Part shown: positions 1 through 64,000 of the stretch, piece by piece | Position numbering within the stretch: the stretch's first letter is position 1 | Layout of the letters: the number at the start of each line of letters is the position of its first letter | From: Escherichia phage skuden | Reading direction: 5' to 3' (one strand) | DNA length: 64,000 nucleotides | Sequence record: MN850585.1 | Notes under the pieces: generated by a model | Database searches by the model: none | Seen by the model: the letters and a program-made list of their open reading frames with translations, nothing else | Told to the model about the DNA's origin: nothing | Made by a program: the position numbers and the translations under genes

Positions 1-23
1 TTCACGCAAACGGAAGAAGAAAG

Positions 24-323
24 ATGAATGAAGCTTTTGACCCTTATTCCCCACAAGATGATTGGGAGGCTGATAGAGAGGCTGAAATGGAGAGTTATAT
101 TTGTCCAATGGATGTAGACGAAATGAGAGACTTCGTTGCACATCGTTTTAAGAGAGAGATTAAATCCAGAGGTCTTTCTCAAGAGCAAGTTGCTAAAATT
201 TGTGGTATCTCTCAGGCTCGTGTATCCAACATAATCCACCTCACTGGTAATGTTTCCCTTGAGTATATGTTGGAAGTATGTGAAAAATTTGGTGTTAATT
301 TCAATTTAAGGTTGGCAGATTAA
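24..323 (+). CDS. small DNA-binding protein with C-terminal helix-turn-helix (XRE/Cro-like)
   Basis: 99-aa ORF; motif LSQEQVAKICGISQARVSNI resembles an HTH; acidic N-terminus. Confidence 0.45.
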   Translation: MNEAFDPYSPQDDWEADREAEMESYICPMDVDEMRDFVAHRFKREIKSRGLSQEQVAKICGISQARVSNIIHLTGNVSLEYMLEVCEKFGVNFNLRLAD

Positions 324-324
324 T

Positions 325-684
325 ATGAAACGCGAAAACATTATCCACTCTGAAAACTTCGCATTAGGCTTTTATGGCGTACCAACTCACCTTGAAAAGT
401 ATTATGGTGTGAAGATTCTCTCCAATCTCATTATGGCTTACAAAGATGGTAAGATTAAGCACACTGAGAAGAAACGTGTCATGGGCTATATGGCTGTAGG
501 CTCAGCAATCTCAAACATTAAGCTGGAAACAACTAGCAGTCAGGTTGTGAAAGACCACTTCATCAAAGAGCTTTACCAGAATCTTGATGGTGTAGATGTT
601 CAGGCTGTTTGGTTGGATGTTGATGGCCATAACTACACAAGTTTCGTTTTCAAAAATGATGACATTAAGTGTCTGTTCCCATAA
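325..684 (+). CDS. hypothetical protein
   Basis: 119-aa ORF, start 2 nt after upstream stop, same strand as neighbours. Confidence 0.4.
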   Translation: MKRENIIHSENFALGFYGVPTHLEKYYGVKILSNLIMAYKDGKIKHTEKKRVMGYMAVGSAISNIKLETTSSQVVKDHFIKELYQNLDGVDVQAVWLDVDGHNYTSFVFKNDDIKCLFP

Positions 685-697
685 TAGGTGATTAACT

Positions 698-1213
698 ATG
701 ATTGATATCTACTTACAAGATGCTCATGCAGACTTCCTTAAAGAAATGCTTAAAAAATTTATGGCTTCACAGTATGAGAATGAAGCATCTTTTAAAATAG
801 TTACATGTGGCGATGAAGCTGGTTTTGTTGAGATTGAGCATGAAGGTACTGGAAAGACTGTTTGTAAGCTACCTGATAGTATGTTCTCTAAAACGTTCTT
901 AACAAAGACTAGTATAAATGTTAAACTTGTACCACAGATTGAAACATATTCTGGTACAGATTACCCTAAAGGTTTCAAGTCACTAATGAAGTACTTCTTA
1001 GATGACTTTGTGAGTAATCTTCTGAGGGAGGTAAAAGAAAGTCGTACAGTGTTGACTGTAGAGAACATGGGAGGGACTATCAAGGTCACTTCTGACTGTT
1101 TTGTTATGAGCCTCTTCGACTTCGTTCCTAAGAACTTTGATGGTATTCTGGATGAAGAAGATGACTGTGTAGACTTTATATTGGTTCTTGAGCCAGTTTT
1201 TGAGGTTAAGTAA
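698..1213 (+). CDS. hypothetical protein
   Basis: 171-aa ORF in tightly packed plus-strand operon. Confidence 0.4.
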   Translation: MIDIYLQDAHADFLKEMLKKFMASQYENEASFKIVTCGDEAGFVEIEHEGTGKTVCKLPDSMFSKTFLTKTSINVKLVPQIETYSGTDYPKGFKSLMKYFLDDFVSNLLREVKESRTVLTVENMGGTIKVTSDCFVMSLFDFVPKNFDGILDEEDDCVDFILVLEPVFEVK

Positions 1214-1474
1214 ATGAAAATTGAACACTGCTATGAGTCTGACGGAACACCTATCCGTTGTCCACATTGTGGGTGTACAGACTTACAAGGCGAGGTAAGT
1301 GAAATAGTCAATGGTCATATTGCTGAAGAGAGTACAAGGTGTATAGGGTGTAATGAAATCATTGCTTTCTGGGCTTATGGTTCATACCAACCCTCTCCAC
1401 ATTTTATCTACCATCGTAGTAAAGTTGTGAAGAGTGTCATCAACTGGTTCATTAAGAAAGGGTTTACAAAATGA
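1214..1474 (+). CDS. small Cys-rich protein (possible zinc ribbon)
   Basis: 86-aa ORF with CPHCGC...CIGCNE four-Cys pattern; start overlaps upstream stop. Confidence 0.4.
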   Translation: MKIEHCYESDGTPIRCPHCGCTDLQGEVSEIVNGHIAEESTRCIGCNEIIAFWAYGSYQPSPHFIYHRSKVVKSVINWFIKKGFTK

Positions 1475-2016
1475 TTAAACTAATATTTGCAAGTGGTGAA
1501 AACGGTGAATTTGGTACACCGACTGGTATGCCGTGGCCTCGACATAAACAGGACATGCAAGAGTTTAAGAGACTCACTAAAAATAACTTAGTAGTCATGG
1601 GTAATGAGACTTTTAAGACTCTGGGTAGTAAACCTTTACCAGAACGTGCAAACCTCATCTTAACAAATTCTGTACCATACTTAGGCATAGACTTTGGCAA
1701 AGATGATGTAATGTATGCTAAAGCCAGTAAAGAGTCATTTGGAGCATTTTTGAAGTATCTTGATAGCTCTATTGATGAAGATGTCTTTGTAATTGGTGGT
1801 GCAGGTATCCTTGTCAATGCTTTACCGTATGCTAGTGTGGTGTTCCATACTGTTTTCCATAAAGTTACTGAAGAGGCCACTGTGCATTTACCTTTTGAAA
1901 ACTTCTTTGAGAAGCTGTATGATAACCGTGTGTTTACAAAGGTACAGTCAAAACCATCAGAGGATGGTAAAGCAACTTTTGAAATTTATGTTCCACAAGT
2001 AAAAGGACACTTTTGA
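1471..2016 (+). CDS. frd: dihydrofolate reductase
   Basis: 181 aa; N-terminus MIKLIFASGENGEFGTPTGMPWP...LVVMGNETFKTLG matches DHFR family (from memory of E. coli FolA and T4 Frd); immediately upstream of thymidylate synthase. Confidence 0.8.
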   Translation: MIKLIFASGENGEFGTPTGMPWPRHKQDMQEFKRLTKNNLVVMGNETFKTLGSKPLPERANLILTNSVPYLGIDFGKDDVMYAKASKESFGAFLKYLDSSIDEDVFVIGGAGILVNALPYASVVFHTVFHKVTEEATVHLPFENFFEKLYDNRVFTKVQSKPSEDGKATFEIYVPQVKGHF

Positions 2017-2017
2017 T

Positions 2018-2917
2018 ATGTCACAAGCAGATACAAGTTACAAAAATATCTTGAACCATGTTTTATCCGTTGGTGAACTGCGTACTACACGAACTGGAGA
2101 TGTTATCTCTGCATTTGCTCCACCAAAGTTTCGTTTTGACATGCGTACTGGTTTCCCACTCTTAACATCTAAACAGGTGTTTACACGGCAAGTTATTGGG
2201 GAAGCTTTATGGTTCCTGAACGGCGAGAATAAGCTGGGTGAACTTCGTTACCGTACTTGGGGTGAAAATGACGGAGAACGCTGGACTATCTGGTCAGATG
2301 ATTTTAAACGTTGGTTAAGCTCTAATTATTCTTCTGAACAAGATTGGTTAGAAGATGCAGGTGGAAGAATCTACGGGGTTCAGTGGAGAAACTTTGAAGG
2401 TCATAACGGTTGTGTTGTAGACCAGCTAGAGACCTTAGTAACGAAGATGAAGGGTGATATCACAGACCGTTACATGCTTGTGAATGCTTGGAATGCAGCA
2501 GATATTGCAGCAAACTCAATGGCTCTAGCACCTTGTCATGTTCTGTTTCAGATTTATATCACTAATGAGGGTGAAGTTGACTTACAATGGTATCAGCGTT
2601 CTGTAGACACCTTTTTAGGACTTCCGTTTAACATTGCATCCTATGGTTTTATTCTGGAAGTTCTTTGCAAGATGACTGGATACACTCCACGGTACTTGAT
2701 AGGTGTCTTTGGAGATACTCAGATTTATCAGAATCATATGAAGCAGGTTTATGAACTGATGAACAATGAAGAGTTCCATGCACCAACTTTTGAGATTGGT
2801 CTACAACTTAATACTTTAAGTGACCTGAAACATCTTACTGCAAGTGACTTTATCGGTGGAATTAGTAACTACCAACATGCAGGAAAGATTGAAGCACCTT
2901 TGTCAGTAGGTAAGTAG
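2018..2917 (+). CDS. td: thymidylate synthase (ThyA family)
   Basis: 299 aa; motifs MALAPCH (catalytic Cys), YQRSVDTFLGLPFNIASY, WTIWSDD; pyrimidine hydroxymethylase paralogue cannot be excluded by eye. Confidence 0.8.
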   Translation: MSQADTSYKNILNHVLSVGELRTTRTGDVISAFAPPKFRFDMRTGFPLLTSKQVFTRQVIGEALWFLNGENKLGELRYRTWGENDGERWTIWSDDFKRWLSSNYSSEQDWLEDAGGRIYGVQWRNFEGHNGCVVDQLETLVTKMKGDITDRYMLVNAWNAADIAANSMALAPCHVLFQIYITNEGEVDLQWYQRSVDTFLGLPFNIASYGFILEVLCKMTGYTPRYLIGVFGDTQIYQNHMKQVYELMNNEEFHAPTFEIGLQLNTLSDLKHLTASDFIGGISNYQHAGKIEAPLSVGK

Positions 2918-2921
2918 AAAC

Positions 2922-2950
2922 AAAAAAGGCTCCCGTAAAAAGGAGCCTTA
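2922..2950. terminator. bidirectional hairpin terminator GGCTCC-GTAAAAA-GGAGCC flanked by A/T runs
   Basis: perfect 6-bp GC stem between convergent genes 2018..2917(+) and 2956..3327(-). Confidence 0.6.
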
Positions 2951-2955
2951 AAATT

Positions 2956-3327
2956 TTATTTTTCAGTATTCTTTGTGTTCTTTTCAGTAATAGCTTGGAG
3001 GGCTGATACTGATTGAGCCAGATTGTTAACACTATCAGAGAATTTATCAAGAGTCTTAGTAAGTTTTGCGTTCTCTCCCTTAACATTCTCTAACTGAACT
3101 TTCTGGTTCTCCATCCCTAGCTGAATCAGTCTCATGTCAGACTGTAAATCACGAATAGCTGAATAGTTACTTTTGGAATAATTATCTAGCTGCTGTAACT
3201 TTGTTGTGACAGACACTTCTTGCTTACCACTTGAAACTTGCATGGTGGTATACATCCCAATAACACTAAAAATACCAACAACAATTGCACCAATATTGTT
3301 TTTAAAAGCTTCCTCTAGCCACTTCAT
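2956..3327 (-). CDS. membrane protein with one N-terminal TM helix and long coiled-coil
   Basis: 123 aa; IGAIVVGIFSVIGMYTT hydrophobic segment then heptad-like Q/L/N-rich region; function unknown. Confidence 0.45.
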   Translation of the reverse strand: MKWLEEAFKNNIGAIVVGIFSVIGMYTTMQVSSGKQEVSVTTKLQQLDNYSKSNYSAIRDLQSDMRLIQLGMENQKVQLENVKGENAKLTKTLDKFSDSVNNLAQSVSALQAITEKNTKNTEK

Positions 3328-3522
3328 TTATTTCTCCCCCTTAAAAGCTTTTTCTAAGTTGTCTACGAACTCATCATCGATAGGCGTGTCTGTTTTACTC
3401 GCAAGATATCTTGCAAGCCTAAAGAACACTTTCTCAATCATGTATTCACTCAGAAGGGATAAAATGAGTTTCCAGAAGAAGCTACCTAGATTTTTTAGAA
3501 GAATTGCTAGGATTGTAGGCAT
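3328..3522 (-). CDS. small membrane protein
   Basis: 64 aa; hydrophobic N-terminus MPTILAILLKNLGSFFWKLILSLL; abuts downstream ORF. Confidence 0.4.
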   Translation of the reverse strand: MPTILAILLKNLGSFFWKLILSLLSEYMIEKVFFRLARYLASKTDTPIDDEFVDNLEKAFKGEK

Positions 3523-3601
3523 TTAATCACCTCATCAGCCAAGATGGTGAGAATACCCATAAAGAATATTAACACCATCTTAACAATCAGTCAACAAGGG
3601 A

Positions 3602-5947
3602 TTAAGCAGTTCTCACCCAAGCCATTAACTTGTAGAACTGGTTAGTAACACTAAATGCTGAACCAGAACCTGTACCACCAGTGTTACCACTAACTGTATG
3701 GCTGTGAGCACCAATACCAACACTGTGAGCATGGTTACCAGCAGAAGCGGCAGTACCACTTACAGAGTGGGTGTGAGCACCGTTAGCATCGGTGTAACCC
3801 GGTCCTACACCAATACTACCACCACCACCACCAGAGTAGTGTGTAGAGTTCTGACCAATCCACGAAATGGAATGGTTGTGGTTACCAGCAGATGAAGTAG
3901 AGCCACTTACAGAGTGAGCGTGAGCACCAGTCGTGTTAGTGTTTTTTGTTCCGTAGTCAAAAGATGAAGTGGTAGCAGAAAAACTGTGAGTGTGTGAAGG
4001 CAAGTTCCCAACAGCTAACGTCACAGAGTCTGAACCACCAGTTGTAGCAACATCTGAACCATTTGCTGCTGCAATTCTGATAGTTCTACCAACACCATTG
4101 TTGAGGTACGTCCAAGTTAGACCAGGCAGTGCTGTATTAGGGTTAACATTACTGTTAAACCACGTTACAATACCTACTGGATAGATTTTATTAAGGTCTG
4201 TAGAGTCACTTACTGCCTGTGCAATCTTCTGGTCAGTTTCAGTTTTAGTGTATGCACCAATATCTGAAGGGGTTGGTTTAAATGCCGTTGAATACAACTG
4301 TGCCTCTCCAACATATTCTCCATCTGACCCATAAGCATATGTGAAGACATCAAGACCTTTAGACCCATATGTAAAAGCAATACCTCTGGCATGAGCAATG
4401 CCAGCAGAGTGTGCTACATGGATGGCTAAATCTTTCAGACCCTGCTCAATATCGTTATTTCTTACAAACCCTGAATAATCTTTATTGAATGACGCTGTGT
4501 CCTCCAACCTATTAGTTGTCCTTACCATTAAAGATTGGTTTAGCAGTTTTGTTTTTAAGAAATATCTAGCATCTAAGTTAGACCAATCAGAAGGCTGCAC
4601 TTGACCAGTGATTTTGACAGTTTTATTCAACAAGAAATCATCTTTCATATAAATCGTAGTTGCGGTTCTGTCGTTATGGATAACAAATCTTTCTGGGTTG
4701 GATGGTTCCCCATTCCCAATGTACCACCTTCTAACACCATCAGCATTATGACCAGCAAAGTATAGCTCTCTGTCTTGTGTAGTATTCTTTAGCTGTAACA
4801 ATGAGCCATTCTGATTAATAATCTGTGCAATCCTAAAAGTGTTTACATCACTTAACTTAGCAAGATTGCTCAAAGTTCCTGCTGAGATGTATCTAGAGTC
4901 AATGTTAGTCCAATCTGAAGGTTGAACTTGACCAGTGATTTTCACAGTCTTAGTAGTGGTAATCACATTTGACAAAGAGATAGTTGTACTCGTGGTGTAG
5001 TTATGTAGGTTGACTACAGAATCAGAGTCATCAGTCCCTAAGTAGAACTTGTTTGTCCCATCAGCCTTCTGCCCCAGCAAGTACAGTCCAGTTGCAGCAG
5101 TGGCATTCTTAACGACTAGCACAGCGTTATCTCTGGTGATATTGAACTCTCCTACAAAATTGTTAATACCCCTGAAGGTGTTATTGCCAACTAGCTGCGC
5201 AAATCTCTGATTAGCTGCTGTCTGAGTAAAGTATCTAGCATCTAAGTTAGAGAAGTCAGAAGGTTGAACCTGTCCAGTAATAGCGAGAGCCTTATTAACA
5301 GACACAATTGCACCTAGAGTGATTCTTGAACCTCTGCTGTTTTCGAGATGAACATCAAGACTTCCTCGAGTTAGATTCCCAACAGCCCAAGTTTTATCAT
5401 TATTGGCATTTCGACCTACAATAGCGGAGTATGCCTCACTTGCACCCGCAGGGGTCTTCAGTGTCAACTGCTCACCATTTGCTACGACACTCTGTTTAGC
5501 TTGGAATGAGTTTGTAACAGCAAGTCTTGCATATCTTGCATCATTCTCTTCATTAGTTCTCATCCCAAGTTCATTAGGACTTGGCTTATTAAGAGTATGA
5601 TAAACAGTTGCAGACCTTGAAGCATCTGCAATAGTTAGTTTAAGACCATTTGCATTGATTTTAAAAGCCTTTAAAACATCCCCCATAGTAATCTCAGAAG
5701 AACCTGTAGGGTCAAATACTGCCTTACCACCATAAAGTAACTTGACAATTCCTAAGTCACCCGTCATAGTGCTACCAGCAATCTGGACAAATCTTTCTAG
5801 TTTAAAAGACGCTAAGAAGTCTTGATAGGTCATTCGACGGTCTTCATCACCCAGCATTTCAGGTCTCTTTTTAACCCTGATATGAAGGAGGTCGTCTGAA
5901 CGAATTGTATCAATTGAGTTTAATTCACTCAACTTGTAATCTGCCAT
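3602..5947 (-). CDS. tail fibre protein (long) with His-rich C-terminal HxH repeats
   Basis: 781 aa; three internal repeats VKITGQVQPSD(W/F)(S/T)N(L/I)D(A/S)RY; C-terminus HTHSFSATTSS...GAHAHSVSG...NHNHSI...GAHSHTVSG...MAWVRTA, shared with the next fibre. Confidence 0.7.
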   Translation of the reverse strand: MADYKLSELNSIDTIRSDDLLHIRVKKRPEMLGDEDRRMTYQDFLASFKLERFVQIAGSTMTGDLGIVKLLYGGKAVFDPTGSSEITMGDVLKAFKINANGLKLTIADASRSATVYHTLNKPSPNELGMRTNEENDARYARLAVTNSFQAKQSVVANGEQLTLKTPAGASEAYSAIVGRNANNDKTWAVGNLTRGSLDVHLENSRGSRITLGAIVSVNKALAITGQVQPSDFSNLDARYFTQTAANQRFAQLVGNNTFRGINNFVGEFNITRDNAVLVVKNATAATGLYLLGQKADGTNKFYLGTDDSDSVVNLHNYTTSTTISLSNVITTTKTVKITGQVQPSDWTNIDSRYISAGTLSNLAKLSDVNTFRIAQIINQNGSLLQLKNTTQDRELYFAGHNADGVRRWYIGNGEPSNPERFVIHNDRTATTIYMKDDFLLNKTVKITGQVQPSDWSNLDARYFLKTKLLNQSLMVRTTNRLEDTASFNKDYSGFVRNNDIEQGLKDLAIHVAHSAGIAHARGIAFTYGSKGLDVFTYAYGSDGEYVGEAQLYSTAFKPTPSDIGAYTKTETDQKIAQAVSDSTDLNKIYPVGIVTWFNSNVNPNTALPGLTWTYLNNGVGRTIRIAAANGSDVATTGGSDSVTLAVGNLPSHTHSFSATTSSFDYGTKNTNTTGAHAHSVSGSTSSAGNHNHSISWIGQNSTHYSGGGGGSIGVGPGYTDANGAHTHSVSGTAASAGNHAHSVGIGAHSHTVSGNTGGTGSGSAFSVTNQFYKLMAWVRTA

Positions 5948-5993
5948 TATAAATTTTCCTCTTAAAAGGGGCTATACAGCCCCTGTAAAGAAA

Positions 5994-7142
5994 TTAAGCT
6001 GTTCTCTGCCATACATACAATACGAAGGATGGCTGTTCAACGCTAAATGCTTGACCAGAACCAGTTGTGCCAGTTGTGCCAGAGTGCGAATGCTCACCTG
6101 CTCCGGTTACTGTTACTGTTGCTGAGTGGTTGTGGGAACCAATTGCAACAGAATGGCTGTGAGCACCAATCCCAACTGTGTGATTATGCGCACCAATTGC
6201 TACAGAGTGAGTGTGGTTGTTAGCTGTTGTCAGCGTAGCTCTTGGGTCATAGCTTGCCCCCTCAACTGATAAACCTCTCCAACCACCATCAGCATAACCA
6301 CGATTAATGAATGTTGTTTGTGTTAAACCAGCAGCACTGGTTGTTCTGTTACCATAGTCATAAGTAGATACAGTCTTTGTTCCATAGTCAAACGTTGTAG
6401 TCCCTTTAGTACCGTAGTCAAAAGCACTGATAGAGGCCGTTGCACCGTGTGTGTGACCACCACCAGTGACGTATACTGAGTGAGTGTGTGCAGGAATATT
6501 GTTAACTGTCAGTGCAGTAGTCTGCGAACCAAACGTTGAACCAACTGGCCTAGAAGCACTATCATAACCTACAAGTGCTCTTCCTTTTGAAACTAACTCC
6601 CAAGTACCCCCACAAATTAAATATGTAGAAGGGTTTGCAGGATTCATAGAGAGATGGATAGTACCTACTGGATAAGAAGCCTGAACAGCCTTGTACAAGT
6701 TATTTACTGCTCTTGCTGTAGCATACTTATCTGCATCCTCATTATAAAGGTTAGATGTCACCCAGTTCTGAACATTACTTAACCCAACCTGTGCCTTAGT
6801 GGTGTTGTGTGGGTTGCTCTTATCATCAATATGTTGTTGAATAAGATTATTAACCTCTTCTGAAGACATAATCTGTAGATTTGCTCTTGCCTCAGCTACA
6901 TTAACAATGTCTGATAAGTTATTTTCAGCAACTAACTGGAGAGCATTAATAACGTTATCTAAACCAATTTGTGTCTTAGTAACACCATGAGGGTTATTTC
7001 TTAGGCTTGAGTGTGGAGCAAGTAATTGCTCAAGAGTACATCTCTTATCCTCGATACCCTGTTTAAGATGGAAGATATCACTAAGGTCAATTGGTAAGGC
7101 TGCTTGAGGCAAGGCACTAATTTGAATTTCACCTACTGCCAT
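5994..7142 (-). CDS. tail fibre protein (short) with phage tail-fibre repeats and His-rich C-terminus
   Basis: 382 aa; repeats SNPHGVTKTQIGLDNV / SNPHNTTKAQVGLSNV; C-terminus NNHTHSVAIGAHNHTVGIGAHSHSVAIGSHNHS...YVWQRTA. Confidence 0.7.
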   Translation of the reverse strand: MAVGEIQISALPQAALPIDLSDIFHLKQGIEDKRCTLEQLLAPHSSLRNNPHGVTKTQIGLDNVINALQLVAENNLSDIVNVAEARANLQIMSSEEVNNLIQQHIDDKSNPHNTTKAQVGLSNVQNWVTSNLYNEDADKYATARAVNNLYKAVQASYPVGTIHLSMNPANPSTYLICGGTWELVSKGRALVGYDSASRPVGSTFGSQTTALTVNNIPAHTHSVYVTGGGHTHGATASISAFDYGTKGTTTFDYGTKTVSTYDYGNRTTSAAGLTQTTFINRGYADGGWRGLSVEGASYDPRATLTTANNHTHSVAIGAHNHTVGIGAHSHSVAIGSHNHSATVTVTGAGEHSHSGTTGTTGSGQAFSVEQPSFVLYVWQRTA

Positions 7143-7144
7143 TA

Positions 7145-15142
<7,998 letters not shown>

Positions 15143-15143
<1 letters not shown>

Positions 15144-15382
15144 TACATTTTTCCTGCTCTTCTAAGTTCGTTGTAAGCAATTTCCTCTTTATACGACCTC
15201 TGAATCTCAAGAAATTGTCTCAATGATAATAAATCAGAGAATGTCATAGCAAAGAGTTGGTCAAGTGTTTCTTTACACCCTTCCATACCATAAATAGCAA
15301 GCACAAATTTCATCTCGTCTGCTTCTTCATAGGTTGCCTCTACAGCAGCATCAGTTAGTGGTGTCTGTAGAGTGTTACCCAT
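15143..15382 (-). CDS. tail assembly chaperone (putative)
   Basis: 79-aa ORF between tube and tape measure. Confidence 0.4.
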
Positions 15383-15384
15383 GT

Positions 15385-15783
15385 TTACTGAGAAGTTAGG
15401 CTTTTGAAAATGCTTGCTTCGAAAAAACTTCCGAAGTTTGCCTCCAGCGCAAATGCTAAGTAATCAATAAACTCACCGTAGTTTGCTTGGAAGTACGTAT
15501 CAATATTAAGTGGGAAGTCATCAACAGTTGCCCCTTGAAATAACAGGGTAGCCATTTCTTCAAGGTTAATTTCTTCAATTCTGTCAAAACAAGCTTCAAC
15601 AAGTTCTTTAAATGGAACCATTGGAGCTTCTTTCTTACCCTTGTCAGTCAGACTTGACAGCATCTGTGCAAAGGTTGGAACAACAATTTTACCCAACTTC
15701 ATAGACATCTTAATACCATCTCTTGCCCCAAGCAGAACGATATTTACTTTCTTACCATTAATTACTCTAGATTCTGTTTTCAT
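15385..15783 (-). CDS. tail assembly chaperone (putative)
   Basis: 132-aa ORF between tube and tape measure. Confidence 0.4.
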   Translation of the reverse strand: MKTESRVINGKKVNIVLLGARDGIKMSMKLGKIVVPTFAQMLSSLTDKGKKEAPMVPFKELVEACFDRIEEINLEEMATLLFQGATVDDFPLNIDTYFQANYGEFIDYLAFALEANFGSFFEASIFKSLTSQ

Positions 15784-15812
15784 TGTGATTCCTTAATACT
15801 TTTAAAAGAAAC

Positions 15813-15847
15813 AAAAAAGGGGAAGACCTTTTAAAGTCTCCCCCTTA
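15813..15847 (-). terminator. rho-independent terminator after tail tube gene
   Basis: minus-strand RNA GGGGAGAC-loop-GGTCTTCCCC followed by TTTTTTG. Confidence 0.55.
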
Positions 15848-15856
15848 TAGGATTTA

Positions 15857-16303
15857 TTAAACACTTGACGCTGGAATTGTAGAAGTGTAGTCTAGCTTCT
15901 CACAACCAAAAATCCAAGTTTTAGAGTTCTGGTCACGACCAAGTTCAATCTGCGGTAATTCCTGCAACCAAGCATTAATACCAGTTGCCAGAACAGAGCC
16001 TGATGGGTCGTAGATTACGAAGTTAGAAGAGATATCTTCTTCAAGTTCCATATTGTCTTGTTTAGCTTGAATTGCAGAAAGCATCTGGTTAGAGAGAGAA
16101 GTCTGCATTAACTCAATCTCAATAGTACCTGTCTTGTCTGCATTTCTTGTCAGAGCAACTTGACCACCTGCACCAACAACTGGTGTCACAAGTGGTGATG
16201 TTCTCTGTAGACGCAAGAATGAATCTGGGGCAAAGCCTTCAATGGCAATACCATTCCAGCTACATACAACGTCTTTAGGGGAATATTGCTGATACATAGC
16301 CAT
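15857..16303 (-). CDS. tail tube protein
   Basis: 148 aa, immediately downstream of sheath gene; biased codon usage. Confidence 0.55.
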   Translation of the reverse strand: MAMYQQYSPKDVVCSWNGIAIEGFAPDSFLRLQRTSPLVTPVVGAGGQVALTRNADKTGTIEIELMQTSLSNQMLSAIQAKQDNMELEEDISSNFVIYDPSGSVLATGINAWLQELPQIELGRDQNSKTWIFGCEKLDYTSTIPASSV

Positions 16304-16318
16304 TCCAATTTACCTCTA

Positions 16319-17671
16319 TTATTCGTAAGCCACTGTACCTTTCAAGTCAACATCCAAGATAGCCCCTGCTAAGATACCTGCGAAGGTAACGTCTTTCAGG
16401 ATACGTGCTTTCTTGTCTGCTAAAGCAACTTGAGAGGCTTTAGGAACATTAACTGTGTAAGATGACAGGAAGTTTCTGTTGACTGCTCTTTGCAGAGAGG
16501 TTTCAATGACTTGACGAATACGAGTAATACCAGTATCATCATAAGTAATCTTACCACCCTTCTGGTTAATTAGCAAGTCTCTCAGAGAAGTTTTCAGGTC
16601 TGATTCTAACCAGTCAACACCACGGATGATATCAATCCATTCCCCACCAGAAGTAATCCCTCTACGAACCACTGGAACACCACCATCAAGGTCAATAAAG
16701 TTACAGTGACGTGCATCTAAAGCAGACTTCTGAATACTTGTCAGAGGTCTCTGATTAGATGGTTGTAGAGAAGCTGCTACACCAGTTAGCTGAGCATTAC
16801 CCCAAGCAATCGAACCTGCGTCATATGGAGCACCATAAGCAATGTATGCCATCTCTGGATAATCTTCTGCTGCTGTGTGATGCCACAAGCAAACTGTACG
16901 AGTGTACATATTCTTAGCAAGCTGTGCTGGAACATCATTTGCACTGGCTAATTCTGTGCCTTGCAGTGCTGCTACATCTGAGTTAGCCGTAAAGAAGATT
17001 TTCTTGCGAGCCTGAATCTCAGAAGCCATTGCTAAGACAAACTGTTGAGTTCTGTCTTCTGCTGCAATGAAATACCAGTCAGTAGAATAAGCTTCGATAG
17101 CTGCCAGAGCAGTTGATGCTGTATCGGCAGTTGTACTTGCAATGTATACAGTCTGTGCTGTGGTTGTTACTTTCACAAAGTCATTATCACCAGCTTTGGT
17201 AATAATCATTGTGGCAGAGCCATTGCTACCAGTTACATTCACAGAAACCTTATCTTTGATTGTTGGGTCAGCTTCAATCTGTGTTTTAAACTGTTGCAAC
17301 ACTACCTCAGCAGTGTCTGAGTCTTGTGCTGTGTACTGGTATGGTTGAGAAATTCCACCGCCAGCAGCTACAGTAATTGAGTAGTCTGTACTTTCGGTAA
17401 CGGCATCAGGAATTGATACAGTGTACTGCATAGCACGTCTACCAATATAAAGCTGAGTTACTTTAGGAGTCTGACTCCAAAGTTGTTTAGCAGCCTTATA
17501 TGCAGCAGAGTTTTCATCGAAATCTTCAGCAACTTCAGTTAAGGAAGTGTAACCACGGACTCTTTCTTCAAAGTTATCTGTTGAAGCTAAGAATAGTGGC
17601 AAACCAAAACCTTCTCTTGTAGTTCCTGCGGTGTTCAATGTAATATCTACATTAACAATTGGATTCCACAT
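16319..17671 (-). CDS. contractile tail sheath protein
   Basis: 450 aa, upstream of tube gene, size typical of myovirus sheath. Confidence 0.55.
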   Translation of the reverse strand: MWNPIVNVDITLNTAGTTREGFGLPLFLASTDNFEERVRGYTSLTEVAEDFDENSAAYKAAKQLWSQTPKVTQLYIGRRAMQYTVSIPDAVTESTDYSITVAAGGGISQPYQYTAQDSDTAEVVLQQFKTQIEADPTIKDKVSVNVTGSNGSATMIITKAGDNDFVKVTTTAQTVYIASTTADTASTALAAIEAYSTDWYFIAAEDRTQQFVLAMASEIQARKKIFFTANSDVAALQGTELASANDVPAQLAKNMYTRTVCLWHHTAAEDYPEMAYIAYGAPYDAGSIAWGNAQLTGVAASLQPSNQRPLTSIQKSALDARHCNFIDLDGGVPVVRRGITSGGEWIDIIRGVDWLESDLKTSLRDLLINQKGGKITYDDTGITRIRQVIETSLQRAVNRNFLSSYTVNVPKASQVALADKKARILKDVTFAGILAGAILDVDLKGTVAYE

Positions 17672-18271
17672 TTATTTTACCCCTTTGGAGTCTACATCTA
17701 GATGGATAGTATATTCTGGTGGCTCTTGTCCTTCTTCATAAACTAACTCACCATCAACAATGACACGCTCAATAATACTTCCACGTTCATCTTTCAGGAC
17801 TGAGTTTTTTACAAGAGTTACAACAAGAGGTGCAGAATTTTCGAAATCTGTATTGAGATAAGTGTAATCATTTGGGATTGCTCCAGTGTCCAGTACTGTA
17901 GCTCCTGTTTCTTCAAGAATTAAATCTCTGACTGAACTCATCTCTAATCGTTGTTTAAGCTCAAGCATAATACTGTGAGCACCTTTACCATTCACCGTAA
18001 TTAGTACAGGAATCTGAAAAGCAATTCTGTAGCAAACTACATCATCCTCAACAAACTTATCAAGAACCCAACCATAAGGTGTTGCAGCATCTTGACAATA
18101 TACGGTAATAAATGGCTGGTCAGGTTTTAAACCTTTGTCATTTGAGTTATCAGAAGGGTAAGCTCTAATTACGTTTGGTCTATTATTTTTATCACGAGCT
18201 AGTCTGTGACCAATAACATCCACTAAGGTTCTAACTAGACCTTTTTCAAGTTCTGCTGTTTCTAACTGCAT
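17672..18271 (-). CDS. neck / tail completion protein (putative)
   Basis: 199-aa ORF between head and tail modules. Confidence 0.4.
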   Translation of the reverse strand: MQLETAELEKGLVRTLVDVIGHRLARDKNNRPNVIRAYPSDNSNDKGLKPDQPFITVYCQDAATPYGWVLDKFVEDDVVCYRIAFQIPVLITVNGKGAHSIMLELKQRLEMSSVRDLILEETGATVLDTGAIPNDYTYLNTDFENSAPLVVTLVKNSVLKDERGSIIERVIVDGELVYEEGQEPPEYTIHLDVDSKGVK

Positions 18272-18647
18272 TCATTTTATCCCTTCTAATAATGATATAT
18301 TCATAATGGGACGTATGGGCTAATTGCTGTGACCAATCCATAGTCATAAATACTTCATACTCATGACCATCAATCATAACAATGTCAGACTCATTCCACT
18401 CTACATCATCTGAAGTTCTAAGCTTATATGTGGTATACAGGATTCTTGTATCAGTAAGTCTAATACCTTCCGGTAAAGCAATCTGTGTACCGTTCTTTAC
18501 AGAACCTTTGATATATGGCTGGATATTACCTTTACAGTTAACCTCTACAATATCTTGTGAAGCTACCCAATCACCATCATCGTTATAATAACCGTCTTCA
18601 GAGACTTTACGCTTTACTACAAAGCTGTGTCTGTTTAAGAGTCTCAT
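18246..18647 (-). CDS. neck / head-tail connector protein (putative)
   Basis: 133-aa ORF, overlaps neighbours. Confidence 0.4.
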   Translation of the reverse strand: MRLLNRHSFVVKRKVSEDGYYNDDGDWVASQDIVEVNCKGNIQPYIKGSVKNGTQIALPEGIRLTDTRILYTTYKLRTSDDVEWNESDIVMIDGHEYEVFMTMDWSQQLAHTSHYEYIIIRRDKMNAVRNSRT

Positions 18648-19126
18648 TTCTTAATACCCTTCTTAGTAGAAATTTTATAAGCAAGGTTATCCCTTAAGTC
18701 ACCTGTCTCAACAAGAGGTGCGTTAAAGCCTTTTTTCTTGACTGTGGAAGGTGCGTTAGGAGGGAGGATAGCAGAATTACCAAAACCTCTTTTAATTGCC
18801 TTTTGAGCATTCTTTGCAAATGCTTCTAAGGTATTTGAAGGGTCTGTGTTGAGACTGCTAAGTTGCTTATATAGATTCTTCTTAGTCTGCTCTAACAAGG
18901 TCTGTTTGTTTAGCATCATAGTGATTTCAAACAACCTACGATATACTTTACCAGAAGCTGAAGGAACCCCAATAACTTCTTGTAAATACATTAAAGCAGG
19001 ATAAGAAAAACCAGAGCTATGTTGACCTTGTTCTTGAAAATACCCAACTTGAGCATTAGCCGTTTGCAAGTTCTTCATAGCCCCGACTAATTTTGCTCTA
19101 GCGGGGTGAATAACCCTTTTAACCAT
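18644..19126 (-). CDS. virion morphogenesis / head completion protein (putative)
   Basis: 160-aa ORF in head-tail joining region. Confidence 0.4.
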   Translation of the reverse strand: MVKRVIHPARAKLVGAMKNLQTANAQVGYFQEQGQHSSGFSYPALMYLQEVIGVPSASGKVYRRLFEITMMLNKQTLLEQTKKNLYKQLSSLNTDPSNTLEAFAKNAQKAIKRGFGNSAILPPNAPSTVKKKGFNAPLVETGDLRDNLAYKISTKKGIKK

Positions 19127-19575
19127 TATTCATCTCGCTCGATAATAAATACGCCATTAACACGGTTGCAGTAATCTCTGCCTTCGTATCTGGCAGCATC
19201 ACCATATTCTGTGTATTTCTTGACAGAGCAAGGATTCTGACGACGCATGTCAATATCACACTGATTAATACCACCTGCATAGGGTAGTCCTGAAACAGAG
19301 CTTTTAACAAGGTCGTCATAAACAGCTTTCAGAGATTTGAATCTGGAAGAGTTACGTAAATAAACACCACCAACCTTCTCATCTCCCATCTTGGCTACTT
19401 GAAAGAGTAAATATTTAAGAGCTTTGATGGCTGCTTTCTTTTCATCCTTTCCAGATTCTAGATAGAACCACTCTAGCACAGACTGTTCAATAAGAATTTC
19501 ATCATTATTGGTGTCTGTGCAGAGGATTCTTACTCTATCAAGAGGGTTATTGGCTGGGTCGCCTGTATAACACAT
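19126..19575 (-). CDS. head-tail connector protein (putative)
   Basis: 149-aa ORF directly downstream of capsid gene. Confidence 0.4.
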   Translation of the reverse strand: MCYTGDPANNPLDRVRILCTDTNNDEILIEQSVLEWFYLESGKDEKKAAIKALKYLLFQVAKMGDEKVGGVYLRNSSRFKSLKAVYDDLVKSSVSGLPYAGGINQCDIDMRRQNPCSVKKYTEYGDAARYEGRDYCNRVNGVFIIERDE

Positions 19576-19596
19576 TCATAACCCTCCTTAAGAATA

Positions 19597-20703
19597 TCAT
19601 TCGCTTTTAGCGTCAGCGCGAACATCTACCAGCAACTGAGGACGAGTACAGTATGGCAGCATGTAAGAGTGAGCTTCGAAGTCAATACCTTCGTCACGGT
19701 CTTTTTCGTATTCGAATACGTACAGTTCCTGACCAAGTGTATTTGCGTAACCCATCTTAGGACATGGACCATATGCAACTTCGAAGATGTTGTTAGCTTC
19801 ACCCAGCATAGCTACGTTAGGGAAAGCATGACCAACACCAACAGTGTCTGCTACGCTGTCAATGCTAACCAGAGTGTGAACCTTACCACGCTTGTCTTTG
19901 AACTTACCGTTGTACTGGACAAACTTAACACCACCGTAGTAGAAAGTATTCATATGAGCCTGAACGCCGTCAGCACCACCAGTTCTCAGAGAACCAGTAA
20001 TCTGTTGCCAAGCCAGTGGAGTTTGCTGTGCAAGATAAGCGTCACGAATCTTAGGATGCTTAACCAGTTTGCTGAAGAATACACGGTCAACAACTACGTG
20101 AATCTCTTCACCGTTGATTACAGTGCCAGTCTTAGCTTCATCTTCCATGTGCATACGCAGTTCTTCAATAGAAGCGTCGATATCAGCATTAGGATTGTCA
20201 AGGTCGAAGTAAATAGTCTTCTTCTCAACGTCGAACTGCTTGTACAGGTCAGCGTACAGAGTACCACGAGCATCAACAACTTTACCCTTCAGAGCTTGCA
20301 TAAACAGGAACTCACGAGTAATATCGAACTTGGTACGAATCTTCATCAGCTTCTTAGCACGTACTACAGCTTCAGTAGTCAGTTCGTTTGCAGTGCCTGG
20401 CTGACGTACACCCTGAATTTCATCAGGAGTGATGCTTTCAACTTCTTTGAAGTACATCATTGGGAAGCTGATTTGACGAACACGCTCAGGTGCGCTAGTC
20501 TCTGCTTTACGGCTATCACGGTCTACCGCATCAAGCAAGCTAACATCCCAATCAGTCAAGTCCATAAGGAAAGTAGTTTGGGTGATTGGTGCTGAACGGA
20601 ACAGACCTAAGTTGGAAATATACCCATAAGTATTTGGGATAGACTGGACTTCACCAGTCAGGTCAGCAAGGAAAAATCTGCTTTTTTCAGAATTAGTCAA
20701 CAT
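19597..20703 (-). CDS. major capsid protein
   Basis: 368 aa; strongly biased codon usage; follows decoration and protease genes in lambda-like head order. Confidence 0.65.
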   Translation of the reverse strand: MLTNSEKSRFFLADLTGEVQSIPNTYGYISNLGLFRSAPITQTTFLMDLTDWDVSLLDAVDRDSRKAETSAPERVRQISFPMMYFKEVESITPDEIQGVRQPGTANELTTEAVVRAKKLMKIRTKFDITREFLFMQALKGKVVDARGTLYADLYKQFDVEKKTIYFDLDNPNADIDASIEELRMHMEDEAKTGTVINGEEIHVVVDRVFFSKLVKHPKIRDAYLAQQTPLAWQQITGSLRTGGADGVQAHMNTFYYGGVKFVQYNGKFKDKRGKVHTLVSIDSVADTVGVGHAFPNVAMLGEANNIFEVAYGPCPKMGYANTLGQELYVFEYEKDRDEGIDFEAHSYMLPYCTRPQLLVDVRADAKSE

Positions 20704-20736
20704 TGTAAAATTCTCCAGAATGTCTTATTATTGTTA

Positions 20737-21114
20737 TTACAGGCCAGTTGGTACGAAATCAATACCTTTAGCAGCCAGAGCTTTCTTGACTTCAGTAGCA
20801 TCAACGCTTGATTCAAGAGTTAGCAGGTCTTTCAGTTCTGCATCACGGTGGATACCTACTACTTTCAACTGACCATGATAAGACAGTTGCAGGTCTGCGT
20901 AGAAATTAACGATACATACAGAGTCTGCTTGGGCTTCTTCTCCAGCTTGTACCTTAGTACCATCTGCTTTCAGAACTTCACCTACACGATACTCTGTAGA
21001 TGCCTGTGGAGTGTACTCTTTACGAGAGTGGCCTGTTGGGGTAATCTGTTCCCAAAGAATGATATCATTCAGAGGTTCTCTGTTACCTAACTTAGTAAAA
21101 CCTTGATATGCCAT
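20737..21114 (-). CDS. head decoration protein (putative)
   Basis: 125-aa ORF between protease/scaffold and capsid genes. Confidence 0.5.
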   Translation of the reverse strand: MAYQGFTKLGNREPLNDIILWEQITPTGHSRKEYTPQASTEYRVGEVLKADGTKVQAGEEAQADSVCIVNFYADLQLSYHGQLKVVGIHRDAELKDLLTLESSVDATEVKKALAAKGIDFVPTGL

Positions 21115-21125
21115 TATTTTGTTCC

Positions 21126-22472
21126 TTATTTGATAAGAGATTTTAGAGCATTCTGGAGAGCCAGTTTGCGTTGTTCAGCGGTGTCTTCGGAAGCATTCTT
21201 AGCTGGTTCTTTTTCTTCTTCAACCAAATCAGCTTCGCCGTCATTACCCATTTCTTCCATAGCATTAGAATGTTCAAGAACAGCACCAGCAGTTTCTTTC
21301 AGCTTGGTAATTTCTGATTCTTTTTCTTCCATTGCAGAAGCATGGGACGCGATAGTTTCATTAAGTTTCTGGTTAGCACCTTCCATAGCATTCATAAACA
21401 GAACACTCAGAGGGTTGTCAAGACCAGCACCTAAAATAGTCGTTGCAGCTTCTTTTGCATCAAATCCAAAAGCTTCAGCAGAAGCAGAAATCTTATTAGT
21501 CAAATCTGACAAAGCAGCTTCCTGTTCTTTAGCTTTCATTTGAGCAACCTGAAGACGCAAAGCTTCTAGTTCTTGCTTTTCTTGTTCAGTCATTTCTTCA
21601 CCTGAATTGTTAACGTTTAAACTTACAGGAGCCTCTTCAGAACCTTGTAAGTAATTTAAGAAATCATCTTGAGACATGATTGAGTTAATTAAACCAAGTT
21701 CAAGAGCTTCCTGAGCAGAATAAACATTCGCCTCAGTATTCTTTACAGCTTCTTCAGAGAGTTTACGAGATTCAGCTACAAAACCTGTAAAGGTTGCGTA
21801 GGTATCATTAATTCTCTTTTGAAGTCTTTCTTTGCTTTCTTCTGAGAGTGCTTGGAATGGTGAACCCATACCTTTAAACTCACCAGCTTTGATGACGTTA
21901 ATTGTTACGCCATTCTTTTCAAATGCTTTAGTTAATTCCTGATGAACCATAATTACACCAATAGAACCAACATCTGCATCTGGTGATGCAATAATTTCTT
22001 CAGCAGAAGATGCAAGAGCGTATGCAGCGGAACAAGCGAACTCATCTACATAAGCAATAATTTTCTTTTGGCCTCTTGAAGCCATAATGTGACGTGCTAA
22101 TTCAAAGCAACCTGAAGCTTCACCACCACCAGAATCGATATGCAGAACAATAGTCTTGATTGACTCATCTGCTAAAGCTTCGTCAAAGCCTCTGCGCAAA
22201 CCTTCATAAGAGCTTAATCCACCTGTACACATTGCATCAATGAATGTCATACGATGGGTTAAACCACCCATAATAGGGATAATAGCAATGTCATCTTTTA
22301 CTTTTAAAAGACTTCTTGCTTCACCTTTGGGTTTATCAAAGTTTACTGCTGCTTGGACATCACCCAGCAATCTGTTATTCACATAAGTTGCTGCTGAGTG
22401 AGCTAATGATTCAGTGGCTAGTAAAGGTTGGTTGAATAATCTATCAGCAAGTCTGAAGATATTCGAACTCAT
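21126..22472 (-). CDS. prohead protease (S49/SppA family) with C-terminal scaffold-like region
   Basis: 448 aa; S49-like core (IVLHIDSGGGEASG...SAAYALAS...GSIGV), then Glu/Ala/Lys-rich coiled-coil tail. Confidence 0.7.
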   Translation of the reverse strand: MSSNIFRLADRLFNQPLLATESLAHSAATYVNNRLLGDVQAAVNFDKPKGEARSLLKVKDDIAIIPIMGGLTHRMTFIDAMCTGGLSSYEGLRRGFDEALADESIKTIVLHIDSGGGEASGCFELARHIMASRGQKKIIAYVDEFACSAAYALASSAEEIIASPDADVGSIGVIMVHQELTKAFEKNGVTINVIKAGEFKGMGSPFQALSEESKERLQKRINDTYATFTGFVAESRKLSEEAVKNTEANVYSAQEALELGLINSIMSQDDFLNYLQGSEEAPVSLNVNNSGEEMTEQEKQELEALRLQVAQMKAKEQEAALSDLTNKISASAEAFGFDAKEAATTILGAGLDNPLSVLFMNAMEGANQKLNETIASHASAMEEKESEITKLKETAGAVLEHSNAMEEMGNDGEADLVEEEKEPAKNASEDTAEQRKLALQNALKSLIK

Positions 22473-22483
22473 TTTTACTCACC

Positions 22484-22816
22484 CTATTTGTTTAAATCTA
22501 CAGAGACTGAAGAGATAACATAGATACCTTCTTCAGCAAAGAATTGAGGTTTGCTAAGAGCACCAGTTGCCACGCATTTATCGTTAGCATCCCACAAGCT
22601 ATAGTGTGAGACCGTTGCAGAAGCTGGAACAGTAATATTAACTGTATCTTCTGAGGCAATTAAGCCATTATCCGGTTCAGAAAAATAAATAGCCACTGGC
22701 TGAGTAACCTTATTTGCTGTAGGGTCTGCCGTTGGGTCTACATTGTGTAAAATAATAGTCGTTGGGGTTAGCGTGGCGAGGATTTTATTCTTACCATCAA
22801 TAGTTAATGTTCCCAT
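22484..22816 (-). CDS. hypothetical head-module protein
   Basis: 110-aa ORF. Confidence 0.4.
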   Translation of the reverse strand: MGTLTIDGKNKILATLTPTTIILHNVDPTADPTANKVTQPVAIYFSEPDNGLIASEDTVNITVPASATVSHYSLWDANDKCVATGALSKPQFFAEEGIYVISSVSVDLNK

Positions 22817-23316
22817 TAATTAAACCTTACTTTTTGTTTAAGGACTGTTGAATGGTTACCAGATTCATCTACCACATTTACAATCATATCATATACTTTG
22901 CCTTTGACAAGTACTTTGTAATCATTTTGTGAAAAAATGTATTCAAGTCTGTTTGTTTCTTTATTAACTGTCATTGGAGATTGAAATGCAGTGTCGAGGG
23001 TAATGAAAGCGGCTTCAATGCTATTAACATTGATACGTTTATTCTCGCAGTTATATAACTTTACACCCAAAAGGCATGAACTGTCAAATGGAATTTTAAC
23101 AATTTCACTACAATTTCCTGAAATAAACGGTTTTCCACTCATTGGTGCATCAAGTAACCTGCAAATAGTGAAAACGTCAGAGGTTCCACCATCACTTACA
23201 TAACCTGAAAGGCTGACCCTTGAGCCAGCCTCTACAGATAATTTGTCAGTGATAATAAGAACACCTCTATACGAATGCACTCGTGTAGCATTTGAAATAG
23301 AGATAACTTCAGCCAT
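22816..23316 (-). CDS. hypothetical head-module protein
   Basis: 166-aa ORF. Confidence 0.4.
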   Translation of the reverse strand: MAEVISISNATRVHSYRGVLIITDKLSVEAGSRVSLSGYVSDGGTSDVFTICRLLDAPMSGKPFISGNCSEIVKIPFDSSCLLGVKLYNCENKRINVNSIEAAFITLDTAFQSPMTVNKETNRLEYIFSQNDYKVLVKGKVYDMIVNVVDESGNHSTVLKQKVRFN

Positions 23317-24791
23317 TATTTATTTGCCTTATTTGCTGTGCTTGGGTCTTTCGCTGAAGGTGTCTTTGCAGTACCTTCTCCAGCGGTCTTATAACCATCT
23401 CCTGAACGGCTTTGACTATTTGGAGAAAGCTTTTCAGATACTGGCTGAGACTCATCAGCAGGAGGAAGACCAATATGCTCTCTAAGCTTGTTAGATAGCT
23501 CTTTGTCAACTTCCAAAGCACCTACTGCAACAGTCTTCTGGATATAAGAACCAATTGCTTCAAGGTCTGGAGTTTCGATATCATCATATGTGATTTGTAC
23601 ATGTTCTTCATCATCCCACATATTAAGAGCATAAGTCTGTGCAACTAAATCACGGTTAATTACGTTCTTAATTTGCTTCAGCAGAATATCCACTGACATT
23701 GCTAGTAAGCTTGTCTTAGAATCTGCAAGAGAGAATGAACCATATTTTGACTGACCCATAGCAAGAACATCTGACATAAATGCCATCATAATCTGCTTGG
23801 AATATCTGTCAATAATAGAACCTGTATCGTATGCTTTAGCACCCTGTCTAGAAACTAATGAGAACTCAAAAATATCCTCTTTAGTATCTGGGTCGATATA
23901 TCTAGGCCAGATTAAACCTGCTCTATCATTAGCAATCATATCGTTAACAACAGTTTTGCAGTATTGTACGAAAGCTTTCTTTTCAGGTTCTGCATTTTCA
24001 TCCAGATAATCTGGTGGTAAACCAATCTTTGGCATACCTACCAAGTCTCTTGAAACGCCAACAGCTTCGTACTCTTCAATCTGAACTTTATACTTCCACG
24101 GTACATAGGCATTAAGTAATGGTGAACGACCTTCTGGGTTTCCATACTCATCGTCATACTTAAACAGCATGAATTTAGCTCGTGGGAGTTTTCTTGTTAG
24201 TGGTCTTTCTCCGAGATTAATTGCTCCAGCAATATGTGAAACATTTCTCAGATTCTGTCTAACACCAGTAACTTTTCTAAAGTCTTCGTCAAAATACCAC
24301 TTATCAAGTGTTGATTGGTTTCTGATTGGTAATTTAGCCCATCCAATTAGACCATCATCAAATTTAGACTGGTACTTTCCTTTTTTACCCTGTCGCTTCT
24401 TATAAACTTTCTCATTAACACAGAACCCATAAGTGCAGAATGACATTACAGAATTAATAAAATCTGCCCAATCATGCTCCATGTCATCCATTAAAGAATT
24501 AAAGAAGTCTGCTCTTTCAAGCATTTTAGGGTCTTGCTCTTTTCCCTTTGGAGGTACGAATCTCCAGTTGACTTTTCTGACAAACATCTTAATAATATTT
24601 ACAGATGCTGCTACAGCAGGGTCACGCATCATTAATTGGAAAGTTTTAATACTTTCAGGGAACCTTAGTGCCTGACGAGGTTCTTCATAGATTCTTCCAT
24701 TCTTAACCTTCAGACCCAAAGAACCTACTTCACCCATTCTAAATGGTGGTAAGCTTTCTTGTGTTTCTGTAATATCTGCCATTCTTCTCAC
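23316..24791 (-). CDS. portal protein
   Basis: 491 aa, directly downstream of large terminase. Confidence 0.6.
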   Translation of the reverse strand: MRRMADITETQESLPPFRMGEVGSLGLKVKNGRIYEEPRQALRFPESIKTFQLMMRDPAVAASVNIIKMFVRKVNWRFVPPKGKEQDPKMLERADFFNSLMDDMEHDWADFINSVMSFCTYGFCVNEKVYKKRQGKKGKYQSKFDDGLIGWAKLPIRNQSTLDKWYFDEDFRKVTGVRQNLRNVSHIAGAINLGERPLTRKLPRAKFMLFKYDDEYGNPEGRSPLLNAYVPWKYKVQIEEYEAVGVSRDLVGMPKIGLPPDYLDENAEPEKKAFVQYCKTVVNDMIANDRAGLIWPRYIDPDTKEDIFEFSLVSRQGAKAYDTGSIIDRYSKQIMMAFMSDVLAMGQSKYGSFSLADSKTSLLAMSVDILLKQIKNVINRDLVAQTYALNMWDDEEHVQITYDDIETPDLEAIGSYIQKTVAVGALEVDKELSNKLREHIGLPPADESQPVSEKLSPNSQSRSGDGYKTAGEGTAKTPSAKDPSTANKANK

Positions 24792-24798
24792 CTAGCTA

Positions 24799-26415
24799 TC
24801 AACGTCTAAGCCCCTCATATGGGTTTCCTCTCACTAAGTCTGTGTGAGCACCCATTGATGGTGGCTTGAATAATTTAACTTCGTTAAGACTGTTGAAAGC
24901 ATCACTGGTAGCATCCACTTGGTCATCTTTAGTTTTGCCATCACCACAAAAGCCTTCAAGCTCTTGGAAATAAGCTTCGTTCCAACTACCTCTCAAAACT
25001 TTTACAAGTCCAGCTTCAGAAGCAGCAGAAAATCCCGCAAAGCGGGTAACTTTATCTTTATTTGTTGGCTTAGCTCTTGCACGATAGCCTTTCTCGGCAA
25101 GTTTCCTGATGAGGGATGTTGCGTAGGATTTACCAGCAGCGCCTGGGTCTTGAGGGATAAAAATACCAGTTCGCTTACCGTCACTTTCAGCAGTCAAATT
25201 AATTTGTGTTTCGACTCCAGAGGGTCTATCTCTAAATCTTACTACATCAATGATATAATAGCAACCGTCTTTTTTAGATTTACCCATCTTAACACCTGCT
25301 GTCCAGTCTGGATTAGGGTTAACCTCAGATGGTAAAGTTGCTGCTAAGTCCCATGCTCTAACATCAAATACATCCTCTGGGAGTGAATCAACAATTTCAC
25401 ACCATTGTCTTTGCCAATAGTTTGAACCTTCTGCACGAGCCTTCCAGTTACCAAAACGAAGTCTTGCAACGTTTACAGGGGTGTTGTTTTCCAACTTACC
25501 ACGGTACTTAGGTTCTAAGAAGTCAAGGATTGGGTTATCATCAATCGTACCAGAGATGAAGGTGTATGTTTGAGGAATCTCAAGAGGGAACATTTCAAGA
25601 ATCTTGTCTCTCTCCCAATCAGAAACCATCACACCATCATTCATTACATACCAACGAATACGACCACACTTTTCAGGGTCTGGATAACCTTCTTCATCTA
25701 AGAATGGTTCTACCCAATCATAAATAAAGTGGTCTCTGTCTGGGTTCATGGAAATCTTCATGTATGAATCACCTTCAGCACCAGAACGAAGACGTGTTTG
25801 TAGGTATGAAATCTGTGAAGCAGAGAAGTGTGTACCTTCGTCAAAGTAAATAGCTGAGTATTCAATACCCTGATGACCTTCAGCGTGCTTTTCAAGTTCT
25901 AGATAGGTAAACTTGATAGTCGCCCCAGAAGGGAATGTGATAGTCATTTTCTGCTCGTGAGGAATCCCACCAAACTTACCAAATAGTTTCTTTGCAGCAG
26001 GCCATAAACCACCTTGTAGCTGTGTTGTGTTTCGACGGAAATACACAGCGTTATAGTTAGGGTCTTCAATAAATCTTAAAGAGTCCATTAATAATGCAGC
26101 AGTCTTACCAGCACCAGCAGCACCACCATAGAGAACCAAGTCAGCATTAGTATTTAAAAAGACCTCTTGAGAACCCGGCTGAGGGGCTACATAGTTCTTA
26201 TCAGTCATCAATTTGAAGATAAGTCTAACTTGGTCTGGTGTGTATCTTAATAAAGTCAGAATTTGAGTTGGAAGGAATTTAGAGGGGTCTTTACCGAATG
26301 ATTTGATAATTTCTTTTACTTCATCAGAAAGCCCCAACTCTCCAGCTAGGACTTTCCTAACATCTTCCACTCGCTTCTGCTTAACAGCATTTAAGTCCAT
26401 TAAGCACCTCCGCAA
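24799..26415 (-). CDS. terL: terminase large subunit
   Basis: 538 aa; Walker A LYGGAAGAGKT; C-terminal nuclease-like acidic motifs. Confidence 0.85.
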   Translation of the reverse strand: MRRCLMDLNAVKQKRVEDVRKVLAGELGLSDEVKEIIKSFGKDPSKFLPTQILTLLRYTPDQVRLIFKLMTDKNYVAPQPGSQEVFLNTNADLVLYGGAAGAGKTAALLMDSLRFIEDPNYNAVYFRRNTTQLQGGLWPAAKKLFGKFGGIPHEQKMTITFPSGATIKFTYLELEKHAEGHQGIEYSAIYFDEGTHFSASQISYLQTRLRSGAEGDSYMKISMNPDRDHFIYDWVEPFLDEEGYPDPEKCGRIRWYVMNDGVMVSDWERDKILEMFPLEIPQTYTFISGTIDDNPILDFLEPKYRGKLENNTPVNVARLRFGNWKARAEGSNYWQRQWCEIVDSLPEDVFDVRAWDLAATLPSEVNPNPDWTAGVKMGKSKKDGCYYIIDVVRFRDRPSGVETQINLTAESDGKRTGIFIPQDPGAAGKSYATSLIRKLAEKGYRARAKPTNKDKVTRFAGFSAASEAGLVKVLRGSWNEAYFQELEGFCGDGKTKDDQVDATSDAFNSLNEVKLFKPPSMGAHTDLVRGNPYEGLRR

Positions 26416-26421
26416 ATAGAA

Positions 26422-26622
26422 TTATTCAGAGTCTGTAGCAGTCTCTTCTTTCTTAACTTCGAACTTTGCATCAACAGCATCAAGAAGTGCATCCATAGAT
26501 GCTTCTTTGATATCAATACCTGTTGCTACAGATAATCTGTCTGCAATTGCCATGATAGTGTTCTGCATAAATTCTAGCTTTTTATTAGCTTCATAAAGTT
26601 CTTTATAAACGGTCTCACTCAT
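26422..26622 (-). CDS. small protein upstream of terL (possible small terminase/accessory)
   Basis: 66-aa ORF with RBS GGAGAAAAC; function not determinable. Confidence 0.35.
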   Translation of the reverse strand: MSETVYKELYEANKKLEFMQNTIMAIADRLSVATGIDIKEASMDALLDAVDAKFEVKKEETATDSE

Positions 26623-26658
26623 TATGTTTTCTCCAAATAATTAATCTTGTTTCTCCTT

Positions 26659-26682
26659 AAAAAAGACGGCACAGAGACCGTC
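26659..26682 (-). terminator. rho-independent terminator
   Basis: minus-strand RNA GACGG-loop-CCGTC followed by TTTTTT; nested inside a second inverted repeat GTTTCTCCTT/AAGGAGAAAC. Confidence 0.55.
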
Positions 26683-26844
26683 AAGGAGAAACCACAATGT
26701 ACGTCAGAGACATACTGTATAAGTCTTCCTATAAAGTATAACTCTGTAAAAAAGCCCTGTCTAAAAATACTCTTCGGTAGCGAAAGGAAGAATACTTATA
26801 GCAGGGCATTATTATTATTTTAATTGAGAGAGAGTAAAATAAAT

Positions 26845-26920
26845 TGGAGAATCCGAAGGGACTCGAACCCTTATAAACCTGTTTTGCAGACAGGCACATA
26901 GCCATTTCTGTCACGGATTC
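26845..26920 (-). tRNA. tRNA-Cys (anticodon GCA)
   Basis: hand-folded cloverleaf; T-loop TTCGAGT; 7-bp acceptor; loop CTGCAAA; CCA encoded. Confidence 0.65.
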
Positions 26921-26924
26921 AAAT

Positions 26925-27017
26925 TGGAGGAAGATACCAGACTTGAACTGGTACACCGATTTCTCAGCTACTGGCAGTTTAGCAAACTGCTCCCTTACCT
27001 TTTAGGGTTAATCTTCC
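26925..27017 (-). tRNA. tRNA-Ser (anticodon GCT), class II
   Basis: 93 nt; acceptor GGAAGAT/ATCTTCC; T-loop TTCAAGT; anticodon loop TTGCTAA; long variable arm. Confidence 0.6.
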
Positions 27018-27018
27018 A

Positions 27019-27756
27019 TTATTTCTGTAATGCGCTCTTCATTTCTGGTGTTGCAATAGTGTCGATTACACCAGTTTTACAAGCATCATCAAACCAGTCT
27101 GGTAAGATACCTGCTAAGAACCCATTGATATTCGTTTTAAGGTACTCTGCAATAAGGGCAGCTTCTTCTTCAATCATCTGCACAACTTCATCTGCATAAG
27201 CTGTAATCTTTGAGATACCTTCATTAATCTTACTAACAGCCTGATTAGCTAAATCAGAAACAGTATCAAGACCCTTATCAATAGCGTCTTGTAAGTCACT
27301 TAACACACTGTTAACACTGTCTAGTGTGCTGTTAATCATGTCAATAGCTTTTTGACCATACTCTGTAGCAACACCCATAATACCACTGAATGGTGTACAA
27401 CCAACTTGTTCTCCTGCTGCACCCATAACATTGGAATATCCCTTTGCTACCTGCATACGTGATGAAAACTCATCAATAGACTTTTGACCATAGTCTGTTA
27501 GGGTCTTAGTGGTTGCTGTAGTGCTTGTCAGGCTTGTTGTAAAGCTGTTTAGAAGGACTGTTGTAAGTCCAGCAGCAACAAGCTTCTCCTTCATTGTAGG
27601 GTCTGTTACAGAGCTAATAGAGCTTACAAGTGATGTAGAGGCAGCTACGGTTCCACCGAGAACTGCTGCACCAGTAATAAGTGGGTTAGAAAACCCTTTA
27701 CCGGTTTTTAAGAGATTAAAAATCTCCTTACCTTGTTCTGTCATCTCTTTCATTAA
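27019..27756 (-). CDS. hypothetical protein (Ser/Thr-rich) inside tRNA cluster
   Basis: track ORF 27019..27969 has an N-terminal extension overlapping tRNAs; likely start at MKEMTEQ (27756). Confidence 0.4.
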   Translation of the reverse strand, partial: LMKEMTEQGKEIFNLLKTGKGFSNPLITGAAVLGGTVAASTSLVSSISSVTDPTMKEKLVAAGLTTVLLNSFTTSLTSTTATTKTLTDYGQKSIDEFSSRMQVAKGYSNVMGAAGEQVGCTPFSGIMGVATEYGQKAIDMINSTLDSVNSVLSDLQDAIDKGLDTVSDLANQAVSKINEGISKITAYADEVVQMIEEEAALIAEYLKTNINGFLAGILPDWFDDACKTGVIDTIATPEMKSALQK

Positions 27757-27769
27757 GCACCTTTGAAAT

Positions 27770-27845
27770 TGGTAGTCCAGTGGGATTTGAACCCTCTTCT
27801 CATGTTTTTCAGACACGCGCTTTACCATATAAGCTACTTGGACTA
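27770..27845 (-). tRNA. tRNA-Phe (anticodon GAA)
   Basis: perfect 7-bp acceptor TAGTCCA/TGGACTA; T-loop TTCAAAT; anticodon loop CTGAAAA. Confidence 0.6.
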
Positions 27846-27850
27846 TAAAT

Positions 27851-27926
27851 TGGGGTGACCTACGGGATTTGAACCCGTATAGACCATGTTCACAGCATGG
27901 GTCATTACCATTTATGATAAGGCCAC
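27851..27926 (-). tRNA. tRNA-His (anticodon GTG)
   Basis: T-arm ACGGG-TTCAAAT-CCCGT; anticodon stem CCATG/CATGG with loop CTGTGAA. Confidence 0.65.
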
Positions 27927-27957
27927 ATTTAAGGACTCTCGTAAGAACCCTTAGAAG

Positions 27958-35338: not shown

Positions 35339-36468
35339 TTAAAGCAAAGACTTACCCAGACTTTAAAGAGTTTGTGAAGGGCTTCATTGCAAACGTAAAA
35401 GCTGGTAAGAGATATGATTTTAGAGCATATCAAGAGGCTATTTTACCGCTTACCTATAGTTCGTATTGGCCTGAAGCTGATATTGCAGAAGTTGAGGAGT
35501 TTGACTACAAACCAGACTACAAAGTTCCATTTAGTGATGAGTTGCTTTACAGCATTGGTGCTCAAATGAGAACTTCTGACTTCTTCATGGACTTACAATA
35601 TGCAATTATCAATGGTAAAGATGTTGATACAATTTATTGTGAATGGCTGGCAAGAGTTAAACCATTCTCAATGTTGAATGCTAAGTTGAAGGATGCTATC
35701 AAGCCGCCAGCAATCACTCAGCAGCCAACCAATCAAACAGTAAATGAAGGTGGTACGCTTACCCTAAGTGTTGTTGCAACGAATGCCACTGGATATCAAT
35801 GGAAAAAGGATGGTGAGGATATCACTAGCGCCACATCTGCAACCTACACAAAACAGTCTGTATTACCTTCTGATGCAGGTTCATACACTTGTGTTGTATC
35901 TGGAGAGGCTGGGACAAGTGTTACCTCAGATGCGGCAACAGTTACTGTTAATGCACTGCCTGTGATTACACAGCAGCCTTCTGGTCAGACCGTCAATGAG
36001 GGTGGAAACATCAACTTGGAAGTGACTGCAACAGGTGCAACAGGTTACCAATGGAAGAAAGATGGCTCTGACATTCCTTCAGCTACAAATGCTACCTATA
36101 GCAAGTCTGGTGCGCTGCCAGCAGATGCAGGTTCATACACTTGCGTTGTAACAGGTGCGGGTGGTGCAGTGACATCTAATGCTGCTGTAGTAACTGTGAA
36201 CGCACTTCCAGTAATCACTCAACAGCCAACCAATCAAGAAATCACTGAAGGTGAGACCTTAACGCTGAATGTTGCGGCAACAGGTGCGACAGGTTACCAG
36301 TGGAAGAAAGGTGAGGAAGACATCCTCGATGCAACTACTGCAACTTACACCAAAGAAGGTGCAACTGCTGCTGATGCAGGAAGCTATACATGTGTAGTTA
36401 CTGGCGCAGGTGGCTCTGTAACATCTAATGCAGCAACAGTTACTGTTAACCCAGCAGGGGAGGCATAA
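35335..36468 (+). CDS. protein with three tandem Ig-like domains
   Basis: 377 aa; three ~83-aa repeats P(V/A)ITQQP(S/T)(G/N)QTVNEGG...ATGYQWKKDG...(D/S)AGSYTCVV(T/S)G..G..TS(N/D)AA(T/V)VTVNA with the Ig Y-x-C signature. Confidence 0.55.
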   Translation: MIKAKTYPDFKEFVKGFIANVKAGKRYDFRAYQEAILPLTYSSYWPEADIAEVEEFDYKPDYKVPFSDELLYSIGAQMRTSDFFMDLQYAIINGKDVDTIYCEWLARVKPFSMLNAKLKDAIKPPAITQQPTNQTVNEGGTLTLSVVATNATGYQWKKDGEDITSATSATYTKQSVLPSDAGSYTCVVSGEAGTSVTSDAATVTVNALPVITQQPSGQTVNEGGNINLEVTATGATGYQWKKDGSDIPSATNATYSKSGALPADAGSYTCVVTGAGGAVTSNAAVVTVNALPVITQQPTNQEITEGETLTLNVAATGATGYQWKKGEEDILDATTATYTKEGATAADAGSYTCVVTGAGGSVTSNAATVTVNPAGEA

Positions 36469-36932
36469 TGCAACTCTCAAGAAAAGGTTTAGAAGCTATT
36501 AAGTTCTTTGAAGGTCTTAAACTAGAGGCTTACGAAGATTCTGCTGGAATCCCTACAATTGGGTATGGGACAATCCGTATTGCTGGTAAACCTGTTAAGA
36601 TGGGTATGAAGATTACCGCTGAACAAGCTGAACAGTATCTTCTCGCAGATGTTGAAAAGTTCGTTGCAGCAGTGAACAAATCCATCAAGGTTCCAACTTC
36701 CCAGAATGAGTTTGACGCACTTGTAAGTGAAACATACAACATTGGCATCACAGCTATGCAAGACTCTACATTTATCAAGCGCCACAACGATGGTAATAAG
36801 GTCGGTTGTGCAGAAGCTATGCAGTGGTGGAACAAGGTTACAGTCAAAGGTAAGAAGGTCACTTCAAACGGCCTGAAAAACAGACGTAGAATGGAAGCTG
36901 ACATTTATCTTGACAGTGTATATCCAAAGTAA
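36468..36932 (+). CDS. endolysin, phage lysozyme (GH24 family)
   Basis: 154 aa; GLEAIKFFEGLKLEAYEDSAGIPTIGYGT matches GH24 lysozyme N-terminus; ATG overlaps upstream stop. Confidence 0.8.
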   Translation: MQLSRKGLEAIKFFEGLKLEAYEDSAGIPTIGYGTIRIAGKPVKMGMKITAEQAEQYLLADVEKFVAAVNKSIKVPTSQNEFDALVSETYNIGITAMQDSTFIKRHNDGNKVGCAEAMQWWNKVTVKGKKVTSNGLKNRRRMEADIYLDSVYPK

Positions 36933-36942
36933 TATCTTCATA

Positions 36943-36969
36943 GGCTCCTTCGGGAGCCTTTTTATTTTT
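36943..36969 (+). terminator. rho-independent terminator
   Basis: GGCTCC-TTCG-GGAGCC followed by TTTTTATTTTT. Confidence 0.7.
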
Positions 36970-36983
36970 CTAAGGAGAAAACT

Positions 36984-37382
36984 ATGAGACTTTGGGCTAG
37001 TGACTTTGGAACTTTTAAGTACACTCGTAATGGCTCGCTTGTACGCATTGTCGGGAACAATGTGGTTTCAAGAGGTGACAAGGTATATACACGGTTTACT
37101 GTAGAGCTTGTTGAGCTGTCACCTATTGAGTCTGTGAACAATGGCCTGTTCAAGTTTGAGACTTACAATGTCAACGAACATGGACAATTCAACCCTCTTG
37201 GTGAAAGTGGACTTGATATTATTTCAGAGCACCCATTGACAAAAGAGCAACTCGCAAGTTATTATAAAACTGTTCTGGAAAGGCAGTTAGCAACACATGA
37301 ACAAGAAGCTAACTATCATTTACAACATTGCGAAGCTTTAAGAGCAAAAATCGAACAAGCAGAGAGAGGTTTTTATGAATAA
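36984..37382 (+). CDS. hypothetical protein
   Basis: 132-aa ORF with RBS AAGGAGAAAA upstream. Confidence 0.45.
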   Translation: MRLWASDFGTFKYTRNGSLVRIVGNNVVSRGDKVYTRFTVELVELSPIESVNNGLFKFETYNVNEHGQFNPLGESGLDIISEHPLTKEQLASYYKTVLERQLATHEQEANYHLQHCEALRAKIEQAERGFYE

Positions 37383-37770
37383 TATCAGTCAGATTAAAGT
37401 TAAAGTTGATGTTAGTCGTTACAGTGGAGATGAAGAATTAGACCTGCGAGATGCGATTCTCTATGAGAAGAATGGTAATCTGCATTTACATTTTGAAGGC
37501 ACAAACACATATCTACACAGATGTCGAGATGATGTAGATGGTTGTCCTGTTTTTGCTTGGTATAATTTAGAGTTTCCTCTTTATGCAATCCACTATCCAG
37601 ATGGTGGAGAAGACTGGACAACTCAATCAATCTTTGATGAGCTTAATGGTGTTCCAGTTGAGCAAGAAGAGCAAGAACCTGTTGAACTCACCTTCACTTT
37701 TATCAAAGAAGAGAAAGTAGGTGACTTGTCAGTAACTGAAGCAATTCAAGTCTCACAGGTTATTCGTTAA
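37375..37770 (+). CDS. hypothetical protein
   Basis: 131-aa ORF, translationally coupled. Confidence 0.45.
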   Translation: MNNISQIKVKVDVSRYSGDEELDLRDAILYEKNGNLHLHFEGTNTYLHRCRDDVDGCPVFAWYNLEFPLYAIHYPDGGEDWTTQSIFDELNGVPVEQEEQEPVELTFTFIKEEKVGDLSVTEAIQVSQVIR

Positions 37771-38063
37771 TGAGTAAAGTACAGGTTGTTTTCCCTATTT
37801 GTGACTTCTCACTAGAGCGTGAACTTGACCTGTACGAAGAAATTACTGACGAAATTATCTGGTCTGTTGTAGAAGAGGCTATCAAGAAGCTGTATGGTGG
37901 CCTCTTAAACCCATCAAGTAAGAAGTTAAGCACTAAACAAGTAGCTGACACATATACTTCTTATGATGCCTACAACAAACCTTTTGAAAATACCTGCTTT
38001 GACCTTATGGTAGGTAATAACAAAGTCAACTATTTCTTCGTCAGAGAGTTTAACGATGAGTAA
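37770..38063 (+). CDS. hypothetical protein
   Basis: 97-aa ORF. Confidence 0.4.
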   Translation: MSKVQVVFPICDFSLERELDLYEEITDEIIWSVVEEAIKKLYGGLLNPSSKKLSTKQVADTYTSYDAYNKPFENTCFDLMVGNNKVNYFFVREFNDE

Positions 38064-38400
38064 GCTCCATGTCACAGTATACAAAAACTTCTCAGATATC
38101 AAAGAGTCTTTAACAAATAAGCTTGACTTACAACGTAAAAGACTCTTTTTAATGTACGACATAGACAACTACAACCATCCTAAAGAGTTTAACTACAAAG
38201 ATGGTACAAAGGTTGTCGAATTTGAAGATTCTGTGACGGTGTATGTCAAGCATGACTTACCAGCAAAGTACATAGGGATGTTAGAGTATTACATATTCAA
38301 ACATACAGGTATGCGTGGTGAAGCTGTCAAGATATCTTCTATAGAAGTTTTTGAGAAACCTAACACACAACTTAAAAAGTATTTAATGAGGAAACTGTAA
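38056..38400 (+). CDS. hypothetical protein
   Basis: 114-aa ORF. Confidence 0.4.
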   Translation: MSKLHVTVYKNFSDIKESLTNKLDLQRKRLFLMYDIDNYNHPKEFNYKDGTKVVEFEDSVTVYVKHDLPAKYIGMLEYYIFKHTGMRGEAVKISSIEVFEKPNTQLKKYLMRKL

Positions 38401-38981
38401 TGTCCGAAGAGCAACAGGATATCATTCCACAAGTAACACTTGTACAACACTTTGGAAATATTGAAGGGTGTGTTGCACTTTTTCAACCAAGCATCAACTC
38501 TCCTGCAAAAGTTTGCAAGCTGACTATGAATGTTAACAACATCAGTGTTTGCCTTGTTGATGAAGTTCAGTACTTCAAGTTTAATGACAGAGAGGTTGAT
38601 GCTGCACTATTGAAGTACCGAGCAAACCTAGAAAAAGACATCGACCACAAAGAACTTGTAACACTGTTTGGTGACCTTCACAAACTTCTTGAAAAAGTTA
38701 TGAAGCGCACATATTACATGAACAATGGTTCAATCATCACCACTTTGATTTCACCATGTATTTCAGAGCCAATTTTAACTGATGACGGTGGATACTACGT
38801 GGTAGCATCAGCAGATTCTGATTGGTGGATGAAGAACACAGCACTTAAAACAGTGATTGAGGCTATCCGTGAACACATTCCTTCATTCAGCCCGTGGAAA
38901 GGTAAAAATGATGATTTTATCGCACTATTGAGTGAAGAGAGTAACAAGCGCAGTGCATTACTGCCTAAAAAATACTCTTGA
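38400..38981 (+). CDS. hypothetical protein
   Basis: 193-aa ORF. Confidence 0.45.
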   Translation: MSEEQQDIIPQVTLVQHFGNIEGCVALFQPSINSPAKVCKLTMNVNNISVCLVDEVQYFKFNDREVDAALLKYRANLEKDIDHKELVTLFGDLHKLLEKVMKRTYYMNNGSIITTLISPCISEPILTDDGGYYVVASADSDWWMKNTALKTVIEAIREHIPSFSPWKGKNDDFIALLSEESNKRSALLPKKYS

Positions 38982-39064
38982 CCGAGTATACAAAACTGAT
39001 TATGATGGGAGCTATCGAGAGGTAGTTCCCTTTTTAGTTTCTAGATAAGAGACATGGTAAAAGA

Positions 39065-39283
39065 ATGAAAAAGTTAACTACAGTTGAAGATTACTACAAA
39101 CTTTCCCTGTTAGAACAGTATCGTAGAAGCCAGAATATCAGAAAATGCTATGGTAAACACGCTGAAGGTGACTTTTACCGTTGCTACGATGCAGATTTAA
39201 AAGGCGTAACACCTAGAGGGAAAGTCCTGCAAAGACTTGTTGACCTTGAATGGAACAAACGATTGAGAGGGGTTGGAAAATGA
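39065..39283 (+). CDS. hypothetical protein
   Basis: 72-aa ORF. Confidence 0.4.
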   Translation: MKKLTTVEDYYKLSLLEQYRRSQNIRKCYGKHAEGDFYRCYDADLKGVTPRGKVLQRLVDLEWNKRLRGVGK

Positions 39284-39783
39284 TTTACGAAGAAAGATAC
39301 AAAATAGATTACCAGAAGACTGGTCATCATGTCTCCCTAAGAGTAACCAAACCAAATGGAGATACCGGTATCATAGCACATTTTGGTGGTGATTACTGGT
39401 ACGGTACAGGATGCTTTGAAGGTTACAATCAAGAATACTTGAAAGCTTTCTACAGAGACTTTACAAATGACTACAATAGGGTTGTTGATGAAAAGAATAA
39501 GTGCATTAAGCATGAACACCGTGCCAGAGGCTGCCTAAGTATTGCTATGGTACTGGCGTTCTTCTTAGCAATGTTACTGACAGTATCAGCAATTAGCTGC
39601 ATAGCTCAAGACTTGACCATTACACAGATTACTGCAAAGGTACATGATGTTTGGTACTTGTATGCTGTTCCTTTAGCTGGTATCATCATCTCACTAATGA
39701 GGTTCAGAGTTCATAAGAAACGACTTAAGGACTCTGAGGTTAAACTTGAAGAGGTAAGTAAAGAATGCAACCTACAATTATAG
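39280..39783 (+). CDS. membrane protein (two C-terminal TM helices)
   Basis: start MIYEE at 39280 overlaps upstream stop (ATGA); hydrophobic segments LSIAMVLAFFLAMLLTVSAI and AVPLAGIIISLM. Confidence 0.45.
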   Translation: MIYEERYKIDYQKTGHHVSLRVTKPNGDTGIIAHFGGDYWYGTGCFEGYNQEYLKAFYRDFTNDYNRVVDEKNKCIKHEHRARGCLSIAMVLAFFLAMLLTVSAISCIAQDLTITQITAKVHDVWYLYAVPLAGIIISLMRFRVHKKRLKDSEVKLEEVSKECNLQL

Positions 39784-39859
39784 CTGTATGTGTTCGTTTT
39801 GCAATCGCTGAAATGATTAACAAGGCAATCTTAAAAGATGCCTATGGAGAGACTAAGTA

Positions 39860-40084
39860 ATGATTAAGACACCTGTACCAATTTTTGGATTTCCTTCTAT
39901 AGAAGAGTTTAAAGTTTATCTTGACAAAAACTTCTACAACGAGCAGCCTGTTACTTTGCTGAAGAGTGACTTATCAGAGCTTCTTGATATGGTTATTAAG
40001 GCAACTCCTGAGAAGGAACCTGAACAGAAAGCTGAGAAGAAGACTAGTAAGAAATCCGATAAGAAGACTGAAAAGTCTGAGTAA
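39860..40084 (+). CDS. hypothetical protein with Lys/Glu-rich tail
   Basis: 74-aa ORF. Confidence 0.4.
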   Translation: MIKTPVPIFGFPSIEEFKVYLDKNFYNEQPVTLLKSDLSELLDMVIKATPEKEPEQKAEKKTSKKSDKKTEKSE

Positions 40085-40135
40085 TAACTTAGGGGTTACT
40101 TGATAGCCCCTTTGTAGAGCTTAGAAGGTAGCGAA

Positions 40136-40600
40136 ATGAAAATTAAAGAAGTCGTTCAAAAAGCAATGCTTGACAACTCAACTAAAGATGAAATGTACAA
40201 AGAGATTTGTGATAAGTTGAATTGTTCAAGACATGCTGCTAAGGCTCTTGTACATTGCTTTATCTGGGAATGCTCAGAAGCTTATATGCAATATGTAGCT
40301 TTTGAAAGTTCTCACTTACTAGGTGATGTAGAAGTTGGTGAGAAACTAAAAGAACCTGAGATGAAAACAGTTCCTAAAGTTGGTAATGTATACCCTCTTA
40401 AAGATTTCAAGACTGGAAAGATTGTTGCAAAAGGTGTAGTAGAATCTGTCTACCATGATGGTAAATACTTACTTAAAATATTTGAGTATGACAGCCACTA
40501 TAAGCACTTATGTGGGATTACATTCTTAGTAACAGAAGAAGACCTTATTAAGAACAACAGCAACAAGTTTGCAGTACCAGCCTACCAAGTTTTACGATAA
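40136..40600 (+). CDS. hypothetical protein
   Basis: 154-aa ORF. Confidence 0.45.
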   Translation: MKIKEVVQKAMLDNSTKDEMYKEICDKLNCSRHAAKALVHCFIWECSEAYMQYVAFESSHLLGDVEVGEKLKEPEMKTVPKVGNVYPLKDFKTGKIVAKGVVESVYHDGKYLLKIFEYDSHYKHLCGITFLVTEEDLIKNNSNKFAVPAYQVLR

Positions 40601-40613
40601 TGGTGTGATAGCT

Positions 40614-41162
40614 ATGGAAAAAGATAACTTAAAAGAAGTTGAAGGTAACTACCTAGTACTTGATTGGAATGATATTCGGGAAGCACTATCCGAAGAAAGC
40701 CTTGACCTGCTAGAGCAACTTATCTTCTCAGTACGCCATACCAGAGGTATTGTAAACGGTAAAGAGCCACTTGAAGGAATCTTTGTAGAGAAGTCTTATC
40801 CGTTCTATGAAGACACCTTGCAGAAAGTTAAAATGTACTTTAAACAGAAGAACCGTAAAGTGGTCACGATGGTATCTCTTGGTGGGCAGAGTATGTCTGT
40901 GATGGAAGATATCAACCCTAAGAGACCGAGTAAAGGTGTCTGTATAAAAATCACAGGTCATGAAGAGTATATCTCAGCAAGTGATTTTAGTGTATTCTGT
41001 AATGGTTCTGCTGTCTTTAATGGGTTTCACTATGATATCCGAGTGTATCCAATCAAGGGAGATGATATCATGATGCAGATATTTGATAACAACAATGGAT
41101 TCACTCATTTTTATCAGACAACTAAGTCATCACTAAAAGCAGTTTTAGAAAATCTGATTTAG
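40614..41162 (+). CDS. hypothetical protein
   Basis: track ORF 40569..41162; likely start MEKDN at 40614 after upstream stop at 40600. Confidence 0.45.
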   Translation: MEKDNLKEVEGNYLVLDWNDIREALSEESLDLLEQLIFSVRHTRGIVNGKEPLEGIFVEKSYPFYEDTLQKVKMYFKQKNRKVVTMVSLGGQSMSVMEDINPKRPSKGVCIKITGHEEYISASDFSVFCNGSAVFNGFHYDIRVYPIKGDDIMMQIFDNNNGFTHFYQTTKSSLKAVLENLI

Positions 41163-41173
41163 AATATCTTAAG

Positions 41174-41198
41174 AGCCTCCTTAATTGGGGGCTTTTTA
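41174..41198 (+). terminator. rho-independent terminator ending the plus-strand gene block
   Basis: AGCCTCC-TTAATT-GGGGGCT (7 bp incl. one G-U) followed by TTTTTAATTTTT. Confidence 0.65.
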
Positions 41199-41269
41199 AT
41201 TTTTATAAAATTTTATCGGTTATCCCAACCTCTGGGTCACCATCATATGTGAACAAAATATCTATCCTT

Positions 41270-42370
41270 CTTAACAATCTTCTTAATCTTACTCTCTATA
41301 TAGTTATATAGTACTATATAGTATCTTAGCATCTATCTAGTGGTCTTAATAGCCCCTCTGTATAACCCTTCTAACTAGCCCTCTAACAAGCCTTCTAAAC
41401 ATTCTTCTAACAAGCCTTCTTAACAACCTATACAATCACCTTAACCATCTCTCTATACCCTCTTAGAAGCTCCTATACACCTCTTAATCTCTAGGTTAGC
41501 TATGATACCCTCTATAGGTGTTCACTAGGTACTACTAAGCCTCTATATAGACTGTTTTAACAAACTTAACAGGAATATCTTTACAGACCTTATCTCACAA
41601 GGTCTAACACGGTACTAACAAGGTATCTTATAAGCCTGTTTATGCCTGTATTTTTAAAAGACTGTCTAGGTAATTATTCAGAATTTTAAAATTTTTATAA
41701 AATAGGACTATCAAGTCATTTTTTAGGGTCTTTGAAGGAACTCAAAAATATCTGATTAGGATGTATATCTGCTTGGTAGCCCTTAACAGCTCCTTAACAC
41801 CCCCTTTGCAAAATTTTAAAATATCCTTAACAATCTCTTAACAGCTTTCACATCTTCTTAACAACTCTTCAAAGGCCTTAACAGTTTCTTAACAGAACTA
41901 ACAAGGTTGTAACAGTTTTCTAACAAGTGCTGAATAGTCTTTACAGATGCTTAACAGATGGCTAACAAGAGCTAACAAGTTAATTTTAAAGAGTTATTTT
42001 GTTAAGATAATTAACAAGTTCCTAACAAGTATTTAATCTTTTTAACAAGCTATTAACATGGTCACAGTGGTTGGTTACAAACACAACTTCTCTTTTCTTA
42101 TCATTCCCTTTCCTTTCTTAGTGACCTTTTAAATAGCCCTTTTAAAAGCTTTCTATAGCTCCTTGTAAGCCCTTTTTAGTACCTCCCTAGTAATTACACC
42201 CCAACTATACAGACACCTATTTATAAGGCTTTACAGGAGCTTTAAAGGTTATGTCAAAGACTCTTACAAAGCTTTTACGTGGTTTTAACAGAGATTTAAC
42301 AAGGGGCTAACAAGTTGCTAACAAGTGCCTTAAAAGCATAACTATGTAGGGATTGTTAAGAATTTGTTAA
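41270..42370. repeat. dense array of short direct repeats (C)TTAACA(A/G) / CTAACAAG in ORF-free DNA
   Basis: more than 35 copies at irregular 8-25 bp spacing by eye; no ORF of 60 aa or more on either strand across 41163..42914. Confidence 0.7.
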
Positions 42371-42379
42371 GAAAATGTT

Positions 42380-42900
42380 AAGGGGGCTAGCATTTACGTA
42401 ACTTTATAGCCTCTTTTACGTAACTTTTAAGCTACTTCAAAGTAACTTTATAGCCCCTATAACATACTTTTTAGTGACTATCAAGGGGGTTGTTTAGTTA
42501 TTCACAAGAATACTAATGAGATGATAAAGCTTACACCCTTATAAGATTCTTTTAAGGCTCTGGGAAGCTTTATAAAGGGCTTTTAAGGGTGAGGTAATGC
42601 AATCCCTTAAGTTAGGTTGATAAGGCTGTTATAGGGCGTTATAGAGCGTTTAAGGGGTTGCCCTTCCCTTTCGGGTTATGGGCTTTTATTTAAGTTGATT
42701 TGATAAGAGGTTATAGAGTAGACTATAGAGTTATTGTTTTTAAGGTATGAGATAGGTTCTATCGAATCAGTGGGAAGATTCTGGAAAGGAAAGGGAAAGG
42801 GTTGTATAAGGAATTTGATAGGACGTAAAAAAGCCCCTATGAGATAGATTCTATTGAATCCATATATAAAGGGGCTGTAAAGGTATCTGGGGCTATTTAG
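42380..42900. repeat. second repeat-rich non-coding segment (TTATAG(C/A)G, AAGGG(G), GGGCTT motifs)
   Basis: clusters such as GTTATAGGGCGTTATAGAGCG and GAAAGGAAAGGGAAAGGG; ORF-free. Confidence 0.5.
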
Positions 42901-42914
42901 CCCCGTTGCGTCGA

Positions 42915-43163
42915 TTAGTTAGTGCCTTCTTTGTCGTAGTACAGGGAGACGATTTTTTCACCCCAATAGTGATATGAATAGCCCTCTTTGAGAACTTCCT
43001 GTTTTGTTTCTTTCCAGAACTCATCTGAAGGATTATAGTCTTTGATGGTCTGACTGATAAGAACTTTCACCATTTCAAAGGCGTTATCAGTACCCACAAG
43101 GTCGAATTTAACATCCAGAGAGTAGAAGCCAAATTCGTTAACAGTTGCGCGGATAGTTGCCAT
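42915..43163 (-). CDS. small hypothetical protein (cassette-array gene 1)
   Basis: 82 aa; conserved upstream cassette with RBS AGGAGACTCTAAA-ATG. Confidence 0.5.
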   Translation of the reverse strand: MATIRATVNEFGFYSLDVKFDLVGTDNAFEMVKVLISQTIKDYNPSDEFWKETKQEVLKEGYSYHYWGEKIVSLYYDKEGTN

Positions 43164-43228
43164 TTTAGAGTCTCCTAGTTTAAGGACTTTACTTAGTGGG
43201 GAGGTTATCCCTCCCGTTGATTAGTAAT
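43164..43228 (-). repeat. intergenic cassette family A (GC hairpin GGGAGG-TTAT-CCTCCC + conserved RBS)
   Basis: near-identical to copies at 43493, 44089, 44654, 45874, 46922. Confidence 0.65.
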
Positions 43229-43492
43229 TTACTGCATGTTGGCGTATGTTGCAAGCCTTTTTTCGTTGTATTTTGTAAGAATCTCACAAGATAAAACATC
43301 ATATTTTGTAATAGCGTTGCCTTTTTCGAGGTCAAAGAATCCAAACGTTTTACCATCTTTGAATCCGACAACTTCGTAAGACTCTTTGATGATTTCACCA
43401 TTGAACAAATCACTTTCGATGCGGTGAATTAATGCTACGTTTTCTTTGTCGGTTGCAATTTGTAAAAGTTTGGTTAATTCTACGTTTTCCAT
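43229..43492 (-). CDS. small hypothetical protein (cassette-array gene 2)
   Basis: 87 aa. Confidence 0.5.
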   Translation of the reverse strand: MENVELTKLLQIATDKENVALIHRIESDLFNGEIIKESYEVVGFKDGKTFGFFDLEKGNAITKYDVLSCEILTKYNEKRLATYANMQ

Positions 43493-43557
43493 CTTGATGC
43501 CCCTAGTTTAAGGATTTTATTGAGTGGGGGAGGTCATCCCCCCCGTTGATTGACAAT
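43493..43557 (-). repeat. intergenic cassette family A copy
   Basis: GTGGGGGAGGTCATCCCCCCCGTTGATTGACAATTTACAG. Confidence 0.65.
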
Positions 43558-44088
43558 TTACAGATTTTTGATTGTCTCGTCAATATCTTTTTCAATATCT
43601 CTCAAAGTTTTTTCTAAGTTCTGGATATTGAAAGATAAACCTTCTCCCAGTGTCTTAGAGTAACCGCTAGGACGTGAGTCATAGAGTTCGATTTCTTCCA
43701 CTTCGAAGAGACTAACCAAATCACCGCTTACATTGTAAGCCATTGAAACAGTATTTACAGGGGCTTTATAGAACTTGTTTAAAAACTTGATAGAACGCTC
43801 GTAAGCCATTTTATAACTGTTTAAAAGGCTTTTAACGTGTTTGTGAACGTTTTTACACTCATCTAAGTAAAGCCCTAAAAACATCGGGAGAAGTTCCGCG
43901 ACAGCTTGCATAAAGTGAGAGACTGCAACGGTTGCAACATTACGACGATGAACGTAATAAGCCCCGTTTTCTGATTTGGTGATGGTTGCGAAGTGTACCC
44001 CATTGCAGCGAAATTCATAGGTATCTTTAACAGGCTTAGACATTACAGCACTTGAACGAATGTAATTGATAGCTTTGAACTTGTTCAT
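43558..44088 (-). CDS. hypothetical protein (cassette-array gene 3)
   Basis: 176 aa. Confidence 0.5.
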   Translation of the reverse strand: MNKFKAINYIRSSAVMSKPVKDTYEFRCNGVHFATITKSENGAYYVHRRNVATVAVSHFMQAVAELLPMFLGLYLDECKNVHKHVKSLLNSYKMAYERSIKFLNKFYKAPVNTVSMAYNVSGDLVSLFEVEEIELYDSRPSGYSKTLGEGLSFNIQNLEKTLRDIEKDIDETIKNL

Positions 44089-44165
44089 TTTTGAATCTCC
44101 TAGTTTAAGGATTTTACTTAGTGGGGAAGGTCATTACCTCCCGTTGATTAGTAATTTACTTGTTT
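44089..44165 (-). repeat. intergenic cassette family A copy
   Basis: TTTTTGAATCTCCTAGTTTAAGG...GTGGGGAAGGTCATTACCTCCCGTTGATTAGTAATTTAC. Confidence 0.65.
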
Positions 44166-44311
44166 TGATATCTGATTGCAAGCAATTTTTTTAGTTTATC
44201 TTTAAAGAAATCTTTTAAGTGAATCCCTTTAAGATAAACCCCCTCGAACAAAGTTACCAATGTCAAGAGGGATTGTCAACACTTTTTTAAAAGTTTTTTG
44301 TAAGTTGTTGA

Positions 44312-44653
44312 TTAACTGATGAATATTTTTTCAGGTTTTACATAGCTGATACGTTGGTTTTTTAGCAGGTCATCCCAGACTAATGCGGCGATATGGGAAT
44401 AACCGGATTCACGTAATAACTTCATCGTTTTACATCTCGTTTCAAATCGGGTTGCATAGAACTCGCTGTTTAAAGTCGTTTTCTTCCCTTCGTTGTCTGT
44501 ATGGATAATCTGCATCACTTGGAAGGGGCTTGTTTCCTCACCTTTATTCCATTGCTCAAAGTATTTTAGGCACTGCATAGGTGTCATCTTGTCACTTACT
44601 TGAGTTGACCAAGATGAATCCGGTTTATTGGTAATTACAGTTACGTGAGCCAT
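44312..44653 (-). CDS. hypothetical protein (cassette-array gene 4)
   Basis: 113 aa. Confidence 0.5.
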   Translation of the reverse strand: MAHVTVITNKPDSSWSTQVSDKMTPMQCLKYFEQWNKGEETSPFQVMQIIHTDNEGKKTTLNSEFYATRFETRCKTMKLLRESGYSHIAALVWDDLLKNQRISYVKPEKIFIS

Positions 44654-44725
44654 TTTTGAATCTCCTAGTTTAAGGGCTTTTATGTAGTGGGGAGGTCATC
44701 CCCCCGTTGATTGACAATTTACAGA
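44654..44725 (-). repeat. intergenic cassette family A copy
   Basis: same hairpin and RBS context. Confidence 0.65.
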
Positions 44726-44741
44726 CTTTTATCAGGCTTGT

Positions 44742-44975
44742 CTAGTCTTTTTCTATGATAATTTCATATTGACCATCAACACTGTCAAAATAGATTCCGT
44801 CGTTGTCTTCTGTCTTAAAGTAACACTGAATGTCATCACTGGCGGGGTAGTCTTGTCTTGCTATCTGACAGACCTGAATGGCATTTTCTTTACTTCCTGT
44901 AAACTCGCCAAGCCCTTTAAAATCGCATGAATGGCCATTACAAATTGAGAGGATGAGATAAACGGTTGTGAGCAT
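44742..44975 (-). CDS. small hypothetical protein (cassette-array gene 5)
   Basis: 77 aa. Confidence 0.5.
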   Translation of the reverse strand: MLTTVYLILSICNGHSCDFKGLGEFTGSKENAIQVCQIARQDYPASDDIQCYFKTEDNDGIYFDSVDGQYEIIIEKD

Positions 44976-44988
44976 GATTTAAGCCTCC

Positions 44989-45008
44989 TAAAAGCCCCTA
45001 CAAGGGGC
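44989..45008 (-). terminator. hairpin terminator overlapping RBS of gene 44742..44975
   Basis: minus-strand RNA GCCCC-TTGTA-GGGGC then TTTTAGGAGG. Confidence 0.45.
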
Positions 45009-45041
45009 TGAATAGTGTTTATAAGGTGATTGTATGGGTTT

Positions 45042-45584
45042 TCAGAAAAAGCTCTTTAAATCCTCTTCTGCGATGTTTCCCGTTAGTGTGTCCATGATGT
45101 CGCAAAAAACCTGAATACTGTCGGACTGTTGAACACTTTTAGCGAGAAGCTCCAGAGACTCATCAAGATAGTTTAAATTCGGGTTATCCAGTGAAGGGAG
45201 ACAAAAAGGCGAAAACATAGCATTAAATTCAGTGATGTAAACCTTTTTAATCCAATTTAAATCGAAGTATTCTGTAAAACTTGCTACGCCAGCCATATTA
45301 TCACAAGAATAATCATCATTTAGCTCATCTTCTGGAATATCAAGTTCCAAGATAACAATGTTTTGAGTTTTCATCTGGAAAGCTGCGGTGATAGCGGCAT
45401 TACCTAACGCTTGCTGGATACCTTCAGAGATTATCTCTTCCTCATCGTCGCCATAGATTTTATTTTCTGGGTACACGTAAAAATTGCCGTCCATATCCGA
45501 ACAATTCCATGCACCTGATGGCTTGTCACCGTTATTAATCAGGTTGAGGAAATTTTCTTGAGTAGTACCGTGAAAGCATTTCAT
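45042..45584 (-). CDS. hypothetical acidic protein (cassette-array gene 6)
   Basis: 180 aa. Confidence 0.5.
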   Translation of the reverse strand: MKCFHGTTQENFLNLINNGDKPSGAWNCSDMDGNFYVYPENKIYGDDEEEIISEGIQQALGNAAITAAFQMKTQNIVILELDIPEDELNDDYSCDNMAGVASFTEYFDLNWIKKVYITEFNAMFSPFCLPSLDNPNLNYLDESLELLAKSVQQSDSIQVFCDIMDTLTGNIAEEDLKSFF

Positions 45585-45669
45585 TTTTGAATCTCCAGTT
45601 TAGGATTTAGTGGTAAAGCTCTTTATCTGGGGCTTACTTTATCGAACTATAAGCCCCTTGTAAAGTACT
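45585..45669 (-). repeat. intergenic cassette family B (hairpin GGGGCTTA-13 nt-TAAGCCCC, palindrome AAAGTACTTT, conserved RBS)
   Basis: about 85-bp element, near-identical copies at 46395, 48239, 48585, 49056; variant at 47635. Confidence 0.65.
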
Positions 45670-45873
45670 TTATTTGTTATTTTTTACAACTTTTAAAACC
45701 GCACGATAACCTAAGCAATAAGAATCACCGAAAAGAGTCCTACCCATGAAAGAATCCTCTTTTATATCCTTTGCAGTGACAGTTTTTTCTACGCCGTGAA
45801 AGAGAACTACATCACCAACTTTAATATCTTTGATGTGTGTAGTTTCAATGGTTAAACCGTTAATAATAGCCAT
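45670..45873 (-). CDS. small hypothetical protein (cassette-array gene 7)
   Basis: 67 aa. Confidence 0.5.
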   Translation of the reverse strand: MAIINGLTIETTHIKDIKVGDVVLFHGVEKTVTAKDIKEDSFMGRTLFGDSYCLGYRAVLKVVKNNK

Positions 45874-45950
45874 TTTTGAATCTCCAGTTTAGGACTTTAT
45901 TTAGTGGGGAAGGTCATTCCCACCCCGTTGATGTGTAATTTACTCTATCT
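45874..45950 (-). repeat. intergenic cassette family A copy
   Basis: GTGGGGAAGGTCATTCCCACCCCGTTGATGTGTAATTTAC. Confidence 0.65.
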
Positions 45951-45974
45951 AAAAACCAGTGTCAACAAAAATTT

Positions 45975-46394
45975 TTAGAGTTCTGCATAAATTGCATCAC
46001 AGACATCACGAAAATCGTGATTTGTCAAATTACGTTGTAACCAAGTGGCAAAGAAATCAGCGATTGCAAAATTAGCGTCATACTCGACGGATAGCCATAC
46101 TTTAACAGCAAACCGAAACATTTTCAAATCAAGCTCTTTATTCATTACCTTAGATTTGCCTAACATGTCGGACATTTCATATTGTGCACCGTCTAGCGTG
46201 ATACCTGCTGCAACGTCAGCCAATGAGTTTTTTACGTTTTCAACGTCTAAGATAACGCTTTGAATCTTCCCAATAATGTTGTGCAATGTCTCATCAGGCG
46301 CTGATGATGTCAGAACATTAATCCGGTTAACGGTCAAACGCGCTTTTAAGATTGATAACTCACGGTTATTAATAGCCATTTTTAAGTTCTCCAA
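45975..46394 (-). CDS. hypothetical protein (cassette-array gene 8)
   Basis: 139 aa. Confidence 0.5.
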   Translation of the reverse strand: MENLKMAINNRELSILKARLTVNRINVLTSSAPDETLHNIIGKIQSVILDVENVKNSLADVAAGITLDGAQYEMSDMLGKSKVMNKELDLKMFRFAVKVWLSVEYDANFAIADFFATWLQRNLTNHDFRDVCDAIYAEL

Positions 46395-46465
46395 TTTAGG
46401 ATTTAGTGGTGAAGCTCTTTATCTGGGGCTTACTTTATCGAACTATAAGCCCCTTGTAAAGTACT
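46395..46465 (-). repeat. intergenic cassette family B copy
   Basis: conserved B-type sequence. Confidence 0.65.
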
Positions 46466-46738
46466 TTATACTAAATGCAGCTTTTTACCTTTTACTATGA
46501 TGTAACTCGATGCGCTATTGCTTTGCACATCCTGATAAATTCTGCGCAAACGGCCTTCGTAGTATACTTTCCAACTGGTTGGAATCTTTTTCCCATATCC
46601 TGTAGCAGTTTTTTGTAGTCCTGCAAGTTGCCAATCTAAGATATGTTGTTCGGCTTGTAAATCCTCGAAGTGCATTACACCGTTCACATAGTGACGAAGG
46701 GTTACGTTTAAGGTGCGACCGTTGTTAGTAGTATACAT
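46466..46738 (-). CDS. hypothetical protein (cassette-array gene 9)
   Basis: track ORF 46466..46780; probable start MYTTNNGRT at 46738 with AGGAG RBS. Confidence 0.45.
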   Translation of the reverse strand: MYTTNNGRTLNVTLRHYVNGVMHFEDLQAEQHILDWQLAGLQKTATGYGKKIPTSWKVYYEGRLRRIYQDVQSNSASSYIIVKGKKLHLV

Positions 46739-46762
46739 TTTAAAAGCTCCTAGTTTAAGGAT

Positions 46763-46921
46763 TTTATTTTGACAGTTCACTAATTAAGACATCAAAGATT
46801 ATATCATTATCTGCTACAGTTGCAACACCAGTGATATAATCAATTTCTAAGATAACAACAACTTTCGTACATAAACCGTCATCTATATCATTCCAGACAA
46901 CTTTATCACCTGCACAAAACA
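46763..46921 (-). CDS. small hypothetical protein, 52 aa (below ORF-track cutoff)
   Basis: hand-translated MFCAGDKVVWNDIDDGLCTKVVVILEIDY...; preceded by family A cassette and conserved RBS. Confidence 0.4.
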
Positions 46922-46995
46922 TTTTTTGAATCTCCAGTTTAGGACTTTATTTAGTGGGGGAGGTCATCCCCTCCCCGTTGATGTGTAATTTAATC
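46922..46995 (-). repeat. intergenic cassette family A copy
   Basis: GTGGGGGAGGTCATCCCCTCCCCGTTGATGTGTAATTTAATC. Confidence 0.65.
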
Positions 46996-47011
46996 TATCT
47001 AAAAACCAGTA

Positions 47012-47344
47012 TCAAGAATTTTGTTTTCGTTTGCTCAATTCTTGAACAATTACAGCGTAGTAGTCTTTTAAGTCACTGATATTTAAAGCATTTATCAGAG
47101 AATTATAATCATCAACTAACTGGAAATCATCTTTGAAGATGTCACTTACCTGATAGGTTTTTGCCTTATATCTGAAGCTCATCTCTAGCCGCTTTATTTG
47201 CTCATCACTTAAACGCCCCAGAAAGCTCTCTACAAGGTTATTGCTAACCTGCTGTGTAATTGCCTTATTTGCTAGATTATAGGCTTTATATGCCTTATAA
47301 AGCGCGAAAATGGCAATGATTGCAGTGATGCCAGTCATTAACAT
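47012..47344 (-). CDS. small membrane protein (cassette-array gene 11)
   Basis: 110 aa; N-terminal TM MLMTGITAIIAIFALYKAY. Confidence 0.5.
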   Translation of the reverse strand: MLMTGITAIIAIFALYKAYKAYNLANKAITQQVSNNLVESFLGRLSDEQIKRLEMSFRYKAKTYQVSDIFKDDFQLVDDYNSLINALNISDLKDYYAVIVQELSKRKQNS

Positions 47345-47634
47345 GGTGTTTCCTCTTTACGTGATACTTTGCCATTTACAGTTATCTCATAGGATTCTAA
47401 TAAGTCGTTTTTAGACTTTACAGGGCTTTTAAAAGTATTATCGTAAATATTGACTTGCAATACAGGGTTTTTATACTCCCTACAACTATTCCATAAGCAA
47501 ATCACTACACGACGGCCTTTTATTTTTCCGTGTAACCATTCCATAACATCATGGCTATTTCTTGATGTCTCGATAAAATCAATTTTGTTAAGTAACTTGC
47601 TTAGATTTTCACGGACTTTATTTGATAATTTCAT
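47338..47634 (-). CDS. hypothetical protein (cassette-array gene 12)
   Basis: 98 aa. Confidence 0.5.
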   Translation of the reverse strand: MKLSNKVRENLSKLLNKIDFIETSRNSHDVMEWLHGKIKGRRVVICLWNSCREYKNPVLQVNIYDNTFKSPVKSKNDLLESYEITVNGKVSRKEETPC

Positions 47635-47725
47635 TTTTGAGTCTCCTAGTTTAAGGGTTAATTTGATAAAGCTCTTTATCTGGGGCTATCATATCAGCTT
47701 GTTAGCCCCGTGTAAAGAGGTCTAT
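47635..47725 (-). repeat. intergenic cassette family B variant
   Basis: shares RBS and AAGCTCTTTATCTGGGGCT core; hairpin arms diverged. Confidence 0.55.
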
Positions 47726-48238
47726 TTAGTTCTTAAAGATATTCATCACTGAATCTTTTAATGCTTCCAAACGTTCTAATACTTCAGCCTCTGCGTCTGA
47801 ATTGCTCACCTCTTCTTTTAATCTATCTTCTAAATCCTCACCGTCACTATAGCACCAATCAAAGGCATATCCTAGATAAAAACTCTCTAAAACCGTGTTG
47901 CCATTTGCGTCGATAACTTTCGCGGCAAGGTTGTATTCTGAAGCTTCTAAATCTCTTTCTAGTTCTTTCTGTAAGCTGATGTAAGCCTGTTTTGATGGGT
48001 TTTCCCGGCCTTGTTTTGCATAGTCACTAGAAAGCTGTTTAAGGCTATAATTTAAAGGGATTGCATATTTAAAATCGTTACGCTGACAGTTAGGATTTTT
48101 AATAGTCACGCCGCCTTGATGGTCGTCTGTAAATTCCCAGCCATCAAGATTATGGCTTGCTTCATAACAGTTTACGGCTTCAAAGATGATAGAAAATTTT
48201 TCTTTTACAACTTCAAAGGTAGCTTCTGCAGTTTTCAT
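47726..48238 (-). CDS. hypothetical acidic protein (cassette-array gene 13)
   Basis: 170 aa. Confidence 0.5.
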   Translation of the reverse strand: MKTAEATFEVVKEKFSIIFEAVNCYEASHNLDGWEFTDDHQGGVTIKNPNCQRNDFKYAIPLNYSLKQLSSDYAKQGRENPSKQAYISLQKELERDLEASEYNLAAKVIDANGNTVLESFYLGYAFDWCYSDGEDLEDRLKEEVSNSDAEAEVLERLEALKDSVMNIFKN

Positions 48239-48326
48239 TTTTGAATCTCCAGTTTAGGATTTAGTGGTAAAGCTCTTTATCTGGGGCTTAAGATATCAAC
48301 TTTTAAGCCCCTTGTAAAGTACTTTA
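48239..48326 (-). repeat. intergenic cassette family B copy
   Basis: conserved B-type sequence. Confidence 0.65.
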
Positions 48327-48584
48327 TCAGATTAAATTGCCAGTTAATGATAAGTGCATTTTATAACCTTTTTTGGTAAAAACGTTCACTTTACCGAGTG
48401 ATTTTACACCTTTAAAAAGGTTGTTTGAACTACGTTTTAAGGTTAAATGTTTATCAACCTTTACACCCCATCTTACAGCAGATTGTTTCCCGTTGTCAAC
48501 CACTTTCCCACATAACTTTTTAGCCATAACGCGAGCGTCATCACGAGTTTTTGCAGGAACTACAACGTTTTTGATAATAGCCAT
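48327..48584 (-). CDS. small basic protein (cassette-array gene 14)
   Basis: 85 aa. Confidence 0.5.
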   Translation of the reverse strand: MAIIKNVVVPAKTRDDARVMAKKLCGKVVDNGKQSAVRWGVKVDKHLTLKRSSNNLFKGVKSLGKVNVFTKKGYKMHLSLTGNLI

Positions 48585-48674
48585 TTTTCAGATTCTCCAA
48601 TTTAGGATTTAGTGGTAAAGCTCTTTATCTGGGGCTTACTTTATCGAACTATAAGCCCCTTGTAAAGTACTTTA
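48585..48674 (-). repeat. intergenic cassette family B copy
   Basis: conserved B-type sequence. Confidence 0.65.
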
Positions 48675-49055
48675 TTAGTTAATTTTGAAAATTGTCACAT
48701 AACCATCACTCCCGATGATTTGTGATACCCCAGCTTTTTCTACTTGATAGCCCATGTTTTCAAGATGGTAAACAGCATCATCATAACCATATGCGCCACC
48801 CTGATAACGTCGCTTATCACATTTTATCAGGTTTTTACCGCGTCCAGCAAGTGCATTCAGTACGGCTTTTTCACTTGAAAGTGTACCATCTATCATGGTT
48901 GCCGTGTAATGGTTGATTTTATTCCCATTAATATCATACTTAAAATTGAATGCGTGAACAATAATCAATTTACCGTTAAATTTTTCATCAAGTGACTTCT
49001 CCAGTGCGTTGCGAAAGTTGTCTTTGTTGATGAATTTAGGTGCACGATATGCCAT
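48675..49055 (-). CDS. hypothetical protein (cassette-array gene 15)
   Basis: 126 aa. Confidence 0.5.
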   Translation of the reverse strand: MAYRAPKFINKDNFRNALEKSLDEKFNGKLIIVHAFNFKYDINGNKINHYTATMIDGTLSSEKAVLNALAGRGKNLIKCDKRRYQGGAYGYDDAVYHLENMGYQVEKAGVSQIIGSDGYVTIFKIN

Positions 49056-49141
49056 TTTTGAATCTCCTAGTTTAAGGTTAGTTAGTAAAGCTCTTTATCT
49101 GGGGCTTACTCTATCGAACTATAAGCCCCTTGTAAAGTACT
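49056..49141 (-). repeat. intergenic cassette family B copy
   Basis: conserved B-type sequence. Confidence 0.65.
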
Positions 49142-49348
49142 TTATTTATCGTAGTAGTAAATTGCTGTCTGTCTTATGTACTTTCTTGTATTTCTTGTAA
49201 GGTAGCAATTAGAGTTTATAGCTGTTTCTACATAGTTGCAATAGTCAGCTTCTGATATTCTAGACCATACGTCACATACTTGCATGTAAAAACGTTTTGC
49301 CTTTGTGTTAACGTTGGTTGTAACCATCAATTCGCGACTGTACATCAT
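49142..49348 (-). CDS. small hypothetical protein (cassette-array gene 16, first in transcription order)
   Basis: 68 aa. Confidence 0.45.
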   Translation of the reverse strand: MMYSRELMVTTNVNTKAKRFYMQVCDVWSRISEADYCNYVETAINSNCYLTRNTRKYIRQTAIYYYDK

Positions 49349-49589
49349 TTTGGATTCTCCAGTTTAGGAAGTTGGCTTGCTTGCCCGTCTGATGCAAATA
49401 TTAGATAACCATACTCAAAGAGTCAATAGGAATTTTAAAAATATTTTTTGCAAAGATTGTAATGAAACGGGTGCGCGCGACTACCACAAAACAGAACTAC
49501 AATCAAGAATTATTTTTCAATCCGCTACAAATTTTTCTGTTGACTTTTATTTCCAGATGTGGTAGCCTTGTGAGAAATGGCGACATCCC

Positions 49590-49790
49590 CACCTGCACCC
49601 ACCTACCTGCACAATTCTAAAATGATTTTTCTTGCCCGACCTGAGCGGGGTCTGCACGTTTTGAAAATGAAAAAGCTCTTTGGAGATTACCTGCACAGTT
49701 TGAAAATGAATTTTCTCTTTGGAGTTCAAAATTCTCTCTACAGATTTCTCTACAGAACTCTACCTGCACAATTCTAAAATGAAAAAGCCC
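49590..49790. repeat. four degenerate direct repeats of about 25 bp containing CTGCACA(A/G)TT(C/T)(T/G)AAAATGA
   Basis: copies near 49604, 49650, 49693, 49759 in the intergenic region upstream of the cassette array. Confidence 0.6.
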
Positions 49791-49855
49791 TCCTTACCTG
49801 AAAAATTTACCAGATAAGAAAGGCTTAGTCTATTGTGAATATTCTACAGGGTTTC

Positions 49856-50641
49856 TTAGTTCTTTGCGTCTAAGAAGGTAACTTCTGGTGAAGAGAAAAT
49901 TTCCTCAACATCCTCATCAGTTCTTGCATAGATATATGTATCTGCATCACTGCCAAATGTTACTGCAATCCTGTGATTGCTCTTCGACAGGTGGGTAACT
50001 AGAGCGTTACTTAGAGACATCTTTTCAACCGGAGGGTTACTTTGATGTACCTTACCTTTTCTTCGTCTGAAGAGGGTAACTGTGTCGTCTATGAACACTA
50101 CTACACCTGCAAAGTATTCTGGTTCACAGTAATTCTTCCAACCTGAGCGTAACTTGTGGTACATCTCTCCTTCGTAGACATACAGATAAACATCTACACT
50201 CTTCATCACCTGATTAATGATAACTGTGACGGCTTGAGGGTCTAGTCCACCGATACCTGCACCAATCATAGGTAAGCCAACTTTCTTCAACTGATTAACT
50301 TCACAGTATCTGTTAAGTTGCTTCAAAGATGACTCTAAAGCACTGTATCGGGCATCTTTACCAGTCTTAAGCTGAGTGTAAAGATTGGCTATACGGCCTT
50401 GTTTTAAACGTGCTACAGAGAAATTGCCTAGCAAATTTTCACAGGGTTTGTGACCTATACCACCTGCATACAGATAAACTTCTGTATCGGTCTCATATGC
50501 TTTTGGGTAAAGTTTAGAAATCTTATCAGCGATACCTGCACCCATTAAGTTCATACAGTTGCAACCGTGACCAATAATATCAAACTTACCTTTATCAAAT
50601 GCTGAGAAGATATCCCCATTGATGATTTTTACAATACCCAT
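49856..50641 (-). CDS. macro-domain protein (ADP-ribose binding/hydrolase fold) with C-terminal domain of unknown function
   Basis: 261 aa; GDIF...DIIGHGCNCMNLMGAGIADKI and GLPMIGAGIGGLDP match macro-domain motifs. Confidence 0.6.
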   Translation of the reverse strand: MGIVKIINGDIFSAFDKGKFDIIGHGCNCMNLMGAGIADKISKLYPKAYETDTEVYLYAGGIGHKPCENLLGNFSVARLKQGRIANLYTQLKTGKDARYSALESSLKQLNRYCEVNQLKKVGLPMIGAGIGGLDPQAVTVIINQVMKSVDVYLYVYEGEMYHKLRSGWKNYCEPEYFAGVVVFIDDTVTLFRRRKGKVHQSNPPVEKMSLSNALVTHLSKSNHRIAVTFGSDADTYIYARTDEDVEEIFSSPEVTFLDAKN

Positions 50642-50842
50642 TTAACATCTCTCCCAAGATTCTTTATCCTCTGAAGGTTTTACACGTTGCCCTTCGTGGT
50701 CTACCCAGATACACCCACAACCTTCACAGATTACTGGCATTGCATAACCAGCTTTAAAGTCGTCTTCAGTGATAAGACCTTTTAAGTCACCTGTATCACG
50801 TCCAAACATTTCGATAGAACAGTCTTTGCAGAAGTCAGCCAT
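50642..50842 (-). CDS. small Cys-rich protein
   Basis: likely start MADFCKDCS at 50842; Cys pairs CxxC...CxGCGC. Confidence 0.4.
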   Translation of the reverse strand: MADFCKDCSIEMFGRDTGDLKGLITEDDFKAGYAMPVICEGCGCIWVDHEGQRVKPSEDKESWERC

Positions 50843-51062
50843 TGATAATTGCCTCTTGAATGATGATACCTTTACCACAACGACTTTTAAAGTCTTCCAA
50901 TGGCTGGGAGATAAAGCCACGTAAGCAATAACTGAATGCTAATTTTTTCCTGTAGACTATCACATCATTTGCTGTAAAAGGAATCACTTCATTTCTTCCA
51001 ATAAATACTGCTGACCGGATAATTTTCCGTGTCTTTTTATCTCTGGCTAGAATTACTTTCAT
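50835..51062 (-). CDS. hypothetical protein
   Basis: 75-aa ORF. Confidence 0.35.
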   Translation of the reverse strand: MKVILARDKKTRKIIRSAVFIGRNEVIPFTANDVIVYRKKLAFSYCLRGFISQPLEDFKSRCGKGIIIQEAIING

Positions 51063-51363
51063 AATTTACCTTCTCAGTCAGTTCATACAAGTCAACATGC
51101 TCGATGCTGTCTATGTTGATATCAATCTTTTTGAAACGTTCCATCACTTCATTGTCAGTCATCCATATCAGACACCAATGATTCTGGATGGATTCTTCAA
51201 GAAGCTCAACACAGTCTTTAAAAGTTTTTGTATCACTTCTTGTTCCGACTACTGCGATTGTCCCATACAACCACTTACCATTACCATAAGATACTTGTGC
51301 TACGCCAACTTCTTTATCTTTCTCGTAGTAAACGGCTACAAAGTCTCTTCCATTAATCTGCAT
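51037..51363 (-). CDS. hypothetical protein
   Basis: track ORF 51037..51402; internal start likely to avoid 50-nt overlap. Confidence 0.4.
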   Translation of the reverse strand: MQINGRDFVAVYYEKDKEVGVAQVSYGNGKWLYGTIAVVGTRSDTKTFKDCVELLEESIQNHWCLIWMTDNEVMERFKKIDINIDSIEHVDLYELTEKVNYESNSSQR

Positions 51364-51667
51364 TTGTAAGTTCCTCTGTTGGTAATTCACCATTCTCAGC
51401 AAAGTATTGAAGGTACGGCAATAACTCTTTTACCTGTTCTTGATTGAGCTTCATTCTTTGGTTACCTACAAAGTCTTTGCCTACTAACGATGAGATATCA
51501 AGTGTTTTCCAGCCACCATCTAGGTACTGAACAGAGACCTCTTTAGCACCTAACCAGATACATGGTTCATATGATGAACTTTCTTGTAAAGTACAAATTT
51601 CCCCTTTAGCATCTTTAAATTCTGCATAAGAAAATCCACGATTTGTTGGCTGGAATTGCATAATCAT
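51353..51667 (-). CDS. hypothetical protein
   Basis: 104-aa ORF. Confidence 0.45.
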   Translation of the reverse strand: MIMQFQPTNRGFSYAEFKDAKGEICTLQESSSYEPCIWLGAKEVSVQYLDGGWKTLDISSLVGKDFVGNQRMKLNQEQVKELLPYLQYFAENGELPTEELTNAD

Positions 51668-51933
51668 TTCCTCGTTTTAAGAACTGCTAAGATTTCTTTA
51701 GAGTCTGGTAAGAACCATGTGTAGTGATTCTCTTTGATTTCTGGATGAGTGTCAACCTTTATTTTGCACTCTTTACCAACATGCTTTAGTTGTGCTGTGA
51801 TACCTTGCATAAAAATATGACACATCACATTATCCATAATGGTCGGTGAGAAATCAATTCGCATATAAGTTTCTTTTGGTCGTGGTAGCAGTAAGTACCC
51901 TTCTACATAGAAAGTGTCTTCATTCTCTGTCAT
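51664..51933 (-). CDS. hypothetical protein
   Basis: 89-aa ORF. Confidence 0.45.
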   Translation of the reverse strand: MTENEDTFYVEGYLLLPRPKETYMRIDFSPTIMDNVMCHIFMQGITAQLKHVGKECKIKVDTHPEIKENHYTWFLPDSKEILAVLKTRK

Positions 51934-52199
51934 TGCTGTTTGTTCCCTAATAAAATCATATCAATAAGGTTATTAGCTTTGATTGTGCACTGGTAAAAAC
52001 CATCACGATAAAACTCAAGGGCTGCTGCCACATCACTACCAGTATTACCTTTGACAGTGAATCTTGACTCTTCTTGAGTGTACTTGTCACTCTCACTTAC
52101 TTGGGAGTTTTTGAATGTACTGTTCACTTTGTTCGTTGAACACCCTGACATAATTATCAGTAACACAAACATTATAAAACTCTGGCTTAGTTTTTTCAT
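51930..52199 (-). CDS. outer-membrane lipoprotein, o-spanin candidate
   Basis: 89 aa; signal peptide with lipobox-like ...IIMSGC; overlaps 3' end of upstream TM/coiled-coil gene out of frame. Confidence 0.5.
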   Translation of the reverse strand: MKKLSQSFIMFVLLIIMSGCSTNKVNSTFKNSQVSESDKYTQEESRFTVKGNTGSDVAAALEFYRDGFYQCTIKANNLIDMILLGNKQQ

Positions 52200-52440
52200 A
52201 TGTTAGTACCTCTTTTGTATGCTTATTCTTAGCAAGCACATCTTTCAAATCGTTTTTGTAATTGGCGCTTAGTGTGGCTAAACCTTCCTGATAAGCATCT
52301 TTAGCAACACTTATGAGCTTTTGATTGTTTAGCTCAGTTTCAGCAACTTGATAGTCTCTGTAAGAGTATCCTCCCCAGACACCTGCCCCAACTAAGAAAA
52401 CAATTATGAAAGTAGCTTGACAGAACTCTTTAAATGTCAT
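52093..52440 (-). CDS. i-spanin candidate (N-terminal TM, periplasmic coiled-coil)
   Basis: 115 aa; TM FIIVFLVGAGVWGGY; alpha-helical remainder; overlapped by lipoprotein ORF. Confidence 0.5.
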   Translation of the reverse strand: MTFKEFCQATFIIVFLVGAGVWGGYSYRDYQVAETELNNQKLISVAKDAYQEGLATLSANYKNDLKDVLAKNKHTKEVLTYEKTKPEFYNVCVTDNYVRVFNEQSEQYIQKLPSK

Positions 52441-52458
52441 TTAACAATCTCCTGAAAT

Positions 52459-52480
52459 GAAAAAGGCTCCCGAAGGAGCC
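52459..52480 (-). terminator. rho-independent terminator
   Basis: minus-strand RNA GGCTCC-TTCG-GGAGCC then TTTTT. Confidence 0.6.
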
Positions 52481-52492
52481 TGTATCTTAACC

Positions 52493-52957
52493 TTAACCGA
52501 GGACTTTAGCAAGGACATTTGCAGCCATCGAAGAAGCTTTTGCAGCAGCAGCTACCCCAGCTTTGACAGTGCTATCCTTGATAGCAGATACCGTTGCAGC
52601 ATCAGTAAAGAGATAAGTAGTTGTTTTAGAACCACTTGTAAAGGAAAGCATGAGAGCAGTTTCCAGATTGAAAGAGCGATACGGAGCACCTTCTTTAACG
52701 ATACCTTCAGCACCTAACTCTGAAGCCATACCCATATCATAGATAGTCATCAGGTTTTCTTTGTGTGCAGTCGTTGAACCAGCACCTTTGACGTGTTTCT
52801 TAACATTCAGAAGAGCACGGTATTCTCGGATGTTACCATCTGCTTTTACATTGACAGCACGGAAGATTTTACCCTCAAAGTTGCTTTTGATAATGTTACG
52901 AACTACTTCAGATTTGTTTGCCGTAACGTCCAGTGCTACCGTAATGATATTGTTCAT
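52493..52957 (-). CDS. hypothetical protein
   Basis: 154-aa ORF, Ala-rich C-terminus, biased codon usage. Confidence 0.45.
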   Translation of the reverse strand: MNNIITVALDVTANKSEVVRNIIKSNFEGKIFRAVNVKADGNIREYRALLNVKKHVKGAGSTTAHKENLMTIYDMGMASELGAEGIVKEGAPYRSFNLETALMLSFTSGSKTTTYLFTDAATVSAIKDSTVKAGVAAAAKASSMAANVLAKVLG

Positions 52958-52967
52958 AAGTTTTCTC

Positions 52968-53663
52968 TCAATGTTTTACTAACATAGTTTTAATGTGCGG
53001 AAGGATTCTGTTTACCTTCTGAACATTCTTCTCTGTATCTTCTATAAAACATACTATATCAAAGTAAGGAAGAATGCAAGACTGAATCATCCTAACTTTC
53101 AAACTTTCTGCATTTATAGAGTTAGTTCCAAAACCGCGCATAAAAAGCATGTAATCGTGCTCTATGTTATGCCTTAAGAACATCTCAGTAGGTATTCTCT
53201 GAGATTCACCTCTCGCTGTCAAGAGTCCAATGGCAGCGTGATTAGCAATTGCATCAATAATATTGAAAACATACGTTGGTTTTGCTCTTACAGAGTCAAG
53301 AAGATTAGTGTACTGAGAGAATGACCCATCAGTCAATTCCGTTGAGCAATCTTCGTGATTAAAATTTGTAAGAACACCATCAATATCTGCTAAGATGAGG
53401 TTACCTTTTTCTACAAGGTCTTTATTGACTATGACTAAACTGTCACGTCTCACACCTATAGATTGTCCAGTCTCTTTGTCCACAACGTTCACAATTGGTT
53501 CTGATGTGTGGAACTCTTCAAGTGAACATACAACTTCTCTTGCAGTGTCTTCAAAATCCCTGCACTGTTCTGGAGTCCATATACAGGAATCAAGACCTAA
53601 CTCATGAGGATGCAAGTCGTAAGCATGACACAGTACTTCATCAGACTTTCTTAATTTTTTCAT
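52968..53663 (-). CDS. HAD-superfamily phosphatase-like protein
   Basis: 231 aa; motif LILADIDGVLTNF (DxDG); precise activity unknown. Confidence 0.45.
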   Translation of the reverse strand: MKKLRKSDEVLCHAYDLHPHELGLDSCIWTPEQCRDFEDTAREVVCSLEEFHTSEPIVNVVDKETGQSIGVRRDSLVIVNKDLVEKGNLILADIDGVLTNFNHEDCSTELTDGSFSQYTNLLDSVRAKPTYVFNIIDAIANHAAIGLLTARGESQRIPTEMFLRHNIEHDYMLFMRGFGTNSINAESLKVRMIQSCILPYFDIVCFIEDTEKNVQKVNRILPHIKTMLVKH

Positions 53664-54189
53664 GATTTACCTTAGAAATGTTTGTTGCAAATTCACATTT
53701 AGCGATGACTTTCATATTGTTATAGACATCTTGAGAGTATTTCTTAGCTTTAGGAATTTTGTACGAATACCCAGCATTATATGATGCTAAAACTTTTTGT
53801 AAAGTTTTCTTTGACTTTGGTTGACCGTGCACCTTAGTCCAAAATTCAAGCTCTTTGTGTGTTTCCTTTGCAGCATAGTCAAAATCTTTTAAGAGTTTCT
53901 TTTTAGCCACATTAGGACTGATTTTGTTACGCTTTACAACAGTCTTCAAGTGATTCTGGAAGATACCATAGTCATGTGTCTTTTTATTCTCTACATTCAG
54001 ACCTAACTCTGACTCTTGTAAGGCTATAGCAGCTAGAGTGATACCCCAACCTTTACCCATATTATTCTCACCATACTGGTAAGCTTTTAACATGTTTACT
54101 TTTTGGCTAATTGATAGCTCTGGGCAGTCAACTGCATAAGATAAGTGTGCTGTAAACATTAAGCACAAACCTAGAATCAATTTCTTCAT
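53641..54189 (-). CDS. secreted lytic transglycosylase-like protein (SLT fold)
   Basis: 182 aa; signal peptide MKKLILGLCLMFTAHLSYA; motifs QESELG...GIFQ and YNAG. Confidence 0.5.
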   Translation of the reverse strand: MKKLILGLCLMFTAHLSYAVDCPELSISQKVNMLKAYQYGENNMGKGWGITLAAIALQESELGLNVENKKTHDYGIFQNHLKTVVKRNKISPNVAKKKLLKDFDYAAKETHKELEFWTKVHGQPKSKKTLQKVLASYNAGYSYKIPKAKKYSQDVYNNMKVIAKCEFATNISKVNHEKIKKV

Positions 54190-54250
54190 TGGTTCTCCTG
54201 TTTAGTTTATCGTGACAACAATTATACAGCACTCTGCACAAAATACAAAT

Positions 54251-54273
54251 AAAAAAGGCCGCCGAAGCAGCCT
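54251..54273 (-). terminator. rho-independent terminator after rIIB
   Basis: minus-strand RNA AGGCUGC-UUCG-GCGGCCU followed by UUUUUU. Confidence 0.6.
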
Positions 54274-54289
54274 TTTAAGAAATTACTTA

Positions 54290-55402
54290 TTAGATTTCAC
54301 GTTTACGTTGGGAGATTAGTTCACCAGCAGTGCCAACGATGACATGCAAAGCTTCAGTCTTGCCATCCCATTCTTTCAGCACTTTACGTTGGCTATCAAC
54401 GATTGCTGCAACTTCATAACGAGACGAACGCATCTTCATATCGTTGTAATCAGTTGGAACAGATACAACATCTCGTGGATGGACACGAACCTTCAGGATT
54501 GTATCACCTGAGAAGCAACGAACATAATCCCAAGCACCAACATGAAGACCTTGAGAGCAAGTTACGTTACGGTTATTATCAACCATCCAACGTGGCATCT
54601 CTACAATGTTACCCAAATCATTAGGTACTCTGTAGGTATGGGAGTCAACCAGCTTGCCTTCACGAGTAGAGACTTTCTTCCAACCAATGATGTAGCCTTC
54701 TTCATCGATTTCAACATCAAGGTGAGATACGAAGCCCCAAAGTTGTTCTACGGAATCTTTAGATGGGTTTTCCATCAGTTTTTCGAAGAACATTACAAGG
54801 CGTTCAAAACCCTTATCTCCAGTCTTCATCATGTGAAGAATACGGTCAACCAGAGTAGAACGCATCTCAACAGCACCGTAGAATAACTTATCACCTTTGA
54901 TGGTGATAGCGCCCTGAGTGAAGTTTTCGATAGACTTACGAATGTTCATCAATTCAAAGGCTTTTTTGAACTCACCTTTCACAACATGAACTACAATCTC
55001 TTGATAGTTCGGATGAGTAGACTCAACAATTTCAGATTCTGAACCGTAAGTCATAATTACAGAGTCACCAGTAATCATGTACTCAATCTTGTCATCTTTC
55101 TGCATAGCTTCATGCAGTTTATTTACTGGAGCTTTCTGTACAGCGTCTTTAACGACCTTTTCAACTGGTTTGCCAGCTTTCTTTTTAAAAGTCTTAGCAA
55201 CTTGCTTCAAAGTCTTCGTAGCTGGTGTAGAAGTCGCCTTCTTCTTCTTCCCTTTTAAGGTTGCTTCATGACGCTCTACAGCACGACCAACTGAACGGGT
55301 TGAGGTGTTAAATTTCTGTGCAATAGCTGTTTTAGTCAGCTTACCCTCTTTAACCAGTTTGTAAATTTCTGCGTCAATCTGTGCTTTGGTTTTAGTAGTC
55401 AT
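54290..55402 (-). CDS. rIIB: rIIB protein
   Basis: 370 aa; C-terminal two-thirds align to T4 rIIB as recalled (LFYG..E.RS.LVDRIL, ENPSKD, HPRDVVS(V/I)P.DYND.KMR); N-terminal HTH. Confidence 0.85.
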   Translation of the reverse strand: MTTKTKAQIDAEIYKLVKEGKLTKTAIAQKFNTSTRSVGRAVERHEATLKGKKKKATSTPATKTLKQVAKTFKKKAGKPVEKVVKDAVQKAPVNKLHEAMQKDDKIEYMITGDSVIMTYGSESEIVESTHPNYQEIVVHVVKGEFKKAFELMNIRKSIENFTQGAITIKGDKLFYGAVEMRSTLVDRILHMMKTGDKGFERLVMFFEKLMENPSKDSVEQLWGFVSHLDVEIDEEGYIIGWKKVSTREGKLVDSHTYRVPNDLGNIVEMPRWMVDNNRNVTCSQGLHVGAWDYVRCFSGDTILKVRVHPRDVVSVPTDYNDMKMRSSRYEVAAIVDSQRKVLKEWDGKTEALHVIVGTAGELISQRKREI

Positions 55403-55481
55403 CTTATTACTCTCTCTTGTTAGTTAATAAATCATTTTGTGAGGCTATTCTAAGGGGCTTCAAAACCCCTTGTCAAACACT

Positions 55482-57848
55482 TTAATCGTAAATTGTAGTT
55501 CCTTCTGGAACACACTTCACATCAAAACCTAAGAACTTACTCACTTCGATGGGTGACACTTTATTCCAATCTAAATGAGAAAGCAAGAAGTTTTCTTGTT
55601 TTCTTTTTGAAAGATAGTTTGTCAGTTTGATAACCATGCGGTCACCCGCTTTCTTAATCTTTTTGTACAGTTTTGTATCATTGTCAAGGCATGACTTCAA
55701 ATCCTGAAGAACACTGATAGTGTAAGTGTATGCAAACGGTGCAGCCACATACTGAATCTTACCAAAAATTGCCTCAACAGCATTCTCATTGCCTTCTAAG
55801 AAGATGGTTTTGTTTGTATCTCGTGAATAGCAATACCCGCGAGAAATCTTCTTGTTATTAAACGTAAAGTTTCTGGCAATAATCCAACTACTTGTAAGGT
55901 CAAGGACACCATTCATATAGATACGTGTCATATACCTATTATGATTAATCCAGTGAACATCAGTTAAGCTGTCATTCAATAGTTTCTCATCTACTTCAAT
56001 CCAGTCTTCTGGTATCTTTTTCCAATTTGCTTTTCGGAAAACATAGACTGTTTTTCCTATAACATTAGCAATTGTTTTAGCTACATCTTCTGGGGATGAG
56101 CAAAAACATTCACCATCAACTGTGTCACCTACTGCCTTGATATAAAGTTGGGGTTCTTCAATTGTATCTAGGTCTTCTGACACCTCTGTGTATGAAGCTT
56201 TAGTTTCTGATGGAACAGCTTTCCAGAGTTTTACAACACCCCTCACAGCTTCTTTACGCTGATAGTGGTGTTCCTTATCAGACATCTTCACAATCTTTAA
56301 CAAGCTTTTATCAAGTTTATGCAGATTGATTAGGTCGTCTAACTCTTTCTCAGTAGAGAATACAAAGACGATACCATTGTATCTGTGAAACAGACTTGAC
56401 TCACTGGCATAGTCTCGACATGCACCACGCAAGATTTGATTGCGTCCTACAGTCTTCTCAGTACCGTTTTTATTGCGACGGTCATTGATAACAAACAAAA
56501 ACTGTTCAATTTGGCTTTTACGCATTGCGCCAAAGATATTGAACATACTTGCCTCTTGAGTGTAGGAAAGCGATGTTGCACGAATCTTACTCTCTAAAGA
56601 GTTGAACTTAACATAAGCAACTGGATTATAAAGATAATCTACTTTAGGGATGTTGTTTCCGTTCCTATCAACCTTAATATTACCTTTACCGTCACGTTCA
56701 TAGATGACTGAGCCATCTTCTGCGTAGATAATTCCACGACGAATGTTTAGTAATTCTTCTTCCAGAGAATCAAGCTTAACACCACCCCACTCCAGCTTTG
56801 GACACACAGCATTAAACATCTCTCGTGAGTTCAAGCGTAACTCAGCATAAGCCTGTGCAGCATCCATGAGTGTAGGTTGACTATTAACTTTCTTGATAAC
56901 ATCCTTTGTAATTGCTTCAGTTATCTTTTTAGTAGCCTCAATGATAACATTTTTTGTTGTATCATTCATCTGCAATGCTTCACGAGAAGCTGCAATAGCA
57001 ACTGAACCAATAGGCATGTAGATGTTTACAAGGTCTACGCTCCTACGGAAAAATTCTGGTAAGACTTTGAAGAAATCATCACCAAGTAATGCTTCCATGT
57101 TAACAGGGTAGGCAATGTTACCCATCACCACATTAAACTCTGTCCTGTTACCACTAGAACGCCAGCTTTGCTTATGAATCATGGCATCATAAACACCCTC
57201 TTCACGGGCAATGACGTTCATATCTGCTAATACATCGTCGTACACAATATTACTTTCTGGTTTTACAGCAAAGTATGAGTATACATTACCAGCTTCTTCA
57301 AAGAACTTTGAGATACGGTGGTCAGCAACTGCTACACGTACAGCTAAACCATTAGGTTCTTTTGTTGGGTTGGTGGTCAGCTTAGTTACTTGAGGGATAC
57401 CATTCTCAAGATAAACAGAGTACTTATTAACAACACCGTCAACATAGCTAGACACTGTGAATGACTGAGCAATTGCAAATGGTGATTTTGAGCCGATACC
57501 CATTGCACCAATGTAGTCATTAGAGTCATTCTTCGTAGAAGCTCCATAGTTTAGGTACAAACTCATAACTTTATCATGAGTCAATCCAGTTCCAAAATCA
57601 CGAACTTCAAAGTAAGGCTCAAAACGAGTAGGTAAATGCACATGGAACGGGATGTTTTCTTTTCCAGCTTCTTTCTGAGCATCTACTGCGTTACATGATA
57701 GTTCACGAATTACTGCTCGCTCTTTAAATGTATATACACCAGAACTCAGAAGGCTGAACATTTCAGGTGTCATTGTAATCTGTGCTTGAGATGTCTCCAA
57801 AGAAGTTGAACTCTTAATCACTTCTGCGTGGTCGTTTACCATGCGCAT
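55482..57848 (-). CDS. rIIA: rIIA protein (GHKL/HSP90-like ATPase domain)
   Basis: 788 aa; RAVIRELSCNAVDA, RDFGTGL, IGAMGIGSKSPF match GHKL boxes and T4 rIIA N-terminus as recalled. Confidence 0.85.
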   Translation of the reverse strand: MRMVNDHAEVIKSSTSLETSQAQITMTPEMFSLLSSGVYTFKERAVIRELSCNAVDAQKEAGKENIPFHVHLPTRFEPYFEVRDFGTGLTHDKVMSLYLNYGASTKNDSNDYIGAMGIGSKSPFAIAQSFTVSSYVDGVVNKYSVYLENGIPQVTKLTTNPTKEPNGLAVRVAVADHRISKFFEEAGNVYSYFAVKPESNIVYDDVLADMNVIAREEGVYDAMIHKQSWRSSGNRTEFNVVMGNIAYPVNMEALLGDDFFKVLPEFFRRSVDLVNIYMPIGSVAIAASREALQMNDTTKNVIIEATKKITEAITKDVIKKVNSQPTLMDAAQAYAELRLNSREMFNAVCPKLEWGGVKLDSLEEELLNIRRGIIYAEDGSVIYERDGKGNIKVDRNGNNIPKVDYLYNPVAYVKFNSLESKIRATSLSYTQEASMFNIFGAMRKSQIEQFLFVINDRRNKNGTEKTVGRNQILRGACRDYASESSLFHRYNGIVFVFSTEKELDDLINLHKLDKSLLKIVKMSDKEHHYQRKEAVRGVVKLWKAVPSETKASYTEVSEDLDTIEEPQLYIKAVGDTVDGECFCSSPEDVAKTIANVIGKTVYVFRKANWKKIPEDWIEVDEKLLNDSLTDVHWINHNRYMTRIYMNGVLDLTSSWIIARNFTFNNKKISRGYCYSRDTNKTIFLEGNENAVEAIFGKIQYVAAPFAYTYTISVLQDLKSCLDNDTKLYKKIKKAGDRMVIKLTNYLSKRKQENFLLSHLDWNKVSPIEVSKFLGFDVKCVPEGTTIYD

Positions 57849-57876
57849 AATACTTTCCTCTTATTTTACTGTTAAA

Positions 57877-58053
57877 TTACTTATTAAACATTTTACCAGA
57901 ACCACCACAAATAGGGCAACAGCCTGCTCTTGTATACCCTTCTCCGTTGCAGTAATCACACTTCTTGCACTCTACATAGTACTTGCAAAGAAGGTAAACA
58001 AATACTGCTACACTACCAAGTGACAGTAAAATTTCTATCCAATATGCTTGCAT
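57877..58053 (-). CDS. small membrane protein with C-terminal Cys cluster, 58 aa (below track cutoff)
   Basis: hand-translated MQAYWIEILLSLGSVAVFVYLLCKYYVECKKCDYCNGEGYTRAGCCPICGGSGKMFNK. Confidence 0.35.
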   Translation of the reverse strand: MQAYWIEILLSLGSVAVFVYLLCKYYVECKKCDYCNGEGYTRAGCCPICGGSGKMFNK

Positions 58054-58370
58054 GACTCACCTCTCATATTTTTGTAAAGGATAAAGCTTCTGTCATGAAC
58101 GATACTTGTAGATACTGCAAAGTTACTTTCAAGCATCTGTTTGTTTGGATTGTAGAAGCTTTCTTTAAACTCGTCAAGAGCAAACTGGTGATGTTGTGGA
58201 AGACCTTTTACACAAACCTTTATTGTGATTGCTGCTGCAACCTTCCCAGTCAGTTCTTCTTTAGCTGCTACTAAAATTTTGTTAAGGAACTTTTTACCAT
58301 CTTCAGGCTTCTTGATGTTCTCCCAACGTTCTTCTAAGACAATGTTGATGTTCATCTCTTTGATTTTCAT
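58035..58370 (-). CDS. hypothetical protein
   Basis: 111-aa ORF. Confidence 0.45.
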   Translation of the reverse strand: MKIKEMNINIVLEERWENIKKPEDGKKFLNKILVAAKEELTGKVAAAITIKVCVKGLPQHHQFALDEFKESFYNPNKQMLESNFAVSTSIVHDRSFILYKNMRGESCKHIG

Positions 58371-58387
58371 AGTCTTCTCCAGAAATT

Positions 58388-58408
58388 AAAAAGGCTCCCG
58401 TAGGAGCC
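58388..58408 (-). terminator. rho-independent terminator after nadV
   Basis: minus-strand RNA GGCTCC-TACG-GGAGCC then TTTTT. Confidence 0.6.
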
Positions 58409-58423
58409 TCTTATCATATACTT

Positions 58424-60205
58424 TTAAAGCTGCTTGTCAATATTATTTCGAATATCACCAAGAGATGTGTAACCGAACTGCTCAGAGTCACTAAAGACTA
58501 AACGTAAAGCACAAGCTGGATGTTCAAGCACATCTGCAAAGCTCTGGAATCCATAGCCATCTACAGCTTTCAGCTTATCACCATCCCACATAGGTGCTAC
58601 ACCACCAAAAGCAGACTTCTTAACACCACTATCTGTTTTAGGGTCTTTTGCAAGCATAATCTCTTTACCACCAATACTTGCAAGAGTTGCTTTGACAGCA
58701 AATGCAAAGGTGTCACGAGTCATGTACTGGTAAGTGTAAGAACCTACACCAAACACTACGTTAGAGCTTGCAAAACCCATTTCATACAAACGCTTCAAGA
58801 TTTCGTTTGCACGTTCCAACGTGATAGAGTCACCATAAATAAGCCCGATGTGCTCATCCAGTACTTTAAAACCTTTAGAGTTGATAGTTCCTCCAAAGAT
58901 GTTATACAGTGTCTTGATAGCTCCATCAATCTCAGCTACAGGACGTGTTACAACGTTTGCAGAACCAACCATATAAGCATTTTTCAACATCACTGTATCA
59001 GCAACTTCAAAGTCTTCTCTGTCAACAACCATTTCGTAGCCTTCTGATAGTAGCCATCCAGCAATACCATAGCTGATGTTTTCAAGCTTCATGTTCAGAA
59101 CAGCATCCAACATTGTGTCACTAGCTTCCAGCTTGCTTAGGTGCTCGTAATAAGCCTTTTTAGCACACTCTAAGTGGATTGCTTTATAACCTGTGACAAT
59201 GTGTACAGGGTCTCCAGAGTCAGGACGAATTACCAGTTTTCCATCACGTTCCATAATTTCTTTACGAAGTGCTGGTAAAATTTCTGACACAGTTCTCCAG
59301 AAGTTATAAGTGTCTGAAACAACACTTGCAATACCTGTTGGGTAAGTTTCTGTTAAGAAACGACGGAAGGTTTGTAACTCACCTTTAAAGCGTCTTTCTT
59401 CTTCAATCAACTCATTACCACCTTCCCAAGCAATGTTTGCACACATTACAGAGTGCTCAGTGGCTGGTACAGAGCTACCAATATCAGAGATTGGGTAGGA
59501 CTGTCCATAGATTCGTTTAGCCGTATACACAGCAGGGAAGCTATCAGTTCCTTTAAAGCTGGTTAAGTGGCCTACAGCGTTAAATGCGTCATCAGTAAAG
59601 CCGGACATACCACGCATAGCAAAGTCATGGCACTGATAAGGCAAATGCAAGTCGTTGTCACAAGTAAGGTCAGCCCACTTCTTACAGATACGTTTGTAGT
59701 GCAATGCAATAGTTGCAATGGTACAAGCCTTCCAAATCTCAGCAGAGAAAGCATCTTCCAGATAGCCTGCTACCCAATGGAAACCTGAAACAGTGTTCTG
59801 GAAAACAATCATCGGAACACGCATAGGGACAACTGTGCCCTCTTCTACAGCGTATACTTCAACTGGTAGATAACCTAAGTCGTGAAGTGCTTCCCAATGC
59901 TCTCGACCGATAGCATCTTTGCCCAGAACACCATTCATGACTTCTAAGATTTCGTCAATTGCTTCTTTTTTGTCACGTTCAAAGAACGTAGCATTCCAGT
60001 GGTCTATCAAGTAATCTTTAACAAAACGTTGAATACCAAAAGCGACTACACCATCAATTGCTAATGGACTGTTAAACCATTTGTCGCTACGTGGTGTCAG
60101 GTTCAACATAAGATATTGCGTAGCATCTGGATACTGATATATATGTGATGCCTTGTAAGCATCTGCATTAAGACCTGCTGGTACTGCGTAAAGTGACTTA
60201 CTCAT
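58424..60205 (-). CDS. nadV: nicotinamide phosphoribosyltransferase (NadV/Nampt)
   Basis: 593 aa; NADAYKASHIYQYP, HDFAMRGMSG...SFKGTDS, VPATEHS, VVSDTYN, IRPDSGDP align to Nampt motifs as recalled. Confidence 0.85.
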   Translation of the reverse strand: MSKSLYAVPAGLNADAYKASHIYQYPDATQYLMLNLTPRSDKWFNSPLAIDGVVAFGIQRFVKDYLIDHWNATFFERDKKEAIDEILEVMNGVLGKDAIGREHWEALHDLGYLPVEVYAVEEGTVVPMRVPMIVFQNTVSGFHWVAGYLEDAFSAEIWKACTIATIALHYKRICKKWADLTCDNDLHLPYQCHDFAMRGMSGFTDDAFNAVGHLTSFKGTDSFPAVYTAKRIYGQSYPISDIGSSVPATEHSVMCANIAWEGGNELIEEERRFKGELQTFRRFLTETYPTGIASVVSDTYNFWRTVSEILPALRKEIMERDGKLVIRPDSGDPVHIVTGYKAIHLECAKKAYYEHLSKLEASDTMLDAVLNMKLENISYGIAGWLLSEGYEMVVDREDFEVADTVMLKNAYMVGSANVVTRPVAEIDGAIKTLYNIFGGTINSKGFKVLDEHIGLIYGDSITLERANEILKRLYEMGFASSNVVFGVGSYTYQYMTRDTFAFAVKATLASIGGKEIMLAKDPKTDSGVKKSAFGGVAPMWDGDKLKAVDGYGFQSFADVLEHPACALRLVFSDSEQFGYTSLGDIRNNIDKQL

Positions 60206-60221
60206 ATTTTATCTCTCTCTC

Positions 60222-60713
60222 TTAGTTATGTCTTGCAAACTCACCATGAAGTTCTATTCGCTTTTTAATTACAGCTTCTTTTGCTTCTTCTACCGTTTTA
60301 AATCTTCCACAAAAGTATTCTTTATGGTAAAGCATGACTCTTGCTTTGTAAAGACCTGTTTGTTTACAAAAACTTACACCCTTCACACCAGTTTTATTAT
60401 TCTTGTATATACCCCTATTCCTCTGATTTTGTGACTTTGTGCTAAGTCTTAAATTCTCCAACTTATTATTAGATTTATCAAGGTCTATGTGGTCTATCTC
60501 ATATCCACTTGGTATCTCACCTCCAGACATAATCCATGCAATATTATGTGCATAGTACCTCTTCTTATTTATCTGGACTTGGATATAACCCTTCTTAGAC
60601 CTTGTGCCAGCAACATTACCAGCAATAGCGGTATTGCAAAGGGTTACTTTCCAAATTAGTAAACCTGTCTCCGGTTCGTATATTAGGTATTTTTCGAAGT
60701 AACCCTTATCCAT
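60222..60713 (-). CDS. HNH homing endonuclease with AP2-type DNA-binding domain
   Basis: 163 aa; HNH core YYAHNIAW...EIDHIDLDKSNNKLENLRL; C-terminal GVKGVSF...YKARV...FKTVEEA AP2-like; free-standing between nadV and prs. Confidence 0.7.
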   Translation of the reverse strand: MDKGYFEKYLIYEPETGLLIWKVTLCNTAIAGNVAGTRSKKGYIQVQINKKRYYAHNIAWIMSGGEIPSGYEIDHIDLDKSNNKLENLRLSTKSQNQRNRGIYKNNKTGVKGVSFCKQTGLYKARVMLYHKEYFCGRFKTVEEAKEAVIKKRIELHGEFARHN

Positions 60714-60721
60714 TTTAATAC

Positions 60722-61618
60722 CTAATCCAAATTTGCTACAGTAACTTGACTATAATGTGTTAAGCCACGGTCTTTAGCTTCGCCTAAAGAATTTGTAGTG
60801 TAAATATGGTCGATACCGTTGTCAAGAAGGTTTTCAACACCTTTAGAGAAGATACCATGTGTTACATAAAGCTCAACACGTTTTGCACCTGCTTCACGTA
60901 GGTGTTTAGCTGCCTCTACGAAGGTTCGACCACCATCACAGATATCATCAAGAATCATGACAGTTTTATCTGTCAAATCCACATCATCAAGGATTCGCAT
61001 ACCAGTAATTTCACCAGTCTGAAGGTTACGTACTTTAGACATTGTGATGTATGGTTTATCCACCTCTTTAGCAGTCTCTGCAATCTTCTTAGAAGCACCT
61101 GCATCTGGGGCTACTAAGTAATCAACCAGTGGGTCATTTGCATAATGGACTGCAATCTCCTTTTGAGGAATACTCTGGAAGCAATTGAAAAGGTTATCTG
61201 GAACGTAACTATGAGGGTCAACTGCACAGACTGCATCAAAACCCATTGCATTAACCTGTTGTGCAAACACTTTCAAAGCTGCTGCATCACCTTTAAACAT
61301 GTGACGGTCGTAACGTGCATTTGGCAAATAGTAAAAGATAGCAGTCCTCATAGCAAACTTATGAGGTACTAAATCATCAATTGCCTCTTTAGCGAGTGCC
61401 ACAGCAAATAATGTGTCTTTGTCATAACCCTTTACAATCATAATCACGTTGTTGATGGATGATGCAGCATAAGCAGTAAAATCAACAAACTCTGGTGAAA
61501 AATGTCCACCAATCTCACCAGAGGGAAATTGGACGATGTTAAACTCTTCTTCATGAGTCCCTTTAGTTGGTGAATGAACTGTAACACGGATAGATGTTTT
61601 CATAGTTTTCTCTCTCAA
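60722..61618 (-). CDS. prs: ribose-phosphate pyrophosphokinase (PRPP synthetase family)
   Basis: 298 aa; MILDDICDGGRTFVEAAKHLREAGAKRVELYVTHGIFS matches the PRPP-binding loop; LVAPDAG flexible loop. Confidence 0.8.
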   Translation of the reverse strand: MREKTMKTSIRVTVHSPTKGTHEEEFNIVQFPSGEIGGHFSPEFVDFTAYAASSINNVIMIVKGYDKDTLFAVALAKEAIDDLVPHKFAMRTAIFYYLPNARYDRHMFKGDAAALKVFAQQVNAMGFDAVCAVDPHSYVPDNLFNCFQSIPQKEIAVHYANDPLVDYLVAPDAGASKKIAETAKEVDKPYITMSKVRNLQTGEITGMRILDDVDLTDKTVMILDDICDGGRTFVEAAKHLREAGAKRVELYVTHGIFSKGVENLLDNGIDHIYTTNSLGEAKDRGLTHYSQVTVANLD

Positions 61619-61893
61619 TCAAAAGTTACGTTTGTTACTGCCATTGCAGATTTGCATTTTGCAGGGTCTACAACGTGGTAAAGTACACTACAGTTACCTG
61701 TGCTGTCTGGTACAGGTTTTACCCATTGATGCTTTATAGTTGGCTCTCCTAAGTCTTTGTAAGAACCATCTGTAAAGTTGTTTACCATCTCAAGTGCAAT
61801 TGGTTCTGGAACATGACCACGTATCATGTACATCTCACAACCATTACCACCTTCACTGACTAATGGTAAAATCTCCCACTTCTCTTTAGCCAT
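61615..61893 (-). CDS. hypothetical protein
   Basis: 92-aa ORF, start overlaps prs region. Confidence 0.4.
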   Translation of the reverse strand: MAKEKWEILPLVSEGGNGCEMYMIRGHVPEPIALEMVNNFTDGSYKDLGEPTIKHQWVKPVPDSTGNCSVLYHVVDPAKCKSAMAVTNVTFD

Positions 61894-62401
61894 TGTAAGT
61901 TGCCCTATAAACTGTCTCGAACTTCAACAGGAGAGATATTGCCAAATCTGTATAGTTGTTGTCAAGCACATCTGGCATATTATTTTTGATATATTTCTCT
62001 TGCTCTTCATAGGCCATCTTAGGGATGCTTAGAAGACTATCACCTTGATTCTGATTATCAAGTTTAGTCTGAATAAACCAGTTTGCACAGTGATGCTCAC
62101 CACCCTTTGTAACAGGCTTGTGGTGACCTAATGTGAAGGACTGACTACCTGTGTATCTGCAAAGTTTATTGAGCACTGTAATGGTGTTCTTCACGACAAA
62201 CAATTCATACAGATTATCTATAGTGTAATGTGGGTAATAGCGGAATAGTGCTCTTTCACGAGTACTCTCACGATTCCAGAGAATCATGTGATTCGAGTTA
62301 GAAGGGTCGTATTGGTGAGAGTCAATGAACTCTTGACGTTCCTCAAAGCTGAGTCTTAACACTGACATTGCAGCAGAACGTTTCAGGTTTGACAGATACA
62401 T
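61886..62401 (-). CDS. HNH-family endonuclease (putative)
   Basis: 171 aa; His-rich LGHHKPVTKGGEHHCANWFIQTKLDN resembles an HNH core. Confidence 0.5.
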   Translation of the reverse strand: MYLSNLKRSAAMSVLRLSFEERQEFIDSHQYDPSNSNHMILWNRESTRERALFRYYPHYTIDNLYELFVVKNTITVLNKLCRYTGSQSFTLGHHKPVTKGGEHHCANWFIQTKLDNQNQGDSLLSIPKMAYEEQEKYIKNNMPDVLDNNYTDLAISLLLKFETVYRATYNG

Positions 62402-62452
62402 ATTATCTCCAAAATAAAAAGGGAACCTTTACAGTCCCCTTATAGTATCTGT

Positions 62453-62773
62453 TTACTGAGCTACTTTCAAGATGCTTGTAAATGAGATTTCACTCTCATC
62501 CATAAACTCTTTTGCTTCTCCAGTAACTTTTACAAAGTTATCTAGGCAGATAATCTTCTTATCTTTCTTGCTGTAGGTTAGCTTAACCTTTTCAATATCT
62601 TTCTTAGAGCTTTTCTCTTCATTGAAGAGTTTTACAGCCTCTTTAAATGGTAGATATGAGCCGTCATTGTCACTAATGAACCCTGTACCACAATAGTAGT
62701 AGTTATACTCTTTAGCCATAAACTGGCACAGTACGAAAATCTGTAATTTACGAGTATTATAAACTTTGTTCAT
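62453..62773 (-). CDS. hypothetical protein
   Basis: 106-aa ORF. Confidence 0.4.
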   Translation of the reverse strand: MNKVYNTRKLQIFVLCQFMAKEYNYYYCGTGFISDNDGSYLPFKEAVKLFNEEKSSKKDIEKVKLTYSKKDKKIICLDNFVKVTGEAKEFMDESEISFTSILKVAQ

Positions 62774-62775
62774 GA

Positions 62776-63033
62776 TTATTTAGCCTTCTTGTTACGTTTA
62801 CGGTTACGAGCTTTCTTAGCTGCACGTTTAATTGCTGCTGCACCAGTTGGTCGATGTGCTTGTTTTTTACCACCTTTGCCACGACCTACATAGATGCTTT
62901 TCATAATCTCATTAGCTAGTTTCTCATCCATCTTGAAGTTCTGCATGAGATGAGTCACGTCAACACCAGTAAGCATACCTAGTGATGCCAGTGCTGCTTT
63001 TACTTTTGATTTAAAACTATTCCAGATTCCCAT
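62776..63033 (-). CDS. small basic protein
   Basis: 85 aa; Lys/Arg-rich C-terminus. Confidence 0.4.
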   Translation of the reverse strand: MGIWNSFKSKVKAALASLGMLTGVDVTHLMQNFKMDEKLANEIMKSIYVGRGKGGKKQAHRPTGAAAIKRAAKKARNRKRNKKAK

Positions 63034-63302
63034 TTAGTATCTCTCTCAATCTTTTCACAAAATGTTTTGAGTTCTTCTTCAGTGACACCAACAACACTGT
63101 CACCAACGTTTAAATTTGTTTTGTAGAACATTGTAAAGTGGCCTTTACCAACAACTTCGAATGTTCCAGCCTTCTCAATCTCTGCTAAGGCTTCCATTCC
63201 AACATTACCGAAAAGTGAGTTTGTATACTTTTTCCACTCATCAAGGAGTTCGGTCTTAACCTTATAAGTGCCTAATAAAGCACTATTAAAAGAGATAATC
63301 AT
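63000..63302 (-). CDS. hypothetical protein
   Basis: track ORF 63000..63458 overlaps nrdG; probable start MIISF at 63302. Confidence 0.4.
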   Translation of the reverse strand: MIISFNSALLGTYKVKTELLDEWKKYTNSLFGNVGMEALAEIEKAGTFEVVGKGHFTMFYKTNLNVGDSVVGVTEEELKTFCEKIERDTKWESGIVLNQK

Positions 63303-63339
63303 TATCTCACCTTTCCCGTAGCCAATTTTACGACGAGAT

Positions 63340-63825
63340 TCACTCTGCTCGCCATTGACAATCACCTTGCCACCCATACTCTTTTCTCCAGAGGTTTTGG
63401 TTATCAGAACCACGATATGGTTTAACTGTTGGTTTAGATGAATCATACTTACCATCAATCACCACGTCAACATATTTCATCACATCTAGGTGGATTTTTT
63501 CGTGTAACTGAAAACCTGTCCAGAGCCAGATAGATTTTTCTGGGTAAACAGTTTTAATACGTTTACATATGTTGGTGACCTCTTGAATGTTTCTATCATC
63601 AAGAGGCTCTCCACCAAGTATTGACAACCCACTAATGGCCTTATCATCCATTAACTTAATGATGCCGTAGAGGTTTGCATAAGTAAACTCTTTACCAGCA
63701 TTAAACTTCCAAGACTCCCTGTTAAAGCAGCCTTCACAGTGATGTTTACAACCAGCTACGAAGAGGCTTACACGAACCCCTTCACCATTAGCTGTGTCAA
63801 ATGGTCGAATCTCCATGTAATTCAT
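63340..63825 (-). CDS. nrdG: anaerobic ribonucleotide reductase activating protein (radical SAM)
   Basis: 161 aa; Cys cluster CKHHCEGCFN, ILGGEPL, WLWTGF match NrdG as recalled. Confidence 0.85.
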   Translation of the reverse strand: MNYMEIRPFDTANGEGVRVSLFVAGCKHHCEGCFNRESWKFNAGKEFTYANLYGIIKLMDDKAISGLSILGGEPLDDRNIQEVTNICKRIKTVYPEKSIWLWTGFQLHEKIHLDVMKYVDVVIDGKYDSSKPTVKPYRGSDNQNLWRKEYGWQGDCQWRAE

Positions 63826-64000
63826 CTAGTTACCTCACCAATATTATTTAATTGTTTTACTCATTCAAACACTACCTGACAAGGAACCTGTTTAGTAATA
63901 AACTCCTCACAGTGCTCTTTAATGAAGTTTTGTAATGGAACACAGTCTTGTGCACAAGTCATTAGCATGATGTACTCTGGATTCATAATATTTTCAATGG

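Follow-up and report, generated by a model that had tools for sequence, protein, structure and literature searches.

Two adjacent genes of Escherichia phage skuden (MN850585.1) encode proteins that both end in stacks of His-x-His (HxH) motifs. What are these ends, and have they been exchanged between the two genes? We addressed these questions in a window of 64,000 nucleotides, the whole stretch of DNA that was analysed. The phage, a myophage of E. coli resembling Felix O1, is a Felixounavirus; the region was matched by 234 phage records, nearly all of them Felixounavirus, with a top identity of 97%. The locus comprises two complete minus-strand open reading frames (ORFs), of 781 and 382 aa. 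A preliminary description made from the sequence had called both proteins tail fibres, and full-length matches to tail fiber families bear this out (Table 1). The long fibre also matches the Pfam family gp37_trimer (PF20744) in three stretches (E 2e-49; 165.9 bits against a cut-off of 21.7 bits).

The fibre genes are placed between baseplate genes and a holin/td/frd block, in the same order as in Bas63, Felix O1, wV8 and other phages. The 100-aa protein encoded upstream of the short fibre is the orthologue of Bas63 gp25, the platform of the long tail fibre on the baseplate, which is homologous to T4 gp9 (PMC12609058). Two ORFs downstream of the fibre genes encode small membrane proteins, and antisense ORFs of 62-65 aa within the fibre genes were regarded as chance occurrences. 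A hairpin lies between the stop codon of the short fibre and the ribosome-binding site of the long fibre, and a Rho-independent terminator is annotated at the equivalent place in the wV8 record. The hairpin was not called by a consensus scan because just three T follow the stem.

Table 1. Features of the fibre locus, in window positions and listed in the direction of transcription.
Feature	Position	Strand	Basis
100-aa protein upstream of short fibre	7145..7447	-	phrog_4141, E 2.5e-62; position and length of bas63_0025
Short tail fibre gene, 382 aa	5994..7142	-	Bas63 gp26 orthologue; ORF list; phrog_2097 tail fiber, E 1e-127
NPH..TK.Q.GL.NV copy 1, aa 50-64, NPHGVTKTQIGLDNV	6951..6995	-	Motif scan; conserved 0.89-0.92 among relatives
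NPH..TK.Q.GL.NV copy 2, aa 110-124, NPHNTTKAQVGLSNV	6771..6815	-	Motif scan; conservation among relatives
Short-fibre gp37-type tip, putatively receptor-binding, aa 147-382	5997..6704	-	phmmer against 2XGF, E 3e-14, aa 146-352
Hypervariable middle of short-fibre tip, aa 261-309	6216..6362	-	Identity to relatives; alignment
Hairpin AGGGGC-tgtata-GCCCCT	5967..5984	-	Read from the sequence
Long tail fibre gene, 781 aa	3602..5947	-	Bas63 gp27 orthologue; phrog_4277 tail fiber, E 0 over aa 1-781
Long-fibre shaft, aa 141-560	4268..5527	-	Four variable cassettes with conserved linkers between; Pfam gp37_trimer, three stretches
Linker repeat copy 1, aa 223-239, ITGQVQPSDFSNLDARY	5231..5281	-	Motif scan; DNA repeat family D1
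Linker repeat copy 2, aa 337-353, ITGQVQPSDWTNIDSRY	4889..4939	-	Motif scan; DNA repeat family D1
Linker repeat copy 3, aa 446-462, ITGQVQPSDWSNLDARY	4562..4612	-	Motif scan; DNA repeat family D1
Long-fibre gp37-type tip, putatively receptor-binding, aa 581-781, six HxH	3605..4207	-	phmmer against 2XGF, E 4e-17, aa 650-760
Hypervariable middle of long-fibre tip (distal needle and head), aa 681-722	3782..3907	-	Alignment with T4 gp37 head segment

Six HxH motifs were identified in the long fibre (at aa 652, 676, 690, 725, 739 and 748) and seven in the short fibre (at aa 219, 230, 310, 319, 328, 337 and 351). When each protein was shuffled 5000 times, the mean counts were 0.59 (long) and 1.0 (short) and the maxima 4 and 6, compared with the 6 and 7 observed. 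The chains end in ...LMAWVRTA (long fibre) and ...LYVWQRTA (short fibre), with W.RTA common to both. The stacks and the shared final motif noted earlier are thus present in both proteins, but the HxH consensus given for them was too narrow: the residue preceding the first His may also be N, G or E, and T is often found in the middle.

A histidine-rich, metal-binding tip of this type was first solved for T4 gp37, the single structure solved so far in which such motifs bind metal; its HxH motifs reportedly coordinate iron. We took a tip to be of this kind (2XGF-like) if it has significant similarity to gp37 residues about 785-1026, as both tips here do (Table 1), with their HxH motifs in alignment; a dedicated chaperone (T4 gp38, gp57A; lambda Tfa) is outside this structural definition. 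The suggested resemblance to known metal-binding fibre tips is therefore upheld. As in gp37, the order in both tips is collar, HxH needle, head, HxH needle, and the FDYGTK motif, the 9-residue repeat GIGAHxHxV and the 14/9 spacing are shared. T4 gp37 motifs occur at residues 966, 980, 989 and 998, and its ascending strand is spaced 14, 9, 9; the long fibre has corresponding spacings of 14 and 9 residues and the short fibre of 9, 9, 9 and 14; in the latter the units recur in the DNA at a tandem spacing of 27 nt (9 aa; repeat family D3). The motifs are distributed on either side of the head as 3 + 3 (long fibre) and 2 + 5 (short fibre), in a T4-like register. There are also differences. T4 gp37 has seven HxH and the long fibre six, the short fibre lacks the two descending head-proximal HxH of gp37 and has additional ones elsewhere, and the gp37 head is unrelated in sequence to the heads here. 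In addition, the tip is borne directly on single-protein fibres, whereas the T4 long fibre is made of four proteins.

For the long-fibre tip we propose a collar (~aa 581-660), a descending needle (661-693), a variable head (~694-722), an ascending needle (723-760) and a conserved closing strand (761-781); Pfam PF03335 (Phage_fiber repeat) was found in this tip in four stretches. The short-fibre tip has a collar, a needle with seven HxH, three (F/Y)DYG(T/N)(K/R) repeats and a variable head. Its collar matches Pfam Gp10_C (65.2 bits, E 1.6e-17; cut-off 27 bits), and that of the long fibre scores 25.4 bits in the whole protein, just under the cut-off, and 28.4 bits in the tip alone. Weaker phmmer matches link the short-fibre tip to the C-terminal domains of T4 gp10.

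These collar matches, together with a tip rich in G, S and T and homologues named 'phage baseplate protein' or 'microcystin-dependent protein', could be read to mean that the tips are T4 gp12/'phage tail collar' domains with a single structural metal site, the other HxH being low-complexity Gly/Ser/His without a metal role. We consider this very improbable. The best solved match is the gp37 tip rather than gp10 or gp12, and it spans the whole needle; the C-terminal domains of gp10 and gp12 (Gp10_C; 2FKK, 5HX2) align with the collar up to the first HxH (short fibre, E 7e-6 to 1e-5) and have neither a long multi-HxH needle nor a distal head. The 9- and 14-residue spacing copies that of T4 gp37. 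Furthermore, the His columns (H83, H85, H121, H123, H170, H179 and H181 in the numbering of the alignment query) show no variation in 110 homologues with 43-93% identity to the query, whereas neighbouring columns vary.

Sequence variation is concentrated in the middle of each gp37-type tip. Mean identity of long-fibre aa 681-722 to 11 relatives is 0.30-0.41, whereas the collar and the final 40 aa reach 0.92-0.94, and on this pattern the segment is likely the receptor-contacting part. Similarly, short-fibre aa 261-309, with 0.35-0.49 identity to relatives compared with 0.87-0.95 at the ends of the tip, is likely the receptor-contacting head. Here non-His sequence replaces the two descending HxH of T4 and Felix O1; the distal needle of the short fibre may therefore be built differently. 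A variable mid-tip followed by a conserved last 40 aa is expected if the chain folds back, and this topology was reported for Bas63 from density and AlphaFold fitting (PMC12609058). An AlphaFold2 monomer of the long-fibre tip (110-sequence alignment), which represents one chain of an intertwined trimer, reached pLDDT 70 and pTM 0.38, and a Foldseek search of the PDB with this single-chain model gave nothing below E 0.05, the weak top matches being T4 gp10 and a Pseudomonas fibre.

In both tips, conservation is highest in the ...AFSV...W.RTA segment (0.87-1.0 identity). Some phage fibres and tailspikes carry an intramolecular chaperone that is cleaved after trimerisation, and the segment could be one: a separate gp38- or Tfa-like chaperone was not detected in the window (tblastn with T4 gp38 and lambda Tfa, best E 0.44; the genome extends about 23 kb beyond the window). 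This seems exceedingly improbable, since the Pfam search detected no peptidase or chaperone-domain family, the 20-aa segment is far below the length of known intramolecular chaperone domains, and it aligns with the end of T4 gp37, which is said to belong to the mature collar. The description of Bas63 agrees with this (PMC12609058).

Taken together, the two proteins are very probably the short and long baseplate fibres of a Felixounavirus, homotrimers with HxH metal-needle tips of the T4 gp37 type that are old paralogues or separate acquisitions. Each chain would first form a collar related to the C-terminal domains of T4 gp10 and gp12, descend a thin needle, form a small variable head that contacts the receptor, most likely the LPS core, and then reascend the needle to end in the collar with the conserved ...AFSV...W.RTA strand. 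At each HxH, three chains would place six imidazoles octahedrally around one metal ion, so that the long fibre has six predicted sites and the short fibre seven; the metal may be Fe2+, as in T4, and the sites would staple a six-stranded needle into a rigid rod. In the T4 tip structure (2XGF) each HxH from three chains binds one iron ion, as summarised in PMC12609058.

The fibre observation is genuine but already known. Architecture, gp37-tip homology and di-histidine counts have been published for the near-identical Bas63 (Escherichia phage JohannRWettstein), whose 2025 cryo-EM study demonstrated the collar, needle and head architecture and described gp37-like tips with 7 and 6 di-histidine motifs on its two fibres (PMC12609058). 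These counts equal those found here. Bas63 belongs to the same genus and has the same gene order and similar fibre lengths (382 aa in both; 784 compared with 781 aa). Its 382-aa protein, named STF and sited on baseplate wedge 2 (PMC12609058), is gp26, 98.2% identical to the short fibre over its full length. Bas63 gp27 is 71.5% identical to the long fibre overall and 93% in the tip; the overall value is low because Bas63 differs in type at three of the four shaft cassettes (aa 141-220, 261-340 and 461-560; 20-39% identity). The head-proximal motif is HHxH in the Bas63 long fibre (PMC12609058) and NHNH here. The density of the Bas63 fibres did not resolve side chains (PMC12609058).

Whether the shared C-terminus reflects an exchange of modules, as had been proposed, was assessed at the protein and nucleotide levels. 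BLASTP of long-fibre aa 589-781 against short-fibre aa 157-382 gave 34% identity (E 1e-16), and the C-terminal modules are therefore homologous on proper alignment; the preliminary description had named a lack of such homology as what would refute it. Homology and common end motifs would be expected after recent exchange or gene conversion between this phage's two fibre genes, and such exchange occurs in relatives. Recent exchange is nevertheless most unlikely here. The tips are 38% identical to each other and each is 35-39% identical to the T4 gp37 tip, so that neither resembles the other more than it resembles T4. The nucleotide comparison refutes a recent event: the DNA common to both tips consists only of patches of 37 nt and 27 nt (85-86% identical) over HxH codons. 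The head segments are unrelated in sequence and unequal in length. The sequences thus point to old common ancestry of a widely distributed module and not to a recent swap, such that the two tips would be old paralogues or separate acquisitions of it. Hundreds of enterobacterial prophage proteins carry the whole tip at 43-60% identity, and lambda-type Stf matches in the needle segment (query aa 95-179) at 47-49%. The N-terminal shafts and attachment domains of lambda Stf and of prophage and tailocin fibres are unlike those here, and lambda Stf is followed by a Tfa chaperone gene, which the fibre genes here lack.

The proposal of module exchange does apply to relatives, for a sub-module comprising the distal needle and head. 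Felix O1, UAB_Phi87 and a large number of further Salmonella Felixounaviruses have this patch in both the short and the long fibre, at 81-91% nucleotide identity and between flanks of 33-58%; it is found twice per genome. The fibre genes of UAB_Phi87 have 200 nt in common at 91%, and those of Felix O1 270 nt at 81%, with a core at 87-97%. Concerted evolution in the Felix O1 clade was considered and rejected, as 17 copies of the patch group mainly by gene; continuous homogenisation fits this grouping less well than a single older exchange with local conversion in UAB_Phi87. Salmonella phage SP3_SHan-2021 seemed to show a swap of the whole tip, its 'long fibre' ending in a 708-nt copy of the phage's own short-fibre tip (100% identical), but this case was also rejected. 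We attribute it to misassembly because the true C-terminal 95 aa of the long fibre are encoded at the start of the record, and at its finish the short-fibre tip, the intergenic region and the beginning of the long fibre are present as a duplicated block. As a separate observation, Felix O1-type phages have the same head on both fibres and the coliphage has two different heads.

Fibre diversity otherwise comes from cassette swapping between phages. The long-fibre shaft has variable cassettes at aa 141-220, 261-340, 361-440 and 461-560, and its segment-wise identities to phage bumzen are 28, 90, 99, 100, 96, 100 and 17%. The three linker copies form conserved blocks between these cassettes. Three copies of a 19-mer had been described. 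Three copies of 17-19 aa are present, but the exact 19-mer occurs only in copy 3, the others matching at 16 of 19 positions. In the DNA the linkers are three 68-nt copies, 75-82% identical and spaced 327 and 342 nt. They are probably conserved linkers joining beta-helix shaft domains. For the long fibre of Bas63, five domains of beta-helix repeats resembling the T4 gp34 rod (PDB 5NXH) were described (PMC12609058), with helix-turn linkers. Compared with the T4 gp34/gp37 shafts, the shaft here has three Pfam-detectable units (PF20744; the one at aa 160-248, E 2e-16) and cassette sequences that diverge strongly between phages. A PDB sequence search gave no direct long-fibre match to 5NXH.

The reported NPH..TK.Q.GL.NV repeats of the short fibre were recovered as two copies, at aa 50 and aa 110. 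Pfam and PDB searches with the N-terminal 156 aa returned noise; the one exception was a repeated but weak similarity (E 0.0016) to NLSD..AR.NLG repeats in 9ZD7, a phage short fibre. The NPH motifs are probably short helix-turn shaft elements.

In practical terms, the value of these results is in annotation of the likely receptor-contacting heads, short-fibre aa 261-309 and long-fibre aa 681-722. Boundaries of chimeric fibres are best set in the conserved collar, the C-terminal strand or the linker repeats. It is possible, if on balance doubtful, that the HxH/GIGAHxH codon repeats of the needles and the ITGQVQPSD..RY linkers of the long-fibre shaft act as recombination joints, at which heads and shaft cassettes move between phages and between the two fibre genes of one genome. 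If so, conversion would have given both fibres of Felix O1-type Salmonella phages a single head, and thus a single receptor specificity, and the coliphage with its two unrelated heads would have dual specificity. Head conversion between short and long fibres would then be a natural way of switching host range, which engineers could imitate. The contrast between one head and two may merit proper recombination analysis by host-range engineers.

The region that the preliminary description had assigned to two tail fibres resolves, in an ORF scan, into two neighbouring complete ORFs on the minus strand, which lie downstream of baseplate genes (table). On their 3' side are two small membrane-protein ORFs (the phrog_4038 protein is named holin in some records), then convergent genes for thymidylate synthase and dihydrofolate reductase. 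This gene order at the fibre locus is common to the window, Bas63 (Escherichia phage JohannRWettstein), Felix O1, wV8, UAB_Phi87 and others. In megablast, 234 phage records match the fibre region (top matches 97% identical across 85% of the query), nearly all from Felixounavirus or other Ounavirinae with Escherichia or Salmonella hosts. A hairpin separates the stop codon of the short fibre from the ribosome-binding site of the long fibre, at the place where the wV8 record has an annotated terminator; it might lower expression of the long fibre relative to the short one. Fibre naming is inconsistent across databases: GenBank gives the 382-aa Bas63 short fibre (L001, a stretch of the Bas63 record, 3902-5050) the name "long tail fiber protein", and that of Felix O1 (stretch L016, 795-1961) is labelled "putative tail fiber protein GP37".

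Features of the fibre locus in the window
Feature	Position	Strand	Remarks
ORFs directly 3' of long fibre	2956-3522	-	64 aa (phrog_402) and 123 aa (phrog_4038); neither family has an assigned function
Long fibre gene	3602..5947	-	complete ORF, 781 aa, adjoins short fibre ORF
Long-fibre shaft cassettes	4268-5527	-	aa 141-220, 261-340, 361-440, 461-560
Hairpin	5967-5984	-	6-bp GC-rich stem, just three T after
Short fibre gene	5994..7142	-	complete ORF, 382 aa
Entry for NNLSDIVNVAEARANLQI	6928-6987	-	listed for aa 53-92 region; NNLSDIVNVAEARANLQI at aa 74-91
100-aa protein	7145..7447		upstream of both fibre genes
DUF2612-like wedge protein	7447..8304		upstream of both fibre genes
Baseplate_J gene	8307..9776		upstream of both fibre genes

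Profile searches place the long fibre, over its full length, in tail-fibre family phrog_4277 (E 0) and the short fibre in tail-fibre family phrog_2097 (E 1e-127). Pfam domains include three gp37_trimer units within the long-fibre shaft, a Gp10_C domain that opens the C-terminal module in each fibre, and four copies of the 14-residue "Phage tail fibre repeat" (PF03335) in the long-fibre tip. His-x-His (HxH) motifs occur six times in the long fibre (aa 652, 676, 690, 725, 739 and 748) and seven times in the short fibre (aa 219, 230, 310, 319, 328, 337 and 351). Shuffled proteins carried on average 0.6 and 1.0, respectively, and never reached the observed counts in 5000 trials. The chains end in ...LMAWVRTA (long) and ...LYVWQRTA (short). 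The linker ITGQVQPSD(W/F)(S/T)N(L/I)D(A/S)RY is present three times in the long fibre (aa 223, 337 and 446), encoded by three 68-nt repeats of 75-82% identity, and NPH..TK.Q.GL.NV twice in the short fibre (aa 50 and 110). Thus every element read by eye (HxH stacks, end motifs, three linker copies, NPH repeats) is present, and the pattern is confirmed to be far beyond chance. A third helix-turn-like element of the short fibre, NNLSDIVNVAEARANLQI, shares a core, ..(K/R)(A/T).(V/L)(G/Q)(L/I), with both NPH motifs and has a weak resemblance (E 0.0016) to the NLSD..AR.NLG repeats of 9ZD7, a solved phage short tail fibre.

Among solved structures, both fibres have a strong match only to the T4 gp37 receptor-binding tip (2XGF; E 4e-17 and 3e-14), and the HxH, FDYGTK and GIGAHxHxV elements line up. 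The T4 tip has seven HxH motifs, spaced by 14, 9 and 9 residues on the ascending strand; the corresponding spacings are 14 and 9 in the long fibre and 9, 9, 9 and 14 in the short fibre. The motif histidines are among the few invariant columns in 110 homologues (43-93% identical to the long-fibre tip), and the proposed analogy to metal-binding HxH stacks appears correct by homology. The window short fibre, like those of Bas63, bumzen and mistaenkt, has non-His sequence in place of the two HxH motifs nearest the head on the descending strand, and its distal needle may thus differ in build. T4 gp38 and lambda Tfa have no detectable homologue within the 64-kb window, despite its two gp37-type tips.

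Most probably, each fibre is a homotrimer whose N-terminus anchors it to the baseplate. In the tip, a collar (long fibre ~aa 581-660, short fibre ~aa 147-220) would be followed by a descending needle strand, a small head (~aa 694-722 and ~aa 262-309), an ascending needle strand, and a last conserved strand that returns to the collar. One HxH from each of three chains would supply six imidazoles per metal ion (Fe2+ in T4), which predicts six ions in the long fibre and seven in the short one, and a needle that is a rigid rod. Conservation supports this layout: in each fibre, the collar and the last 40 residues have an identity of 0.91-0.94 to 11 relatives, against 0.30-0.50 for the middle of the tip. 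The LPS core is the probable receptor, as Bas63 requires an intact one (PMC8594841). For this exact protein, we infer metal binding, receptor and fold-back topology; an AlphaFold2 monomer model (single chain), of mediocre quality and with no significant PDB match, speaks neither for nor against them.

Over their C-terminal 190-230 residues, the fibres align at 34% identity (E 1e-16), and by this alignment the modules are therefore homologous; the lack of homology that the preliminary description had named as contrary evidence was not found. It had also suggested module exchange between the two fibres. For the window this is not supported: the tips are 38% identical to each other and each 35-39% identical to T4 gp37, and their DNA shares only patches of 37 nt and 27 nt, over HxH codons. 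The gp37-type tip is widespread (T4-like phages, lambda Stf, hundreds of enterobacterial prophage fibres), and common ancestry or separate acquisition would explain the resemblance.

The idea stands for a sub-module in relatives, and exchange in the Salmonella clade is, on sequence grounds, a real case. In UAB_Phi87, nt 748-947 of the short-fibre gene match nt 1990-2189 of the long-fibre gene at 91% identity (stretch L003, 1818-2017 and 4277-4476). The two Felix O1 fibre genes have 270 nt in common at 81% identity, with a core of 87-97% and flanks of 33-58% (L016 1542-1811 and 4001-4270). This shared DNA encodes the distal needle plus head, SFDYGTK...GG(H/R)YGGDSIGGK.RV...GT.QVSS.AGDHSHT. By megablast, many Salmonella Felixounavirus records carry the 200-nt patch twice, and RPN213, BPS17W1 and NJ12 carry it once, in the short-fibre gene of the two checked (RPN213 and BPS17W1). 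Since 17 copies of the patch cluster mainly by gene, one older exchange is suggested, with further local conversion in UAB_Phi87, as its pair is unusually close (18 differences). Felix O1-type Salmonella phages probably carry the same receptor-binding head on both fibres. An apparent whole-tip swap in Salmonella phage SP3_SHan-2021 was rejected, as it looks like an end-of-record assembly artefact and not a chimeric fibre. At the record end (L009, MW296865.1 83063-88041), the long-fibre gene is fused to a 708-nt, 100% identical copy of the short-fibre tip of the same phage, after which come the intergenic region and the beginning of the long fibre; the true final 95 aa of the long fibre stand at the record start (L015, MW296865.1 1-5000).

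Along the long fibre, identity to bumzen is 99% (aa 1-140), 28% (141-220), 90% (linker), 99% (261-340), 96% (361-440), 17% (461-560) and 98% (tip), and other relatives have different segment-wise patterns. As read from these alignments, this shows fibre diversity to be cassette mosaicism between phages. Shaft cassettes move independently between phages, and the conserved linker repeats mark leaps in identity between ~17-40% and 96-99%. The ITGQVQPSD..RY linkers fall exactly at cassette boundaries and may act as crossover sites.

Cryo-EM work on Bas63 (PMC12609058, Sci Adv 2025) covers the same two-fibre arrangement and describes a 430 A short fibre (gp26) on wedge 2 and a 630 A long fibre (gp27) on the 100-aa platform protein, tips whose chain turns back at the head, seven (short) and six (long) di-histidine motifs, and tips and beta-helix domains as the variable parts genus-wide. 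The window short fibre is 98.2% identical to gp26 and the long fibre 71.5% identical to gp27 (93% in the tip), and thus the feature is already described for a near-identical phage. As a whole, it is an ordinary and already published trait of Felixounavirus fibres; the only mildly new points are that Felix O1-type phages share a head between their two fibre types and that cassette boundaries lie at linker repeats.

Follow-up and report, generated by a model that had tools for sequence, protein, structure and literature searches.

The gene-free region at 41163-42914 of MN850585.1, analysed here within a window of 64,000 nucleotides, belongs to a Felix O1-like myophage (Felixounavirus) and is its concatemer junction, because positions 41775-42387 within it are, by homology (87-91% identity and invariant boundaries), the 613-bp direct terminal repeat (DTR). 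This repeat is occupied by arrays of a 5-bp element, TAACA (TGTTA on the opposite strand), which are strongly enriched, helically phased and selectively conserved. We propose, with a probability of roughly 0.55, that these arrays mark the DTR boundaries for the terminase and that the host response regulator ArcA in its phosphorylated form (ArcA-P) is the protein that fits them best. The DTR of Felix O1-like phages is already known; the TAACA arrays and their match to ArcA sites are absent from the searchable literature.

Two gene blocks converge on the region, as the earlier note on this DNA had described: a plus-strand ORF ends at 41162 and a minus-strand ORF at 42915, and no ORF of at least 60 aa lies in 41163-42914. 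A terminator follows each of the two. Lowering the threshold to 30 aa adds only an ORF at 42734-42847 (plus strand, 37 aa) and the tail of one at 42893-43024 (minus strand, 43 aa). The terminator of the plus-strand block is 92% conserved among Felixounaviruses and its counterpart is annotated in phage AYO145A; that of the minus-strand block (approximately 42827-42876) folds at -34.7 kcal/mol (z -5.87), and the equivalent place is annotated in AYO145A and Moogle. Most public records of the family were opened at an arbitrary point and leave these 1.7 kb unannotated. The 'repeat_region' features in records of Danish wastewater phages proved to be short local tandem repeats and not a terminal repeat. 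The features of the region are as follows.

41171..41206, plus strand: intrinsic terminator at the end of the plus-strand gene block, a 10-pair hairpin followed by a T-run (41171-41196)
41201..41639, no strand: left flank, with 8 TAACA on the plus strand and CTCTATA/TATATAG motifs
41640..41774, no strand: A+T-rich (74%) segment, the most conserved part (94.6%), ending in GATGTATATCTGCTT at the left cut site
41775..42387, no strand: DTR by homology, 613 bp, starting GGTAGCCCTTAACA and ending TGTTAAGGGGGC
41784..42058, minus strand: left array of 17 TAACA (TGTTA on the minus strand), in pairs, triples and quads at 11 bp with 20-39 bp between groups
42286..42323, minus strand: four TAACA at exactly 11-bp spacing, preceded by a degenerate TTTACG in register
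42353..42383, plus strand: three TGTTAA at exactly 11 bp, TTGTTAAGAATTTGTTAAGAAAATGTTAAGG, directed at the right cut site 4 bp away
42388..42914, no strand: right flank, starting with the invariant TAGCATTTACGTAACTTT, then three 22-bp GTAACTTTATAGCC repeats (42398-42473)
42827..42876, minus strand: intrinsic terminator at the end of the minus-strand gene block, an AGCCCCU...AGGGGCU stem with an inner hairpin and U6

The earlier note had offered a packaging or terminal-repeat region as one of several options, and it is this option that proved correct and could be made exact. The record of Salmonella phage SPJ41 carries an exact 613-bp duplicate at both of its ends, with the same first and last bases as 41775-42387; the D4 record carries an exact 581-bp end duplicate that maps to 41775 and 42387, and Erwinia phage M7 an exact 444-bp end duplicate at the homologous place. 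The records of ECP2307, ZX4221, I14.1 and pEP20 start or end at the DTR boundary positions, and those of NBEco004/005 start or end at 42387. In all, no fewer than six public records begin or finish at these boundaries, and the three that were checked carry exact end duplicates; the first and last bases of the DTR are identical across independent records. Among published determinations, a DTR of 608 bp was obtained for UAB_Phi87 by Bal31 digestion and run-off sequencing (PMC4837284), in which the segment homologous to 41775-42387 measures 614 bp, and PhageTerm gave 581 bp for Pr103Blw (PMC8303462) and 439 bp for a member of Kolesnikvirus (PMC8928762). The ends of Felix O1-like phages are also shown in PMC11737134, and DTR ends are reported for FO1a (PMC4837284), with whose large terminase subunit the one encoded here at 24799-26415 is more than 99% identical. 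The Felix O1 genome paper gives other repeats, omits this region and merely infers 'short terminal repeats'; the Moogle and VpaE1 papers hold nothing relevant to it, and the accessible part of the PhageMaP essentiality study of Bas63, in which genes were targeted, contains no report on the intergenic region. In 11 phages the boundary words are invariant or nearly so, even though the DTR ranges between 559 and 623 bp in length, which indicates that the cuts are set by sequence and not by distance.

In an unbiased count TAACA/TGTTA is the most enriched 5-mer, with 30 copies in the 1752-bp region where the remainder of the window would predict 2.8 (Poisson P 6.6e-21), which bears out the motif density that had first drawn attention to this DNA. 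Within the same 1752 bp, TAACAAG occurs 13 times (0.2 expected) and CTTAACA 11 times (0.37 expected). Between 41260 and 42375 there are 29 copies of TAACA on the plus strand and three on the minus strand, a density of 26 per kb as compared to 1.6 per kb per strand elsewhere, and the DTR itself holds 21 against 0.98 expected (P 5e-21). The earlier figure of more than 35 copies holds when one-mismatch variants are included; the exact form YTAACAR numbers 25 on the plus strand and 3 on the minus strand. The spacing, described previously as irregular, is in fact ordered: exactly 11 bp separates neighbours in 12 of 28 cases and 20 or 31 bp in most of the others, and the array has a helical phase of approximately 10.2 bp (Rayleigh R 0.62). 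Seven related phages taken together show a further perfect TGTTA 11 bp on in 36% of cases, 20, 22 or 31 bp on in 13-17% each and 33 bp on in 7%; no other offset tested exceeds 5%.

The arrays are arranged with respect to the ends of the repeat. The left array is directed at the left cut site, its first element lying 9 bp inside the boundary, and the triple at 42353..42383, which is nearly invariant in 11 phages, forms with the left DTR end an inverted repeat (I1, 39 nt, 74%). As at pac- or cos-type sites, repeated elements flank the sites of cleavage, the outward-pointing arrays ending 4-8 bp short of both boundaries. The TAACA cores in the DTR are 96.8% conserved compared with 82.2% for random 5-mers (none of 10,000 permutations reaches this value, P<1e-4); set against non-core sequence the figures are 98% for core and 83% for non-core, and against Mooglevirus 92% and 66%, respectively. 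Element counts and layout (<<..<<<< ... <<<< >>>) are kept in three genera, although M7 is no longer alignable, and the motif is the same in all three, in which the large terminase subunit has diverged to about 68% identity. Helical phasing and this motif-specific conservation support the option, raised in the earlier note, of a binding-site array for a DNA-binding protein.

Outside the repeat, the left flank is enriched in CTCTATA (4 versus 0.02 expected) and TATATAG (4 versus 0.01) and contains, at 41368-41429, an indel-prone tandem 12-bp array of the CTTCTAAC(A/T)AGCC type. It is 91% conserved as compared to 86% and 81% for the adjacent coding DNA, and its TAACA cores are conserved no better than their surroundings. 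The 15 bases before the left boundary are identical in 10 of 10 relatives, one base in P219 excepted; TGTATATCT is also kept in Erwinia phage M7, and 41762-41886 is the only part still alignable with Erwinia phages. The right flank is the least conserved part (77%), and after 42473 it holds TTATAG, TTTAAGG and AAAGGG elements at 10-11-bp spacing, in the orientation opposite to that of the left-flank motifs. In this second zone TTATAG occurs 5 times against 0.13 expected, TTTAAGG 4 against 0.10 and AAGGG 7 against 0.45. The corresponding flank of M7 has 11 TTAGAA(G) elements in 11-12-bp doublets. A mirrored orientation, absent from the earlier note, relates the two flanks: CTTAA and CTCTAT lie on the plus strand in the left flank and their reverse complements on the plus strand in the right, with almost none reversed.

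These observations can be assembled into a mechanism. In replicating DNA the 613-bp segment would occur once between successive genomes, and virion DNA would carry a copy at each end, forming a short, exact DTR like that of T7. The segment lies between two conserved non-coding flanks, with the converging terminators acting to keep transcription out. The TAACA (TGTTA) elements would be putative head-to-tail binding sites one helical turn apart, a spacing that permits a dimer-forming, winged-helix protein of the response-regulator type to line one face of the DNA. Bound protein would mark both boundaries in mirror symmetry, the outward arrays stopping a few bp short, and the terminase would then introduce nicks some 613 bp apart on opposite strands, with the repeat copied during packaging as in the T7 model. 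ArcA-P may serve here as an architectural host factor, like IHF at lambda cos. Whereas the DTR, its boundaries and the enrichment, phasing and selective conservation of TAACA are shown, we infer from sequence patterns both the identification of ArcA as binder and the guidance of end formation by the arrays. A broader version of the proposal, in which Felixounavirus, Mooglevirus and Kolesnikvirus recruited ArcA-P, so that about 25 half-sites coat the DTR and position the terminase at both boundaries, coupling DNA maturation (or end protection or recombination between repeats) to the host respiratory state, is put forward tentatively, as less likely than not. If true, this would make ArcA the first known case of a two-component response regulator acting as a host factor in phage packaging or at phage termini.

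ArcA sites consist of two to five direct repeats of a core, 5'-TGTTA-3' (defined in PMC4173790), 11 or 22 bp apart centre to centre and bound cooperatively (PMC3798270, PMC4173790). TAACA is the reverse complement of this core and the 11-bp spacing is common to both; core, head-to-tail spacing, box scores and substitution profile of the phage arrays all resemble those of ArcA, making host ArcA the leading candidate binder on a likeness drawn from sequence scoring only. The scores come from a matrix built on 115 ChIP-bound E. coli ArcA boxes (18-bp box; bound-site mean about 15.6 bits). Boxes of at least 15 bits number 9 in the DTR versus 5 in the other 62 kb, and 2000 composition-matched simulations gave a mean of 0.12 and a maximum of 2. 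The left array holds seven boxes of this strength, a box at 42285 scores 17.9 bits, and those at 42353..42383 score 21.9 and 22.7 bits, the strongest in the window, the top listed Ri of the ChIP-bound set being 21.4. Relatives have 5-9 such boxes each (M7 has 9), and 9 of the 13 ArcA-matrix boxes in the whole Bas63 genome fall in the homologous region. Since the matrix score is largely another expression of 'TGTTA at 11 bp', it would be matched equally well by any protein of such specificity. The profile of tolerated changes is a further point of likeness. Phased slots hold 39 elements with one mismatch; in 20 of these the change is T4>A or A5>G, the two substitutions best tolerated by ArcA, and in none does it fall at T3, which is invariant in ArcA. 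At control offsets the corresponding figures are 0 and 11 of 24.

Other features count against ArcA. The positions flanking the phage elements hold 0.1-0.7 bit, with G or C common in spacers that are less A+T-rich than those of ArcA; the A+T-rich ArcA spacer and flank pattern ATGTTAAAAA is fitted by the three elements at 42353-42383. Eleven of 35 elements read TGTTAG, and at the position after the core ArcA uses G less than any other base (about 3%); the strong enrichment of TAACAAG indicates contacts beyond the ArcA core. Felix O1-like phages also form plaques readily in air, a condition under which ArcA phosphorylation is poor. Near-consensus ArcA sites are occupied aerobically too (PMC4173790), and the phage carries anaerobic ribonucleotide reductase genes, which fits infection under ArcA-phosphorylating conditions. 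The number of elements weighs against ArcA as well, at 25 in 613 bp here versus at most five repeats in chromosomal sites (PMC3798270). Term searches of the literature for a link between ArcA and Felix O1-like phages found nothing relevant. A scan of a viral collection for three consensus ArcA repeats at 11 bp returned at least 120 stretches, of which those outside Felix O1-like contigs are mostly perfect 11-bp tandem repeats in unrelated contigs; the pattern is thus not unique and speaks neither for nor against ArcA. One of the contigs found, L078, is without a relative in the phage collection. A gene-poor region of convergence, putatively the terminus, also exists in Pseudomonas phage B55 (large terminase 41% identical) but carries no TAACA array, which would fit a host-specific factor and equally a lineage-specific phage protein.

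The same arrays could be read by a protein of the phage itself, be it a small terminase subunit that has escaped recognition, a protein that binds the ends or the HTH regulator at 24-323, the likeness to ArcA being convergence or coincidence; we regard this as possible, though not as the outcome to be expected. Terminases normally read repeated pac or cos sites by means of their own small subunit, as in lambda, SPP1 and P1, and most genes of Felix O1-like phages are without an assigned function. The enrichment of TAACAAG and CTTAACA as 7-mers beyond the ArcA core, the TGTTAG class that ArcA disfavours, and the occurrence of TGTTA in perfect 11-bp tandem arrays in viral contigs that are unrelated and differ widely in G+C all lean the same way. 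Set against this, PHROGs and Pfam, applied to ten and six proteins, respectively, from the neighbourhood of the large terminase gene and of the region, recognised no small terminase subunit, and no DNA-binding domain save the HTH_3 at 24-323; the proteins flanking the region are without a Pfam match. That sole annotated regulator has a domain of the Cro/CI type, which usually binds inverted and not head-to-tail repeats. The 66-aa ORF upstream of the large terminase gene was considered as a small subunit and rejected, as it is predicted to fold as a helical hairpin, not a DNA-binding fold; it has near-identical homologues only. The literature likewise reports only a large terminase subunit for Felix O1-like phages (PMC4837284), and no winged-helix protein is recognised. 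A motif unchanged over three genera whose large terminase subunits are so diverged, and tolerated substitutions that match the ArcA profile, also argue against a phage-encoded binder. A different role for ArcA itself, in which the arrays act as a decoy or sensor without part in end formation, so that ArcA-P is titrated and respiratory and TCA genes are derepressed, or a phage process is tied to host redox, appears quite unlikely. Each genome copy has 9-14 boxes, whereas the whole E. coli chromosome has 176 regions bound by ArcA (PMC3798270); the top phage site outscores every listed chromosomal one, and anaerobic and NAD-salvage metabolism genes are present in the phage; yet a decoy would need neither a location in the DTR, nor arrays that stop at the cut sites, nor a mirrored layout.

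Replication offers another reading, in which the arrays are iterons of an origin in or beside the DTR, 41640-41774 is the unwinding element, and the ends need the boundary words only. The layout of 8 repeats in the left flank, an A+T-rich block and 17 further repeats is a classic one, the block and the left flank are more conserved than the neighbouring genes, transcription is shut out from both sides, and Felix O1-like phages encode a primase/helicase. ArcA-P binds oriC, and in phage P4 the TGTTCACC octamer iterons are read by the primase-helicase, both of which count for an origin. The iteron-origin option of the earlier note thus gained a 74% A+T segment between two arrays; it gained nothing specific beyond this, with a single DnaA box in the region by strict matching, no initiator gene recognised nearby and none annotated in Bas63. 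GC skew tracks gene orientation and gives no origin signal, motif-specific conservation is found inside the DTR and is absent from the left-flank array, and an origin would require neither arrays a few bp from both cut sites nor their mirrored arrangement, so we hold an origin to be unlikely. That the region is a long non-coding RNA, encodes small proteins, or owes its motif density to A+T-rich composition is highly improbable. The region is 65% A+T and a few records annotate tiny ORFs in it; however, enrichment is 10- to 60-fold over the phage's own genome and composition-matched simulations never come near it, while the small ORFs differ between records and the sole one of at least 30 aa lies in the most indel-rich part. 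The RNA option, also raised in the earlier note, found no footing: an Rfam scan of 40500-43500 at a permissive threshold gave two sub-threshold chance matches only, both at the region edge, a promoter scan found 10 sites against 9.4 expected, a chance level that gives no sign of a transcription unit, and the terminators on both sides point inward. Our preferred reading remains a concatemer junction whose phased arrays would mark the DTR boundaries.

Classic as typing phages for Salmonella, the Felix O1-like phages also go into cocktails for biocontrol and therapy, and one of them, Bas63, is on its way to becoming a model. The boundary words GGTAGCCCTTAACA... and ...TGTTAAGGGGGC provide a simple rule for locating true ends in their records, and with no small terminase subunit recognised, the arrays are the obvious candidate packaging signal. 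Should ArcA prove to be the binder, maturation of the phage DNA would hinge on the host's oxygen and redox state, a dependence that would matter for phages intended for the anaerobic gut.

The closest parallel for the ends is T7, where short-repeat arrays also adjoin the terminal repeat. In T7-type packaging one repeat copy lies between genomes, the terminase cuts fixed sequences and the second copy is made during packaging (PMC10438801), and the Felix O1-like DTR shares the fixed-sequence ends and the single junction copy. The repeat is 613 bp here as compared to 160 bp in T7; the myovirus genes converge on the ends, so entry would not be transcription-driven as in T7. Further differences from T7 are that no small terminase subunit is recognised and that a phased 5-bp core, present about 25 times, fills the terminal repeat and does not merely border it. 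The P1 pac hexamers and the SPP1 pacL/pacR boxes likewise place several copies of a short motif to either side of the site cleaved by the terminase. There, however, packaging is headful with one cut per series and the motifs are read by the phage's own small terminase subunit, whereas two fixed cuts per genome are made here. Direct repeats on one helix face beside an A+T-rich block recall lambda ori, P4 ori/crr and plasmid iterons, but iterons are usually 17-22 bp with an initiator encoded nearby, as opposed to a 5-7-bp core at 11 bp with no initiator recognised. IHF at lambda cosB and ArcA at psi of pSC101, in Xer recombination, are examples of a host protein that shapes an enzyme's substrate near a cleavage site; these systems use one or a few sites, in contrast to tens here, and neither an IHF consensus nor a Chi site occurs in the region. 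We know of no response regulator that acts as a packaging factor. ArcA also acts on the transfer promoters of F-like plasmids (PMC7303359). Finally, as in the boxes of ArcA, a regulator of the OmpR/PhoB family, the elements are TGTTA cores set head to tail at 11 or 22 bp in groups of twos to fours (PMC3798270, PMC4173790); as judged from sequence, they differ from those boxes in lying at a phage genome end and not at a promoter, in numbering about 25 and not at most five, and in including a TGTTAG subclass.

The interval from 41163 to 42914 of Escherichia phage skuden is a concatemer junction, made up in order of a terminator, a left flank, the direct terminal repeat (DTR), a right flank and a second terminator. 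The window is part of a Felix O1-like myophage, and the region is matched in 256 phage records at 80-91% identity, nearly all of them Felixounavirus and most leaving it unannotated. The key clue was that some records have their ends inside it. In the record of the related phage D4, for which direct terminal repeats were reported by PhageTerm (PMC11737134), 581 bp are repeated exactly at the two ends (the record's first base maps to window 42387, its last to 41775); in that of Salmonella phage SPJ41 the exact duplicate is 613 bp long, and its start, GGTAGCCCTTAACA, and end, TGTTAAGGGGGC, are identical base for base to the window at 41775 and 42387. Records ECP2307, ZX4221, I14.1 and pEP20 start or stop at these same positions. 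In UAB_Phi87, Bal31 digestion and run-off sequencing gave a 608-bp repeat (PMC4837284), the segment homologous to the DTR being 614 bp in its record; Pr103Blw has a 581-bp repeat by PhageTerm (PMC8303462), a Hafnia Kolesnikvirus one of 439 bp (PMC8928762), and Erwinia phage M7, of another genus, has 444 bp duplicated exactly at the homologous position. Together, the end duplicates, the record ends and the measured ends of relatives identify 41775-42387, by homology, as the DTR of this phage, which bears out the option of a terminal-repeat or packaging region raised in the earlier note. The Felix O1-like DTR itself is already known from experiment and PhageTerm, though most records ignore it. 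The 15 bases preceding the left boundary, GATGTATATCTGCTT, and the 18 following the right boundary, TAGCATTTACGTAACTTT, are invariant among 11 phages save for one base in P219; repeat length varies from 559 to 623 bp among relatives, and both cuts are therefore set by local sequence and not by a measured distance.

The interval is gene-free and lies between converging genes, as had been proposed: its only ORFs of at least 30 aa are a TTG-started one of 37 aa (42734-42847) and the end of another, 43 aa long. The minus-strand terminator is overlooked by a simple scan because its loop is long.

Features of the junction (element, a TAACA/TGTTA core; directions are those of TGTTA)
41171-41196, plus strand: terminator, a 10-pair hairpin then a T-run, after the gene block ending at 41162
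Left 280 bp of the DTR: left array, 17 elements directed towards the left boundary, the first starting 9 bp inside
About 220 bp in the middle of the DTR: motif-free, the least conserved part
42286-42323: four-element group, pointing left
42353-42383: three-element group, pointing right, ending 4 bp short of the right boundary
About 42827-42876, minus strand: terminator, a hairpin plus U6 (z = -5.9 against shuffles); the gene block ends at 42915

An unbiased k-mer count of 41163-42914, with expectations from the rest of the window, ranked TAACA first (30 copies against 2.8 expected, P 6.6e-21), and TAACAAG (13 against 0.2) and CTTAACA (11 against 0.37) were likewise enriched. The recurrent TTAACA-type motif is thus real, as is the second zone (TTATAG, 5 against 0.13; TTTAAGG, 4 against 0.10), and the earlier observation is confirmed as a whole except for its irregular spacing, since adjacent sites are exactly 11 bp apart in 12 of 28 cases and mostly 20 or 31 bp apart in the rest. 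The sites therefore lie on one common helix face (phase about 10.2 bp, R = 0.62), grouped as pairs, triples and quads at 11 bp with gaps of two or three helical turns. Strand bias is extreme, with 29 copies on the plus strand and 3 on the minus strand between 41260 and 42375; the DTR holds 21 on the plus strand (0.98 expected, P 5e-21) and 4 more on the minus strand. Given the orientation of the arrays at the boundaries, both virion ends read (TA)GCCC(CC)-TTAACA-N5-TTAACA from 5' to 3' inwards, a terminal inverted repeat (I1). Flank motifs are also mirrored, CTTAA and CTCTAT occurring on the plus strand at the left and their complements on that strand at the right, and the left flank, including a 74% A+T block adjoining the boundary, is 91-95% conserved, against 86% and 81% in neighbouring coding DNA. 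The right flank also carries two copies of a 23-bp element, TATGAGATAG(G/A)TTCTAT(C/T)GAATC, at 42746-42768 and 42838-42860, the second being the inner hairpin of the minus-strand terminator; a 24-bp insertion just outside the left DTR boundary in SP116 is apparently an inverted copy of it. In M7, the right flank of the terminal repeat (region positions 1011-1299) has eleven TTAGAA(G) in a single orientation, mostly as doublets 10-12 bp apart, in the place of the Felixounavirus TTATAG/TTTAAGG elements: a second phased repeat family that varies between genera, whereas TGTTA does not.

Across 12 relatives, TAACA cores in the DTR are 96.8% conserved compared with 82.2% for random 5-mers (0 of 10,000 permutations as high), and against Mooglevirus alone the values are 92% and 66%. 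Both the number of elements on one strand (20-31) and their layout (<<..<<<< ... <<<< >>>) are kept across Felixounavirus, Mooglevirus and Kolesnikvirus; M7 aligns with the window over only about 125 bp at the left boundary and keeps the layout nonetheless. On this comparative evidence the DTR arrays are under selection for the TAACA motif and its arrangement. Cores of the left-flank array, outside the DTR, showed no preferential conservation. The distant Pseudomonas relative B55 (large terminase 41% identical) has no TAACA array in its comparable gene-poor region, so such arrays are not shared by this terminase lineage in general. The two gene blocks converge on that region (41901-44223), which an HNH homing endonuclease gene interrupts and which is modestly enriched in CTTGTCAT and GCTTTCGC, four copies each.

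TAACA is the reverse complement of TGTTA, the conserved core of the 10-bp direct repeats ATGTTAAAAA bound in E. coli by phosphorylated ArcA, the oxygen-response regulator; these repeats lie 11 bp apart centre to centre, with one to three extra at 11 or 22 bp in most sites, and are bound cooperatively (PMC4173790, PMC3798270). We scanned the window with an information matrix from 115 of 128 ChIP-bound boxes (Table S3, PMC3798270) at 15 bits, the mean of real ArcA sites and the authors' genome cut-off. Nine boxes of at least 15 bits fall in the DTR and five in the other 62 kb, while composition-matched simulations (n=2000) gave a mean of 0.12 and a maximum of 2. With 21.9 bits at 42353 and 22.7 bits at 42364, two of the boxes exceed the top Ri value given in Table S3 (21.4). 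Relatives have 5-9 such boxes each (M7 has 9), and 9 of the 13 in the complete Bas63 genome lie in the homologous region. As the matrix result largely restates TGTTA at 11 bp, we added a substitution test that was able to fail. At positions 11 bp away from a perfect element, one-mismatch variants were T4>A or A5>G in 20 of 39 and altered T3 in none; at control offsets the counts were 0 and 11 of 24. In real ArcA sites T4>A (19%) and A5>G (14%) are the best tolerated substitutions and T3 is kept in 96%. Against ArcA, flanking positions of the phage elements are nearly uninformative, their spacers are less A+T-rich than those of ArcA sites, a third of elements are TGTTAG, with a G rare in ArcA sites, and chromosomal sites have five repeats at most. 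No link between ArcA and Felix O1-like phages appears in the searchable literature. ArcA, or a protein of the same specificity, is the best candidate binder: we give roughly even odds that the binder has ArcA-like specificity, and about 0.3-0.4 that it would be host ArcA itself.

TGTTA repeats were also seen elsewhere. An isolated three-repeat site, TTGTTGACTGATTGTTAAGATGGTGTTAA (3569-3597, minus strand; 16.7 and 15.1 bits), lies between ORF 2956-3327 and the 781-aa ORF 3602-5947, and Bas63, just downstream of its tail-fibre gene, has boxes of equal scores (23053-23081). Unrelated viral contigs of 22-53% G+C contain TGTTA-core arrays of perfect 11-bp tandem repeats (L078 12699-12845; L066 11270-11361; L089 7318-7368; L106 174-213; L121 7473-7925); in L078, which had no relatives in the phage collection searched, two inverted sets of four TGTGTTAATTT units each lie upstream of a gene block.

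A phage-encoded binder, differing from the favored explanation solely in who binds, is somewhat unlikely; no candidate emerged among the proteins examined near the large terminase gene and the region. PHROGs/Pfam searches found no small terminase subunit, and none was reported in PMC4837284. At the place expected for one, immediately upstream of the large terminase gene, a 66-aa ORF (26422-26622, minus strand) matched no family, and its homologues are all near-identical; it is predicted to fold into a hairpin of two helices plus an acidic tail (pLDDT 83) and does not resemble a DNA-binding protein. The sole annotated regulator of the phage is a Cro/CI-type HTH protein. Nearby, 25 tRNA genes (26845-31675, minus strand) separate the large terminase gene from a protein of 471 aa whose PHROG match carries an RNA-binding annotation; several ORFs listed there overlap tRNA genes and are probably not real genes.

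A replication origin would fit the layout, with repeats on either side of an A+T-rich block, but it has no recognised initiator and one DnaA box only, does not account for the arrays ending at the cut sites, and is improbable. Still less probable is an ArcA decoy or sensor, which agrees with the number and strength of the sites and disagrees with their placement. Non-coding RNA, small proteins and composition effects are effectively excluded by the ORF, Rfam, promoter and simulation results.

Record comparison shows a 613-bp segment that would be present once in the concatemer and twice in the virion. In T7-type phages, cleavage by terminase occurs at fixed sites, and synthesis supplies the second copy of the repeat (PMC10438801). 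We propose that a dimer-forming protein assembles on the phased elements along one DNA face, and that the outward-pointing groups at the two boundaries form mirror images of one nucleoprotein geometry. A single nuclease could then nick opposite strands at both boundaries, as duplication of the repeat requires, while the converging terminators may hold RNA polymerase off the complex. The same architecture would also serve end protection on entry, or repeat pairing for recombination into concatemers, and the data fit those roles as they fit end formation.

GATC never occurs in the 64-kb window, where dinucleotide-preserving shuffles predict 179 +/- 12 sites; this points to strong avoidance of a GATC-specific restriction system or one of Dam/MutH/SeqA type.

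As far as the searchable literature goes, it is new that the TGTTA arrays are dense, phased and selectively conserved, that they relate to the two cut sites in mirrored fashion and that they match the ArcA box quantitatively; the Felix O1 genome paper gives other repeats, the arrays not among them. The location is ordinary, but as a lead to how a phage with no recognised small terminase subunit marks its ends, the ArcA-like arrays are specific, surprising and cheap to test. In kind this is a T7-type concatemer junction, here with an unusual recognition architecture that is possibly host-factor-dependent.

Follow-up and report, generated by a model that had tools for sequence, protein, structure and literature searches.

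Promoter-early stem-loops (PeSLs) of T4-like phages represent the closest known system to the intergenic elements considered here. In reporter assays, PeSLs, whose architecture is that of the cassettes described below, acted both as promoters and as terminators (PMC2839356). For Felix O1, two of the present repeats were listed in the genome paper without interpretation. In this study, a window of 64,000 nucleotides from Escherichia phage skuden (MN850585.1), which is a Felixounavirus, i.e. a Felix O1-like virulent phage, was analyzed. A preliminary description of this DNA had reported an array of small genes separated by two families of conserved elements, and had missed the sigma-70 -35/-10 pair present in every element, the PeSL precedent and the Felix O1 repeat listing.

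The ORF listing confirmed 16 small genes in the same direction on the minus strand at 42915-49348. Counted from the ATG after the leader, they encode proteins of 68 (g2), 126 (g3), 85 (g4), 170 (g5), 98 (g6), 110 (g7), 52 (g8), 90 (g9), 134 (g10), 67 (g9b), 180 (g11), 77 (g12), 113 (g13), 176 (g14), 87 (g15) and 82 (g16) aa. As previously claimed, 12 of the 15 intergenic gaps hold a conserved element, six belonging to family A and six to family B (five plus a variant upstream of the 98-aa gene); the remaining three consist of a 7-nt overlap (ATGTTAA), a 25-nt leader only, and a terminator-like hairpin followed by AGGAGG. That none of the products has a recognizable function was borne out at the sequence level: the Pfam search gave no match for the 16 block proteins, 15 matched only 'unknown function' PHROGs families, each a different one, and g8 had no PHROGs match. 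A weak ADP-ribosyltransferase/RNA 2'-phosphotransferase-like fold signal was obtained for g11. The proteins fell into separate blastp clusters except for g9 and g9b, which by this comparison are the single paralogous pair in the block.

Both families look like a sigma-70-type promoter combined with a stem-loop (stem of 8-9 bp) and a common leader. Family B is laid out as TTTACA-17 nt-TAnnnT, with the hairpin (GGGGCTTA-13 nt-TAAGCCCC) lying across the spacer and the -10 and flanked by AAAG-NN-CTTT near-palindromes; in family A, TTGnnn-17 nt-TAAATT is followed by a hairpin 2-5 nt past the predicted start. The common 5' leader, CCTAAACTGGAGATTCAAAAATG, has the Shine-Dalgarno GGAG 7-8 nt upstream of the ATG and exists as two variants, CC-TAAAYT-GG and CCT-TAAAYT-AGG, never mixed among 162 copies. 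Several invariant stretches (AGATAAAGAGCTTTA, ATCAACGG and CCACTAA) are left unexplained by promoter, hairpin or Shine-Dalgarno. All the sequences quoted in the preliminary description, including the palindrome AAAGTACTTT and CACTAA, were found, and the cassettes are far better conserved than the genes between them.

All features listed here lie on the minus strand. The upstream limit of the block is an intrinsic terminator after a Macro-domain gene (49785..49826; 17-pair stem, then a T-run), corresponding to t13 in Table 2 of the Felix O1 paper. The first block promoter, TTGACT-17-TAATAT (49426-49398, within 49349..49426), has an A/T-rich upstream region; after it come a degenerate A-type box (CATCAGACGGGCAAGCAAGCC), a leader and then g2 (49142..49348; phrog_5293). 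In KEP1, REP10 and humlepung, from which g2 is missing, a complete A hairpin stands after this promoter, which would directly drive the next gene. Family B cassette 1 (49056..49145; E = 2e-20), with hexamers at 49136-49108, hairpin at 49129-49101 and then the leader, precedes g3 (48675..49055), missing from Felix O1 and Moogle. Cassette 2 of this family (48585..48675; promoter 48666-48638, hairpin 48659-48631) precedes g4 (48327..48584), which is missing from Felix O1, REP10, ESCO45 and Moogle and has two allele classes (about 93% vs about 70% identity). Next come cassette 3 (48239..48327; promoter TTTACA-17-TATCTT at 48318-48290, hairpin 48311-48283) and g5 (47726..48238; missing from REP10), followed by cassette 4 (47635..47725; promoter TTTACA-17-TATGAT at 47716-47688, hairpin GGGGCTA...TAGCCCC at 47709-47682), a slot-specific variant that occupies the same slot in most genomes having the downstream g6. 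The overlap between g6 (47338-47634) and g7 (47012-47344), which together span 47012..47634, suggests translational coupling.

Family A cassette 1 (46923..47017; promoter TTGATA-17-TAAATT at 47015-46987, hairpin within 46980-46954, then the leader; E = 3e-20) precedes g8 (46764..46922), which occurs in only 5 of 15 genomes and has a leader module copy on either side, the solitary module (AATCCTTAAACTAGGAGCTTTTAAA) between g8 and g9 (46466..46738) lying at 46739..46763. Family B cassette 5 (46380..46469; promoter 46460-46432, hairpin 46453-46425) is followed by g10 (45975..46379) and by family A cassette 2 (45874..45967; promoter TTGACA-17-TAAATT at 45965-45937, hairpin within 45930-45904; E = 5e-21), the promoter part of which is the 39-bp direct repeat given in the Felix O1 paper. 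The next gene, g9b (45670..45873), is missing from Felix O1, and its slot holds another gene in SUSP2 and Sf16. Family B cassette 6 (45585..45673; promoter 45664-45636, hairpin 45657-45629) precedes g11 (45042..45584), which shows 97% identity to Bas63 gp107 and only 55% to its pEP20 allele. The sole gap with signals outside types A and B carries the terminator-like hairpin AGCCCC-TTGTA-GGGGCT with TTTT and then AGGAGG (44990..45009), upstream of g12 (44742..44975), the ESCO45 copy of which has decayed through internal deletion.

The remaining cassettes all belong to family A. Cassette 3 (44654..44745; promoter TAGACA-17-TAAATT at 44744-44716, hairpin within 44709-44687) precedes g13 (44312..44653), and cassette 4 (44089..44183; TTGCAA at 44181-44176, 17-nt spacer, TAAATT at 44158-44153, hairpin within 44146-44121) precedes g14 (43558..44088). 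In cassette 5 (43493..43584; promoter TTGACG-17-TAAATT at 43583-43555, hairpin within 43548-43524) the g14 coding sequence contains the -35 box and the spacer, and its stop codon TAA forms bases 1-3 of the -10 hexamer; the following g15 (43229..43492) is missing from Felix O1, pEP20, ZX4221, humlepung and ESCO45, and its stop codon lies within the -10 hexamer of cassette 6 (43164..43256; TTGCAA at 43254-43249, 17-nt spacer, TAAATT at 43231-43226, hairpin within 43219-43196). The last gene, g16 (42915..43163), has two allele classes of about 90% vs about 60% identity. The block ends (42827..42908) with a chimeric A/B-like hairpin, CAACGGGGCT-AAAT-AGCCCCAGATA (42908-42887), a CTTTACA box and then a long intrinsic terminator, AGCCCC...GGGGCT with TTTTTT (42876-42827), placed like t23 of Felix O1 Table 2, after the last block gene.

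Profiles built from the copies matched all 12 elements, with E values from 1e-15 to 1e-21, and on both strands of the 64-kb window and the complete 88.7-kb pEP20 genome nothing comparable was found outside the block; the only further matches were self-hits of the palindrome and a single weak B-like element, which lies upstream of rIIB (55484-55421). Family B was present in 287 phage records (1456 places) and family A in 249 (1218 places), essentially all of them Ounavirinae. Nucleotide identity of family B in Erwinia phages was 76-84%; block protein identity in Coenus, the single Erwinia phage compared, was only 35-49%.

Conservation was found to extend beyond a generic terminator stem and RBS, in agreement with the preliminary description: the U-tract is absent, and what is invariant is the -35, three letters of the -10 (T, A and last T) at a fixed 17-nt spacing, the start region and the leader. 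CTTTACA is invariant in 34 distinct B copies from 15 genomes, and in the hexamer 17 nt past it the T, the A and the last T do not vary either, unlike the other loop positions; because that last T is also the first base of the hairpin 3' arm, its invariance is confounded with pairing. The spacing to TAnnnT is 17 nt in 68 of 74 copies and 18 nt in five more. The invariant letters of family A are T.G of the -35 and TA...T of the -10, its 17-nt spacer varying by slot, and the start region is invariant in both families (AGATAAAGAGCTTTA in B, ATCAACGG in A). In a consensus scan, every one of the six B copies passed in the same register, as did four A copies, the other two A copies reading TTGCAA-17-TAAATT by eye; since the scan background is high in A/T-rich DNA (34 sites vs 23.4 ± 5.1 expected), it is the register and the conservation, not the scan, that carry the promoter case. 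We infer that the repeated elements are sigma-70-type promoters with the predicted start sites.

The 74 B copies comprise 35 distinct hairpin sequences, every one of which folds at -10 to -15 kcal/mol, with standard pairs in 228/228 counted cells. The covariance check that had been proposed revealed compensatory changes in two B pairs (G-C to U-A in 7 copies; C-G to U·G to U-A), and none of 500 shuffles reached the observed B covariation score. These changes are few and may stem from few mutational events. The mRNA strand is richer in G·U pairs and folds more stably than the antisense in 26/35 B and 31/40 A hairpins, and both features point to RNA rather than duplex DNA. Judged by these comparisons, the -35/-10 letters and the hairpin pairing are under selection. 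No U-tract follows either hairpin and the terminator scan calls none at the cassettes, so termination may be weak; the hairpins would probably serve in termination or stabilization. Every GGGGCT/AGCCCC arm examined in ESCO45 (four B hairpins and two terminators) is now GGTGCT/AGCACC.

The 15 Ounavirinae genomes compared differ in which single genes or small gene groups they carry, and 8 of the 10 gain or loss events examined left one clean hybrid cassette at the junction (g3-g4, g9b-g12, g15 with two crossover positions, g4-g5, g8, g2 and the Sf16 insertions), although, with a cassette in nearly every gap, a viable deletion would probably stop close to one in any case. All four g15-less junctions read (Felix O1, pEP20, ZX4221 and humlepung) carry a single hybrid A cassette, and the two events without cassette involvement are ESCO45 g6 and ESCO45 g12. 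Alleles are mosaic, identity to the window jumping from gene to gene (e.g. 97%, 55% and 84% in pEP20). Copies from different slots of the same genome are more alike than copies from different genomes (0.809 vs 0.770 in B; 0.878 vs 0.852 in A, orthologous A copies scoring 0.862), which was reached by 0/2000 permutations in either family, and the copies are homogenized within a genome. The elements look like breakpoints at which related phages gain, lose and swap single genes, presumably by recombination.

Taken together, we consider it probable (about 70%) that these are composite promoter-hairpin-leader cassettes that give each gene its own signals and double as recombination substrates. Each would have four components: the upstream gene's stop codon in A/T-rich sequence, a promoter suited to the sigma-70 RNA polymerase of the host, an RNA stem-loop rich in G/C, and the common leader with its Shine-Dalgarno. 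The B hairpin lies between the -35 and -10 and overlaps the -10, so the predicted start falls just after it, at the A of CCCC-A-GATAAAG; only transcripts that come in from upstream would contain it, and there it may attenuate read-through or cap the 3' end. The A hairpin would have two roles, as a 3' hairpin for the upstream message and as a 5'-terminal one for the downstream message. About 13 units could then be expressed by the host polymerase, each on its own, as soon as infection has begun. In the course of evolution, these nearly identical direct repeats of 65-100 bp would be substrates for homologous recombination deleting, inserting or swapping single genes, and since this always restores an intact cassette, neighboring genes would keep their signals. 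By Felix O1 RT-PCR, block ORFs 16, 20, 21 and 22 were in the 5-minute class, but ORFs 14, 17, 19 and 23 of the same block were in the 25-minute class, which counts against this model; the searchable literature yielded neither transcription starts nor 3' ends mapped in a Felix O1-like phage. The earlier picture of modular cassettes in a hypervariable early or anti-host region, with genes insulated and possibly exchanged singly, is supported, and the two tests named with it (conservation beyond stem and RBS, and gene content among relatives) were both favorable.

The same observations can be read in other ways. A single long early transcript might run from the 49426-49398 promoter, as in the T7 early region, and the cassettes might be sites at which it is processed or stabilized, the hairpins setting the mRNA ends and the hexamers being incidental. 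That promoter, with its A/T-rich upstream region, does head the block, strong terminators stand only at the two ends, and the hairpins lack U-tracts and appear selected on the mRNA strand. RNase III, however, needs roughly 20-bp duplexes, far above the present stems, and the -35 and, in an otherwise variable loop, the T and A of the -10 are invariant at 17 nt across genera, the family A -35 box being kept even inside upstream coding sequence; we regard this explanation as quite unlikely. Ordinary terminator-plus-RBS signals, alike only through recent tandem gene duplication, would account for a G/C hairpin past the stop codon and a Shine-Dalgarno before the ATG in every gap, and for the g9/g9b pair. 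This reading is disfavored and very improbable, because U-tracts are absent and the terminator scan is negative at the cassettes, the other proteins fall into separate blastp clusters and differ in PHROG family, conservation is far higher in the cassettes than in the genes between them, and the invariant positions coincide with promoter hexamers.

A dedicated phage factor that recognizes the cassettes as its main sites, which could be a block on/off regulator, a RegA/RegB-like RNA-binding protein or nuclease acting on the leader, or a cassette-moving recombination protein, would explain the invariant stretches otherwise unaccounted for (AGATAAAGAGCTTTA, kept even in Erwinia phages, ATCAACGG, CCACTAA and the TAAACT loop), the near-palindromes beside the B hairpin, the uniform ESCO45 arms and the unmixed leader variants. 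Close linkage and gene conversion can account for the last two, however; no candidate protein was identified, annotation of a complete genome shows no integrase or recombinase, and the AAAGTACTTT palindrome is not conserved, its variants including AAAGTGCTTT, AAATTGCTTT and AGACCTCTTT. We consider this unlikely, and it would supplement the promoter-hairpin model, not replace it. Small selfish mobile elements (MITE-like or homing endonuclease-linked) invading the gaps would fit the many near-identical copies and the homing endonucleases carried by Felix O1-like phages, but the cassettes keep one orientation in one block, always exactly between stop and start codon, fill the same slots across genera and lack terminal inverted repeats and target duplications, which makes this disfavored origin extremely improbable.

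The composite promoter-hairpin-leader cassettes of Ounavirinae, with their predicted promoter and terminator activities, are likened to PeSLs by their architecture. They are an unrecognized analogue of PeSL in another phage subfamily, of a cassette design so far described only in T4-like phages.

Sixteen co-directional minus-strand genes encoding proteins of 52-180 aa were confirmed by ORF listing at 42915-49348 of the Escherichia phage skuden sequence (MN850585.1), as the preliminary description had stated, and are referred to here as g2 (the first) to g16 (the last). The block has as its upstream neighbour a Macro-domain gene (49856-50641) with its own terminator (49826-49785, minus strand) and is closed downstream by a strong terminator (42876-42827). 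Its 15 gaps comprise six elements of family B, six of family A, one overlap of 7 nt, one gap holding only the leader (25 nt) and one terminator-like hairpin with AGGAGG. The two families of repeated intergenic elements, which had also been described, are real and far beyond chance, as judged from profile hits and from a minus-strand reading of the gaps. Profiles built from the copies recovered all 12 elements with E = 1e-15 to 1e-21; apart from a weak B-like element upstream of rIIB, they gave no similar hit in the rest of the 64-kb window or in the 88.7-kb complete genome of the related phage pEP20. This relative of B outside the block, between rIIA and rIIB (55421-55484, minus strand), reads TAAAGTG-TTGACA-aGGGGTTTTGAAGCCCCt-TAGAAT and has the form of a promoter whose spacer holds a GGGG...CCCC hairpin.

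Pfam searches with all 16 block proteins and an Rfam search of the block (E ≤ 1) returned no match, and the PHROGs matches of the proteins were solely to families of 'unknown function'. The 90-aa gene g9 (46466-46738) and the 67-aa gene g9b (45670-45873), both on the minus strand, were the sole paralogous pair in the block upon blastp clustering. The window was placed in Felixounavirus (Ounavirinae) and the block corresponds to ORFs 15-23 of Felix O1; 254 phage records match the 6.7-kb block at up to 95% identity, and essentially all of these records are Felix O1-like myoviruses infecting Escherichia, Salmonella, Shigella and Citrobacter. Family B was found in 287 phage records at 1456 places and family A in 249 records at 1218 places, essentially all of them Ounavirinae. 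Erwinia phages carry B at 76-84% nucleotide identity, and in Coenus, one of these phages, the box AGATAAAGAGCTTT is kept and the block proteins are just 35-49% identical. The 147-kb record GU169904.1, labelled Staphylococcus phage SA1, contains 73% of the block at 90.7% identity, probably because Felix O1-like sequence entered it through a mixed sample or assembly.

Every element contains a predicted sigma-70-type promoter, which had been overlooked in the preliminary description. Family B has TTTACA and, beyond a 17-nt spacer, TAAAGT, TATCTT, TATGAT or TAGAGT; the stop codon of the upstream gene lies within TAAAGTA, directly before the -35 box. The -35 box of family A is TTGACA, TTGATA, TAGACA, TTGCAA or TTGACG, and a 17-nt spacer separates it from TAAATT, which is followed by ATCAACGG and then the hairpin, a pattern summarised as T(T/A)Gnnn-17-TAAATT; for two A copies, the upstream coding sequence extends over the -35 box and spacer, and its stop codon TAA forms the first three bases of the -10 hexamer. 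A promoter consensus scan returned 34 sites where 23.4 ± 5.1 were expected; as its background is high in DNA this rich in A/T, conservation was used instead of the scan as promoter evidence. A total of 74 B copies and about 64 A copies were collected from 15 genomes of four genera. Among 34 distinct B copies, CTTTACA and the T, A and final T of the -10 hexamer were invariant and the other loop letters varied freely; TAnnnT was present at 17 nt in 68 of the 74 copies and at 18 nt in 5 more (73/74 at 17-18 nt). Among the A copies, the T.G of the -35 box and the TA...T of the -10 box were invariant and the intervening spacer was slot-specific. Such a pattern, in which the hexamer letters and the distance between them are fixed and the spacer sequence is free, is characteristic of promoters and not of terminators or RNA motifs. 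The downstream CTTTACC box was considered as a second promoter and rejected, as it has no -10 box at a usable distance.

At their 3' side, the elements end in the Shine-Dalgarno (SD) sequence and start codon of the next gene, and both families share the ending CCACTAA...CC(T)TAAAYT(A)GGAGAYTCAAAAATG. This leader was found in 14 copies in the block and in convincing form nowhere else. Among 162 leaders from the 15 genomes, the forms CC-TAAAYT-GG (n=91) and CCT-TAAAYT-AGG (n=71) were never mixed, which fits a small stem closing on the first Gs of the SD. This is nevertheless one event only, for which linkage over 6 nt is an alternative explanation.

The B hairpin (GGGGCTTA...TAAGCCCC, 8-9 bp) fills the promoter spacer and overlaps the -10 box, and the stems of the A and B hairpins span about 6-10 bp. 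All 35 distinct B hairpins fold, at -10 to -15 kcal/mol, and a standard pair is present in 228 of 228 cells of the B alignment. Two B pairs have changed on both sides, one from G-C to U-A (seven copies) and the other from C-G via U·G to U-A; the covariation score was reached by none of 500 shuffles, and slid controls collapsed. For family A, loop-length differences scramble the alignment (loops AATGA, GAAA and GGAGA were seen), so that column-based pair counting was dropped and each distinct hairpin was folded instead, ignoring a few non-hairpin strings that the regular expression also caught. These hairpins differ in stem (GGGGAGG/CCTCCCC, GGGAAG/CTTCCC) yet still fold. Upon folding, G·U pairs were about twice as frequent on the mRNA strand as on the complement, and the mRNA strand was more stable than the complement in 26 of 35 B hairpins and 31 of 40 A hairpins. 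An asymmetry of this kind speaks for RNA as the target of selection, not for a palindrome in duplex DNA. From standard distances between -10 box and start, a B transcript would begin just past the hairpin, in which case the B hairpin would act solely on RNA arriving from upstream. An A transcript would begin 2-5 nt before its hairpin and would thus carry a 5'-terminal stem-loop, a structure that protects E. coli mRNAs against 5'-end-dependent decay.

In phage ESCO45, all GGGGCT/AGCCCC arms examined read GGTGCT/AGCACC, a compensated double change shared by four B hairpins and two terminators, one downstream of the 180-aa gene g11 and one at the end of the block. Gene conversion, avoidance of a site, or co-evolution with a binding factor are possible explanations.

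Several other readings of the elements were weighed. Hairpins between genes might be intrinsic (Rho-independent) terminators, but the sequence 3' of the hairpin is AGAUAAAG in B or ACUAAAU in A; neither hairpin is directly followed by a U-tract, so they are not canonical intrinsic terminators, and a terminator scan found terminator-like sites in the region and none at the cassettes. RNase III sites of the T7 early type were rejected on length, the stems being 6-10 bp against a duplex of about two helical turns. Some B copies carry TGCTTTA / TGCTTTACA, which resembles the box of a T4 MotA middle promoter; such promoters have the centre of the TGCTT box near -30 and about 12 nt between it and the -10 box, but here the box is at -37 to -30 with a 17-nt spacer, and this reading was rejected on spacing. 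Against an integron attC system, whose imperfect palindromic sites fold as single-stranded DNA, stand the annotation of a complete relative, which lists no integrase, and the G·U asymmetry, which points to RNA. The palindrome AAAGTACTTT was discarded as an operator because it varies among copies.

Gene order strings of the 15 genomes revealed presence/absence differences for g2, g3, g4, g5, g8, g9b, g11, g12 and g15, and Sf16 and SUSP2 have additional genes in the block. Almost all of these differences in gene content are adjoined by A, B or leader modules. Ten junctions were read base by base, and in eight of the ten there was one hybrid cassette, with the left flank of one window cassette and the right flank of another. 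In Felix O1, the absence of g3-g4 is marked by a B×B hybrid and that of g9b-g11-g12 by an A×A hybrid; g15 is absent from four phages, with the crossover at the TAAATT box in Felix O1 and inside the hairpin or leader in ZX4221 and humlepung. One hybrid cassette each replaces g4-g5 in REP10 and g4 in ESCO45, g8 has two leader copies, one on either side, the loss of g2 left an A/B chimera joined in the shared ACTAA leader, and the two extra genes of Sf16 are cassette-bounded. Two junctions had no cassette role, namely those of ESCO45 at g12 (internal decay) and at g6 (microhomology deletion). Identity to the window also jumps from gene to gene (in pEP20, 55% for g11 and 97% and 84% for its neighbours), and g4 and g16 have two allele classes each. 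Copies at different slots of one genome were more alike than copies in different genomes (B, 0.809 vs 0.770; A, 0.878 vs 0.852), and for A the within-genome value exceeded even that of orthologous copies (0.862); in permutations such likeness was reached in 0 of 2000 for A and for B, indicating gene conversion or repeated recombination among copies.

Other chimeric sequences occur as well. Right after the last gene (42887-42908, minus strand), CAACGGGGCT-AAAT-AGCCCCAGATA followed by CTTTACA combines the 5' box of A with the hairpin arms and downstream box of B, as though it were a remnant of A×B recombination. A comparable A/B chimera precedes the 113-aa gene of Moogle.

The junctions and mosaic alleles support the modular cassette system proposed in the preliminary description, whose units can be refined. 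With a probability of about 0.7, we consider the elements to be promoter-hairpin-leader units of the type known as PeSLs (promoter-early stem-loops), the main uncertainty being that promoter activity, start sites and effects of the hairpins on RNA are predicted from sequence. Outside the promoter, hairpin and SD, further letters are invariant throughout the subfamily, namely AGATAAAGAGCTTTA at the predicted B start, ATCAACGG, CCACTAA and the CC-TAAACT-GG mini-hairpin over the SD. That these unexplained letters are read by a putative phage-encoded factor, for joint shut-off of the block after early infection or for active cassette exchange, seems improbable to us; if an exchange-catalysing factor did exist, this would be an integron-like gene-capture system in a virulent phage.

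The repeats had been listed in the genome paper of Felix O1, where a 57-bp direct repeat CTTTACATGGGGCTTAAAAGTCTGTAAAGTAAGCCCCAGATAAAGAGCTTTACCACT corresponds to family B and a 39-bp direct repeat TTGACACTGGTTTTTAGATAGATTAAATTACACATCAAC to the promoter portion of family A elements (Whichard et al. 2010, PMC3185647). They were placed between genes 15/16, 19/20, 18/19 and 20/21 with no function proposed, are absent from the five promoters listed there, and the organisation of transcription around the terminators was stated as unknown (PMC3185647). By the RT-PCR of Felix O1 in that paper, the block ORFs 16, 20, 21 and 22 belong to the 5-minute class and 14, 17, 19 and 23 to the 25-minute class. 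Our literature search found no RNA-seq, start-site mapping or transcript-end mapping for Felix O1-like phages. The promoter-hairpin-leader model offers an answer to the question on transcription through the region left open in that paper, and it predicts 13 transcription start sites. The cassettes would be natural self-contained insertion points for phage engineering, and the block is a likely place for host-range and anti-defence genes.

With regard to single genes, g11 (45042-45584, minus strand) is 97% identical to Bas63 gp107, which according to a preprint is more important on E. coli S17-1, a conditional effect in one strain; the preprint independently likened gp107 to the NAD-binding domain of RNA 2'-phosphotransferase. 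The g11 protein has a near-invariant N-terminal FHGT motif, its AlphaFold model is of low confidence (pLDDT 60.6), and a PDB sequence search with it gave nothing meaningful. The Macro-domain gene (49856-50641) lies about 4 kb upstream of g11. Between the upstream terminator and the first promoter of the block, an ORF-free stretch of 507 nt contains four direct repeats of about 29-34 nt, TCATTTT(A/C)RAAnYGTGCAGGTA (49590-49800, minus strand), which resemble iterons or an array of binding sites for a regulator. The gap of 223 nt that separates the 113-aa gene g13 from the 176-aa gene g14 (minus strand) contains about 130 nt that are better conserved than the flanking genes among Felixounavirus, Moogle and SUSP2. 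This gap has a predicted promoter (TTGACA, 44279-44274; 17-nt spacer; TAACTT, 44256-44251) whose middle -10 letters differ between phages, followed by a 48-nt hairpin (44240-44193) in which one pair changed from A-U to U-A in 4 of 10 sequences, and the conserved stretch (44193-44279) may be a small RNA or a structured leader.

Several known systems share part of this organisation. In the early region of T4, many strong sigma-70 promoters with a TTTAC-like -35 box each drive one or a few small non-essential genes right after infection; however, neither an embedded stem-loop nor a shared leader defines the generic T4 early promoter. The early region of T7 likewise has hairpins between small genes on RNA made by the host polymerase, but those are long imperfect duplexes cut by RNase III, with promoters at the left end only, whereas here stems of 8-9 bp are each accompanied by their own -35/-10 boxes. 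Integron cassettes and the 'morons' of lambdoid phages are similar in that single genes travel with expression or insertion signals. Here there is no annotated integrase and no attC-type site, and morons have unrelated promoters and terminators and insert through illegitimate recombination, whereas here shared flanking repeats supply the homology.

The closest likeness is to PeSLs, which are known from the T4-like phages RB49/phi1, PST/T4 and nt-1/KVP40. In reporter assays PeSLs acted as promoters and as terminators, and they gave rise to mini-circles (Arbiol et al. 2010, PMC2839356; Comeau et al. 2014, PMC4122927). Six of the PeSL-defining features that can be looked for in sequence were found here, and the corresponding activities are predicted. 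In both systems, repeated intergenic motifs occupy a hyperplastic region made up of small genes without known function, whose non-essentiality is partly documented here by the Bas63 essentiality screen. The order of parts is the same, from an upstream stop in A/T-rich DNA through sigma-70-like -35/-10 boxes at about 17 nt (A and B alike) and a GGGG...CCCC stem-loop to the SD and ATG, and the stability of the stem-loop is indicated here by stems, pairing and compensatory changes. PeSL stem-loops lie between the boxes, over the -10 box or just after it, subclasses which B and A match, and family B comes close to the T4/PST promoter consensus TTTACW-N17-TAYWAT. The motifs are also where indels and replacements between relatives have their endpoints, here at 8 of 10 junctions. 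The elements match essentially only Ounavirinae records, and neither a T4-like phage nor detectable sequence kinship to described PeSLs is involved, so that they are analogues and not homologues; our literature search, whose scope did not include the phiEa21-4 genome paper (Lehman 2009), found no paper linking them to PeSLs. If the reading is correct, promoter-plus-hairpin cassettes for fast-changing accessory genes are not peculiar to T4-like phages, and the solution has apparently come up independently in another major group of virulent phages of enterobacteria, which includes Felix O1, Bas63 and many therapy candidates. Unlike PeSLs, the elements form two sharply defined sequence families with one shared, almost invariant translation leader and are kept across a whole subfamily, Erwinia phages included, and they are further set apart by the evidence for hairpin selection on the mRNA strand and for homogenisation within genomes.

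Follow-up and report, generated by a model that had tools for sequence, protein, structure and literature searches.

What is the non-coding gap between the macro-domain gene and the small-gene array of Felix O1-type phages for? Phages of this type are classics of typing and biocontrol, and we know of no established replication origin or scheme of temporal control for them. The Felix O1 genome paper states that the temporal regulation of transcription is unknown, and its list of direct repeats omits the array described here (PMC3185647). Nothing relevant was found in the literature on Felix O1 transcript maps, origins or these repeats. The window, by which we mean the whole 64,000-nucleotide stretch of Escherichia phage skuden (MN850585.1) that was analysed, comes from a Felixounavirus, a Felix O1-type phage. 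A first-pass annotation had described four copies of a ~25-bp repeat in this gap and suggested that they are clustered promoters or operator sites controlling early expression of the small-gene array.

The four copies are confirmed, all in the same orientation and with none expected by chance, and they lie as described in a single non-coding gap between the macro-domain gene and a 68-aa ORF (Table 1). On the minus strand, from which the flanking genes are also read, they follow the consensus W5-TCATTTT-N5-YGTGCA(GGTA). The two example sites that had been placed at 49604 and 49759 exist, but each coordinate is off by one, the 23-mers starting at 49603 and 49760. R1 and R4 are the same 22-mer, which with up to three mismatches has three matches in the window against 0.00 expected from 100 shuffles. 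The looser core TCATTT-N5-7-YGTGCA finds exactly the R1 to R4 sites within the 64 kb and, in the genome of UAB_Phi87 (87.6 kb), their four homologues alone. The genome-wide search that the first-pass annotation had proposed thus places the motif at this locus only, both in the window and in the complete UAB_Phi87 genome, as would be expected of a single cis site but not of a class of promoters. On the minus strand, successive repeats start 73, 39 and 45 nt apart; what had been called tandem repeats are therefore direct repeats of one orientation that are interspersed, not strictly tandem.

Table 1. Features of the repeat-bearing gap and its flanks (positions in the window)
Feature	Coordinates	Strand	Sequence	Basis or remark
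First small ORF, 68 aa	49142-49348	-		PHROG 5293; downstream of the control region
Promoter P1	49398-49449 (hexamer part 49426-49398)	-	TTGACT-N17-TAATAT	Promoter scan
Candidate sense promoter P2	49478-49506	-	TTGATT-N17-(TGG)TAGTCG	
AT-rich block	49501-49548		AAAAGTCAAnAGAAAAATTTGTAGCGGATTGAAAAATAATTCTTGA	Holds two back-to-back -35 hexamers
Candidate antisense promoter	49540-49568	+	TTGACT-N17-(TGG)TAGCCT	Would read into the repeats
Strand-skewed G/C-rich module, ~52 nt	49549-49603			GC 50-55%; ~50% column conservation
Repeat R4	49604-49625	-	TCATTTTAGAATTGTGCAGGTA, A5 ahead	Motif and conservation scans
Repeat R3	49649-49670	-	TCATTTTCAAAACGTGCAGACC, ahead CTCCAAAGAG-CTTTT	Degenerate 3' end
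Repeat R2	49688-49709	-	TCATTTTCAAACTGTGCAGGTA, ahead CTCCAAAGAG-AAAAT	Motif and conservation scans
Repeat R1	49761-49782	-	TCATTTTAGAATTGTGCAGGTA, T5 ahead	Core ~100% conserved in 22 distinct relatives
Intrinsic terminator, macro operon	49785-49826	-	17-pair stem, then TTTCATTTTA	Terminator scan
Macro-domain ("putative phosphatase") gene	49856-50641	-		Pfam Macro, E=1.1e-7; PHROG 335

Each unit is bipartite and asymmetric, consisting of an A- or T-tract, TCATTT, about one helical turn and YGTGCA, with a footprint of ~25-28 bp. The two invariant blocks lie ~11.5 bp apart centre to centre, without symmetry, an arrangement that would match the sites of iteron-type or two-headed monomers. Eleven core positions are invariant in ~88 distinct copies, while the inner N5-6 and the spacers vary. 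Positions -5 to -3 read AAA in 44 distinct copies and TTT in another 44, with no mixed triplet among the copies counted; this purity agrees with a need for A-tract DNA shape and sits badly with an RNA motif. Two subfamilies of units can be told apart, R1/R4 and R2/R3. R3 is preceded by a mini-hairpin and a T-tract.

The array is kept in Felixounavirus, Suspvirus, Mooglevirus, the Erwinia Kolesnikvirus and one unclassified metagenomic phage, in three to six copies at similar spacing. Successive distances are 73/39/45 in Felixouna- and Suspvirus, 75/41/45 in Mooglevirus and 37/37/39 in Erwinia phage M7, where the units stand head-to-tail; the unclassified contig (L050) has four to five copies. 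Spacing is uneven, and from one genus to another it moves by 2-4 bp. Intergenic DNA outside the repeats is only 66-76% identical between genera, yet copy number and spacing are kept, and in the Erwinia phages the repeats are the sole part of the region still found by BLAST. A two-copy pattern scan of IMG/VR matched only Ounavirinae-type contigs of 84-94 kb. The macro-domain gene lies directly upstream of the array in every lineage examined (including Michonne, M7, Si3 (L041) and L050), and in some lineages this adjacency outlives the downstream gene and all other DNA similarity; no array was present near two more distant macro-gene homologues (L034 and L035). One natural isolate, L017, carries an R2 whose core is mutated to TGTGTA.

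This conservation bears on whether the repeats might be functionless relics, a duplicated terminator tail with its flank that persists by descent. R1 overlaps the T-tract of a real terminator and R3 follows its mini-hairpin and T-tract, the two subfamilies suggest a duplication history, and both the mutated R2 core of L017 and the insertions tolerated in the part of the Bas63 data covered below speak for this reading. The eleven invariant positions, however, hold across genera whose intergenic surroundings have diverged to the extent given above, and the cores can still be recognised in the Erwinia phages and L050, although no other part of the region aligns there. Neutral sequence would not outlast such divergence, and we regard a relic as highly improbable.

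On the gene side of R1, the macro operon ends in an intrinsic terminator whose T-tract, TTTTTCATTTT, is the left half of R1. A terminator is annotated at the corresponding place, just 3' of the macro gene, in the Barry and XTG1 records. The minus-strand fold of the gap (z = -2.65) is driven by this hairpin, and the three G-U pairs in its stem make it specific to the minus strand. A homologue of the 68-aa ORF is annotated in Barry, Michonne and Bas63. Among ten neighbouring ORFs there was no Pfam match save Macro and one below-threshold DUF3139, the PHROGs being of unknown function, and Pfam and PHROG comparison found no Rep- or initiator-like or DNA-binding domain among the neighbouring proteins. 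Protein-coding ORFs over the array itself (of the bas63_0096/0097 type) were considered and rejected: the frame is lost in other genera, where the spacings are 41, 37 and 73-77 nt, the ORFs have no ribosome-binding site, and the predicted "protein" would consist of the repeats themselves. The two ORFs annotated across the array in Bas63 are probably not genes.

If the repeats formed a tandem promoter cluster, for the host RNA polymerase or a phage-modified form, they would boost early transcription of the small-gene array, as had been proposed. R1 does give a weak sigma-70-like match, TTTTCA-N17-TA(G/A/T)nnn, in five lineages (8.5-9.5 of 12), and a TA lies 3' of GTGCA in most copies. The left halves of the repeats also resemble UP elements, with 10-12/15 to AAAWWTWTTTTNNAAAA by hand alignment against 14/15 for the element of P1 itself. 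A UP element has an A/T-rich consensus at -59 to -38, and the -35 hexamer follows ~5 bp later; no -35-like hexamer stands at that distance from the left halves of the repeats. R2 to R4 have no acceptable -35/-10 pair at 16-18 bp. The standard scan of the gap finds P1 alone, and a relaxed scan adds the weak R1 match, TTTTCA-N17-TAGAGT, which borrows the terminator tail. The first-pass annotation was therefore right that no sigma-70 pair can be assigned to the repeats, and its "clustered promoters" are not supported. The offset from GTGCA to the nearest TA varies by 2 bp between genera, and the motif is missing from all other promoter regions of the genome, where the real early promoters form a different class (A5-N-T4A4, then TTGACA-N17-TAnAnT). 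Felix O1 is moreover reported to have no RNA polymerase of its own and no known specificity factors (PMC3185647). A sigma-70 promoter identity for the repeats is not supported, and a promoter cluster of either kind is very unlikely.

The promoters able to drive the small-gene array sit downstream of the repeats, as P1 and the candidate P2. P1 has a near-consensus UP-like element (AAAAAATATTTTTAAAA, 49449-49433; 14/15), is conserved in all genera, belongs to the phage early-promoter class and is the probable driver of the small-gene array. In Mooglevirus the P2 candidate reads TTGACT-N17-TATGTG or TATTCG. P2 and the antisense candidate stand back to back, as a pair that is fully conserved. On the other strand, Felixouna-, Susp- and Mooglevirus all keep the TTGACT of the candidate antisense promoter, and its 17-bp distance to a TA, unchanged. 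In the Erwinia phages its place is taken by a strong antisense candidate, TTGACG/C-N18-TATACT, and M7 combines a shared UP element with TTGACG-N18-TATACT. The array occupies ~+28 to +205 from the predicted start of the antisense candidate. Column conservation in the AT-rich block is ~100%, above that of the flanking coding DNA. The G/C-rich module exists in two alternative, equally long versions. That of the window is G-rich on the minus strand, whereas in most relatives the plus strand has a G-quadruplex-type motif instead, next to the antisense candidate on its downstream side; the pattern GGGGAGAGGGGGAGTAAGAGGGGGAGAGGGG was found in L018, L026, L027-L033, L041 and L063 and is absent from the window and L017. 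In gene sense the order is thus macro-operon terminator, array, G/C-skewed tract, AT-rich block with back-to-back promoters, and P1.

Given a candidate antisense promoter that aims into the array, the repeats might act as RNA. Transcription from it would yield a ~250-nt non-coding RNA in which four UGCAC-N6-AAAAUGA-W5 modules bind or titrate a protein, either as an orphan decoy that resembles an antitoxin and is aimed at a host abortive-infection nuclease, comparable to the pseudo-ToxI of phage PhiTE, or as a sponge for an RNA-binding protein. Antisense promoter candidates aim into the array in all lineages, the one in M7 being strong, and the head-to-tail units of the Erwinia phages, at 37-39 nt, resemble type III antitoxin arrays. 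Like ToxI and phage pseudo-ToxI, which are direct repeats of ~36-45 nt, the array is found in non-coding DNA of a lytic phage, together with A-rich motifs, a downstream hairpin and what may be an upstream promoter (PMC3475682, PMC8860590); its AAAU/GAAAU stretches resemble ToxN cleavage sites (PMC8860590). The array is also non-essential in laboratory strains in the Bas63 data covered, which fits an accessory anti-defence role.

The remaining evidence argues against such an RNA. Rfam gave only tRNAs at gathering thresholds and nothing credible in the gap at E up to 10. The plus-strand fold has z = -0.19; across 200 nt the RNAalifold consensus reaches only -6.6 (antisense) and -12.8 (sense) kcal/mol, and neither strand shows covariation. 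Real ToxI arrays were recovered from pECA1039, pPA21A and one plasmid each of E. coli and Enterobacter, and the units of these four enterobacterial arrays (AGGTGATnnGCTACCnnTAAGTGC...GAAAATC) have only GTGCAG.TAGA in common with the phage unit. BLAST against 5,426 E. coli genomes and 72,556 plasmids gave chance matches only and no similar array, and a pattern scan of the genome collection returned 44 unrelated repeat loci, none of them in Enterobacterales. Two Lachnospiraceae toxIN loci in that scan matched only because the pattern forces a match. The units in the window are unequal (45, 39 and 73 nt) with a common core of only ~25 nt, no toxin gene adjoins them, the A5/T5 alternation is non-equivalent in RNA, and the hairpin downstream is built for the minus strand. 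A type III antitoxin mimic is not supported, there being no sequence match to the four ToxI arrays, no pseudoknot or covariation signal and no host counterpart, and we consider an RNA function of any kind unlikely.

Together, the negative results for promoters, RNA families, RNA structure, antitoxins and coding remove the main alternatives. On balance we favour, at somewhat better than an even chance, the general reading that the repeats are a cis-acting DNA array for a sequence-specific DNA-binding protein. We infer this binding, the kind of binder and any part in replication from the anatomy and conservation of the units. The binder would be a phage-encoded protein or a conserved enterobacterial host factor. 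Among host transcription-factor sites, those of CRP, IHF, Fis, MarA/SoxS/Rob, LexA, PurR, DeoR, sigma-54 and sigma-E, as well as Mu att, were compared by eye with the repeats through their consensus sequences, and none fits all copies.

As to what such an array would do, the likeliest of the mechanisms considered, which we propose tentatively and at well below an even chance, is of origin type, a transcription-activated replication origin. The protein bound to the iterons, together with transcription from the adjacent promoters through the G-rich tract, would open the AT-rich DNA, and early replication would start there. The module may be likened to T4 oriE, with its iterons and early promoter, and to the R-loop origins T4 oriF/oriG and ColE1. 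At least three direct, same-orientation repeats of ~17-25 bp that are unique in the replicon, as expected of iterons, are present, and the AT-rich block lies nearby, beyond the G/C-rich module. Enrichment of DnaA-like boxes is confined to the Erwinia phages and L050, their frequency in the window being that expected by chance. The right halves of the Erwinia-phage repeats resemble DnaA boxes (CTATGCACA, TTATGCACG; 8/9) and L050 has a second set of DnaA*-like repeats, whereas the DnaA-like half of the E. coli and Salmonella phage repeats matches only 6/9. GC skew has no inflection at the array and follows gene orientation only; phage GC skew follows transcription. The polarity of the G-rich tract is opposite in the window's own lineage, which we count against the origin reading.

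Origins of known type share parts of this layout. Iteron origins (P1, F, R6K, pPS10, lambda ori) have sites of ~19-22 bp, often with DnaA boxes and nearby promoters. As in these, several same-orientation sites unique in the replicon stand here beside AT-rich and GC-richer stretches; classical iterons, however, are regular (~22 bp) and lie beside or inside a Rep gene, while the present ones are irregular and no Rep-like gene was found among the neighbours. The R-loop origins (T4 oriF/oriG, ColE1, the T7 primary origin) likewise combine one or more promoters with an easily melted AT-rich region, and the likeness extends in most relatives to the G-run tract directly downstream of the antisense candidate; such origins, though, work without iterons, and in the window's lineage the G-rich tract is on the other strand. 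T4 oriE has conserved iterons next to an early promoter (PMC3016281). Both loci are direct repeats in a lytic myovirus, syntenic in related phages and adjoining an early-type promoter, and in neither is a role for them proven, both loci being dispensable or redundant (PMC3016281). The oriE repeats differ in being 12 nt long and even, where those described here are ~25-28 bp, bipartite and 37-77 bp apart, with no sequence similarity between the two; and oriE is backed by replication data, the present locus being known from its sequence.

The array could instead serve transcription control or insulation, with a bound regulator that blocks or modulates transcription over the boundary or loops the P2/antisense pair. 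Such a regulator would act on macro-operon read-through or on antisense transcription that starts at the 49540 promoter, and would time expression of the small-gene array. The array's place between a terminator and three promoter-like elements, its uniqueness in the genome and its conservation are all in keeping with this. The phage also encodes a Cro/C1-type HTH protein (Pfam HTH_3, E=4e-11) that is essential in the Bas63 data covered (gene 35, ~-1.2), and tolerated insertions in those data fit a fine-tuning element. The "operator sites" of the first-pass annotation, taken as sites for a DNA-binding protein, are compatible with the evidence and overlap with the reading that we favour, but simple repression of P1 is unlikely, as the sites lie 180-380 bp upstream of it, beyond direct repression. 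Asymmetric direct repeats also contrast with the palindromes usual for Cro/C1-type dimers, and the motif has no linked regulator. We consider transcription control possible but doubtful.

Insertion data from Bas63, which is 98.8% identical here, bear on each of these readings. The Bas63 "gene 96" corresponds to window 49622-49777 and spans R3, R2 and part of R1. In the portion of the PhageMaP dataset covered, barcode insertions in it score +0.24 to +0.98, as neutral as those in dispensable genes, and they are neutral also in two PhageMaP defence-strain sheets. Within the scope of these sheets, an intact array is therefore not essential in laboratory hosts, and since insertions are tolerated its function is still something that we infer. 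Redundant origins are found in T7 and T4. Neutral insertions are compatible with a redundant origin, yet they give the origin idea no support.

The position of the array relative to the genome ends raises two further questions. A terminal repeat or pac site was rejected, because the termini of UAB_Phi87 fall in the SpeI fragment 13014-19582, at least 2.6 kb from the repeats at 22156-22330; they were placed by an in-silico SpeI digest, read together with the published sizes of the end fragments (4322 and 2819 bp). The preferred placement is ~6.3-6.9 kb from the repeats, and the UAB_Phi87 terminal repeat is 608 bp. The second question is whether the array titrates DnaA or marks a DNA-entry boundary like the T5 injection stop. 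In that case it might pause entry, or tether the DNA, until expression of the small early genes. With predicted termini at ~41.9-42.5 kb of the window, the array lies ~7 kb, or ~8% of the genome, from the end, which resembles the 7.9% first-step-transfer DNA of T5. The iss region of T5 is untranslated, conserved and made up of repeats, and its DnaA boxes include TTATGCACA (bioRxiv 10.1101/866236). Like it, the array is an untranslated repeat region, more conserved than nearby genes and ~8% from a genome end, with DnaA-box-like elements in some lineages, the Erwinia-phage repeats reaching 8/9. The repeats of the E. coli phages, in contrast, are poor DnaA boxes (6/9), and the terminus position was carried over from another phage. 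T5 has a 10-kb terminal repeat, in which inverted repeats carry DnaA boxes in pairs spaced by 3 bp (bioRxiv 10.1101/866236). That architecture is absent here, where there are direct repeats only, outside a terminal repeat of ~0.6 kb. Insertions in the array were neutral in the Bas63 sheets covered. We know of no two-step injection in Felix O1-type myoviruses, which also counts against an entry boundary, and such a role seems most improbable.

The persistent adjacency of macro gene and array may mean that the two form one module. In it the array would be a nucleic-acid decoy or boundary element, of DNA or RNA, that neutralises a host defence or titrates a host factor such as DnaA, or it would be a T5-like entry-pause signal; the aba DNA element, which silences BstA, offers a parallel for a decoy. 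We judge this quite unlikely. If true, it would mean that a classical, widely used phage group carries a non-coding counter-defence or DNA-entry device.

With its unique iteron-like sites, invariant back-to-back promoter block and G-run tract, the region holds the most conserved non-coding sequence of its neighbourhood and looks like a key cis-acting site. For phage engineering, it marks where cargo should not go. For the biology of Felix O1-type phages, it is a precise candidate for their origin or master control region.

The window shares 93-97% identity with Felixounavirus genomes (222 matching phage records), with Escherichia phage JohannRWettstein (Bas63) as the top match. It carries 25 tRNA genes in one minus-strand cluster (26845-31675) that includes two tRNA-Met genes and several isoacceptor pairs; such a cluster is typical for Felix O1-type phages. 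Genes around the gap at 49349-49855 are oriented on the minus strand. Reading this strand revealed four same-orientation copies of TCATTTT-N5-YGTGCA(GGTA), numbered R1 to R4 from the macro-domain gene. The first-pass annotation had described these repeats correctly, apart from example coordinates that were one base off. The copies are interspersed, not head-to-tail, with start-to-start distances from R1 to R4 of 73, 39 and 45 nt. A 22-mer search allowing up to three mismatches returned 3 matches against 0.00 expected. A looser core matched exactly R1-R4 in the whole 64-kb window; in the relative UAB_Phi87, whose complete genome is 87.6 kb, its only matches were the four homologous sites.

Features of the repeat-containing gap and its borders, in gene-sense order, with antisense ORFs last
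Feature	Position	Strand	Description
Macro-domain gene	49856-50641	minus	Pfam Macro
Gap with repeats	49349-49855		507 bp; between macro-domain gene and 68-aa ORF
Intrinsic terminator	49826-49785	minus	strong, 17 pairs; directly after macro-gene stop
R1	49782-49761	minus	repeat copy; left half is terminator T-tract
R2	49709-49688	minus	repeat copy
R3	49670-49649	minus	repeat copy, degenerate 3' end
R4	49625-49604	minus	repeat copy
G/C-skewed module	49603-49549		52 nt; adjoins R4
AT-rich block	49548-49501		two back-to-back -35 hexamers
Antisense promoter candidate	49540-49545 (TTGACT)	plus	17 bp, then TGG-TAGCCT; directed back into repeats
P2 promoter candidate	49506-49501 (TTGATT)	minus	17 bp, then TGG-TAGTCG
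P1 promoter	49426-49398	minus	TTGACT-N17-TAATAT; preceded by near-consensus UP-like element AAAAAATATTTTTAAAA; Shine-Dalgarno sequence, then ORF, downstream
68-aa ORF	49142-49348	minus	other border of gap
bas63_0097 equivalent	49462-49620	plus	antisense through repeats and promoters
bas63_0096 equivalent	49622-49777	plus	antisense through repeats and promoters

The gap could be aligned in 288 phage records. Across 22 distinct sequences with 66-96% identity to the window, conservation reaches ~100% in the TCATTT and GTGCA cores and their flanks; variation falls in the inner N5-6 and in most of the spacers. Array spacing is 73/39/45 in Suspvirus and 75/41/45 in Mooglevirus (e.g. Citrobacter phage Michonne), and Si3-like phages have three copies. 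Erwinia Kolesnikvirus M7 and phiEa21-4 show 37/37/39 spacing and the core TTTTTCATTTT-N5-TGTGCATAG; BLAST still detects no part of the gap but the repeats in the Erwinia phages. An unclassified 88-kb metagenomic contig, L050, has 4-5 copies, and a two-copy pattern scan of IMG/VR matched only 84-94 kb contigs of the Ounavirinae type. The macro-domain gene lies directly upstream of the array in every lineage, including Si3 (a divergent protein of 259 aa) and L050 (148 aa); the downstream gene varies by lineage, and the array is absent beside more distant macro homologues (41% identity). From this pattern of cores, spacers and lineages, selection on the repeats themselves is clear, and we consider it very unlikely that the array consists of functionless relics. 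Single sites evidently can decay, as the R2 core reads TGTGTA, not TGTGCA, in the natural isolate L017 (IMG/VR contig IMGVR_UViG_2706796285_000001). L050 itself (IMGVR_UViG_3300045988_063805, 88,375 bp) carries the array in its 400-1250 region, after the macro gene; a GenBank search found no close relative, only a 98-bp match to Acinetobacter phage Acj61 tk.4.

The unit has a footprint of ~25-28 bp, G-N-W5-TCATTT(Y)-N5-YGTGCA-KRT. Its two invariant blocks, with centres ~11.5 bp apart, are unrelated in sequence, and the site is therefore asymmetric. In every case the five flanking bases form a homopolymeric A-tract or T-tract; positions -5 to -3 read AAA in 44 distinct copies and TTT in 44, with no mixed flank among the copies counted. 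A need for an A-tract in either orientation fits DNA-shape readout, while the two tracts would be non-equivalent if read in RNA. Together with genome uniqueness and conserved copy number, the A-tract requirement points to DNA sites for a sequence-specific protein, i.e. a putative iteron- or operator-like array.

The first-pass annotation had proposed clustered promoters or operator sites for early expression of the small-gene array. Operator-like protein binding is compatible with the evidence, with a putative role in control; the promoter proposal was not supported. No -35/-10 pair was found in R2-R4, R1 has only a weak pair that borrows the terminator tail, the distance from GTGCA to the TA after it is not constant, differing by 2 bp between genera, and the motif is missing from every other promoter region of the window and the UAB_Phi87 genome. 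We give tandem promoters very little credence. The repeats also fall outside the phage's early-promoter class, A5-N-T4A4 followed by TTGACA-N17-TAnAnT, a class with many members across the window, P1 among them. These early-type promoters are uniform and strong, with 3-6 bp between the UP-like element and the -35 hexamer (examples, all minus: 31794-31822, 31702-31731, 33296-33325, 44251-44279 and 45937-45965). Between two small genes, at 49086-49144, lies a 23-nt inverted repeat, TAAAGCTCTTTATCTGGGGCTTA / TAAGCCCCTTGTAAAGTACTTTA, similar to the repeated 57-bp stem-loop cassettes that have been reported from between small genes of Felix O1; it may combine terminator and promoter in a cassette used repeatedly along the small-gene array.

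An RNA-level function was also considered. Rfam gave no match in the gap even at E up to 10, the plus-strand fold z-score was -0.19, and the minus-strand fold signal came from the terminator. RNAalifold of nine diverse arrays (200 nt) yielded -12.8 kcal/mol (sense) and -6.6 kcal/mol (antisense) and no covariation, and a known RNA was rejected. The antisense promoter candidate is compatible with an antisense non-coding RNA bearing four linear protein-binding modules, which we regard as unlikely beside the interchangeable A- and T-tracts. Antisense ORFs like bas63_0096 and bas63_0097 are also annotated as hypothetical proteins in UAB_Phi87 and Michonne. They have no ribosome-binding site and the Bas63 frame is lost in other genera; we rejected a coding reading, and these ORFs are probably annotation artefacts.

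The head-to-tail arrangement and 37-39 nt length of the Erwinia-phage units prompted a comparison with type III antitoxins. The only sequence that enterobacterial ToxI arrays have in common with the phage unit is GTGCAG.TAGA. Neither 5,426 E. coli genomes nor 72,556 plasmids yielded a related array, and a genome-collection scan gave no Enterobacterales matches; a type III antitoxin mimic was not supported. The scan did return, in unrelated bacteria, long arrays in which 21-nt units such as TTGCACTTCGTGCAAATGATG are repeated in tandem, each unit containing a small palindrome. Such loci occurred in gut Eubacteriales/Clostridia MAGs (L067, L073, L083, L087, L102, L104, L105), with further loci in Prevotellaceae (L074, L086, L091, L108) and Caldilineaceae (L109), and two Lachnospiraceae toxIN loci (L071, L078) had two 37-nt ToxI-like repeats each. 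None is related to the phage element.

The repeats were also rejected as a genome terminus. The terminal repeat of UAB_Phi87 is 608 bp long (PMC4837284). An in-silico SpeI digest, combined with the published end fragments of 4322 and 2819 bp, placed its ends in the SpeI fragment 13014-19582 (6568 bp observed versus 4322+2819-608 = 6533 bp expected), most plausibly in a gene-free stretch at ~15.26-15.83 kb. By homology (85% identity), the virion DNA ends and a ~0.6-kb direct terminal repeat probably lie at ~41.9-42.5 kb of the window, ~7 kb from the repeats. Plus- and minus-strand gene blocks converge at 41163-42914, a 1.75-kb low-GC stretch with no ORF of at least 50 aa.

The AT-rich block is almost invariant in 22 distinct relatives, and the adjoining 52-nt module occurs in two unrelated versions of equal length (window 49549-49603; L018, L026, L028, L029, L041, L063). 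On the antisense strand of most relatives, a canonical G-quadruplex motif, GGGGAGAGGGGGAGTAAGAGGGGGAGAGGGG, directly follows the candidate antisense promoter and overlaps its -10 region; in the window lineage a G-rich tract lies on the gene-sense strand instead, and TGTGGTAG is present a second time. The promoter-then-G-run order of most relatives is reminiscent of R-loop origins. Two precedents come from T4: oriE with conserved iterons and an early promoter, and oriF/oriG with a promoter and an unwinding element (PMC3016281). We tentatively suggest that the array may be part of an origin-type module, in which a binding protein would sit on the iterons and act jointly with the AT-rich block and its divergent promoters. 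Against an origin, profile searches of neighbouring ORFs found no initiator gene, the repeats are irregularly spaced, the window's own lineage has its G-rich tract in the opposite polarity, and GC skew is uninformative. In addition, PhageMaP barcode insertions in 'gene 96' (R3, R2 and part of R1) of Bas63, which is 98.8% identical in this region, were as neutral as those in dispensable genes. T7 and T4 origins are individually dispensable, so this neutrality limits the claim to 'not essential' without refuting an origin.

Right halves of the Erwinia-phage units, CTATGCACA or TTATGCACG, match the DnaA box TTWTNCACA at 8/9 positions, which would suit a DnaA-titrating or entry-pause element. Those of E. 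coli and Salmonella phages match at 6/9, and DnaA-like boxes occur there at chance frequency, so DnaA cannot be the general explanation and such an element is most improbable. L050 has a second, DnaA*-like repeat family besides the array, four 18-nt variant-DnaA-box-like units (GTTAATGAGTTGTTAAAA) in a very AT-rich stretch. The nearest rival to an origin-type module is an array that controls or insulates transcription, with read-through and the antisense/P2 promoter pair as its targets; the terminator and promoters flanking the repeats are consistent with it, and we hold it to be conceivable but doubtful.

No earlier description of the array was found in the literature; in the Felix O1 genome paper (PMC3185647) the direct repeats listed are different ones, and temporal control is described as unknown. 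As judged from sequence, the array would be of an already known sort, the iteron- or operator-like repeats of phage control regions, with a putative role.

Follow-up and report, generated by a model that had tools for sequence, protein, structure and literature searches.

A macro-domain fusion protein of Felix O1-like phages as a candidate counter-defence hydrolase of ADP-ribose adducts

What might a macro-domain protein do in a phage that already encodes a pathway for rebuilding NAD+? The question is raised by a gene in the 64,000-nucleotide stretch of Escherichia phage skuden DNA (MN850585.1) that was analysed here as a whole and is called the window. The window comes from a Felixounavirus (Felix O1-like), and the 5-kb neighbourhood of the gene shares 92–96% identity with numerous phages of Escherichia and Salmonella, Bas63 (JohannRWettstein) among them. 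Felixounaviruses, whose hosts are E. coli and Salmonella, are a large group. NARP1 was discovered in the model phage Bas63, and genes 79–80 of this phage are the founding example of that system. In NARP1, ADPR is pyrophosphorylated by Adps, and Namat adds nicotinamide to give NAD+, so that NAD+-depleting defences are overcome. By analogy with characterised relatives, the macro enzyme is very probably used in counter-defence. It can also be considered probable that it acts there as some kind of ADP-ribose-1''-adduct hydrolase; which adduct it would act on is weighed below.

The gene, its family and its neighbourhood

The gene is an ATG-to-stop open reading frame of 261 codons plus stop at positions 49856–50641. 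These coordinates agree with the original prediction, but the strand had to be corrected to minus; the plus strand contains many stops in this region. The protein is known already. Annotations of it exist in hundreds of genomes, and functions have been published for members of its family. The Bas63 orthologue, Bas63_0095, is annotated as a “putative phosphatase”, and some database records list the orthologue as an O-acetyl-ADP-ribose deacetylase. The window and Bas63 proteins are 100% identical in the macro domain and 92% identical in the C-terminal domain. PHROG 335 (“phosphatase”) covers the full-length protein (E 1.4e-112) and is also matched by the C-terminal 116 residues alone (E 4.7e-38), so the two-domain architecture is that of an existing phage family. 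What is new is the orphan, fast-evolving tail. The protein is included in neither the Adpp set nor the AdfM set that have been published.

The macro domain occupies residues 1–156 (50174–50641, minus strand) and belongs to the Poa1p-like/TARG1-DarG-like class. The motifs from which it had originally been recognised, GDIF (residues 9–12), DIIGHGCNCMNLMGAGIADKI (21–41) and GLPMIGAGIGG (122–132), were all found, and a profile search confirmed the assignment: PF01661 matched residues 25–141 over profile positions 2–117 of 118, scoring 32.3 bits where the gathering cut-off is 22. The protein has the macro fold, a three-layer alpha/beta/alpha structure with two ADP-ribose-binding loops. These loops are conserved; the second, the glycine-rich GAGIGG (residues 127–132; 50246–50263), aligns with the IGCGLD loop of TARG1, and its G127, A128, G129, I130 and G132 are invariant columns. 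His25 (codon at 50567–50569, in GHGCNC) lies inside an H-x-C-N-C motif, is invariant in 19 homologues and aligns with His24 of the Adpp protein of Vibrio phage Gary. In the HMM alignment to OARD1/TARG1, the invariant Gln90 (codon at 50372–50374, in NLYTQ) replaces the catalytic Lys84, and Gly131 replaces Asp125. The Lys84 position is equivalent to that of the catalytic lysine of DarG (Lys80).

The macro gene was originally described as functionally linked to a “NadV/Prs NAD+ salvage module” in the same gene block. The two genes are real, but they are those of NARP1 rather than of classical salvage. Namat (the earlier “NadV”; 58424–60205, minus strand), the nicotinamide ADPR-transferase, is 98% identical to Bas63_0080, and Adps (the earlier “Prs”; 60722–61618, minus strand), the ADPR pyrophosphokinase, is 79% identical to Bas63_0079, both over the full length. 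A functional link is plausible through the Adpp precedent. The macro gene lies outside the NARP1 operon and is kept in a Felixounavirus without NARP1. The NARP1 genes are located 7.8 kb upstream on the same strand, and the approximately 14 genes in between include rIIA, rIIB, a PNK-like gene, spanins and about 10 small ORFs; by the published criterion, a gene of the NARP1 operon is positioned no more than two genes from Adps or Namat (10.64898/2026.01.28.702374). Terminator-like hairpins were found between NARP1 and the macro gene (52481–52464) and after the macro stop (49826–49785, minus strand). The latter, predicted by a consensus scan, has a 17-bp stem and a T-run and follows the stop codon at a distance of about 30 nt. 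The macro gene is thereby predicted to be the last gene of a transcription unit of its own.

On the other side, the stop codon of a 66-aa ORF (50642–50842, minus strand; PHROG 2210, no function annotated) abuts the macro start codon, and the two genes are probably co-transcribed. This zinc-ribbon-like CxxC...CxxC ORF occurs in Felixounavirus/Mooglevirus loci and not upstream of distant two-domain relatives. For this reason, it was rejected as an obligate partner of the macro protein. In the window, the NARP1 operon is itself split by a 163-aa HNH_3 homing-endonuclease ORF with a weak AP2 match (60222–60713, minus strand), situated between Adps and Namat and missing from Bas63. The lower identity of Adps than of Namat to Bas63, beside this ORF, suggests homing-associated sequence exchange.

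Two sets of repeats lie downstream of the macro gene. CATTTTnnAAnnGTGCAG occurs four times at 49607–49781 (minus strand), spaced 39–73 nt from start to start, just beyond the terminator-like hairpin and within an ORF-poor spacer (49349–49855); the chance expectation is about 0.04 copies. The 27 Felixounavirus/Mooglevirus-type loci all have between one and four copies at the same place, and the other 59 loci have none. The copies probably form a regulatory or promoter array, and the opposite-strand ORFs 0096 and 0097 annotated at this spacer in Bas63 may be non-genes. Further downstream, a 102-nt direct repeat is present three times between small genes (48238–48339, 48586–48687 and 49056–49157; 72–84% identical to the reference copy), with weaker copies near 47629–47717 and 46920–47018. 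These intergenic copies are likely to be repeated promoter/leader regions. An Rfam search of 46500–51000 gave no match.

Published relatives and the possible substrates

Three recent studies bear on the function of the macro domain. The RES-domain defence aRES cleaves NAD+ to nicotinamide and ADPR-1''-phosphate, a product that NARP1 cannot use, and Gary Adpp (gp137) defeats aRES by dephosphorylating this product (Osterman et al., 2026 preprint, 10.64898/2026.01.28.702374). Mutations of Adpp abolish anti-defence according to the legend of Fig. 3B of that study, and H24A appears as an Adpp mutant in a primer entry of its Table S4 (10.64898/2026.01.28.702374). In T4, deletion of tk.4 leads to sensitivity to DarTG2, and the gene has been renamed adfM, for anti-DarT factor Macrodomain (HIDEN-SEQ preprint, 10.1101/2025.11.20.689424). 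A second AdfM, PhiKZ gp104, strips ADP-ribose from DarT2-modified ssDNA in vitro. The pairs of Gary Adpp with aRES and T4 Tk.4 with DarTG2 lend weight to the original suggestion that the protein counters ADP-ribose-based immunity; no specific support emerged for its other part, a role against Thoeris signals.

The window protein, T4 Tk.4 and the Adpp set have an HxxNC / ..Q / glycine-loop signature in common. In pairwise comparisons of the macro domain, identity was 34–38% to the Tk.4 clade (84–97 bits), 37% to Namat-adjacent macros such as that of contig L061 and 27–36% to the proteins of Table S1 of the Adpp study; the values for Gary Adpp and PhiKZ gp104 were 27% and 24%, respectively. A Tk.4 orthologue from a Tequatrovirus, recognised as such because it lies between vs and tk, matched with 34% identity, 84 bits and E 6e-25. 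A profile of the NARP1-associated macros (the Adpp set) scored the window domain at 117 bits, and one of the Tk.4 clade scored it at 99 bits. In a bootstrap neighbour-joining tree, whose deep nodes have less than 25% support, the window protein did not fall inside the Tk.4 clade, and the NARP1-adjacent macros were spread over at least two separate clades. DarG profiles gave weak matches of equal strength to each of the three types of phage macro. The sequence alone does not decide between the functions of Adpp and AdfM, and the pattern is consistent with a single enzyme family for ADP-ribose 1''-adducts in general.

The reading preferred here, tentatively, is an AdfM/DarG-like counter-defence enzyme directed at DNA or another macromolecule, whose tail would serve for binding. 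The Poa1p-like macro domain would bind ADP-ribose, remove the attachment at the ribose 1'' position and free ADPR. In this way, ADP-ribose placed on phage DNA by host toxins such as DarT2 would be stripped off. The C-terminal domain, as a non-catalytic and fast-evolving binder, would bring the enzyme to the macromolecule on which it acts, or would bind a host effector directly, a two-domain logic as in DarG, set on an unrelated fold. A downstream use of the freed ADPR by Namat is possible. In this reading, the substrate, the counter-defence role and any binding role of the C-terminal domain are inferred. Several facts argue against this reading. The AdfM that is biochemically proven, that of PhiKZ, is of the DarG type and only 24% identical, the evidence for T4 AdfM is genetic only, and Gln90 stands at the position of the TARG1 catalytic lysine. 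Moreover, the C-terminal domain is similar neither to that of DarG nor to any nucleic-acid-binding fold, and its charge is not conserved.

Since the His essential to Adpp is conserved and the phage carries NARP1, it is nearly as likely that the protein works as an Adpp in trans (a “split NARP1-AP”). It would convert ADPR-1''-phosphate made by aRES to ADPR, from which the phage Adps and Namat would rebuild NAD+. Exactly this activity is possessed by Gary Adpp, the His targeted in H24A aligns with the invariant His25, the N-terminal motif is closest to the ADPR-1''-phosphatase Poa1p among solved proteins, and the profile score is higher for the NARP1-associated macros than for the Tk.4 clade. 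NARP1 by itself is defeated by aRES, and RyDEP provides the precedent of an accessory enzyme supplying ADPR to NARP1. The table of aRES homologues includes Escherichia, Salmonella and Citrobacter genome entries (10.64898/2026.01.28.702374). The macro fusion and Namat are also co-inherited, with the order Namat-rIIA-rIIB-...-PNK-...-macro retained in two-domain relatives that are only 33–35% identical. Namat is found upstream in nearly all two-domain loci whose covered flank includes that position, the clear exception being contig L012. Finally, single-domain relatives that are 37–38% identical (L061 and L070) overlap the Namat stop codon.

The same hypothesis leaves the extra domain unexplained, and the identity to the validated Adpp is low. 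The macro gene is separated from the NARP1 operon by about 14 genes and terminator-like sites, is retained in L012 without NARP1, and has allele histories independent of those of Adps and Namat (see below). In addition, the Adpp list published as Table S1 has no entry for a Felixounavirus, nor for any phage of Escherichia, Salmonella, Citrobacter or Erwinia (10.64898/2026.01.28.702374). On balance, the AdfM-like reading is placed slightly ahead, and the two are not mutually exclusive. A literature search found no published direct experiments on Bas63 g95; the gene was not flagged by PhageMaP on Bas63, where DarTG and aRES were not among the systems screened.

L061 (8385–10456) and L070 are metagenomic phages, one of them on a contig of about 247 kb. 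Their Poa1p-like macro gene (151 aa) and Namat share one base, the final one of the Namat stop codon, at which the macro gene starts; an Adps-like gene follows 4–6 kb further. These loci are further examples of a NARP1-AP-type organisation in which the operon is dispersed.

The 1''-linked substrates of macro domains in the Poa1p-like/TARG1-DarG-like class are varied. The protein could, accordingly, hydrolyse another ADP-ribose conjugate or signal, such as RNA or protein modified by other ADP-ribosyltransferase toxins of the host, O-acetyl-ADPR or immune signals derived from ADPR, with specificity set by the C-terminal domain. The solved relatives include O-acetyl-ADPR deacetylase/TARG1, in line with the annotation of the orthologue in some records, and a variable, replaceable tail suggests changing targets. 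We regard this option as unlikely. No close relative with such a function has been characterised, the Lys84/Asp125 dyad of TARG1 is missing, and the neighbouring genes lack functional assignments and none indicates a specific alternative. Still further down the scale is housekeeping nucleotide metabolism with no defence role, for example the clearing of ADPR-1''-phosphate from RNA repair or a 2'-phosphotransferase, tied to the PNK-like gene 2.3 kb upstream (52968–53663). It is true that Poa1p natively handles the ADPR-1''-phosphate by-product of tRNA splicing and that the PNK-like gene is also present in distant syntenic relatives. T4-type PNK/ligase repair is not known to generate ADPR-1''-phosphate, and host–phage conflict is indicated by the cassette-like replacement of alleles, by the faster evolution of the tail and by the counter-defence phenotypes seen in relatives, so that this explanation is highly improbable.

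The C-terminal domain and allele exchange

Residues 157–261 (49859–50173, minus strand) form the C-terminal domain of about 105 aa, and the original description of a fused domain with no recognisable motif was borne out. Structure prediction, which had been proposed for this part, indicates an independently folding unit of one helix, six beta-strands and a second helix (pLDDT 79.4, pTM 0.71). No known structure matching it was found, nor any likeness to the C-terminal domain of DarG or to a nucleic-acid-binding fold. When 1.84 billion representative proteins were searched with a profile, the domain was recovered only in fusion with this macro domain, plus fragments, and it was found only in the Felix O1-like phage lineage. 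The remaining matches of the profile (PQQ/BamB beta-propellers, Sortilin/Kelch-type repeats, PAS-annotated repeats and retrotransposons) were rejected as spurious because each of them matched short stretches repeatedly.

Both domains are under constraint, and the C-terminal domain evolves faster. Among 20 Felixounavirus alleles, dN/dS was 0.18 in the C-terminal domain and 0.065 in the macro domain; between genera, identity was 48–55% and 76–81%, respectively. Only P174 and G179 of the C-terminal domain are invariant and Y236 nearly so, and the domain looks non-catalytic. Its charge varies among homologues, with pI from 4.6 to 9.8, and generic DNA binding by the tail is not supported because this charge is not conserved. 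A DarG-like toxin-binding C-terminal domain was ruled out on sequence and fold. The domain can also be replaced: a related macro domain carries an unrelated tail of about 105 aa in Erwinia phages. In these phages of about 84.6 kb (L033:8486–9268 and L034:10001–10783), the macro domain of a 260-aa protein groups with the two-domain clade, and its tail, missed by the C-terminal profile, is either different or unrecognisably diverged. In a 339-aa protein (P0026), the same macro type is fused to a C-terminal PF20274 domain, so the macro head has been joined to different tails more than once. Features of this kind are typically seen in a module that interacts with a variable partner.

Exchange is also seen at the level of the whole gene. 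In the loci L031 and L032, the flanks are 85–95% identical to the window, and a deeply diverged allele replaces the gene between approximately codon 48 and a point some 50 nt beyond the macro stop. The macro gene moves as a cassette. Adps and Namat of these loci are 97–99% identical, whereas the macro domain is only 53% identical. Bas63 is the converse case, with a diverged Adps and an identical macro domain. The macro gene recombines independently of Adps/Namat, and the two have separate allele histories. An association of the divergent L031-type allele with the host was rejected, as the 14 database phages that carry it are split between Escherichia and Salmonella phages. Loss was observed as well. 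In one Felixounavirus contig (L012:1–5441), Adps and Namat are cleanly missing between a Bas63_0078-like gene and rIIA, so NARP1 is an accessory module within Felixounavirus; the macro gene is kept there, with a macro domain 99% identical.

Constraint, fast evolution, cassette exchange and the Erwinia tail swap make the orphan domain a candidate new specificity or inhibitor module. A more speculative proposal, which we think unlikely, is that phages have convergently re-invented DarG. A Poa1p-like head, possibly acting on both ADPR-1''-phosphate and DNA-linked ADP-ribose and supplying NARP1, would be combined with a new, diversifying tail that neutralises a variable host effector (DarT-like, aRES or other), and the alleles, exchanged as cassettes between Felixounaviruses, would be matched to host variants.

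The two main readings differ in their consequences. A published estimate gives about 15% of NARP1 phages as carrying an associated macro protein, from a survey that considered only genes no more than two positions from NARP1 (10.64898/2026.01.28.702374). If the window protein is an Adpp in trans, this estimate is too low because of that limit, and more than 200 further phage genomes would already be equipped against aRES. If the preferred AdfM-type reading is true, anti-DarTG counter-defence reaches a new phage family. Either one raises the question of whether both substrates are handled by one Poa1p-like macro family, and the host system is genetically tractable, which makes this question directly testable.

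Comparison with known systems

Gary Adpp has in common with the window macro domain the H-x-C-N-C motif including His24, the ...Q motif and the glycine-rich loop, and the genomes of both encode Adps and Namat. At 27% identity, the two differ in location, as Adpp lies in the NARP1 operon and the window gene 7.8 kb and about 14 genes away. The window protein is not in the published Adpp list, and its extra 105-aa domain is present in none of the listed Adpp proteins compared.

T4 Tk.4 has the HGCNC / NLYTQ / G(A/C)GI(G/A)G signature of the window protein, shows the highest pairwise similarity of the characterised relatives (34–38%, E about 1e-25 to 1e-29) and is likewise encoded among small early-type genes. 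Tk.4 is a single-domain protein of about 159 aa, in contrast to the two-domain window protein, and no T4-like macro locus had NARP1 within 10 kb. PhiKZ gp104, with VNV and FPTK and no His in place of HGCNC and NLYTQ, is a true DarG-type macro and clearly of a different subfamily.

DarG itself is further away. The window protein reaches 48.2 bits on the DarG model NF048014 (NCBIfam) against a cut-off of 250, over profile positions 4–154 of 338 only. The catalytic lysine site, represented by FPTK in PhiKZ AdfM, reads LYTQ in the window, with Gln90 in place of the lysine; the C-terminal domains are dissimilar, and no DarT partner gene is present. Human TARG1/OARD1 (C6orf130) differs in its Lys84/Asp125 dyad, replaced by Gln90/Gly131. 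Yeast Poa1p (PDB 6LFQ) is the solved protein that best matches the window N-terminal motif. It is about 22% identical overall and is a single-domain eukaryotic enzyme for the clearance of a tRNA-splicing by-product.
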